A DNA stretch of 64,000 nt from Paramecium tetraurelia (lineage: Eukaryota), in assembly GCA_000165425.1 (NCBI GenBank), contig CT868025.1, positions 124,001 to 188,000 of the forward strand, written 5' to 3'. Numbering within the stretch: the stretch's first letter is position 1; the number at the start of each line of letters is the position of its first letter. The notes beneath the pieces were generated by a model, which made no database searches, had not been told where the DNA came from, and worked only from the letters and a program-made list of their open reading frames with translations. The position numbers and the translations under genes are program-made. Positions 1 through 64,000 of the stretch are shown one piece after another.

Positions 1-1084
1 ATCCATATAAATTGATAGTAGGTAAGAGTAGCAACACACTTATGAATTTGGATAAGAGTATGTATAAGTAAAGCAGGAGAGTATTAATGTAATCTTGTCT
101 TCTTATATATGGACTGTTTTGATCGAATATCCTATATCCACAAGTTACTCCTGTAATGATAAAGATGATGGTCTCATTTGCAAATTGAGTGTATTACCAG
201 AAGATTTGCAATGGATGTTCTACTTCTGTTCTTATTCTGATTTTTGAAAACGCAGACATAAACAACCCTAAGGATATGACTGCAACCAATCCATTTTTTT
301 TAAATCCCAAATCTACAGATTCAGCCACAAAGTATGTTACATAGGCTGATACTATTGTGAGATTGATAGTTAATATAGAATTGTGGTTCACTCTTCTTAT
401 CCACCAAACAGTAAAGAGTCCAAACATGACACCAACAAATGCTCCCCCCAATAGTAAAGATAACCCATATGACAATTCTACTGTAAGCAAATCACAATCG
501 CCACTTGCACAATTCACTGCAATCAACATCAATACCATGGAGGCACAATTGTTGATTAGACTCTCACCCTGAACCAAAGATATGAATCTTTTTGGAGCTT
601 CAGCGTTACTTAATAGTTTTACTACCTGAAGTGTGTCAGTGCATGTTACCACCACTCCAAATACAAATGCAAATCCCCAACTGTAGTATTCATCACTATA
701 ATCCAGGAGCAATTTCAATCCCAAGCAAATTAGAGATGCTGAGATGAGGAGAGTGGGAATTGAGAGCATCAAGATTTGCATAATCTATTGCTTCATGATA
801 TAAATATCTGCATTGAAGGCACTGCTGAACACTAAGGCTGGCAGCAACAATGCCATGTTAGAATTAGCATCTATATCAAAGGCTGCTTGAACAGTCCTAT
901 GCAGTAAATGATTCTCTATTGAATTAAATTGAGATCCAATCAATATACCCACCACAAATACTGCAGCAGGATATGGAATCATAATCTTCTTTGTTATCTC
1001 ACTCACCAATCCTCCTATTGTTAAGGCGACGAAGATGAAAAAAATAACTATTGCTATCTATGCCACTTCCAAATGTTCTGACAT
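1..1084 (-). CDS. CPA1-family Na+/H+ exchanger (SOS1/SLC9C-like), 5' part; continues past the left edge
   Basis: ATG at 1084 (MSEHLEVAQIAIVIFFIF...). ORFs 785-1009 and 194-781 join through TAG=Gln. Many TM helices with motifs LLLPALVFSSAF, TCTDTLQV, GESLINN and AYVTYFVAES. Confidence 0.85.
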
Positions 1085-1131
1085 CTAATTTTAAGAAATA
1101 TTATTGTTTAAATTTAATATACACATTTATA

Positions 1132-3323
1132 TCAGTTTTATTAATTAATTAATTTCAAACGCCATCCAAAAAGAATCACTATTAATGACCCCGCAGCTAC
1201 ATTTGCAATCCCCTTACAATTCTCCATAACCCACATTTCAATTCCTTATATCATGCTATTCGCAAATTCCCAATAATTCACATCCAAAAACTATTCAATT
1301 CCATTTTGATCTATCTGCCTATATACGTTAACCCAAAAATCGATTATTTAAACTTAAACAATTGCAGGCACTATCGGAATTAACGAATAAGTATTAATTG
1401 ACATCTCAAATATTTCTCTAGACCTCGTTCTATTCATATTAACCCCCTAACCCAAAGCGTACATCAATCCTAAATTAAAGTACACATGACCCTTCATTGC
1501 ATCTAACAATTAGCCATCCAATGCTTTTTTGTAATGCCGAAATGACTTTATGAAATCCACATCCTCATATTTTCCAATGTAATAATAATCACCAAGCTTC
1601 ATATGACAAATTGCTTCCCTCTCTTTAGCGCATTGTGTAAGGAACCTATATTATAATGCTCCATTTAATTAAAAACTATCTAGTTGTAATAAATCATAAA
1701 GAGTGGAGTAACTCACAAACTGTAAATAATCCGAATACAAATATTCAAATGCATCCTTGTTAGCAACACCTCTAATTTAATAAACAGGATCTTTATCGAG
1801 TCTACTTTGAACTTCACTAAAGTGTAGAGTATCATAATAAAAGGCATCATTCTATTCCATCACAACAGCTGCATTCTCTAAAAAGTATTAATTTGCATTT
1901 ACATATAGCCACATTAAATCCACTATATCCAGCTTCAAAATATTTAGACAATGATTAAACATATTATTCCTGTTAGAACAGATAGTTAGCTGTTTTTAGA
2001 GTGTCAGCCCAAGGTCCTTTTGATGAAGAAGCATGCAATAGAGTGGCAGCCAAATCACAGGAGTAAAATAGATCTACTCCATCAAGTAGTATTAATGCCA
2101 GACTATATTGAGCCATGGCATGTCCAGTTACAGCTGCCTATTCAATCAATTAAACTCCCTTTTATTGATTGCGCTCTCTTTATATTGTAGAAGGCAACAT
2201 GTACAAGGATCCAAGATTAAATAAACCATCATTGTTTTGAAGGTCTGCTGCTTCTAAGGGTTGTAAATTGTAATATAATACTTCGAAAACAATCTTAAGC
2301 CTTTATTATGTCTTTTTGTACTCCCAATCCCTTGTAATACATATAACCTAATGCATTCTAGATTCTCCCCAAATAGTCTTAGTTTTTTGTTTCAATTTTA
2401 CTCAAAATCTAAAAAGCCAATAAGTAATTTGGCTCTTCTACTCCCAAATTTTCAATATGCATCTGAGCCACTCTGATGCCAGATTCCTTTTCATTTAATT
2501 ACTCATATAATTTGTAAAATAATTGATATGCCTTTGCGAAATTGCGTCTGAGTCCATTCAATCCGTAGTAATAGTTATACGCTAATTCTTTGACTTCAAT
2601 GGCAGATTCATGGGTGATTATATTCAAATTCTCAAATATTTGAGCGTGTCCAAATATGTCCAATTCGTGGTTCATGTAGAAATTGCTGTCATACAATACT
2701 TTGGCTACTTGCCTGTTTTCACTTAAGTATTTGGCTTTGATGGGTGTATTGGCCACTTCTTCCAATACTGACAAATAAAACATAGCAGAATTTGAGCAAT
2801 TCTAATTGACTCCTACTCCCTTCCAATATCTAAAACCTATCGCAACGCCACTCTGATGAAATCCTTAAATTGCAGAGAAGTATAGATCGACCAAAGAGAT
2901 GCTCTGATACTTCTCCTTAACGTACCGATAGAGTTTAGTTTCTGGGTCAAGATTACTTTAAAGATTGTAAGAGCCATCTAAATTTAAATATGTCAATAAT
3001 GACAAATAAAACTGAGAATTAATGTCCCCTAGATCAGACGACCTCTTAAAGTAATAAAGAGCCTATTTTCAATATAATGGCATTACCCTTGCAAAATCTA
3101 TTGAATTTTCATCTTCTAAACCATAAAAGATATACTGCCCATACATCCTAAAAAATTTAGATTGATATTGTCTGGGTATTTCATTCTTAAATTCGTTTAG
3201 TATTTATTTGAATGTATATTAACTTTCACTTGACGATTATTCAATATGGATTTCCCATTCCTTCAATAATTCATTTACATTGTTTTGAGCACATACGCCT
3301 AATAATAAAGTTAATATAATCAT
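1132..3323 (-). CDS. SEL1-repeat membrane protein, SEL1L/Hrd3-like (ERAD)
   Basis: Signal-peptide-like start MIILTLLLGVCA. Sel1 repeats such as LAYNYYYGLNGLRRNFAKAYQLF and VYFNLGLMYALGQGVNMN. C-terminal TM segment VAAGSLIVILFGWR, then TGA at 1132-1134. Confidence 0.8.
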
Positions 3324-3610
3324 TTTAATAATATTGGATAATATTATACACCCTTGATCAAATATTTTAGACCATCTTTACAAAGATATTGTTCAGATAT
3401 CTTAAATTGAGTGCTTTAACTACTGAGGACTGCTATCAAGGAATGATATTCAATTATCTATGACCTATTTGCTTTCTTATTTTCTTGAAAAAATGAATGC
3501 TAAATAATTCAAAGAATACTGGATTAGAAGGGAATATAGATATAAATAATCGATTGTAGGAGTTTAAAAATTCAAAATATAAAATTGTTATATATTTTTG
3601 AGTCAAACCA

Positions 3611-6205
3611 TCATGTAATTATTTCGAAATCATCGTTTTCGTCTGTAACTTAGTAGAATTGTTATGAGTATCTCATATCATCATCATCCTCCTCATTATT
3701 TATGATTTTCTCGCCAGTCAACCCAAGTATTTCAAAATCAATTGCCATTAGTAATCTGATACCATTGCTTATTGACTCCTCGTACGCTAAGATATTGAAG
3801 CCAACCTATGAATCCTATGGCCCATATAAGATTCTATTTGGCCAGCTTTTGGAACCATTTCTGGGCAGGAAACTAATGTTTTGTTCTTGGTAGCTTTTCA
3901 ATATCTAGGATGTCTAAAGACACTAGCATAACTAATCTTTTAAAAATAACTAGGGAATAGGGTCCTTCTTATTCTTACTGCAAAAGTCCTCAATCGATTC
4001 CTCGATTAATATTTGGGAATTGCAGATCCCCCCGAGAATCTATATGTTGGCATTGGCATTCTTATTTTTCATCTCTTCAATTATCTTTTTTTCATACATC
4101 AATAATTCCTAACAATTGACATTTAGGTTGACAACTTAAAACCGTTGATCCTAATAACTAAAATTCTACACAATTCCAATTTCTCTATCCTCCGACTTTA
4201 GAATATAATCTTTGAAATCTGCATTTTAAAGACATTATTTCGTGAATATGAAACTGTATTATTTTTCCTATAAGCTAATAGTATAGTCATTACATTCTAA
4301 CTATAGAAAGCACATTCATATTGCCCTAATTAAGATCGAATTGTCGATTGCATCTAATCTTTGATATAATTGCAAGGCTAACATTGCTTCACGATGTTCT
4401 GAAACATTACTATTATGAATTATGGTATTCTATAAGATATGGCTATTAATTTTACTATCTAGAATCAATTAAATGAAAGAAATCTTTAATTGTTTAACCC
4501 CTAGCATCATACCCGATAACCATTAACAATAAATTTTTGTGAATAATGGGGGATTGCTATTGCATTTATTCCACTATCCCCAAATACTACTTATTTTATT
4601 GCTGATTCTCTCCGACAATGAAAGAATAAATACCCTGTTTCTCCTCGTCTGTGACATTCTAGTTGTAAAATCTAACATCTAAGGGGAATCATAGTACCTC
4701 TGAAATCCTTTTAAGCCATGTTCGATCATCCCAGTCCAACTACTCCCTCCTGTCTTTTGGATTTTGGTCGTTGAGGAATTGGTACCGGCATAGATTCTAG
4801 ATATGTTATCTCCACTCTCCCCCCATAGAATCTTAATCAATTTAATGAGATCATGCACTTTCTCCTAATCTGACTTATAATTTAATGCACATATTTTACC
4901 AAATCTAAAATGGTTTCGCATTTAAATTCTTTCGGTATATTGATACTTAGATCATTTAATATAAGATTGGTAATGAAAAAGGCGATTTTAGTTTAAAAGA
5001 CGTTAGTTCTATCCAAACAATCCAAGCAATTTGTTCTTACTACCCCATTCTAGATATTCACTAATTTAAGAATCAAAATACATACATAGCTTTCCATTCT
5101 AAAATTTGGTATAGGATTACGAATTTAAAATTTCTTTATTCTGAATAATTAGAGGATTGAGTTTTTCAAACTTATAGTTTTTGCAATATTGCTTAAAATC
5201 AATTTGTTAATGCTGGATTTAAGGTAGATTGAGCATATTGATCATTCTAAATATAAACCATTTAAGTACTCTTTATAAGTTTAACTGATGATTGCCTCAT
5301 TCGGTTTGTCAACAGCCATTAGATCAATCAATAGAAGCGATCCGAAATATTTCTTCAAATTCATCAGATGCTTTGTTATAGCCATTTTTGTCTATTCAGT
5401 ATTTGATGTGATTTAGGATATTGCACGAATACCTACCTACTCCCAAAACACTGGAACAGACCCTCTGATTTACAGATGGCAATACAATTTCTCTTAATAC
5501 TCAACCAATTGTTCTGTTTCCACTGTGTTTGCAGCTGCTCCCTCCGCATTCAATCCTCTATGATTGTATCGAGTGCCTCCTCTTAGAGTCTCTCTTCGTG
5601 AGATTAAAATGTAGGTCAGCTTCTGTTTTTATTAAGTTTTGATTTCACACAGCCCCAACCCAACATACCCTTGTATTATTTTGATGCACCAACACTTTGG
5701 AATTGAATTGGCCAAAAAGGTTTTATAACCATGAAAATTCCACCAAAATCTCATACTCCTTTCACTTTATTCAGGTTGATGTTATTATGACAATGGGATG
5801 GTCAAATCGTATTATAGTGAGAAATAGGTGCATTTACTAAAATAGGTTTCAATATTTTTAATGCTTTGTTACTCCATGGAAGAAAATTGATTCTATAAAA
5901 TATTTGATACCGTAATTATTTCATAGACGATTTGACCATTTATTTTGCAAACCTCATTTGCTTCAGCGATATAAAGTAGGTTAAGTTTGCCATAAAATCT
6001 GTAGAACCCTACAATTCCAAAAATTCCAATTTCTTATTAGATTGATTCAATCATAGGTGAATTGACTTGAATGGTAAAACTTTATTTATCAATTGTGAGG
6101 GACTTGTCAAATCCACAAATATGAGGGTCTGGTACAATCTTATTTAGATCAATCTAATACATGAATTTTGTCTTAACTTATGAACATTTTCATTGGTTTT
6201 ATCAT
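3611..6205 (-). CDS. Synaptojanin-like protein: Sac1 phosphoinositide phosphatase plus degenerate inositol 5-phosphatase domain
   Basis: Sac motifs [34 protein letters not shown], catalytic [13 protein letters not shown] (~5000-5045) and [11 protein letters not shown]. The C-terminal region follows the 5-phosphatase motif order. Several short introns; TGA at 3611-3613. Confidence 0.85.
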
Positions 6206-6337
6206 TTTAATTAAATTTCTATGATTTTTTCTTAACTTTCCCATTAATGAAATGAAATCTCATTCTATGAAAACGAGAGATGGTAGAAATATAGATGCAA
6301 TAATATATTATATAGTATTTGAAATATAAAATCTAGA

Positions 6338-7338
<1,001 letters not shown>

Positions 7339-7439
7339 TTTGGTTTTTAATTAATAAATAGTTGAGTATCAAAATACAATAGTCTTTTATCAAGCAAAAT
7401 ATATTTGACTAATTTATTTTTATATTTAAATTGTTAAAT

Positions 7440-8991
7440 ATGCTCGAAGATCACTTGGCTGAAGCATTGCATTTATTGAAAAAATAACCACAACATCGAT
7501 GCAAAATGGAAATTGATCTATTAGTTCATCTTACTTAAGAACTTCCCTTTTTTAAATAATACTACAAACAAGAAAATGGGTTATTAATTCATCGGGAATG
7601 TTGTAAGCACATGTTTGTTGAACGGTTCTTAGCAACTGATATTGTATTTCATGTTGGTATGGAGACTCTATTAATAATGCAGATTCGATTGGTACTAAAT
7701 TTTATGTGATTCTGGATGGTCAAGTGGAGGTTTTGATAAAGAGAAGAGGTTATGATGAATTGGAATCTGTAAGAATTATGAGACAAGGAGAATCTTTTGG
7801 AGAGTTGGCTCTCATTCATCGACAACCTAGATTAGCAACTATACGTTGTGTGACTGATTCTTGCTTTGCTGTTTTAGATAAACAACAGTTTTAATCAATT
7901 TTACATTATGAGCAAACAAAAAAGATAGAATAAGTAAATCCAATTATTTTTATCTCCTAGAATGTTGATTATTTTTCTTAGATTTCAATATTTAACCAAC
8001 TTAATAGAGCTCAGTTAACCTAAATCTACTTGAATTCATTTCTCTATGAATATGAAAAGAACTAAACTGTATTACAAGAAGGAGACAAATCCGACAGTTT
8101 TCTCATTGTCAAGACCGGTCTATTTTAAGTGCGTAAATTCATGAACAAATCACATCCTCTAATCGTAATCAATATCCCCCATCATCATAGTTGTTTGAAA
8201 TTGGAGAATTATAAGTATTTGGATTTTACCATCTCTTTAATAAGATCCCATACGAATACTCAATTATTTGTCTCAGTCCTAAAGGGCAAATTTACAAAAT
8301 ACACAGAACTTCTTTGATTGAGAAGATATTTGAAGGACACACCTAAGATTTAGATAAACATATGTAAGAAATTAATTCTTATGTCCATTTTAAAGTTCAT
8401 TAAGAATAGAATACTCATCTTAAATACCCCAGATATTTTCAAATTAAAACATCATGTGAATAGGACAAAGAAATCTCAGAGGAATATGTAAAAACCATTA
8501 GAAATAAAGAATCTAAAAATGATAACCGTAAAAGTAGAAATCAATTAATCAAGCAAAAAATGGATACAATGATTGAACAATCTAAGAGAAAATTTGGACA
8601 GAAATCTAGCATCCCAAGATTTAATAGTTTATTCGAAATATTCCTCAAATCTCACAAAGGATTAACAACTGAAAATCAAAGACAAAACAGTCCACCCTTA
8701 TTTGAAACCCCAACTAGACAAATCGGAACTATTAGTCATTTAATTCATCATGATGAATAGAATAGTCCCTTCATCACTTTCAGAAGTAGCAGTCCTGTAA
8801 TGATGAACAAAGGAAATCAGTTCCCAATTCTTAAATTATCTAACAGTTAGAGAACCATAGTGAAATCGAGTCATCATTATAATTCCAAGTTCAACTTCCA
8901 GGAGTATTGCAATTTAAAGTAAATGTAAACATAGAAAAATTGTATATCATTAAGTCCCGACATAATGAAACTGAAAGTACATAAATATTGA
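7440..8991 (+). CDS. Cyclic-nucleotide-binding (CNB) domain protein with two CNB-like domains and a low-complexity tail
   Basis: FYVILDGQVEV and cassette FGELALIHRQPRLATIRC. Second domain EGDKSDSFLIVKTG...FGFYHLFNKIPYEYSIIC. ATG at 7440, TGA at 8989-8991, short introns. Confidence 0.8.
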
Positions 8992-9982
8992 CTCTTTATT
9001 ATATAAATGTATATTGTAAATTATCCACACATATTTAATGATCAGAATTAATTAATTAGATATTGAATGTCCTACGTATTTATTATTATTTCTGGAGAGT
9101 TGCCATGTGCACATTAGAATTCATAAATATAATGTTCACTCTCTTTATAAGAATTTCTTTATCCTCATTCATTATAATAAAATAATATTTCAAATATATC
9201 TTTCATGTTATTGATGAAACTATTAAACCATGATTCTAATATTTTTAAAAGATCAATAGACTCATATTACTCTAATGAAAACTGTTAATAAGACTATTAT
9301 CATAAGATAGTTAAAGCAAAATCAATTTTTAATAAATATTGCCATCCTTTAACAATAAGTTTTATGCTCATTAAAGTAATTTAATTTCAAGAATTAAAAT
9401 GTCTTAATAGGTGATATTTTTAATGATAGGATTGGCAAAATACTCATTTTCAGGGTCATCTGGGTCTATACTACATAAATGAGTAATCATCAACTGATTA
9501 AGTACCATTACAATATAGTAGTGCTCCATATAATGTCAACATATTCTTAATCTGATCGATTAGAAGTTCCATCAACTCAAAAAATAATAGCTCTGCATTG
9601 CAGAAGTAATTGCATTAAGAACTATATTTGAAGTAATAATTTGTTCTAATCAATTCAAAGTTACAATCGAACACATTCATTTCTAATATGTTTTTCACTT
9701 ATTTAAAAATCAAAATGAATATAGAAATTATGTTATTCCTCATCTATTATAATTAGTTTCATTTGTGTTCTTGCTCATGTTCAACTGATTTGGGATGCCT
9801 GATAAATTTTATTAAATTCTCTATTTTGACTCATTAGAAAATATAATAATTTGTATTATTATAGATCAAGTGTTTCAATTAATTTAATTGGAGCAGTCCA
9901 TGTTCGATTTATTCAAATTTCTATAATTAATGATCAGTATATTTAAGTTTTTCAATTCAATTTTTCAAAATACATATTAAAT

Positions 9983-14725
<4,743 letters not shown>

Positions 14726-14757
14726 TAATCATTTTTAATAACTTATATGTAAATATT

Positions 14758-17700
14758 TCAAGTTAAATTATGCTTAATTATTATTTATTTCAAAGTTCTA
14801 TCAAGTTGATTGTCTAGAAACAGTGAAGTCTATGGCATCAACAATATAAACTTAAGTACTAACTTAAATTCCTGGTAGTACATTTATGTAACCAAGTGAT
14901 ACATCATTACAATTGATAATAAATAAAATATGATTGCACAAATGTTGATGATCTAAAATTTAGCTTGATTTGTACCAATATTGAATCAATTAGGTTATTC
15001 GTAAATCGCACTAGTTCATCCTAAAATTATGCCTTGATATTCGAAACAGCATCATAACTGATGAGTCCAATCTCAAGTTATTCATTAAGTGAATATTACT
15101 AAACACTAAAATTTTGAGAATTCTTATATTCATTAAGTAATTCATTCCTAACAGTGTTTAAGGAGAGTTGAAATCCCCTTCTAACAACACCATCATAAAC
15201 GGCATCACAATGTATCTAAGCACTCTCTTTTTTAAACTAATGAAAATAATAAGAACTATTAATACTTCTGGAAGAAACTCACAAACATCATTTTGCATAA
15301 GTGATTCGATCTTATTTATGAATGCATCAGATGTTATCAAAGTAGATGGATCAAATTCTGACATCTAAGCCAGAAATTCATTTATCGTATCGATGTGCTC
15401 GAAGAATGTTTTAATAAAATAAGCAGTATCTTTAATAAAAAAGAAGGCTTATTAATCTTTCGGAGACGCAACATATATGATTTGTCTTAAGCTAAAAACT
15501 CCAGTTGAAGCAATACTGACATCACATAAGGTGTTGAAGAAATTTGTGGTATCTGGATATTTGGCAAAATATGATTCTCCCAAAGATGTCGATACGAAAC
15601 ATAACCCAAAGCACAATGCGTAAATGGTTGAATATACTACTAGTGAAGGTAATTTTGTAGATTTCTGATCAAAACTTAAATTGGTGGCTTTTTGTTTTGA
15701 TTTATGTGCCTTCTAATTTTAAGCTATCTTTTCCTTTCTTATATCTTCAGCAGCTAAGAACTTCTCTTTCAAATCAATATCAAATTGATATTTGAACAAA
15801 ACATCAGAATCTTTGATTACTAAAGAGGATATGCCTTTGTATCTATCAATGTCTCTTTAAACCCATACTAATTCCAACATGGAAAACAGCTGAATAAATT
15901 GATCATACTATTGTAAGTAAAAACCATGGAATTTAACAACTATTAGCAATAACAGAAAACCGATGATCAATGTAGGAATCATCAAAGACATCCATTTATC
16001 CTTTACAGTCTTTGATCTCTGCACCGAATAAGACAACATATCCTAATTGACTATAGTTAATTAATCATAAAATGTCTGATAATTTCCAAATAGATACACA
16101 AAAAACCCAGATGTAGGATCCAAAGAAGTAAATATGTTTAAATAATCTAACAATACAAATTAATATGCTGCTTCCAATGAAAGATAAATTGCCTCTCTTG
16201 CTGATACGTTTCTATCAGATGTAGTTGTTTACTCAGATTGCATTATAGTAAAATTTTTATCCTAAAAAAAAGGATTTAAGTATTAATTTGATAATTGCTT
16301 TATATAACTAGCCTTCAACTCTTCGTAATTGTAACTTATATCATTTTTTGAATATTCTAACTTTATAGCTGCAGTCGATGCGTTCATCAGTCCAATCATA
16401 CTCAAAATAGCATAATTCATAACTGCATTTTAAGCCACTATGTAATTATCAATTGGAGCTACTATATTCGATTTTATTTGAACCATGTCCAGTTCTTACA
16501 GAAATCTATTCAAATCATCAGATGAAAATATCATTTAAACGATTGAAAAAACTATGAACAACACAAACAAAATTGTTAAGAATATTCTAGCCAAATAGTA
16601 ATGCTATGAGAATTTCTCAGAAGTGACCAATTTCTATATCAAATCATATTTTTTAGAATATTTTGACTTTTTAAATGCTGCAACTGAACTTACTTATGAT
16701 CCAATATCATCAATTTAAATAACATTTTGATCCTATTCTTCTAATTACATTTACATTTTTATATTCTCTTGTAATTCTTGATCAATATCTTCTAATTATA
16801 ATTTATCAATCTAATTTTAATGTTTAATTTCTTTCTCATTATCATTTATACTTTGATCCTCTGCATTCGATGAAACATCCTTTTAATCAACTGCTGAAAA
16901 AAATTACTATCTAGCATCATGATTTCTTCGACTATTGCTTTCATATAATCCTCCTTCATTAGACTTGGCATCTATCAATTTTTAACCTGCATCCTTAGGG
17001 CTCACTAAAGAAACATTTGGATAAAATGACTAACTTTAATTCTTCTAATTTCTAAATGCCCTTACACCAAATTAAGCATCACTCTCTGATTAATCCTATT
17101 CAAAATTCATTAGTTAATTCTGATTTTGTGTTTAATCAAATTCCAATGCTCTTGGAATATTAGCATAAAATTCATCTTATTCAAAAAATTCCAAATCTTC
17201 AAAATCCTCTAAATTATCCTAATAGTAAGTTTAAGATGCTCCTGGTGTTGGAGTAACATTTTCAGTTTGTTATGGTGTGCTAAAGCTCTTCATGTATCTT
17301 TTAGCCTCTCTAATCTCTATTATTACATAATTGCTGGATGTATCTTATTTCAACTTTCTATAATGAAATACTGCGTCTACAACAAACTATTAACAATTTG
17401 TTTCAACATCCCAATTGTACTTTTAATTCTTAAGCAAACTATCGATCTCTGGTAAAATCATATGGATTTAGTACTCACTCTAATCCATTACATCTTATTC
17501 ATAATCCTCATTTTCATATGAAAATTTAGTAGCATTCATTTCCATAACAGTTTACAATTTAGGAAAGATTTTTGATAATGGCTATTTGTTAAGTGCTTCC
17601 ATTAATGTTGCGATTAATTTAATTGGATACCCTATTTTACTTATAAAGTTTTTGCTAATACTCTAAATTTTGTTATTATTACAACAAAACATAAAAGCAT

Positions 17701-20107
17701 TTTGGTTATCTTTATTTTAGAAAAAGCAAGCAAATGTTAAATCCTCCAGATTGCTTACATTGATATCAAAGAAGAAATCAATGGACTTTATATATTTCTA
17801 TTGATATCTGCAATAATTCTGGTTTATTTAACGATAGAAATTTGAATGACCTGATTAGAGAAAATGTTAAACAAATTTTTAATGGATTGAATCAAAATTA
17901 TTTGGAAGTAGGTGATCAATAGTTTTAATTAACTTAAACTTTTCTTAATTATATCCAAAGAAATCATGGATCTAATTGGAACATTATCGGATTTATAATT
18001 TATGTGATTTTTCATCAAACCCTACAATTATGTAATCCAATTTGCTTGAAAACATATCAAAACTAATTTAAGATTACATTTTAAATAGTTTTTCATCTGA
18101 AATCGAAGTAACGGTAGCTAATTTGTAGGCTTAAAAATAATTATTCATTACTTCTGATTAATAAAAAGTATTGAGTGCTTGCATTTTCCTACCTTATAAT
18201 TATTATAATTATATTTACTTGGAAATTAGAAGTATAATCGTAGTAGTTCATCTTCAAGTTCTGTTAATTTCAGAATCATTTACTTAGCAGAATTAAATAA
18301 ATTAAAACTAGAGTTTAGTAAAGTTAAATTAACAAAGAAATCCTTCTTTTTATTGATCATTTTGATGATCTTATTTTTCAATTTCTTATTACTGTCTTCT
18401 GATCTTAAAAATAGTTTAACAGCATGTTCAAGATTGTCAGATAGTATTTAATTGCTCTATTTACCCAATCCAGTACTCATAGTCTTCTTGATCAATTCTT
18501 GCATTAAGACCAGTCTCTATTTGTATATGAATCCTATATTCTGGATTTTGATGTGAATCATTTCATCTGGTTTGCTATCAACTTTTGATTTTTAAGCAGA
18601 GCTGTTCTGTTGGTCTAAACTATTGCTAGATCCAGCCTTTTGACTTCCAGGTTTTCCAACTAACACTTTGCTGAACTGAGATGAACTACAACAATATAAT
18701 ATTTGATAATTACAAATTTTCACTCTCTTGATAGACTACAATATTTGATTATTAAAATGCTCTAGTACTTAATCCTAAATAATGGATTAGAGATAAATAG
18801 TGTAAAAAATATAATTATTTAATTTATTATTACTTAAGCTTATTTATAGTTAGGTTAAAATAGTTGACTTAATCTTTTAAATATAGATTTATAATTTACT
18901 CAAAAGTTAATTATTGTTGAGTACACAAACATTTTGGTGTTTAACAATGCTGTAAATGAATTTACTTGAAGTAAATAATTTGTATTATTTTGCGATTATC
19001 GTGTAAGTAAGAATGTTTTACATCTCCAAACTCATCAATTATTGAACCAATTTTGTACAGCATCAACTAACTAGCCATCATTTGATTGTTATTTAGGATG
19101 ATACTGTAATGGAGATTATTATATAGGATTATGGGAATTAGGGTTGCAATTGGTATAATTATGAGAATCAAGGCAGTCTCATAATCTTTATATTCAGACT
19201 TAAATTACGATAATTGAATGAACACTAATATTAAGGACATTGAAAATTAAAAACATTCTGAGAACAACTCAATAATGCATCGTTTATAAAGGTTTTGAAA
19301 TGTTGCAAAGATGCTATAAATGTTAAATGCCGACTTTACCAATAAAATTGTTACAATCAAGTAAAATCTTAATGATTTGCTGTTGTTTTCGAATTGATTA
19401 AGGCATAAAATTAGAATTGAAAAGATTGGGTTCAAAAAATGATTAAAGGATTACGATAACATATTCAAATTTCTCACCTTGATATGGCTGGATTGTTGAA
19501 TGCAAAATAAGTAAAAAATCAAATTCAAAATTATCAAAATAAAAGATATGATTGATATTGGTAAGGCAACTAAATTTAAGTTTTCTTCTTAAGAATAATA
19601 TTGAATTGATGATGTTATTAATTCCAACTAAGGGATCAAAATTAAATAGTATAGCAATGCCTGTTTATAAGAATAGACTTTCAATATAATTTAAAATAAT
19701 CTATTTTATTGCTGGAGTATCTCGGACATCCTCTTTTGTTTCTTGCTTCTCGCAAAACAAATGAAAATATAGAAAATTATGGCTTCGTATGCAAGTAAAA
19801 GTGTCAAAGGAATTATAAATGAAAAATCTCCAAAATTCTTAGGCAACATCACATATGGTCTTGTGAATGTTGAAATATTCAAAAAAAAATTCTTGAATCC
19901 ACTATGCTCTTAGTTTTAGAAGAAGTAATTTTCAAAAGCAAAACTCAATTGTTAAAATGAGGAAAGTATAATGACAATATATTAAAATGACTAATTGATG
20001 TGAACCATCTCATCATCCATAAATATCTTAATTTAAATAACAAAAGAAGCATATAGGGTTTTGTAATTTACTTTCTCTTTTTCAGCCTTCTTTTTTTTCA
20101 TATGCAT
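14758..20107 (-). CDS. Large (~1750 aa) multi-pass membrane protein with a PAS-like domain (TmcB/TmcC-like ciliate family), copy A
   Basis: Long code-6 reading frame from ATG 20107. N-terminal TM cluster, PAS-like segment IHDFFGY...IDHLLPNNFDSIHQKFVQHFLQSG (~17850-17980), and C-terminal TM helices ending LLMPQTSLFLDNQLDR. Two introns near the 3' end. Confidence 0.75.
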
Positions 20108-20397
20108 TCTGCTTTATTTATGAATAATTGAATGAATTAATTTCAAAATATTTACAAAAACATAAAAACATTATAAAAAATAGAAGTATTAATTAATTTT
20201 TTAAAAAATGATATGAATATTTCATTTTTAAGAAACTTTTCAAGAACAAATTTGATTAATGGCTACAGAAGATATATCTATTTCTTCAATTTTTCAAATT
20301 AATCTTTTATGCAGTTTTTGTTCTCAACCATTAATAATAATATAATAATTTACAATAAATTATCAATTTAATATTTTTATGTATTAATAATAAAGAA

Positions 20398-21706
20398 ATG
20401 AAATAACACCACAAACAAAGGGTAAACATTATAAAAATTTCTAGGGATATCCAATCGATGAGCCTGTTTTATAAGCAGTAATGAGTGTGGCTTAATTATA
20501 AAACCTATATCCAAAAATGGCTGATTTCAATAAAGCAATAAATCTCAATTCAATTTCAAAAAAAGCAATATTTTTGATATTGAGAAGTGCAAGCTTAGAT
20601 AATATTCATAAAGGCATGAAATACGGAGTGTGGACTAGGTAACATATTCAATAATCTCATAGTACTCCAAAATCGAATGCAAGGATTGATGAGTTATTTA
20701 AGGAATCAGAGGATGTTTATTTAATATATTCGGTTGTAGGCACAAAAGCCTTTTAAGCATGCGCGAAATTGCTTGGCCCTTTTGACCCAACAGCTTCATT
20801 TCTTTATTGGGATGAACCATTGAGATGGTTTGGCTCATTTTAAATTAAATGCGTATTTCGAAAATCATAATTTAGTTATTCTTGAATGAGTTGAAGTAGA
20901 AAACACTCGATGAAAAATAACCAGCCCATCTAGGTTCAATAGTTTTAACAGAGCAAACCGATTGCACTGAGATTACAAATGGATTGGGGATATTTGTACT
21001 TTAATGTTTCAAAGATTAACAAGAGGATGAAACCAACGTTAATGTCTTGCTCCAGCAATTTTAAAACATGGACAGGAGAGAGGTAACCTTTATTATCTAA
21101 GCTAGGAATAAATAAAATAACAAAGAGATCTTGATTAAAATTTCTTAACCCAACAATCTCATGAGTAATAATTATTTGAAAAATCTCCTTTTGAATATAA
21201 AAACTATCACAAGAGATAAAACCAACAGAGATGGTAATCTAAATAGGCCGATCAAATGATGTACATGCGAGGTATTTAAACATCATAATCTTTTCTTAGC
21301 CTATTATTCTGCTAATCAACAATATGCAGGTTCACAGTATTAAGGTTAAAACCAATAGATGTATAAGTAATATATATTTTTATATTAAAGAAATGACAAC
21401 AAACAATAGTACAACAATTATGATTATCAATACTATTATCCCTAATAACAACAATAGTATTAATAAAATAATAACTAATTCAAATATGGATATGACTAAT
21501 AGCAATATAATCAAAATCCTAATTATTAAAGATAACCATAAAAATATTAAAAGAAATATTATAATAACTATCAACAAAATAATTATCATTAAAATAATTA
21601 CTAATAAAATAATTATCAGTAAAATAATAATTATTAAGGCAACAACCAAAAATATTAAAAACATAATGATGAATAGACTGTAAATAACTAAGACCAATAG
21701 TTTTGA
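20398..21706 (+). CDS. YTH-domain (m6A reader) protein with a C-terminal Q/N/Y-rich low-complexity region
   Basis: Spliced translation AIFLILRSASLDNIHKGMKYGVWTST...VYLIYSV...FQACAKL...YWDEPLRWFGSFQIK. Tail such as QQNNYHQNNYQQNNYQQNNNYQG. TGA at 21704-21706. Confidence 0.9.
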
Positions 21707-21899
21707 GTTATGAATATTATTTCATAAAAATAAATGTGCATTTATTTATATTCATTAAGTAAAAACAGTAAAAGATAATTTAATGGTTTATTTAATTAAG
21801 TTGATTAATTCTAAGAAAACTATTAAAATAATTAAATTATTATATGCTTCAGGCAATATAAAAATTATATAATTAAATTTAATGATTCTATGTAAATAT

Positions 21900-23389
21900 T
21901 CACTTTTTTTTCTTTAAGCTTTCCACGGCCATATCTCTCAAAGCTTTTTGAGTCAATAATTTATTGTATTGTTGTTACTATGATTCTTATTTCAGCAACT
22001 CATCATCATTAAATTATTTATTGGATCCTTTAAATTCTTTGAGGGGGATTTCATCTAAAAGTAGGGTACTTTGAGCAATGCTTTAGTTTTATGCAATCTT
22101 TTCTCTAAAATTCATAAAATTGATTACTTAGCAACAGCAAGATCGATAAATCTTTCAAGATCCTATAAATACTTCTCTAAAGAACTTTCGTTAAGATTAA
22201 ATGACAATTTATAATCTAAATGTGCAGTTGGATCAGATGCCTTAAAGAGATAGCACTATAAATTACCAATTATGTTTAAGATAATTCGATTAAAGCATCC
22301 TTTAAAGTAGGAGCAATTTCTTCCATTTGTTTTCTGAGAGTATTGATTTCTTCCTGTCTCTTTTTGATGATTAAATCATTTTTTTTTCTGTGTCTCTCTG
22401 CCTAGGGAGTTGCCATGAGCAATCTCTTTTTGCTTTCATTTTCAACTCTTTGAGAATCTATTTTTTTTTTTAAATCTTGATTTTAATCTTATAATTGATC
22501 AATTTATTAAGATAGGATGTCCACATAATTATATAGTGAATAGTTCTACTCTTCGCTCTTAATAAATGTGTTCATAATTTCTTCAATATCTTAGATACCT
22601 GAGGCTTCTTTGATTTGATTGAAAGCATCCTCAATAACTTTCATGTTCTTCCAATAAGTATCGATTAATTTAACTTTTTCCTTATTATTAGATATCAATT
22701 TTTTTAATCTTAGTTTTAAAGTAGAAGCCGTATCAATATTTGCAGCCTTCTCTTTCTTTAATCCTAAATTATCTAAGTCATGCTTTTTTTTCTCTTCCAT
22801 AACTTCTTTTTTCAATCTGTCAAACTACTCCACATATTTCTCTTTTTCATAATCATTTTTTTTCTTCATTTCAGCAATAGTTTCCTTCTTTTTTTGAGCT
22901 TATATTTCATTTGAATTACGATATGCCTCATTTGCTTCAGTTTCATCATCTATTTTCAATAATTCTTCCTCTAGGTCTTAATGAATATTTATGTATTGAT
23001 GTCTTTCCTTTCTCAACATATTGATCTACTTTTTCAACTCTAAATTATTGGTTTACGATTCGTTGTATTTAAGTATTGATTATTCTAAAGCATTTTATAA
23101 ATTTTTTATTTTATTTAATTATTGCTTAGCAGCTGGCAATGTTTAATCATGTTAGATCTAGGATAATTTAGAATGATGATACTTTTTTAATTTGTTCTTT
23201 CTTTTGTTACCATTCTTTTTTGGTTGTCACCCAAGTTTCTTCAATATTATAATGATGTTTTTTGTCTTGCTCTACCTTTCTTATGTAATTTTCGCTTTCC
23301 CTCTATAGTGAAAGCACTTGTGACTCGTGGAGAATGCTTTGAGTCTAAGAAATGTTAGAATTAGGAGCTGAATTATATCCAAAAAACAT
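21900..23389 (-). CDS. Coiled-coil protein resembling outer dynein arm docking complex subunit DC2 (ODA1/CCDC114/CCDC63 family)
   Basis: Extended heptad pattern with KYNESQTNNLELKKQINMLRKER and IEDAFNQIKEASGI, which resemble conserved DC2-family segments. Confidence 0.65.
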
Positions 23390-23443
23390 TTAATAAATAA
23401 ATAAACTATATTAATTTTATATACTTACTAAAGTACTTCAATT

Positions 23444-24171
23444 ATGTACACATAAATATTCATAACCTTATAGGAGCGATTTATCAATAGAATATTAGAA
23501 AGCAATGACTTAAGGAAGAGTGCTTGATTGTCATCTACAACATCCAGGATTGGGATGCATTTCTTTCGCCTTATTGAAGTATCAAAATAACAAGAGTATA
23601 GATTCTTATTGACTGGAAAGCGATTCTCTATATTTTTCATTCCAATGCACTTTATCCCAATATTGATTTTCAAGAGAAAAGAACTTAGATCCCAGTAAGA
23701 ATTAATTTTAAATAGTCCTTTGACAACAATTAAAAAAGCTTCTTTAAACTGCTTAAAGTCTCTACTTTTCCTCTCCTCGATGGTTGGCATCATAAGATTA
23801 ACTATTTGCACTTTAAAAAGATTTTAGAGACCATTAGGAGGTATGTAGATTTAATTAAACGTACTAATAGGAATCGATGGATTAATAATAGGTTCATTTA
23901 GTGGAACCTCAATTATTTTGGAATCTGATGGAAGAGGGTTTGAAATGACTCTTCAACTGTTCCCTCGTTTTTGTGAGGCTGTTTATAATCATTTTCATAA
24001 GAAATTCCCAAAATTGAAGATGAAAAACTTTGAATTGATATTGTTTAGTCTTTTGATTGGACTCCTTCACTATTGCTATTAACATAATGTAATTTATTGA
24101 TAAAATGTTAGAGTTTAGTTATAAAATCTACATATTTAGCATTGTTCAAATAATTTTGGGGAAAGAATTGA
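23444..24171 (+). CDS. TMEM135-like membrane protein (single-half form, ~210 aa)
   Basis: After removing four short introns: DCHLQHPGLGC...FIPMHFIP...CLKSLLFLSS...ESDGRGFEMTLQLFPR. Alternative start at ATG 23505. TGA at 24169-24171. Confidence 0.7.
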
Positions 24172-24201
24172 TAATTATATATTTGATATTTTTATTACTA
24201 A

Positions 24202-26149
<1,948 letters not shown>

Positions 26150-26815
26150 AAAATATTAATTAATATTTTCAAAAATTCATTCTCACAAAACCATATTCAC
26201 ATGTTTATTTCCCATCCTATTAACTTTGGCTACCTTAATTATTCCTCCTATTTTAATCTGCATTTTTATACTACATTCAAGGTATATAAATTCTTTTTTA
26301 ACCCTCATAATATGTTATGCTTTTTATTTCAAAGATGAAACCTCTTTTATGATATCTTCTCAGCTAAATAATAGGATTTATTAAATCTAATAATCCATTT
26401 CAAAATATTAACACATTTAATTAAAGATATTAAATAGTTTCAGTCAAAGAGTATTGTTGATTCAAAATTAAGGAGAGACTATGATTAATCTTTCCTTATA
26501 AAGAACCACTCGCCATCCTCTTTCTCATCAAGAAAAATGTAAAAAAAAATTTGCTTTTATAGTTATTCAGACGTAGCAATAAGAATTCATTGTAATCAAT
26601 ATTCTAGAATGACATTTTTACTAACCGCAATTAATAAGATAACTAAAATTAAAGATCTACTTTGCTTATTACAGTATGAATTTAATAATTAAATATTATC
26701 ATTTCTTAACCATTTTTAGAAATTATTGTTTCTATATGCATTACTTATATTGAAATTATTCATTAGAAAATAAAAATAATAGAATCAAAATAATTAAAAA
26801 AATTTATAAGAAATG

Positions 26816-26823
26816 AAAAAAAA
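26816..26823 (-). terminator. Pol III oligo(T) terminator of the tRNA gene
   Basis: Run of 8 T on the minus strand starting at the tRNA discriminator base. Confidence 0.7.
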
Positions 26824-26894
26824 GGACCTACTTGGATTCGAACCAAGGTCTTGAGGGTTAAAGCCTCAGGTACTAACCACTATACGATAGATCC
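26823..26894 (-). tRNA. tRNA with UUA anticodon, reading UAA (and UAG by wobble); inferred tRNA-Gln
   Basis: Sequence GGATCTATCGTATAGTGGTTAGTACCTGAGGCTTTAACCCTCAAGACCTTGGTTCGAATCCAAGTAGGTCCT. Acceptor GGATCTA/TAGGTCC, D stem GTAT/GTAC, anticodon stem TGAGG/CCTCA with loop CT-TTA-AC, T arm CTTGG-TTCGAAT-CCAAG, discriminator U. Confidence 0.95.
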
Positions 26895-27855
26895 TATAGT
26901 TATTCATAAAGTACATGATTACTATATTAATCTCTTGATACTTAGTAAAGTTATTTTATCCATAAGAATTAATCTGAACTGATAATTAACAACTTTGAAA
27001 TTAAAAAAAATCTAATTTTTGATTATATTAACTTGATAAATTTTAAGATTCATAAGCTTTCAAATTTTAAAGTCCAATCTCCTCTTTCATCACTCTACAA
27101 GTAGTATAGATTGTTTCTTGGATATTATTTCAATACCATTCTCCATTAAATGTTTAATTTATTTCATCATATTTTCCATAATAAGTTAATACATTATCTC
27201 CCTAAAGAGTATAATCGTCGTAGATTTTTCTTGAAAATGTTTCAACCTGATTATTTTAGTTAATAGATATTGCACCCCTCTAAATCCAAGTTCCATATGA
27301 ATCAGAACCAATTCAAATAGAAACACAATATTTTAGAGTTTACTGTCACTGTTACTTTATTCACTTCTTTAGACACCCATTTATCTTAAAATAAGTATGA
27401 TAATTCAATCTTTTTCTCCTGCAATTTTTAGGCTAAAGCATTCAATTTTTAATTTATTCCATCATCATTTGGATTTTCTTAATCCATAAGTTATTTTAAA
27501 AAAAATTTTTGTATTTAATTTCTACAACTTTTAATGGCCAATTTAATAACCATAAAATGTAAACAAAAATAAGATATTATGATTAAGTGTAATTATGAAA
27601 CCAATAATGAAATCTATCAATCATTCATATAGTTGTGTTTGGTATATAAAATAAATATCATTGATTTTATAATCGAATCAAATAATTATTAGAATGAAAT
27701 TACTTTAGATGCCTATTATATAATTCAAATATGAAATTTTTTAACTCTTGAATTTTCTACTCAAGATAATACAAAAAATAAAAGCTTGCTTTTATTAAAC
27801 TCTTAAGATGATAATTTCAATTAATACTTATTAAAACTTTTAAAACCCCTCTATT

Positions 27856-30199
27856 ATGTCAAAGAAAAAACCTCATGAAATAAATTATTATTATTTATAT
27901 TATTTCTCATAAATGTATTAACAGAACAAAAAATCAAGTCAGAGAAATAATCAAATAAGTCGAGCTAACTCAAAATTCCCTTTGAATGAGAAATCAACTT
28001 CTCCTTCTATGCAATCAAGACAACAAATAACTCCTAAGAGAAAACAATAATTTTCCTAACCAAAATTTGATACAACAAATAATTATCTTCAATAGCCTGT
28101 AACTAGGGAACACATGCTAAAATTCTTAGAATAAATCGCTGTTGCAGTAGAAAATGTTTAATGTATTTTGTCTCAACCCGAAAGTGTCCAAGATAAATTG
28201 CCAGATAATATAGCATAATAAAAACACAAATTCAAAATTGCCCAAGAATAATAAACAGATCATTCTTTTATTTAGTAATAAAAACAAAATAAATTTCAAT
28301 TTGCAAATAAAAAAACCTAAACACCCAAGAGAACTCAATCATATTACTAAGATAGCGAATTAAAAGGATTTAAAGCAACTAAATTAAAAACTGAATTCTC
28401 AGAGGAAAGTGATACCACAGAAAAACAATCATTTAAATTACCCAATATATAGCAATAATCTTCTACAGTAAAATAAAAGATCAGTAAAATATTACCAGAT
28501 GGGACGAAAAACAGAATTTAATCATAAGTTATTTAGTACTAGAATTTTAAAAATCAAAGAGATAACCACAAAATATAGTCTTAACATATCAAGGGATACA
28601 ATTAAGAATCCTATTCAGATGTATCTAATAAACCTAATGAATCTTCATAGTAAATTCGAATCAAGACAGACTAATCTGAGAGCCGATAGAGTGTCATCAC
28701 TCCTAAACAATCTAAGATAAACCAAGATGGTGAAACTCAAAAAAAATAAAATAACATTCTAAAGAAATAATAGTCTTAGATTCACTAAACAAAAAAAGTG
28801 AAGGATGATCCTTAAAATATGTAATAGGAACAATAGAGTTAATCGATTCTAAGCAAAACATCAAATGAACTAGTCAATTAAGATAAAAAGCAAGATTATA
28901 TTGTTGATCCTCAAACATCATAAGTTAAAAACACGAATAGTTAACCTGTTTCAATTTAGAAAGAAGATTCTTAAAATATAGAAATCAAACAAAAAACTAA
29001 GAAAAGACCTATACATATAAAATAAACAAATTAAGTTAATAATGATGCACTTTAAATTGATAATTAGGAATTATCTATCAATTCCAAATAAAATGACAAT
29101 TCCTTATCAAAATCTGATAAATTAAATGGAACTTCAAATTTTGAGGAACAGATTCCTTCTAATTAATAAAGATATTCATAAAATAATGAAGAACAAATCC
29201 AGAATAATAAAGATGATGAGAATATGAATTAGAATAAACTCTAAGATGCTTAAGCAGAGATGGATTAAAATAAAATATAAGATGGTTAAATAACTGAATA
29301 GTAGAATTCGAAAATAAATTCTAACACCCAATCTCAAAATCAAAATAAAACTCTTGAGAATAAAGAATTTTATTATGAACCTGAAGAAGAAACAAAAGTA
29401 ATTTCAAAGCTTTAGCCTAATACTAATTTATAAGATTAATAACAATTGATGAACAAAACTAGTTCTACTGTGAAAAGCATTTTAGTACAGAAAAAAGAAG
29501 AAATTGTAGAATAAGGAATATTGGATTAAAAAATTCTAAATTAAAATGATACACAATAATTACTGTAAATTGAAAATACTAAGAATCAATTAAGTAAAAT
29601 GAGCTCAATTAATGAAGCTCACGATTAAGATTAAAAATCTGATAAAAGGAATAAATAAATTACAATGAGAAATGATTTAGTTAAAAGTCTTTCATTAGAG
29701 AATTAATAAGGAGAACTTGGTGACAAACCAAAAAGTCTACAATAGAGTTAAATCTATGCTAATAATGAGTAAAATAATATCCATATATTTAAGCTTAAAT
29801 AAATAATAAGGACTAAATCTTACTGATTAAATCAAAGAAAATGAAAGTAAAAAGATACAAAAAATAAGTCAGATAAATTAAATAAAAGGAAATCAAAATG
29901 TGGAGTAAAATCATTAAGTTGATTTAAAACAGTCAGAAAACAATGTAAATGAGGACTAATAAAAAGGACTTGTGCATGAATATAATAATAAGATAAATAT
30001 ACCCTAGGATCAATTAAAAGAAATTAAATCATCTGAAAATATGGTGGTTTAAGTTCAGGAAAATAATCATGATCAATTACAAAAGGATTAAAGTTAAAAT
30101 AATTCCTAAGGATTAAGTAATAGGTCTATGATTTAATCAAATAAAATTAACTATCCTAAAGAAGCACAAGAGACGGATCCGAATTTAAAAATAATATGA
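27856..30199 (+). CDS. Hypothetical Q/N/K/E-rich low-complexity protein (~770 aa)
   Basis: About 1.9 kb TGA-free frame from ATG 27856. A 25-nt GT..AG intron (29769-29793) moves it into a second frame ending in TGA at 30197-30199. Confidence 0.65.
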
Positions 30200-30499
30200 A
30201 ATTAACTTTGTCATTAAATTATTCTATATTTATATTAGTTTGAAATTTTTTAAATTTAACTCATATTACATTAGGACAGGATTACAACCGAAGTTTTCTA
30301 TTGTAAATTTATACAATTTAACTGATACTGCGACTATGTTTTAATCGTATTGAAATATTATTTTATATGCGAAATGTCACACTTGTCAATTTTGAAATTT
30401 CCATTAAATTACCAAAAATAATAATAATAAGGATTCATTGAATTATTCATATATCGATACAGAAAATATATGAAATGTTATTTAATATTATTATAGAAA

Positions 30500-31117
30500 T
30501 CATTCTGTTTAATAGGTTGTTGAAGAATTGAAGATGAACTTTTGAGATTGTATTGTTTTCAGAGGAGATTAAGCATCTCCTTTTATTTTTTATGGCATTG
30601 ATTAAAATTTCAATCTATCCATAAATAATTAAACAGTATGCTCGCTTTGAATAGATCTCTAACTAATAATTTATTTAGGGACTTCAATCTAATTCTGTAT
30701 TTTTTCAATTAATAATTCTCTACGAGATTATCCTCCTTTGGCATTTAAAATAATATCAGCTATATTTAGTTTAGTCTTTAGATTGGTATCATGGAGTTTT
30801 AGGTCATTTTTTTACCATTTCAATCCTAAATAAAGAATGTTGTAATTACGATTTGGTTTTAAGAACTTTGACATGCCTCTCTATGTCAAGTAACCTGATT
30901 CTATGATCTACTTTTTTTTGAGATACTCCCTCTCTTCAGTTTGGATATACTTCTTCATATCACATCTTTTGAAGGTGAGAAAAGGAACATGGACAAATTA
31001 AGCAAGGGACCTTCCAGTAACAGGTGTATTTGTTGATTGTGGACTTCCTAACACATTAGATGTGCTAGCTGATTTAACATGAAATTTAAATGATTTTTTC
31101 TTAGAACCTATATCCAT
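30500..31117 (-). CDS. Hypothetical protein (205 aa)
   Basis: ATG 31117 to TGA 30500 with no in-frame TGA; no recognised domain. Confidence 0.6.
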
Positions 31118-31157
31118 CTTATTGAAATAATTATTATATTATAATTAGATTCCTCTA

Positions 31158-31771
31158 ATGAAATCTAATAAATTTAGTTAGAGTCGTTTGAAAGAGGAAA
31201 AATAGAGATGTAAAATGCTATAATCATCACTCTAGCTCGAAGTTTAAATGCATCACACTATTTTGTTTTCTCCGAAGTTCCAAGACATAGAGTTTCTCAA
31301 GCCTCTATTGTAAAAACAGAAGGCAAGGAAATTAAAAGAAGATTACTTTTTTAGCATAAAACAGTGCTTATTGATAATTTGGTTAAAAACACTAATAATT
31401 AGCAGAAAAAAAATAAAAACTTCAAGGAAAAAATGTATGAGATGGATTATTCTCGACAAAGAAGATTGAGCTGCTCTTGTAACGAGTGTGGCAATAGATC
31501 AGCTAAGATGAACAAATTCCATAATGTATGTGAGAATTATGAACAACCTTCCAAAGAATTCTGGTCAAGTTTAATTATATAATAGCAATAATAATCATAA
31601 GTTACTATTTCAACAAAATCCTTAAAATCCACTGCGACCCTTCTCTCAATCCCTGACATTAGTCTCAAAAAGCAACAATCGAAAATATAGAGTCCAATGT
31701 CTAAGAGATATAAACGAGATCAAAAACTAATCTCTCCTCCTCCACTTAATTTGAGACCATATCTTTAATGA
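31158..31771 (+). CDS. Hypothetical basic protein with an RRxSCxCxECG motif; 3' end uncertain near the assembly gap
   Basis: ATG 31158, a 26-nt intron at ~31210-31235, then an open frame containing RRLSCSCNECG to TGA at 31769-31771. Coding-like sequence also continues to ~32113 beyond the gap. Confidence 0.5.
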
Positions 31772-31852
31772 AACCCCATAAGAAAAAGAAAACGAATCTC
31801 TAAACTGAATAAACATAATTAATACTTAAGCAAATATATATGAAATTCTCGG

Positions 31853-32002
31853 NNNNNNNNNNNNNNNNNNNNNNNNNNNNNNNNNNNNNNNNNNNNNNNN
31901 NNNNNNNNNNNNNNNNNNNNNNNNNNNNNNNNNNNNNNNNNNNNNNNNNNNNNNNNNNNNNNNNNNNNNNNNNNNNNNNNNNNNNNNNNNNNNNNNNNNN
32001 NN
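31853..32002. other. Assembly gap (150 N)
   Basis: Run of exactly 150 N. Confidence 0.99.
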
Positions 32003-32350
32003 TGCAAGAAATTTAAATAAAAGGATGCTTCAAATTTGCTACCTGAAACCATTCTCTGGTATCTCAAATCGAAATACAATTTTGAATACATAAAGAAAAT
32101 AACAAAAATATTGAAATTAATATAGTTTGATTATAATGTTTTTATATTGAAATATTTGAATTTTAATTGTAATTTAGTATTCTGCACCATCCATTTTAGA
32201 ATCTGTATGATTTACTATTTCTTCAATTATAAGTCTATTTATAACTAAGCAAATAATAATAAATTGCATATTAAAATAAATTAAATTATATCATTTTAAA
32301 ATGACATACTTAAAATTTTTAAATTAATTTATACAGAAATTTTGTACAAC

Positions 32351-35300
32351 ATGAAGTAAAACCAAAAAAGTTAAGAAACTTAAACAAAAAACTACAAAGC
32401 GAAAATCTAAAATTACCTAAATCAACAAAAAAAAGACTCAAGAATAAAAGATATGACCAACGAAAAGATCCTTACTCAAATATTCTTGGATGCTTTGAGT
32501 TTTAGTGATGATCAATAATATAATTCCACAATTTTTGATGCCATCAAAGAATCTGTTTGGAGTTATCAAGTTAAAAGTAATTGTATCCTTTAAAATAGTA
32601 TAAATTCTTAATAAGATCATAAATAAAAATGATAAAATATTATCCATGGTGTCGTCTATGTTGTTGATATTGGATGGATACTTTAATTTCAACAGTAAGA
32701 AGATCAACTTGATCTATGTAAAAGTTCCATACGTTATGAAATATCAAAGTTTTTTCTTACTTCAATCCAACGATAATTTCAATATCCTATTTGAAGTTGG
32801 ATTACATAAAAAGTACAACGATACCAAACAATAAGTAAATCTATAATATAAATTAGTAGATTTGCTTATTTGATATTGTCCAAAAAATAACTTTTATTGA
32901 CATATTCTTTTATCAAAAAGGTTAAGAAATTACAGATGCAATATAAGAATATTAAATAAATATTTCAAAAGATTTCTATAGAACTGAATTAGACTATGCA
33001 GAATGCATAAGTGTTCCATTGACAGGAATCAATGCCAAGTAGTAGAGCTACTTATTTTAAGTCTAAAACAAAAGTTGGGCTGAATCATCATATTTATAAT
33101 AAAGTTAAAATTTAATTTAATGGATTCCTTTGAAATTTAATTAGCTTAAAGAGAAGAAGGATGATCTTTTATTTAAAAAAGGGCAACTCATAAAGAAATC
33201 TTTTTATGAAAAGTTATCAAATCAATTTCATTATGAAGATATTGGAAATTAAAATAAATATAAGTTAATCTAATTTGTGGATTTTGAATCTGTTGGCCAA
33301 ATATTAGATTTACTTTAAAAATCTTAAGCATTTAAAATTAAATTATCAGATTAAGAGAAATAAATTGTGATTACAAAGAATAATGCTTTAGTTATTGGTA
33401 GAAGTGGAACAGGAAAAACTACAAGCACTGTTTTAAGAATATTTGCTACAGAAATGTTGGTGAAAGTAAGAAGCAAATTTCTTGGTTAAAAAAGAATATA
33501 ATTTTTATAAGATTATTAAAGAAAGGAAGTGGAAATTCATTCATTGTTTTCAACAGCAAATAGGTTTCTAGTTTAGGAAGTAGAAAAATATTACCATAAA
33601 TTAGAAAGATAAGCTTAAGAGGCTATAAATAAACATAGAGATTAAAACACATTTAATTTAGATGAATCATTGTAATTTAATATTCTTAATAAATTAGTGT
33701 CTCAATTAATGAAAGTGTCATCTCAAACTATGAGACTGATCTCTTAGATTTTGTTTTACAAGAGGAATAAATTTAAAATCCCTAGATAAGATAAAATGTC
33801 TAATCACATTAAAATGAAAAATAATCATAAACAATCAAGTTCCCTAGTTTTTTATCATCAGAATAGCTTTTAATTCTTTTAGATAAGAAATCTAATAATC
33901 CATTTTTCTCTATTGAAAAAATCAATAAATTCAGATAAAAGCATAGTAAGAAAATTGGATTCTAAGACTTTAATGGAATAAATCTAGATGAGTGGTTCCC
34001 TTAAGCTAATAATATTTAATCTTAGTATTAATATTCATCTTCAAGTGATATTCAATTGAAATAAGATATAATTGTGCCCGAAGTTGATTTTATGTTGTTT
34101 TATTTATATTTTTGGCCTTAAGTCTGTGGAAGAGGAAGAAATAATTTTGATAACACTGCACTCCCATCACTAATATGGACATAGATATACTCATATATTA
34201 AAGGCTCTTAATATTCATATGCATATCCTAATAGGTGCCTTCCTTTTTAATTGTATAAAGAAAGAGTTGGAAACTATTTGAGTGAAGCTTAGATGGTAGA
34301 AATTTATGATTGCTTTTTAAAATATGAGATTTGGAAAGAAAAGGAATAATATATCGATCAATTAGACTTAATAAATTCATTATTAGTTAATATTGAATAA
34401 AATTAACTAATTAGATTTCCTATTCACCATTCTTACATAGATGAAGTATAAGATTTACCATAAGCTATGATTGAACTATTTTGTAAAATAACAGAATAAG
34501 GGATAATATTTTGTGGTGATTCAGCTTAAAGTATTCTAAAGGGAGTGGGATTTAGATTTTCCGATTTATAAACTATTTTTAAAACTTCAAAGAAGATAGG
34601 GGCTAACCAATTAGAAAAGTTTTAAGTTTTCTAATTAACAAAAAATTTCAGATCTCATAATAATATACTTTAATTGGCGAATTGTATAATTATAATACTT
34701 GAACTTTTATTTCCTAATAGCTTGGATCACTTATAAAAGGAAATCTCAAATCTCAAAGGTCCAAAGCCTCTAATTATTTCATAAGTTGATCCCTCTTTAA
34801 TTTTATATCATTTGAATTAACAATGCGATGCTGAAGAACAATGTGAAATTGAGTTTGGTTATAATTAAGTTATAATAGTAAAAAATGAAGAAGCCAAACA
34901 AACTCTACCATAATAATTTAAAACAGCTAGAGTATTAACCACTTACTAAACGAAAGGATTAGAATTTGATGATGTTATTCTATATAACTGTTTTAGTTCT
35001 GATCCTATTCCAGAATAGCAATGGGCCTTTTTATCTTGCATAGATGTAGAAGAATCATATGTAGACAAGTAAGTGTTTGAACAATCAATCACAAGTATTC
35101 TTATTTATATATAATAGAATTCGATGAGCAAAATAATAAATACGATGTAGAATTAACAGAAGATGGACAGTAGGTTGTGTAAAAAAAACTAAAGCTAAAT
35201 TAAAGATACGATAAAAAGAAAATGAATGATTATTCATCCCTCTGTAATGAATTGAAGATGCTATACGTTTGTGTTACAAGAGCTAAAAAGAGAGTTATTA

Positions 35301-38300
35301 TTTATGACGATAATCCATAATAGAGATATCCTTTAGAAAGAATTCTAAAGCAATACAATGTTTGTGATTTTACAGGCAAATAAAATTAAATTATATAAAT
35401 ACCATAAAAAGCCAGGTAGGTTATTAATGTACCTCAAGATAACTAATAAGAAATTTAATAAGAATAAAGACAAAGATAACCAAAAATATGGGATGATGAA
35501 GAAATATAAATTTGGGAATAATAAGGGCAGTTGATGTTTTAAAAAAAACTTTATGACGAAGCTAAGAAATGTTTTAAGAGATGTAAAAATGAAAGAATGA
35601 CTGTATTATCGAAAGCGTTCCTAAATGCAACTAAAGGGGCTTAAAAATTAGCCAATTATAAATCATAAAAAATCTAATTTAAATTAAATGGAACCTTAGA
35701 ACTTAAAAAAAAAATGGATGAATTAGAATAAGAATTACAAAAAGATTTTCGAAAAGCAGCCAAATAATTTTTACAAATAGAAGATGTTTAATAAGCAGCT
35801 AATTGTTATTACTCAGGTATGATGTATGAAGATAGTGTTATTTAGTTTTTAAATTCACAATTATTACCATAAGCTGCAAAAAGTGCAGTCAAATTAAAAT
35901 AATTTTAGCTTGCAATTTTAATTTATTATCATCTCGGCTATTATTTAGATGCACTAAAATTACTTTCAGAAATTAACTAAATAAAGGGTTTCCAATATGG
36001 ATTTTTCAAATATGATTTCCTTAAGGAATGCTTAAACGAAAATATTTTATAAAAAGCTGAAGTTAAATACCTTCTCTTAAATTAATTTTAGGATTTAAAT
36101 AACAATGTTTTCTATTTATTAGTTTAGAAATATAAAAACAAAGATAATACTTAGTTTGATGTGGATAAATTTACAGAAACATAGATATCATAAAACATTT
36201 TGGATAAGGTTCCTATAAAAGACATTTTTGAGAATGAAATAAATAAGATACTTAATTCATAAATTTACATAGATGATGATTTAGAAGAAATGATTTATGA
36301 ATAATTTAAAATGTTTTGGGAAATTTATTATGAGATAATTGATTCATAAATGATAATAAATCCACACTCAAAATAATAAATTTCAGCAATCTTTTAATCA
36401 AATTAATAAATATATTAAGATAGATAATTGAAATCATTTTTGATTGAAGTCTTCGAATAATTGAATTAACATAATGTATTAATTACTTTATATCCAGAAA
36501 ATAGATTACTTTATAAATTTTTTCATCAACAACAACAAATTTAGGAATTTAAAATTGATGATAAAGAAGAGTACAATATCTGCTAATCATTATTATGCAA
36601 TTAGTTGTCAATTATATAGCTGTTATTTTTAGATGATATTGAAACTTTAAGGAAAACTATGAAACACTAAAATCAATAATAAAAACAATTATATCAAGAA
36701 CTTAATGATTTAATGTTAAAATGGCATTAAATTTTAGATATTAAAGAGGAAGAATTATTCCTGATTAGGAGTTACTATATTATAAACTATTATTCGGAAA
36801 TGTACTATAAAAATAATAAAAATGAAAATTAATCATTCAAAAAATACATGAGTAAATATTTTGAAATTCAATTTCTAAATCAATTTAATTTATTTTTTTA
36901 TTTTTAAGATAAAATTCATAATAATAAAGAGTTGCATGAGGAAGATGTATAAGATTTATTTAATTTAAAAAATTAGAAGGAATAATTTATGATTATTTTG
37001 CATTTTTTTTACAAATAATAGAGACAATTTTAGGATAAATTTCTCAAAAATTTTAATTTTTAATAGCTTATATTTTTAGGAAAATTTTTAATAAAGGTAG
37101 TTAGTCTATTTAAAAGTGATTATGAAGATAATTAATATAATTAAGATGTATATTCATCTATTTGTTCAATTTTTGGGCTATACAATTCTAAAACCAAGTT
37201 CCTTAATGTATTTGGATCAAGTATAACATTTTAATTTAAGTGTGATGAATCTCAGGGATTATCTTTTTTGGAAAACTTTGAAATTGAATAAAAAATTTAA
37301 AACACAATCAAAGACAATATTGATAAAACACCGATCTTAAAGATGTTATTCAATAACATGATCTAAAATAAAGGTTATAAATAATAATTACATATAAATT
37401 AACACACTCTAATAAAAGATTTAGTTTTACATTGTTAACTATGCATGCTATTTAATGAAAAATAACGTTATCCCAAAGAAGTCCATCGTTTTTAATTTAA
37501 TTCAAGCTATACAAATCTTTGATTCATTAAAAATATAAATTCCTTAAATGCATGATTGAGATTATTGATAAAAACTATAAATTCTTATTTAGTTTAATTA
37601 CTTTTTACACATTTTGCAAAAATTAAATTTCCATAAACTCATTAGAGCATTGGGTTAACTTTCATAAGAAGAGAGATTAAATTAAATTGTATCATCCAGA
37701 AATTTTAAAACATGAGATTAGTTAAGTAGTCTTGATTTTGATTCTTATACTTACAGCATTGATATAATGTACTTTAATCAAGATTATTTTGACGAAGTAA
37801 ATCTAAAATATTTGGCAATAAATTATAAACATTATAAAAAAGAAGAAGAATAATAAGAATAATAATTATTATAAGAAAAAAAATATTTTTAATGCAAATA
37901 GGATGTGAATCAAAATTAAAGTTAATAATTAACAAGTTCTGAGATTTAAAATGTATAATTAAATTAAAATGGAGAAAGAAACGAACTATATATAGAAAAA
38001 TGTATTTAAGAAGCAGCAAAGTAATAATAAAATGAGCCATAATAAGTAAAATAAATTGAGAAGTAATAAGAATACAAAAATGAGCAGTAATAAGAATAAT
38101 AAAATTAGCAATAATAAGAAGAGAATAATGAATTTAATAAAGATATAAATTTTATAATTTTTGATGAGTAAAAATTACTGCTTGAACACTTAATATATAT
38201 TTACAATTGTGATGATAATTAGATTAATGTTGACTTTAACTTTGATTCCAATAATCTTGATACTTTATTATTATAAATTTATCAAATCTTATCGAATTAC

Positions 38301-39621
38301 TTTGAAAAAGCTTAAAATAAAGAACTTCAAACATTTATATATTAGCATCTAATTCTATTAAGTCAAAATTTATTACTATTAGAATCAAAATAATATCAAT
38401 ATCAAAAAATTATAGAAGAAATAATTAAAATTGGAATTAATTAATGTGAATCTGAGATATCTTCTGAGAGCAGCAGTGAAGATAGTGTTTAAGGTTAAAA
38501 TCCTGAATAATAGTAAAAATAATAAAGCTAAACAGAAAAGAATGAACAAAAAGATGAATAAAAAGATATTTACATAGTTGCTGAATCAAAAGAATAATAA
38601 AAAGAAGAAGAATAATCAACAAAATAATAACAATAAGATGAATAATCAACAAAATAATAACAATAAGAAGAATAATCAACAAAATAAAAACAATAAGATG
38701 AATAATCGACAGAATAATAAAAAGAAGAATAATCTAATTAAATTCCCTAAAGTGATCTGACAATTCAATCGACTAGCGAGCAAAATACTTAACCATAAAT
38801 ATTGGAAAAAGAAGAGAATCAGAAAAGTGAAAAAATTGCATAAAATGATGAAGGTCCAAAAGAAATCAAAGTCAAAAAGTAGTTTAATAATTACAAAATA
38901 TCAGATTACAATTAGAAAAAAAATTTATATACAACTACCAATATGATTCTCTGGAAANNNNNNNNNNNNNNNNNNNNNNNNNNNNNNNNNNNNNNNNNNN
39001 NNNNNNNNNNNNNNNNNNNNNNNNNNNNNNNNNNNNNNNNNNNNNNNNNNNNNNNNNNNNNNNNNNNNNNNNNNNNNNNNNNNNNNNNNNNNNNNNNNNN
39101 NNNNNNNTGCTGCCCATGGTCGAAGGATTGGTGGGTGCAAATCCAAATAATTTTAATTAAAGAAATTATTATTGTTCCTAATAAGATAGAATTAATCAAT
39201 TAAAACATAATTTTACAATAGATGATTAAAGTCCTATGACGTATGTAAATTTTAGAAGCAAAATTAGTTCCTTTCCGATTGGAAACAAAATAATTAATGA
39301 GAATTTGATAAATATTGACAAATTAAAGAAGTAATATTTATGTATTATTTAGAATTTTGTAAAAATGTATTACTAATTCTAAATGTTAAGAGGTTCCAAG
39401 TGCATCTTATTCAATATTCAAAGAATTTGTATTTTTGTTGTAAAAAGTAAGCGATTTAGAATATGAACCGGAAAATAAGTAATCCATATATATAAATTAG
39501 ATAAATGTATGTTAATTAACAGCTTAAAGAAATTGAAAATAAATTAAAAGGATATAAAACTCATAAATAGAAAAATGATTAGATGACAAATCAGTTATCA
39601 AAGTTATTGAGCGGATTATGA
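32351..39621 (+). CDS. Very large SF1 UvrD-like helicase with TPR-like repeats (TRANK1/LBA1-like)
   Basis: VIGRSGTGKTT, YIDEVQDL, CGDSAQSI..GVGFRFSDL, LTKNFRSHNNILQLAN, TKGLEFDDVILYN, ELKMLYVCVTRAK. TPR-like helices follow at ~35490-36000. The model 3' of 37450 depends on uncertain introns and spans a gap. Confidence 0.85.
38611..38730 (+). repeat. Coding 30-bp tandem repeat, about 4 copies (EQSTKQQQQD/E)
   Basis: Unit aataatcaacaaaataataacaataaga(t/a)g at 38611, 38641 and 38671; diverged copy at 38701. Confidence 0.9.
38958..39107. other. Assembly gap (150 N)
   Basis: Run of exactly 150 N. Confidence 0.99.
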
Positions 39622-39812
39622 ACAATTATTTATAATCTTGATACATTTAATATAATTATTATAATTTATTCTAATTGGATCATGCTCATCGTGAAAATGT
39701 CCAAACAGATCAATATGATAATTTCTTTAAAAAATGTTTGGTACAAATGGAAAGTAGTTTTTTTTAATGATTTTTTTAAATATAGAATGAAAATAAAAAA
39801 TATTCCATATAA

Positions 39813-41118
39813 TCAACCCATTAACTCTTCAACATCATCTACTAAGTCTTACATGTCTATTACAATCTTATTAATTATTGATTCTAATTTCATTAAATCA
39901 TTAGAAAGTTTATTATCTTCAAGTTTACATATTAATGTTAAATATTACTTATACATATTTTCAAATTGTTTTCTCATTTAAATCAGTTTATTTTGAAATG
40001 AAAATCTCATTTATTTTAATTTCTATTGAGTTATAGATTATGAAGTATCTGAAAGTTACTTTGATTGCATTTAAGTGATTTCACTGATGGCCATATCTCT
40101 TTTCCCTTTCAAGACTTAATCAAATCATTTTACTGCTATTATTATTGCTTTTCAATTAAAATTTAGTTATTAAGTGCCTTAATTTCTTCTTCTTTTTTTA
40201 ATATAATTTTCTTGAGATCTTAGATTTCTTCGTTGCATTTAGTATTTTCTAGTTGTATTTATAATTCTATTGTTTTCTGCTAATCCAATGATTATAATTA
40301 GTTAATTAATTTATTGTTTCTTTAATAAGTAAATTGATTTATTATTATTTAGATTCAATCTCTTATCTACTTTTTGATTATTAATCGGCTAATTATTGTA
40401 ATAGAGTTAAAATTAATAGAAATGCCATGCCATATTATAATTTCTATTAATTTATCTATTTTCTAAGCTCTGCTTATCAATTTCTTAGGCTTATAAATTT
40501 ATTTTATGAAGTTATTTCTTATTTAATTAAATATATTCTTGAATTTCTTTTTGTAATGCATCTATTCTTTATTTATATTGTTCATCATTACTTTTATCAA
40601 GATCAATAAATGCAGCATTAATTTCTGACAATTCCTTATCATCTATCTAATTGTTATTCCAATTTATTTATGCCTAAACAGTTTATAATTCTTTTTTGAT
40701 TAATCTAATTCGCATTCAATAATCTCCTTCTTTCTTAATTCATTGTTAGCATCAGCCTACATTTCTATCATTGCTTGTTCTAATTCTTTACAATGATTCT
40801 CTTTTTCTTACAATTCTTAGGCCATTCTCTTCTCTCTTTTTCAAGCATTTCAAATTTACTAAACATGGGCAAGAATGATTAACAAACATCGTCATATCCT
40901 CTTTAAAGTCTATTTATATAATCTTCCATTTAATGAAGAATATTTGAATAATCCTCAATAGAGTATTACCATAAATTTTCTCTTGGAATATTATAATTCT
41001 TATAAGCCAATTAGTCAAAAGTAGGAAAGGATTCATTTTATTGTTATTTATGTTATTATTCTTTGGTCATGACCTTTTGTGCTGTTAATTTTGCATTTTC
41101 AATTAAATTTTTTATCAT
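39813..41118 (-). CDS. Hypothetical coiled-coil protein
   Basis: E/Q/K/L-rich heptads (AQELQEKENHCKELEQAMIEMQ) ending DDVEELMG-TGA. Start is 41118 or 41070; intron positions uncertain. Confidence 0.6.
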
Positions 41119-41125
41119 AATTTTT

Positions 41126-42158
41126 ATGAATCGATTTTAGAAATGGGAATTTTGTTTAGGGTACTGAATAACAAGTGATAATTTATTTTAGCATATATCA
41201 GAATAGTGCAGATATCAATTAATAGAGATAAAAGAAATTTGATGAATATTCTAAATTGAAGATGAATGCAAAAACGACAGATGATGATAAAAATGAAATT
41301 ATGAAAGATATTAATAGAACCTATTAGGAGATGGGATTGTTTCACTTAGAATCAAACAAAAACATTATGTGTAATGTGTTATTGTTGTGGTGCAGCCATA
41401 GTTTGTCATATCGACAGGGTATGTAAGCATTTAAATGATAGGTATGAATGAGATAGTGGGAGTGATATTTTTTACATACGTCCAATCTTTTTCGGACTGC
41501 CAAGAGTAGAATCCAACTAAAATCGAGAATGATATCTATTGGGTATTTAAGACGATTATGGATGATGGAGATCATAAACAAAATTTTAATTACTCTTCCC
41601 ACATGCCTATAGATAGAATACCTCTGATTAGATACATAAAGGATTTGACAATGGAAAAACTCAAATACATTGATGAGCAATTATTTTAGATCTTTGAGTA
41701 GAATCAAATTAGCACAGAGATATTTTTAATGAAATGGATCAAAGTATGTTATTTATCCTATAAATGTGTTTACTAGCCAGAGAATATGAGATTGAATAGA
41801 TATAAGTAATTTGGGACAAGATGTTTGAGAAGTTCCAGACATCGAAATTGAAATTTTTGGATGCCATGATTTTAACAATGATGATATAATTGAAACCGTA
41901 ATGTAAAAAATCAATATTAAATTAAAGTACTCAAGATTGAATTCATTAATAATTTTGAGGTTTTGTTGTTGTTCCAAAATTACCCAGCAAAGGAGAATTA
42001 CTAATAGATGATAGGATAGGCTGAAAAGATAGAAAGTAATATAATAGATATAATGTAATGTAGAATAATTAAGAGCGTTGGACGGGATATCATGGTTAGA
42101 GATTATCAAGAGATTCAATTTGGGTTACTCTTTATCTTTGTATTTTCAGAAGAATTGA
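41126..42158 (+). CDS. TBC-domain Rab GTPase-activating protein
   Basis: Arginine finger IMKDINRT, glutamine finger SYRQGMNEI, and FLMKWIK; short introns; TGA at 42156-42158. Confidence 0.85.
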
Positions 42159-42246
42159 TCTATCTATTCATTAGAATTAATGGATATAAAATTCTCTTTA
42201 TTTTTATTTCTAATTTAAATCCTTACAAAAATATAAATTAATTTGA

Positions 42247-43590
42247 ATGGAAAAAGTATTGAGTTATGATTAGATCGTTTCACACTTTGTAGATTTTTGT
42301 CATAAAAATCAAGACCAGGAAATCAGTCAGATAGAAGCAACTAAAATGTTAAACTAGATGAGTGTGTAAAATGGACATCAGGAATTCAATTATGAAATTG
42401 CTGTCGAATTGTTTGAAAGAGTTGCTTCCTACAACACTTCTTTAACAATTTAAACCTTGGCTCATGTGATCTATGAAGCCAATGACATCATCATTAATAA
42501 ATACAACCAGGCAATGAATAGGGAAATGTATATGGAAGAATAAAAAGCATATCTCAAATAAATCAAGCCTTATAGCAATACAACCAATCTACATATTAGC
42601 TATGTGAGAATACAAGAAGCCTATGTACAAAGACCCTTCATCGTTGTTATAATAGGAGAATTTATACATGAAAGTGAAATACAAACAAAAAAGGAGGGAT
42701 GGTTTGAATGGACTCTGGATGTTCAAATTCCTGTGAAATCCCTTGTTGCAGATTTAAAAGTTGAATTATTAGAAGATCATAACATTATAGCAAGTTTACA
42801 ATTGCCTTGTGAAGCCTTGCCTATGAATGAGATGAAGGAGGCTGAATTGCAAATGTAAAATGCTAATTGCCACACATTAATTTAATTGCAATGTATGCTG
42901 AGTGTTGGTAACAATTATAAGGAATTGATTGATGAAAAAATGCAGTTTCTTGAAAATCAAACATAATTTTGCTAAGAGGAATTGTTCCTCCTCCAATCTT
43001 AATTACACGAATTAAGTAGACCCTTCTTCAGAGATGCTAATATCCAACCCAAATACACCAACTATTCTAATAAGTCACAATTGAACACTGAGATATTTCA
43101 GAACATACCAAATAAGAACACCCTTTAGCCACCATCCTTGTAAGCGACTGCATTCAGAAACACTTCATCGGCCATGGGATTCAAAAAGATCGTAATCGAA
43201 CCAGAAAGATAATTGTACTCCTACCCCATTATGGCTCGTATAGATCTATTGGCAACATTTATAGCAGTATTATCTAATTATGAGTTATAGGTTATTTCTA
43301 TGATGATTAATTTCATCACTCCTGATATCAGTGTGATTTACATCATGATTATAGTATTCTCAATAATGTTGAAACACAAACATACCTTAATTTATATTTT
43401 GATTGTAGTGAGTTTTGGAATCATAATTGAAATTTTTACTTTAAGCCATTTAGATCTGAGCGTATTTTCAATACTCCTAATAGTATTAAACATATTATTA
43501 AATATTGGATTGCTTGTCCTTACAGGTTTGCTCGTTATTGATGTTGAAAATGTGACTCTACTTAAATCCAAGCTTTTACTACCCTTATGA
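42247..43590 (+). CDS. Hypothetical protein with a C2-like domain, coiled coil and C-terminal TM helices (447 aa if unspliced)
   Basis: One TGA-free frame from 42247 to 43590. C2-like beta pattern (PFIVVIIG...FEWTLDVQIPV...LKVELLEDHNIIASLQLP) and 3-4 hydrophobic helices at the end. Confidence 0.65.
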
Positions 43591-44134
43591 TTAATTAAAT
43601 TTTTGTTTACACTAAAATTTTTAAATGATATTGCATATGAGCAAATAAAGCTAAAAATAAATATGATCTATAATTTAAAAAATATATAAATATCCCATGT
43701 TATTTTTAAGTGCTCTTAGTTTAAGTTAACACTACCAGCACTTGTTATTTATCTATCAAGTCTAATGAAGAAGAATTTGTTTAAAACAATTTAAAGAATT
43801 AAAAAAAATAGATTTCATAAAAGATTTTTCACTATAAGAAATAAAATTCATTATTGATATCTAAAGACATCCAAAATCAAAGTTTAACTCTATGTTATAA
43901 ATTAAAAATATTAATTATTTATCTTAAATGATTGCTTATTTCTAAATCAACATTATAGAGATTATGGTGAATGTTTTGAGTAGAATTTTATCATTAAAAA
44001 TTTATATAATATAATAACTTTTGTTGATTTATGAGAGAGATAGTGAAAAGGAAAATGTTATTAATTAATTCTGAAAAATAGATATCGATTTTCGACTCGA
44101 AATTAAGTTTATTAAATATTAATCATATATTTGA

Positions 44135-45098
44135 ATGGATAATTTAAACGACGAAGAAATTTTTAATGATCGTGAGCGTATTGAGCCATTTGTCAAGGCA
44201 ATCACCAGGAATAAGCATTTATTTAAAGATAAAATTGTGTTGGATCTAAATGCAGGGATGGGATTGCTAAGTGTTTTGGCTTCATAATCTGGAGCAAAAT
44301 AAGTTTTTGCCATGAAAGCCAATTGTTATGCTGCTGAGATTATGAAATAGAATAACATTAAAAATGTTACATTAAAGAAAGAAAGCATTAAAGATGTGGA
44401 ATTAAATTGCAAAGTAGATATCATAATTTCTGCTTGGATGGGTAACATGCTATTTTATGGGGGATGTATATAAGAGGTGATATAAGCAAGGGATAAATAT
44501 TTAAATAAGGATGGATTCATTATGCCTGACAAAGGACAATTGTATCTATAATCAATTGAAGATAGCCAATATCGCAATTAGAAAATGAATTTTTGGTATT
44601 TTCAATTATAAATTTTATTTAGGAATTCAGTCTATGGAGTCAATATGAAATGGATGAAACAGTGGGTTGCAAGAGAGCCACTTATTGAGAGCATAAAGGA
44701 TGATTAATTAAATAGTGATGAATAGTTAATTTATGAGGTCGATTTGCAGACTTGTAAATTGGAAGACCTCAGTTTTAGCAATTCATACTAAGTAAAGATC
44801 AAGAGATAGGACTACGCAACTGGAGTCATTGTGTGGATGAAATACTCATTCACTTACACCCATTTGCCAATCCATGTTGTTATGGGTCCTACAAAGTCAC
44901 CTTTTTGGAAACCTGTCATATTGTACTTTAGAGAAGAATTGCCTGTTAATAAAGGCGACAAATTGCAAGGTTTTCAGAATTGTTTATTATGAATTAGGTT
45001 CATTAGCTGTGAAATTTGAATCAGACGAACTCTTGCAAATTAAGTTATCTGTACATATGTAACAATATAATTATGTATCATATTTTAAGTTAAATTGA
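44135..45098 (+). CDS. PRMT1-like protein arginine methyltransferase homologue with degenerate catalytic motifs
   Basis: NKHLFKDKIVLDLNAGMGLLSV, KVDIIISAWMGNMLFYGG, ARDKYLNKDGFIMPD, KMNFWNSVYGVNM, LEDLSFS. Two short introns; TGA at 45096-45098. Confidence 0.9.
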
Positions 45099-45113
45099 GT
45101 AAGTAAATATCAA

Positions 45114-47220
45114 TCATTATACTTTCATTCTTTTCACTATTTTTGCACTTTATTTATTTTAATTCACCAATCTAAAGGCCAACGGAGATGATCTTAATGA
45201 ATTATACAAAACAGTCTCTGTAATATTACGATTAACAGTTCTTCCTCTTACATCACATTCGGTATCTCTTCTTTTTGAACAAGATGAGTATGATTTCATT
45301 CTTTAAGCAGTGTATCTTGATTATAGACACTTTATTTCTTGAGTGTTCTATTGTGAATCACTTTGAGGTTGTTTTTGAATTTCTGCTGATCTGGTAAAGT
45401 AGGATAGCTATCTATTTAATTAATTGATGAGGAAAACTTTAATCTAGTCATTCTAATCTGCAGTAAAATAGGTTCTCAAACTGTTGATTGTGTCTAGAAC
45501 ACATTACTTCAATTGTTTAGTCAATAGTTTTGTCTACATATAGTCTTAAGCACTAGCTTTCGAATCAAGAATGGGTATTACTAAAGATGAATCACATTTT
45601 TAATCAAGTTTTGATTCTAATTCTTAAATAAACTTTAACTTTTAATCTATATCTGTAAGCTTATCCTCCTTTATCTAAGGCTTATTATTAATTACTATTA
45701 TCTATTAATTTAATTGATCAAATTAAGTTCTGAATTTTTTCGATTCCTCTTATAATTAAATTATCATCTAATTGAAATATTCCATTCTAATGTTAGTTGT
45801 GTCTGAAACCTGTATATTATTCTCTTGATATTTATTTACTTTTGGCAATTTTTATCTAATATCATCTATTTAGTTTTGCAATTCCTATATTCTAATATCT
45901 GATCTTTGATAAATTTTCTGGATCACATCAGAATTAATAAACGATCCCTCTCTTTAAAAATTCATCGACTTTCTATACATTCTTTGAGGAGATGGCTGGG
46001 TACTTTTCATTTCTTCTTAAGAAATTTCAACTCGTTTTGGACTTTCCCCATAGGTTACACTTTCGCCATCCTTTTGAATAAGTTAATGTTATAAATTTTC
46101 TATTTCTAATGTTTTTTGTTTGTTGAATTATTGAAATGAGACTTTTTATTCAAATATGGCCGCAGTTATAGATTCAAGTTTTTCATTTAGATATTCAGAA
46201 TCTCTTTGTAAACTTGAGGTTTTTTACATTGCAATTTACAACTCTTCCTTCATGACAACCTTCTGGAATTTAGAATTAACAACGTTTAATTATGATTTTA
46301 AGTCATTTACTTTTTAATTCTCATCTTTGAGTTGTTCCTACATTAATTTATATTCTTCTGTTATTTCTTTTTACATCATTAATATTTTCTCCGATAAGAT
46401 CTTACATATTTAGTTTACTCTATCTTCATATACTCTTTGATCATTTTTTGTAGCATACACTTTTAACTTAGTATTAGCTAGATCCTCAACCTTTTTATCA
46501 ACTAATTCACTTAAGACTTACATCTATTTATCTTTGATGATTTAAATGTTATCCTAAGCAATCCCTAATTATTATTTAGAACACATTTCTCCTTACAATC
46601 GATCTACTCTTTAATGAATTTAATTCTTGATATTATCTAATTCAATACTAGTTACAAAATCTCTCCTCATTAGATCTTAAGCTTTTGTCATTTCTGAATG
46701 ATCAATTTTTGAAGCCAACAACTATTCAAATTAATCCAGCCTATTTTTATAGTTTTAAGTTAATCTATCATTTTACAAGAGAATACCAGTGTATTCTTTA
46801 TATTTTTAATTCATTTCTTTCAAATTGAGTCTCATTTAATTGTTCATCTCTTTACTTTACTTAGCTTCCTCTAAAATACTTTGAAAATATATAATTAAAT
46901 ATGTACTTATGCATTTGATTGATGCAAGGTTGAATCTATTTAATCTCCACAGAGTGTCTGGTTAGGATTTCGTCATAATGAGAACTAAATTTTGATTGTT
47001 ATTATTCAATTGAGCTCAATCTTTCTTAGACATTTAATTAAGAGTTTAGTATTTAGATCGTATCACCATTCAAATCGACTCTTGAATTATTTGTTATAAA
47101 AACTTCCAAAGCTGACAATTTTTATTACATCTTGGAAATTTGATTAATATGAGGTAGAAAAGTATTGCTCAGTTATTCTATAGATTCCTCTAGCTTGATA
47201 ATTCGTAATTGCTCATTCAT
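45114..47220 (-). CDS. Hypothetical coiled-coil protein with a low-complexity C-terminus
   Basis: ATG 47220 (MNEQLRIIKLEESIEQL) with long Q/E/K-rich helical frames to TGA at 45114-45116. Internal splicing not fully resolved. Confidence 0.55.
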
Positions 47221-47770
47221 TAATATAATAAATGTAAATCAAAAATCAAAGTTAATACAATCTTGAATATATATACAAATGTGATTGGCCAAAAAGAGAA
47301 TAGGATGTCTAGAGTATTCATATACGATTATGGTTAATTGCTGAGTTCCTCTTATTTTCCTGTTGTTTTGTTAAACTAAAAAAACTTGTATGTAATTAAT
47401 TTTGTTGAAGTTCTCACTTTACCTTTACCTCTGATTGAATGAAATTTGATAAATTAGAGCTTAATAAAAAGTATTATCATCAAATTCATGATTTCAATGC
47501 TTTTTATTTCATAATTCAATGTATAAAAATAATCAAATTAAATAAAATAATAACTTGTTTACATAAAACTTATCAACGTAGCATTAATTAAGTGTAAAAT
47601 TTTTATGATAAATAATCAATAATTATTAATAGTGTGTTAATTTTATCGAGGCAGTATAATTAAAGCAAAACTTTAGTAAAAAATATTAATTATTCAAAGT
47701 AAGAAAAACTTGACAGAAAGGGAAGTCAAAATTATCAAATTATCCAAAGATAATAATTTATAATATATCA

Positions 47771-52477
<4,707 letters not shown>

Positions 52478-52611
52478 TTGATGTTAAATTGGGATTTAAT
52501 TGATATATATATATATATACGAACAGTGTTGATTTTAAAATACAAAGTAGATAATTTACATTCCAGAATCAAAGTGAAATTTTAATTGATTTGAATTATT
52601 ATACAAAATAA

Positions 52612-53806
52612 TCATATTAACAAATCGTTAATGGTTTGGTTTCTAGCATCGAAATTATATTCTGATTGAATTCCATTTCTTTACATGTAAGGCAGATTGT
52701 ATTTTAAACATTCTTCATATTCTTGTTGAAGTTATTATAGATGAGGATTATTCATGAATTCAATGTCCTCTTCCTTTTTTATACTTGGATGATGTTCCAT
52801 TTCATGTTGAGGATTCCAAAATTCTTATTGAATATTAGAATAATAATATTTCTATTATTCTAACATCATATAGTAATAAGGATCATGTGCTTCATAATTG
52901 GCGATGACATTTGCCTCTTCTTTTAAAATATAGTATTAAATTTTACCTGCTTTTGGTAAGTCTGTTTGTGGATTCTTCTTTTTTCTGCCTGCTCTGCTCC
53001 TTTCAGCACGAGGTAAACGTTTTCCGTTTTCTCCTCTCAAAGCGTATGGGTTAAACTTCTGATGATGACTTCTGCACTAACTTGGTGTTCTAGTACCAAT
53101 TAGTTCACTCATTTATTTGAATATTTTTGATGTCTTTTTCATCATTGAGGATGTCATTATATCCTCATATTGCTATAAAAAGGATATATAGGTCGAATGT
53201 TCATCGGTTGACCAATGACCAGTATTTATGTTTTCTTTCTTTGGCTTTTTAATTTGAGAATGTTGTCCTTTCTCTTTTTATGTCTATTAAGAACCTTCCT
53301 GGGAACCTTAGCCATCTTGATGGGGATTGGAAACAATGTCAGATTGAAGTTTAGGCAATGGGCTGCCTTGTGTGTAATGAAACACTGGATATGGTTGTTT
53401 AATACTAGGGTGAGAATGAATTATTGTACATTTAATCTGGTTGGATGATTATTTGTTGTTGATCCTCAACGAACTATTTGTCGGATTCCAATGTCTTAGG
53501 TAAAAGCCCCTTGGAATCGTTATTCCTTTTCAATGAAATTAAATTCAATTACTTATGTTTTTTATTTTTTTTATTTTTTATTTGGCTTGGAATCTCGTGT
53601 TCTTGTACGAACTCAAATTAATAAGGAGGAAATGTTTGTGGATAAAAATTCTATTGAAATAAGTTGAACTCATTATAATTTGAAGCCTGGCTCAATTCTG
53701 AATATTAGATTATTATCATACTTGCTTGTTCAATATCCCCTTAGAATTACACTTGTGCTTCATTCACATAAGGGAAGTAATTTTGATATTGCTGAACGTT
53801 CATCAT
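52612..53806 (-). CDS. Single-repeat Myb-like (SHAQKYF-class) DNA-binding protein
   Basis: NTGHWSTDEHSTYISFL...FKQMSELIGTRTPSQCRSHHQKF (~53050-53230). Confidence 0.85.
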
Positions 53807-53872
53807 ATATATTTAGAAAATATTTGTTTTACAATTTTTAATTAATATTAATCCAATAACATACTTAATTTC

Positions 53873-56800
53873 TCAAGTTAAATCATCCTTCACCACCATC
53901 TGTCGAATTATCCTATCCAATTGATTGTCCAAAAACAAGGACTGCTGAGGAAGCAACAATAAAAATCGCTTCATCAAGTTGAATTCCCATTTAAAATATG
54001 ACAATATTTTAGTGTAAACCAACACAATGACCAGCACAACTAGTATGATGAACATCAAATTTATTATCTAAATTTAAAGTTAACAAATTACCAATATTTG
54101 TGAAATCAATTCATCAGTTGACTTCTTCAACTAATTTTAAAATTTCGATTTCAAAACTGAAATTGTATCATACAATATCAATCCAGCCTCAAGTTCTTAC
54201 TAGGTCGTATATACCTTAAGAGCAAATCCATTAGTTTGAGCATACTCGTTAAGTAAACTGTTTTTTATATCTGTACCAGCAGCCTAAAACCCTTTCCTCA
54301 AAACTCCTTAATAAACGGCATCACAATGACTTTAAGCCAACTCAATTTTATTCTTTTAATAAAAATCTAAAATTTACATCTGGCAAGAATTAACACACAT
54401 CAGAACTCATCATCAGATTCATTTATGATACGAAATCCTCAGATGTTATATATTTATTTGTATCCAATTCAGATATTAAAGATAAGAAATTGTTGATAAT
54501 TTCAATCTAATTAAAGAAATTTTGCACAAAAAAAGTGGCATTTTTATCTGGAAAAAAGTAAAAGAGATTTGTTAATGGAAACTTTTAATAATACGTAACA
54601 TCTCTCATAGAGAATATTCCACTGACTGCAATGCATAAGTCTGATAAGGAGTTAAAAAATGTTGTTGTATCTGGATACTTATAAAAGTAATTTCTTCCCA
54701 AGGAATTTGTAATAAAACAAAAAATAAAGCAAATTCCAAATAGCAATGTAAATGTTAATATTGATGGCAACATTGACATTCTTTAATTTAAATTGGCAAT
54801 TTGGCCTTTTTACTTTGATTTATTGTTTTTTTAATTCTAAGCAATTTTCTCCTTCCTTATATCCTCTGCTGCTAAGAATTTCTCCTTTATATCAATATCA
54901 AACTAATATTTAAATAAAACATCAGAATCTTTAATCAATAGGGAGGCTATCCCTCTATATCTATCTATATCTCTTTATAACCATACAGCGTCTATAAAAC
55001 TGAAGAGTTAAAGAAAATTATTGTATTAATTTAGATAAGCCTTATAAAATGAGAAGGTAATAAACAATAATAGCAAACAAACTAGTATTATTGGAATCAG
55101 AAGGTAGTTCCATTTATCTGATACAGTGCCTGATCGAGTTATTGAGTAGTTTACCATCTCTTCGTTTAATATCTACAACTATTCTACAAATGTTTAATAA
55201 TTTCCATACAGGAATACCAAAAACCCTTAAGTTAAATCTAAAGTAACGATATTATAATAATCTATATTGACAAAATTGTAACAGGCCTCTAGATATAAAT
55301 ACATGGATTCTCTTGCAGATATTGTATAATTAGTTGTATTTGGATACTTTCCGACCATAATGTTGAAGTATTTATCTTCAAAAAAGGGATTCAAATAAGG
55401 ATTTGACAATTATTTAGTAAAACTATCCTTGAGTTCAATGTAAGTATAATTTATATCCTTGATTGAATACTGCATTTTTTAAATCTAAGTTGTAATAGTG
55501 ATGTTAGGGTACAATAACATTAGTACAATATAAGTTGTCAATGAATTCTAAGCATCAATGTATTTATTAACTGGTCCAATAATGTTAGATTTTATTTAAA
55601 TTAAATCCAGCTCTTCCAAAAATCTGACCAAATCATCGTTTGAATAATAGAGCATAATCCCACTATAAACTAAAAATAAACTTAACATAATTGTCAGAAA
55701 TACAAACATTATTTTAAAATTTTTTGAAAACTTAGTTGAGTTTATCAATTTTTCAATTAAATCATACTTTTTAGAGTATTTTGATTTCTTTAATCCTGCT
55801 ATTGAACTTACTTATGATCCAATGTCATCAATGTGAACTATTCGCTACTCTTTGGAGTCCATTTACATTTGCATTCTTATGTTTTCTTATAATTCCTAAT
55901 CTATATCATCATATTAAAGTTTATCAATTTAATTTTCAATTATCTGATTTTTTTTTATTTCACTACTTTATTGAAAAGATGAAGAATAGTCTTCTTATTC
56001 ATTTTATTCGTCTGACTTAAAAAATTATTATTTCTTTAGATACTGCTTATTTTAAATTGAAGTTACATTAAAATCTGGGTTTTTATTCTCTATCAGTCTT
56101 AACCCACTATCTTTAGGACTCATCATTGATTAATTTTGATATGGTTATTAATAAGATTAATTCATGCTTTTATCATTAGCCCTTAATTTTTTCACGTTGT
56201 ATTCAAATTAATCAAAATGGTCTAAATTATCAAGATTTTCAGGTTGATCTTACAATCCATATAATTCTATTGCTTTTGGCATATTAACTGCAAATTCTAT
56301 ATCTTCCTACTCGATTTCCATGACATCCAAACTTTCAAAATCTTAATTTGAATTATATCCTAATGTCATTTATGGATCAGGCATTGTGGCTTCTGTTCTA
56401 GATTATTTTTTCATTTCTTTGATCTCAATTATTATATAATTCAATTCAGTCTTGAAATTTCTTATATGCAAAACGCAATCAACTTAATAGTTAACTAAAT
56501 GATCCTAGTTGTCCCAATTTAATTTTTAGTTGCTTTATAAGAGCAAAGCTTAAGGAATGTACATCTGTAAAGAATATTCACTAACTTAGGTTGTATCCAC
56601 TATATCTTAATTAATATCAGATGCCCTAGTTATGTTGACCTCAAGTATTGAGGAAATTTTAGGGAAGACTTTGCTTAAAGAGACTTTTTGAAATGCTTAA
56701 GCCAATTCTTTATTTAATTTATTGCTGTAATTCAATTTATTAATAAAGTTTTTTGAGATTCCTGACACCTTATGATTAGATAAGGAAAATAGATAGACAC

Positions 56801-59165
56801 TTTGAGTTTCAACATTTTATAGAAAGCAAGCAAAAGTTAAGTCATCCAAATTCATAAAATTGATGTCATAAAAGAAGTCTATCGTTTTAATAAAGCTTTA
56901 CTGGTATTAACAAAAGTTCAAGTTAATTTATCTGAAGTATTTTGATACTCCATGTTACAGAAAATTGGCAACTAATTTTTCATGTACTGTTTCAAATCCT
57001 TAAGGTAGTATTGCATTGATTTAGGAGATCATTTTAAAGGAATCTTAGGATAATCCAAAAAATTGGTGTATCATATTTGAACCACTTCTAATTGCTAATT
57101 TATGTGATTTTTAATCAAATCCTATGATGAGATAATCGATTTTATTAGAAAATAGGTCAAAATTAGTTGAGGACTACATTTTCAACAATTTTTCATCTGA
57201 AATGGAAGCGATGGTTGCTATTTTATAAGCAGAAAAATAATTATTCATAATTTCGGATTAATAAAATGTATTGAGTGCTTGCATCTTTTAACTTGGAAAC
57301 TGATCATATAATTTGTATAACTAATCTTCAAGATCGTTCATTTGAATAAGTAATTTTTTACCAGCTTAAAAAATAATAATATCATTGCTTAATTGATTTA
57401 AATTATTGTAGAATTCCCTTTTCCTATTTATCATCTTAACTACTTTTTTTCTTAATTTTTTATTGTTTTCTTCAGATTGCAGAAATAATTTAACAGCATG
57501 TTCTAAATTCTCCGAAAGTTGAGCAGACTATTTAGAAAATCCTATGCTCATAGATTACTTGATCTATTCTTAAACTAGATTAAGCTTTTATTTTATGATG
57601 AATCCCAAATTGTTTAATCTAATATGAGTTGTACTTTATGTATTTTTATCTCCTCCTACTTTTGATTTCTATAGTGAATGACTCTTAACTTCTTAACTAT
57701 TGTTTACATCTTTTTTCTCACTTTATTATCGATAAAATTTTTAGTTTACTAAATTAGTAGCAGATGAACTAAATTAGATCTGTTCGCTGTCAATTTAAGC
57801 TAAAAAATTTGATTATTAAAATGCCTTTGTATTCAATCCTAGATAGTTAATGAGAGATAAGTAATGCAAGAAGAATGATTAACGGGCAGATTCATCTTTT
57901 GTTCTTGAAATCATTATGTCAAAGTACTTGACCTAATCTTTAAGGAATAATATGATGGTATCTTCAAAGGAAAGTATTTGTCTCTTGCATATGCATTTGG
58001 AATCTTCACATTCATCCTAGTGTGTCTATTTAAATAGATGGATATATGTCATCTTCTTTTTGTTTTGCAAGTAATTCGATTATAAATAACCATAATCATG
58101 GATGATATTACCAATTTTATATTATAACATATCAGCTGTAATTTTTGAACTATTAGTCACCATTAAGGATTCATGTATTTTAATTTGGTAACTCTAAATG
58201 ATTCCATTTAAAATTGGTGAAATCAATAAGATTAATAACACATCATATGTATTTTGATTTTGTTTGGAAACTTGGTTGATGAATAATATTATGGCCAGTG
58301 TTATTTGAAAAAAATTACATTACACTTCAATTTTTTATCGATTATGCAAATTGGGATAACTCCATATCAAAGCCCAAAAATTACTAACTTGCTTGACTAG
58401 TATTATACTGAAAATTAGATAGAATTTGGTTAGAGGAGAACTGTCCATTTGATCAATAACTAAAATAATTAGATTCGATAAGGATTTCCAATAATTACTA
58501 AAGGTAACTTACAGCAATTATAAATTTTGAGGAGTAACAGAGATTGATTCTAAATTACAAAATAATTGAATCAAAAAATTCCCTAATACCAAGATAAGCG
58601 TTATTATTGAAAATGACAAATTAATCATGTTGATGGACGAATTTTTTGTATTTTAGAATATGGAGCTCAATGCTAATTCTGTCAAAGGAATTATAGTAAT
58701 GTAATACATCAATGAATGAAAATATGATAAAATTCTTAAAAGAACTTAAATTAATCTATTTTAACTTTTCAAAAATTCTCTTAATCTATGCTACTTTTTA
58801 TTTTTTCCCAAAGACATTATAAATAAATATATCAGTAGAATCTGATAAAGTATTGTGATGCATAAGGGTATTAAATAACTCAATTCATTAAATTGCTCAT
58901 TTAAGCTTAATCTTAATCGAGATGCCAAAGAAATTTCTCTAATAAAAGTGAAGAAATTGATTCCCTTTTTGTAAAATTCATCTTGATAATTCAACAATAA
59001 AAAGCTTAATTCTTAAAGGGTGGAAAATATCAATATGATATTAATTATGGCGCTATTGAATTTAACAAAGTGTTGTTCACAAAGTATTCTAACTTAAATA
59101 TAGAATTCAATAAATCTTTCATCTAAAGAACTTTTTTATTTTTGTTTCTTTTTTCCTTATTTCAT
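53873..59165 (-). CDS. Large multi-pass membrane protein with a PAS-like domain (TmcB/TmcC-like), copy B
   Basis: Paralogue of 14758-20107, sharing DDIGSQVSSIAGLKKSKYSKKYDLI, DSDVLFKYQFDID and SLFLDNQLDR. The two 3' introns are at the same positions. Confidence 0.75.
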
Positions 59166-60458
59166 TAGGTCAATATGATGATTATCAACAATTATCTATA
59201 TTTATTAAATTAGATAAAAAATAAAAGTTCATATTCTCTACACTGAATAATGTATTAAATCATAATTGTACAATTATGTACTTTTATAAGTATCCATCCT
59301 TTTCAATCCCTGCATGTGATTTGCTGAAGAATATAAATTAATAATTAACAGGCTCAGGTTACCTTAAAGAATTGGATTAAATGAGATGACAATGCTTAAG
59401 AAATTGATATCTGCATGTAAATATTGAATAAGGGAAAGGTTTCAATTAAATGTAAATAAAATTGTAAAATTACAAATTATCATGGTCTCTTGACATTTTT
59501 AAAGAGTTCATTTTCTTTTATAAAATGAAGTCAAATAAATCAAGTTGAAAAAATTTGAAATAATTATATTTTATAATTGAGAATTAATATCTAATTTTAG
59601 GCAATCGCACGATAAAATTTAAAGTTAGCATAAATTAAAAATGTTCTAAATAAAATAGATAGAGATGATTTATTCAATTATAAAAGATAAAAATTGAAAC
59701 ACACAAAGGACACTTACTATAATTAATTTGAACAAAGCAGATCAAGTATTTAAGGACATAATAAATTCAAATGTAATCTCAAAATTATATAAATTAAATA
59801 TAATTTTGCAAGAAAATTGGCTAATTGAATTATAATTTTTCATCATTTCACATTATCGATTACTTAGTTTAATTCAAATCTGTTATTAGTATTTAAGTAA
59901 TTAATCATTAAATTATGATAATTTAAGTCAAAAACCTGCCTTTGCCTTCTAATAATGAATTACCATTTCGAACAGTTTCATTCCTATAAATACTCTGCTT
60001 ATTAATTTGTTAATAGTTTTAAAAAATTTATTAATAAATTGAATTACAAAATTCTAATTGATTTAAAAATATCAATATGATGAAATGAGAATATACAGCA
60101 TATAAAATTGGAAGTGTAAATGTATTTGCGGGATCTATTAATAAAATACAACTTTGAAATCTAGCAAAAATTTAGACATTTGAAAATAAATCTTAGAGAA
60201 TGAGAGCGATGTTCAAAGAATTAAAAATAGACAATTTATAATGTGAAGAATTTATTTAAAAAGCATCAATGATAAGTTAAATTAAATAAACAACCTATTA
60301 ACAATTCATCATTTAATTTATAAGTATTAAATAAGTCTAGAGCACATAAGAGAATATATTTTAATTTTAGTTTGGAATATAAGAAACTTCAAGGCAATAA
60401 TAAACCAAAGGAAGAAAATACTTAGAAAATGATTAAATTATGCAAATGTATTTAAAAT

Positions 60459-61569
60459 TCAATTTCCAGACTTTGAAAATACATTAGCATCTAGAGTCTT
60501 ATCTTTTTCCATTTTTAATTCAGCAATTAACCACTATAAATCTATTTTCTCTTTTTATATTATGCATTTAATATCATCAATTACACTTCGAGCTCGCTTA
60601 TCCAATCTAGTTTTGCTGTTATTAACATCCTTTGATATATCATATAAATACTTATGCAATAAAGTATTGGGATACAGCTGGATGCTTATAGATTTCCTCG
60701 AATGAAAATCTCTTGTTTTCATCAACTTATAAGCATCCAATTATTAAATCTTTAGTTTTCTAAGAAATTTAATTTTTGTCATTAGGGAATTATAAAGGCT
60801 AAGTTTTTATGTTTTTTATGAGTTCAGGAGGTGATCTGGCTGTCCAAGGCGCTTTTAAATATTGTGAAGATTCTTACTCTTTCCAAATAAGGCCTCATAC
60901 AATATGATTCCTAAACTCCAGACATCAGTTTTGGAGTTATACATTTGCCGATCTAAAAGTTGAGGACTCATGTAAAGTGGTGTTCCAACGATAGAATCCA
61001 TCATAGATTTATTATAATTGCTCACAAACTTGGCAAAGCCAAAGTTAGCCAATTTATAGGTCTTGGTTATGAAAACACAAATACTTATTTATCAATTAAA
61101 ATATTTTCAGGTTTAAGATTTCTATGAGTTACACCATTTTTTATAAGTTGAGTAAAACCATTAAGTATATCAATCAAAAGTTTGATTGTATCTTTTTCAG
61201 AAAGTAATTTTCTTTTCTTCAAAAGTCTGAAATCTATTAAATAGAATACTCATAAAAATTTCCTCCATCACAGTATTCTTAAACAATATAATAATTATTA
61301 TTTGTTTTCATGACTTCCAAAACAGCCACAATATTTGGACTCTGTAATTGATACATAATCTTAACTTCTTGAAAAAGTCCTTCCCTTAAATAGTCATCTC
61401 TATCTTGATGAATAAATTATTACGAATCTATTACCGATTTACTCAACATCTTGATAGTTACCTTCTCCCCAGTTTTTTCATTGATTCCTCTATAAACTTC
61501 AGCATTATATCCTTGTCCAATTCTATTATTTACATTAATAATATATTTGTCAATTCTTTTGTCAAACAT
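60459..61569 (-). CDS. ULK/ATG1-like Ser/Thr kinase homologue lacking both catalytic Asp residues (pseudokinase or decaying gene)
   Basis: IGQGYNAEVY, VTIK, HRNLKPEN, ANFGFAK, VGTPLYMSPQ, KTDVWSLG. Five short introns; TGA at 60459-60461. Confidence 0.8.
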
Positions 61570-61768
61570 CAAAACCAATTTATTTTGTTTTCAATTTAAT
61601 TTAATAACCAAGATAAGAGGATATCTTAAAGTAAAATAATATCAGATAATCCTTTTACATACTTTAATTATATTCGTTGCAAATATAAGAAAACTTTTGT
61701 TTTGAGATTTAGAAGAGTAAAGAAAGAGGCAATTAATATGAAAATATGAATTTAATATTTAATTAATT

Positions 61769-64000
61769 ATGCAATGGATTAAAGACTATATGAATCTGAT
61801 AATTTAGACAAATTTGTCACCATCATTAAATAGTGTCAAATTCATTACTTTTGAGATTCTGATCTACTATTTGTAACTCACACACTTCATTATGCAAAAG
61901 TATGATGAAAATGTTTTCAGATTGATTAAAAGCATATCAGAAATATGTGTTCTTACTCCTTTGTTTTAAGATATCTATGCCATCAATGTTCTCACTGGCG
62001 TATTGCTTACCATGCTAAACTGTTTACCCTATCTAATAATATTGCATAGAAAATTTACAATTGAACATTCAAATGTATCAGTCATATCCAAATCATTATC
62101 TCAGGTATAAGCAAACCTAAATTAAGTCTGCCACAAAGTTAGTCAATTGTTATTTCCTGTATTTCAATTGGTTTTTTTACTTACCTCAGATGCATTACAT
62201 AGGTTGGAATTTTTTAAGTCAGAGTGACCTACTTCTAGTTGTGCTTTCAGTGATAATACTCTGCATTTCTACAGGATCGTTGCTGATTTCCAATATCTAC
62301 TTCATCAATTTTGAATTCAATGAGTAGTCACTAAGAAAGCATTTTACCTACTATAATTGTTTCGCACAATTGTTGATTATCCCCATGGCTATTTTGAATC
62401 AAAGTGCTGATTCATTGTACTAAATGGCTGGCAGAATATTTCACAGTATTATTCTATTTGTCTTGATTTATGAAGCCTATGTGGAACTACCATTTGGGTA
62501 ATTGTAATTGAATAAACTTTAGATTCTCAAAATACTCAACCATCTACAATAGATTATTAATTATGCATATATTACTATTTATTTTCACATCTATTTTGTA
62601 TTCAAACCCCGATCAAGCTTATAGTTCATTGGCTTTAATGTTAATCCTTCAACCAGTCTCCTAGTATCTCTTTTAAACATTAATACAACACAAAAGATTA
62701 AAGACCTATCATAATACTTTAAATTAATATTACGAATTGTTAGTCATAGAAGATTTCTTTGACTTAATCTAGGCTGCCTAGAAGAGTAAGAAAAGAATTA
62801 TCGAGTTTAATCTAGAAATTTAGTTTGCATTTGAATCGCTGTCAGTCACTCAAATGCTAATGCAAGAAGATAGGAGCTGGAGGAGTCTTGAAATGGGAAG
62901 ATGCAGTCATTCTAACATCTTGTTTATTTAGAATTGGGTTTGAAAAGCACAGGAATGATTCCAAGAACCTCGAAATTTATAGTCTTAAATTCCTTACATT
63001 CATCAATAAATACAGAAATAATGCTCCAAAGAGTTATTAAGAGTTGAAGATCCTCTTTTAAAAGAAGCGAGAATATTCATTTTATTTCATTTAAATCTCC
63101 CTCTTATTATAGTTCATCTTACAGGCTCAGATGCAAAAGGACGAGGATTATAATATCAACAAGGATACTCGTGTATCTAATGTGAAACTATAAGTAAGCA
63201 AGAGTGAAAGAAGTATTGTATAAACATTATACTAAATGGAGTAAATTAAGTAGAATTTACTCCCCTTATTAATGCAGCTAAGTTAATTTAAGATTCAATT
63301 TTGGAAGCAATATTTGTCTGGTAAATTTTAGAATTTCTCTGAAATCGAAATTGAGGTTAAATAATTGCAACTTTTGAAAAACTAAATCTTAAATCAAATT
63401 AAAATTTATCAACCAATTTTTTATACGCATGGTCGCACATTTAATGTTCAATTCCTTAAATATAGCGCTTTGATTGATTTACTCTTGTTTAACAATGTTA
63501 GGAGATATTTTGAACTAGAAAGAGGTAATACATAATTTATATTGATAGAAAGAAGAGAAATTTTATAATTGGAAAAAAGCATGAATTCTTTTGAAACAAC
63601 CAATATTAACTTTTTTAAAGGGGAAGCCATATCTTTAAAAGTTTGCATTGCTTAAGGTCCAAATATTGGGAAAATTCTAAATGAAGTTATTTCACCTTTG
63701 ATCCCAAGGTTTTTTGGGTTCCATCACTTTGATAATCCATTAGAAGCTTTCCTCGATTTCACTAAAGGAAATATTAACACTCTAATGCCGTCTTGGTTAG
63801 AACCTGTTCATGATGAGATTATGTAAAATTACATTAGAAGAGGAGGCACTGCTAGGATAGGCAAGTACTTTTAAACTTTTGCAAAAATATATGATAAAAC
63901 ATTGATAAGATGTTAAGTCTATCTAGCCCATAATTTTAGTTAAAACTTAAGTGATGATTTTACTATGATTGGTTGTTTGAAATCCTTGGAAGTAGAATAA
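61769..64000 (+). CDS. Third, more distant TmcB/PAS-like multi-pass membrane protein, 5' part; runs off the right edge
   Basis: ATG 61769 (MQWIKDYMNLII) with several TM helices and three short introns. Helical linker FKIQFWKQY, then PAS-like FFGF...NINTLMPSWLEPVHDEIMQNYIRRG. Confidence 0.7.

Follow-up and report, generated by a model that had tools for sequence, protein, structure and literature searches.

The window analysed here, a stretch of 64,000 nucleotides from contig CT868025.1 of Paramecium tetraurelia, contains a three-exon gene whose 302-aa product (in the ciliate code) is very probably a conserved and expressed pseudoenzyme derived from the arginine methyltransferase PRMT1. Its catalytic residues and most of its AdoMet contacts have been replaced in a family that has remained intact through two genome duplications, and the region that has stayed closest to the canonical Paramecium enzyme is the dimerization arm. 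The best explanation that we can offer, an entire and selected pseudoenzyme that also pairs with an active PRMT1, partly rests on a modelled complex and is in our judgement evenly balanced.

Gene structure, transcription and relatives

The window has a G+C content of 27% and its frames are open only when TAA and TAG are read as Gln; 12 codons of this kind fall among codons 1-278 of the dead PRMT1-like gene (Table 1). The spliced product is identical at every residue to XP_001430763.1 of P. tetraurelia (GSPATT00033218001, UniProt A0BXU8, labelled P0046 here), which databases name "uncharacterized" or [quoted passage not shown] and nothing more specific. Four sequencing runs were mapped onto positions 43900-45300, three of them (X17, X18 and X19, from three studies) with RNA as their predicted type. 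In each of these three, one contig passes over each intron with an exact gap of 27 or 28 nt and otherwise no mismatch. Such exact removal of the introns shows that the contigs come from spliced mRNA and that the gene model is right. The preliminary description, made from the letters alone, had proposed an uninterrupted, spliceable PRMT1-like frame of about 300 residues and had named the lack of a transcript as evidence against its proposal; the frame encodes 302 residues, both introns are precisely absent from the RNA contigs, and spliced contigs occur in all three studies. The 9 codons that intron 1 would contribute have no counterpart in PRMT1 in the alignment to the rat protein. Over positions 43900-44040 no coverage was found in any of the four runs, consistent with a short 5' UTR, and the contig starts, together with an in-frame TGA directly before the ATG, rule out an upstream exon and hence an N-terminal YFxxY helix. 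The fourth run (X20), declared as RNA-seq and labelled as another organism, gives identical pieces with both introns retained; these represent unspliced RNA or carried-over DNA.

Table 1. Features of the dead PRMT1-like gene, in positions of the window.
Feature	Position	Strand	Basis
Whole gene, start codon to stop codon	44135..45098	+	
Transcribed span, with short 5' and 3' UTRs	44086..45121	+	Contigs start at 44086 (X17), 44095 (X18) and 44111 (X19); one X18 contig (record 7) stops at 45121
In-frame TGA directly 5' of the ATG, setting the short N-terminus	44132..44134	+	Sequence, frame listing
Exon 1 (residues 1-153 and 2 nt more), coding for the alpha-Y helix, the degenerate motif I, the Lys at post-I, the double-E loop in its dead form and the arm's first half	44135..44595	+	ATG at 44135
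Motif I remnant VLDLNAGMG (PRMT1: VLDVGSGTG); first Gly is Asn39	44237..44263	+	16/16 relatives
Lys61, replacing the post-I acidic residue (rat Glu100, which holds the AdoMet ribose)	44315..44317	+	Alignment of VIGIE with VFAMK
Dead double-E loop SAWMGNMLFYGG (PRMT1: SEWMGY..LFYES); Glu144 to Ala100, Glu153 to Gly109	44429..44464	+	Alignment
Dimerization arm, residues 140-175, KMNFWNSVYGVNM, split by intron 1	44552..44686	+	21/36 identical to canonical Paramecium PRMT1
Intron 1, 27 nt, GT..AG	44596..44622	+	One contig per run (X17, X18, X19) omits 27 letters at 44595
Exon 2: rest of the arm, and beta-barrel including SPFW in place of THW	44623..44969	+	Sequence, alignment
Trp164, family-invariant, at the arm position of TbPRMT1 ENZ Tyr190 and PRO Pro235	44651..44653	+	Alignment
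THW loop replaced by SPFW, with Pro for Thr, Phe for His and the loss of one residue	44897..44908	+	Alignment
Intron 2, 28 nt, GT..AG	44970..44997	+	28 letters omitted at 44968 in X17, X18 and X19; exact position uncertain by 1 nt
Exon 3: C-terminal strands, ending ...YFKLN and TGA (45096-45098)	44998..45098	+	Identity with XP_001430763.1

Word-based searches recovered relatives in six clusters at 90% identity, all from Paramecium, with 16 full-length proteins from five species of the P. aurelia complex. There are three in P. tetraurelia, three in P. octaurelia, four each in P. primaurelia and P. pentaurelia, and two in P. sonneborni (plus two fragmentary gene models), or 2-4 ohnologues per genome. 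Two types can be told apart, one of 302 aa, which has two sub-branches, and one of 305 aa, about 72% identical to the first; such branching is what the intermediate and the recent whole-genome duplication would be expected to produce. Identity among orthologues is 84-99% in this family, as against 94-99% for canonical PRMT1, the latter range covering every pair, whether of orthologues or of ohnologues; recent ohnologues are 86-87% identical in the family and about 95% in the canonical enzyme. All 16 sequences agree at 153 of 302 sites. XP_001430763.1 differs from its copy from the recent duplication (P0050) at 39 of 302 residues, and McGrath et al. (PMC4199370, as excerpted) give a median dS for recent-duplication paralogues of 1.0 within and 1.7 between species; a rough dN of about 0.06 for the pair P0046/P0050 then corresponds to an omega of about 0.03-0.06, an estimate built on the genome-wide dS and not on the gene's own. 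The dead family appears to have been kept under purifying selection since before the last two whole-genome duplications, and the constraint foreseen for it is apparent in its retention across both of them and in five species.

The distribution of the family is narrower than had been suggested. A search of shorter proteins added three short fragments, one of which is more distant, at 74% identity, and still carries SPFWKP. Scans of metagenome contigs for orthologous DNA, with XP_001430763.1 and then with the family alignment as query, gave 97 and 130 pattern matches, none of which encodes a relative. The protein searches found no family member in P. caudatum, Tetrahymena or other named ciliates, which may reflect database content. 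The description of the gene as a prozyme candidate "in ciliates" is thus too wide for a family found in the P. aurelia complex and three short fragments.

PRMT1 scaffold, replaced residues and origin

Resemblance of the protein to PRMT1 is far beyond chance. Among the 59 distinct sequences of solved structures matched by HMMER, the best is rat PRMT1 (3q7e_A, E 2.3e-52, over residues 7-276), and in the same search the Trypanosoma brucei active subunit ENZ (6dnz_A) and its prozyme (6dnz_B) gave E values of 1.1e-32 and 5.3e-16, respectively. The match to the Pfam model PRMT_C (E 1.4e-36, 126 bits) is that of a PRMT fold, in which a Rossmann domain is joined to a beta-barrel with an arm. This is the one Pfam cut-off that XP_001430763.1 passes other than marginally, the second being PrmA (25.6 bits against a cut-off of 22); the models Methyltransf_25, _31, _11 and PRMT5 gave no match above cut-off. 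The canonical Paramecium PRMT1 (P0359), with which it shares 39% identity, passes PRMT_C, PrmA, Methyltransf_25, _31, _11, PRMT5 and MTS.

The states of functional residues were read from the alignment to rat PRMT1 and from a column count in which the 16 family members were compared with 28 other PRMT1-like proteins. Both glutamates of the double-E loop have been replaced, the equivalent of rat Glu144 being Ala in 14 and Asp in 2 sequences, and that of Glu153 being Gly in 9, Arg in 5 and His in 2. The THW loop is one residue shorter and retains its Trp, its Thr having become Pro in 16/16 and its His Phe in 15/16 (Tyr in the other). Around the cofactor, the equivalents of His45, Gly78 and Tyr148 are Asp, Asn and Asn, respectively, in 16/16; that of Glu129 in motif II is Lys in 11 and Arg in 5; that of Met155 is Cys, Ser or Asn; and that of Thr158 is Glu in 11 and Asp in 5. 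The YFxxY helix is absent from 16/16. Retained in all 16 are the equivalents of Arg54, Asp76, Gly80 and Gly82. Hence the catalytic and cofactor losses are common to 16/16 full-length relatives and are no peculiarity of the gene in the window. Of what characterizes a type I PRMT, the protein lacks the double-E glutamates, the His of THW and the AdoMet signature (GxGxG, post-I acid, motif-II Glu and YFxxY), and the residues replaced are those listed as AdoHcy contacts of ENZ and mammalian PRMT1 by Hashimoto et al. (10.1101/776112, in the part of that text available). In addition there is a 3-residue deletion after beta-2 relative to canonical PRMT1, and the net charge is about 0, as compared with -7 to -8 for the canonical core. 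We infer that the dead protein probably neither binds cofactor nor catalyses.

All of the residue changes that the preliminary description had pointed out are upheld by these alignments: the loss of both Glu from SEWMGY..LFYES, and the changes of THW to SPFW, of motif I to VLDLNAGMG and of the post-I acid to Lys within VFAMK. The missing YFxxY helix agrees with the TGA before the ATG and with the RNA contig starts, and the comparison of orthologues that had been called for shows the double-E pair and the THW His gone from every full-length relative.

The origin of the family was sought by a profile search of 1.84 billion representatives, in which it forms one 50% cluster at 655 bits, the next match lying at 242 bits, and by a tree of 39 rows, most of those beyond the named taxa being metatranscriptome proteins. 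In that tree the dead family forms one clade with support 100/100, its stem measuring 1.33 changes per site, and is nested in a 29-row group (100/99) with canonical Paramecium PRMT1 and Euplotes PRMT1; since most other rows are metatranscriptome proteins, a "ciliate PRMT1 group" has two named taxa behind it. Forcing the dead family and Paramecium PRMT1 into a clade cost 2.3 lnL units (p-AU 0.12), so that this grouping is not rejected, nor is it thereby demonstrated. Common descent with the kinetoplastid prozyme (PRO), itself a former PRMT3 (review PMC12925635), is rejected by the E value to PRO, weaker than those to ENZ and rat PRMT1, and by the placement with the Paramecium and Euplotes enzymes. 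Both lines identify the dead family as a PRMT1 offshoot whose origin is independent of PRO, in agreement with the independent evolution originally proposed.

Dimerization arm, proposed pairing with PRMT1 and alternative readings

In the mechanism proposed here, the gene product, a PRMT1-derived pseudoenzyme with a well-folded PRMT core, probably neither binds AdoMet nor methylates arginine. Its conserved arm would dock on the Rossmann-fold face of an active PRMT1 (GSPATT00025365001 or GSPATT00031546001) in a canonical head-to-tail dimer, and the mixed dimer so formed would possess one active site only. In it the dead subunit would adjust how stable PRMT1 is, how it oligomerizes, which substrates it takes or how much it produces, an effect that could take the form of prozyme-like activation, of retargeting or of damping. 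A literature search on the gene found no experiment, co-expression or interaction data.

According to a review (PMC10908127, in the passages available), PRMT1 functions as a head-to-tail dimer, the arm of either subunit packing against the Rossmann helices of the other, dimer-breaking mutations abolish AdoMet binding and activity, and Tyr202 and Met206 are reported to be critical for dimerization of the rat enzyme. The equivalents of these two residues are invariant in the 16-member dead family, and the arm as a whole, which had been described as well kept, is indeed the region most similar to the canonical Paramecium enzyme (21/36 identical residues, against 38/135 in the rest of the beta-barrel, where 73/135 are invariant within the family). 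A complex of the dead protein with residues 36-359 of canonical P0359 was modelled together with three controls. It scored 0.73, against 0.00 for the best control. Of 78 solved complexes 51 attain this level, as do 2 of 108 mismatched pairs; solved PRMT dimers exist, so that the model may owe its pass to having learnt them, and the pass is one that cannot discriminate which PRMT family member binds. Contact agreement among runs was at least 90%, the pLDDT of the partner was 90, and the modelled geometry was that of a canonical PRMT, with arm on Rossmann face both ways.

Taken together, the 32 modelled interface residues show no enrichment in conservation over the remaining 270, with 17/32 against 136/270 invariant and 12/32 against 106/270 identical to canonical PRMT1, a result that does not favour pairing. 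Divided into the two sides of the contact, they behave differently: 10/12 arm positions are invariant in the dead family and 8/12 match the canonical residue, as opposed to 5/17 invariant positions on the receiving face (Mann-Whitney p 0.003, a post hoc comparison), where residues differ systematically between the 302-aa and 305-aa types. No such imbalance is seen among 38 diverse canonical-like PRMT1s (mean conservation 0.67 for arm and 0.75 for face, p 0.28), and in eight canonical Paramecium PRMT1s the arm is invariant at 12/12 and the receiving face at 16/17 positions. A constant arm and a constant canonical face, with a relaxed reciprocal face, fit a heterodimer better than a self-dimer, which should constrain arm and face together. 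This asymmetry is the best, though indirect, evidence in hand, and it favours pairing with PRMT1. The role of a non-catalytic, prozyme-like partner of PRMT1 appears plausible, with a likelihood at or slightly under an even one.

One arm residue invites a more specific proposal. Trp164 is invariant in the family; among the 287 other PRMT1-like proteins (of 357) with a readable arm, its position holds Cys in 181, Val in 33, Pro in 20, Ala in 19, Tyr in 1 and Trp in none. Tyr190 of ENZ, at the same position, is held partly responsible for the failure of ENZ to pair with itself (Hashimoto et al., 10.1101/776112, available text). Trp164 was considered as an analogous block to self-pairing and kept as no more than a lead: the partner-helix residue that faces it by homology is Ile both in canonical PRMT1 (Ile117) and in the dead protein (Ile69), so that no clash specific to the self-dimer follows from the sequence by itself. 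The fuller proposal, of an independently evolved ciliate PRMT "prozyme" in which an invariant Trp-tipped arm forces heterodimers with one active site, and in which variable faces and remodelled barrels give the copies distinct regulation or targeting, strikes us as rather doubtful.

Alternative readings differ chiefly in what they make of the partner. The protein might act without PRMT1, as a non-catalytic dimer with itself or its paralogues, its remodelled barrel or pocket serving as a scaffold, binding module or decoy; we regard this as unlikely, though deserving of serious attention. A barrel that has drifted from PRMT1 (38/135) and is yet conserved within the family (73/135 invariant) might indicate a novel function with no link to PRMT1, the pseudo-active-site loops are almost fixed in their new form (SAWMGN.LFY and SPFWKP) in 16 sequences, the acidic character that suits basic RGG substrates has disappeared with the net charge, and the length of the stem (1.33 changes per site) is suggestive of a burst of change following duplication. 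Against this, a decoy based on the arginine-binding pocket is unlikely given the absence of both pocket glutamates, a pure self-dimer sits poorly with an arm so much more constant than a face that differs between the two types, and for a function apart from PRMT1 no candidate partner is known. Should pairing occur, for which the evidence is the same as for the preferred reading, the dead subunit might instead damp PRMT1, the mixed dimer being less active for want of AdoMet binding by the dead half, or of the N-terminal helix, and titrating activity down. The canonical Paramecium enzyme, with all motifs intact and Cys at the position of TbENZ Tyr190, gives no sign in its sequence of needing a partner, which counts against the preferred reading; it looks self-sufficient, and an added dead partner need not help it. 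An activated model of C. elegans PRMT1 carried two bound SAM molecules, one of which the dead protein probably cannot supply. In the same study, however, a C. elegans dimer engineered with one E153A subunit retained about 90% of its activity (Rossi et al., PMC13571421, for both results, as excerpted), so that replacing one subunit with a dead one need not cost activity; and that a pure inhibitor should survive two genome duplications in 2-4 copies is, we infer, not the simplest expectation. Damping as the role of the protein accordingly seems improbable to us.

Two further readings would do away with the pseudoenzyme itself. That the protein is still an enzyme, exerting methyltransferase or other activity through non-canonical residues, draws on the retained Arg54, Asp76, Gly80 and Gly82 equivalents and on the marginal PrmA match, but eleven cofactor or substrate positions have been replaced, three of them from acid to base (Glu100 to Lys, Glu129 to Lys or Arg, and Glu153 to Arg in 5 sequences), and the helix that closes over AdoMet is absent; we give it very little credence. 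Still less can be said for a duplicate in decay that would end as a pseudogene. Its ohnologues have diverged about 2.6 times as far as those of canonical PRMT1 (13% against 5% difference), yet there are 16 intact full-length copies in five species, in the same length classes and with 153/302 sites invariant, their retention spans two genome duplications, and the transcripts are spliced. An existing pseudogene is contradicted by the intact frame, the spliced RNA and the 16 intact relatives.

Known parallels and significance

The closest known parallel to the dead family is the T. brucei PRMT1 prozyme (TbPRMT1 PRO, formerly TbPRMT3; PDB 6DNZ chain B), likewise a PRMT-fold paralogue that lacks the double-E and THW residues (PMC12925635); it, too, keeps a hydrophobic dimerization arm, is conserved in its clade and coexists with an active PRMT1 (10.1101/776112, available part). 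The two differ in several ways. TbPRMT1 PRO has a long N-terminus, of which residues 41-52 are needed for substrate binding, whereas the Paramecium protein has no such extension and begins with the alpha-Y helix; the eta-2 stretch missing from PRO is intact in the Paramecium protein (NKHLFKDK); and the bulky arm residue is carried in T. brucei by the active subunit (Tyr190, with no self-pairing) and in Paramecium by the dead one (Trp164), the active enzyme having Cys. Moreover, binding and activation, which are proven for PRO, are putative for the Paramecium protein. With canonical type I enzymes (rat and human PRMT1, yeast Hmt1 and Paramecium P0359) the dead protein shares the fold over about 270 residues, PRMT_C and the arm; it departs from them in the replacement of all catalytic and most AdoMet-contacting residues, in lacking the YFxxY helix and in being near-neutral. 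In PRMT7 and PRMT9, an inactive C-terminal module is paired with an active module that depends on it for activity, the two being fused in one chain, unlike the Paramecium module, which is encoded by a separate gene. In DNMT3A/B-DNMT3L, METTL3-METTL14 and PRMT1-PRMT2, similarly, an active methyltransferase is under the control of a family member that is inactive or weak (PMC10908127, as excerpted, for these and for PRMT7 and PRMT9); they are treated here as other families, and the likeness is an analogy of logic only.

Searches of the main text of openly accessible papers listed none on a dead PRMT1 in Paramecium or other ciliates and none with any of the five gene identifiers, and, for pseudoenzyme paralogues of arginine methyltransferases, returned kinetoplastid or unrelated work only. 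A 2026 review of protozoan PRMTs (PMC12925635) does not mention ciliates. Among other PRMT1-like representatives, 131 of 149 had a readable double-E loop, and 20 of these 131 lacked glutamates (13 one, 7 both); one cluster lacking Glu is named Musca domestica PRMT1-B. Uncharacterised dead copies of PRMT1 may on this count be common, which lowers the surprise of the Paramecium family and widens the question that it raises.

The only enzyme-prozyme pair of PRMTs that we found described as proven is that of kinetoplastids, where it is treated as a peculiarity of the lineage and as an idea for drug targeting. A second dead PRMT1 paralogue, independently evolved, would suggest that PRMT1 has recurrently been paired with a dead twin, an idea that fits the recent finding that one working site suffices for a PRMT1 dimer. 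If true, heterodimers forced to have one site would be a natural use of the half-of-sites reactivity of PRMT1. Paramecium, a free-living model organism in which RNAi is easy, has preserved 2-4 copies of this dead PRMT1 across two genome duplications.

Neighboring features and assembled contigs

The gene for the dead PRMT1 homologue lies near the protein-coding features listed below, and the same window also holds two runs of N, which are either assembly gaps or masked stretches.

Other features of the window that holds the dead PRMT1 gene
Feature	Position	Strand	Description
Downstream gene (frame)	45114-47015	-	Gln/Lys-rich, coiled-coil-looking protein; Pfam search of the product gave no match
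ABC transporter gene, ordinary	48389-51142	-	Pfam ABC_tran 8e-30, ABC_membrane 3e-19
N run	31853-32002		exactly 150 N
N run	38958-39107		exactly 150 N

Over the 3' end of the downstream gene (45128-45300), sequencing runs X18 and X19 each contain, beside a perfect-match contig, a second contig with 25 differences in 173 nt, which probably represents the ohnologue of that gene. Pieces from X20, a declared RNA-seq run whose label names a different organism, are identical to the window at 44593-44749 and 44827-45056 and retain both introns of the dead PRMT1 gene; the explanation is RNA that had not been spliced, carried-over DNA or a difference in labelling.

Anomalous gene models among Paramecium PRMT1-like proteins

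The P. tetraurelia canonical PRMT1 ohnologue P0363 (GSPATT00031546001) is annotated at 351 aa rather than 359 aa, and in its Rossmann domain a short unrelated stretch replaces a segment that is conserved in its ohnologue. The difference seems to stem from an intron called wrongly in the gene model and not from biology. Within the dead family itself, two fragmentary P. sonneborni models (P0007, 152 aa, and P0053, 62 aa) are annotated on the same scaffolds as full-length family models, which they adjoin, and are likely annotation duplicates.

Loss of the double-E glutamates in other PRMT1-like proteins

Two metatranscriptome clusters, P0058 and P0060, form a sister pair with support of 100/100 in the careful 39-row tree. 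The double-E loop of P0058 is intact; P0060 reads SEWMGNFLLYGSK and LTYW, is missing YFxxY, and shares with the dead Paramecium family both a Tyr-to-Asn and a Glu-to-Gly change. The changes in P0060 are of separate origin from those of that family, and arose in an AT-rich organism, which, judging from an EKGF motif at the N-terminus, was probably a ciliate.

Both glutamates are gone in P0078 (CNWMGYFLLQNSF), a cluster of 27 members with a motif I of VLDINSGIG. Its pairing with P0084 as sisters, found in the earlier 89-row tree with support of 83, was not recovered in the 39-row tree. P0084 alone among 287 PRMT1-like proteins carries an aromatic residue (Tyr) at the arm position of Tyr190 in TbENZ, the active T. 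brucei PRMT1 subunit.

Among the best 149 cluster representatives of the profile search, 131 had a readable double-E loop, and 20 of these PRMT1-like sequences lack one (13) or both (7) of the glutamates; Musca domestica "PRMT1-B" belongs to one such glutamate-deficient cluster. Dead PRMT1 paralogues seem to be recurrent across eukaryotes.
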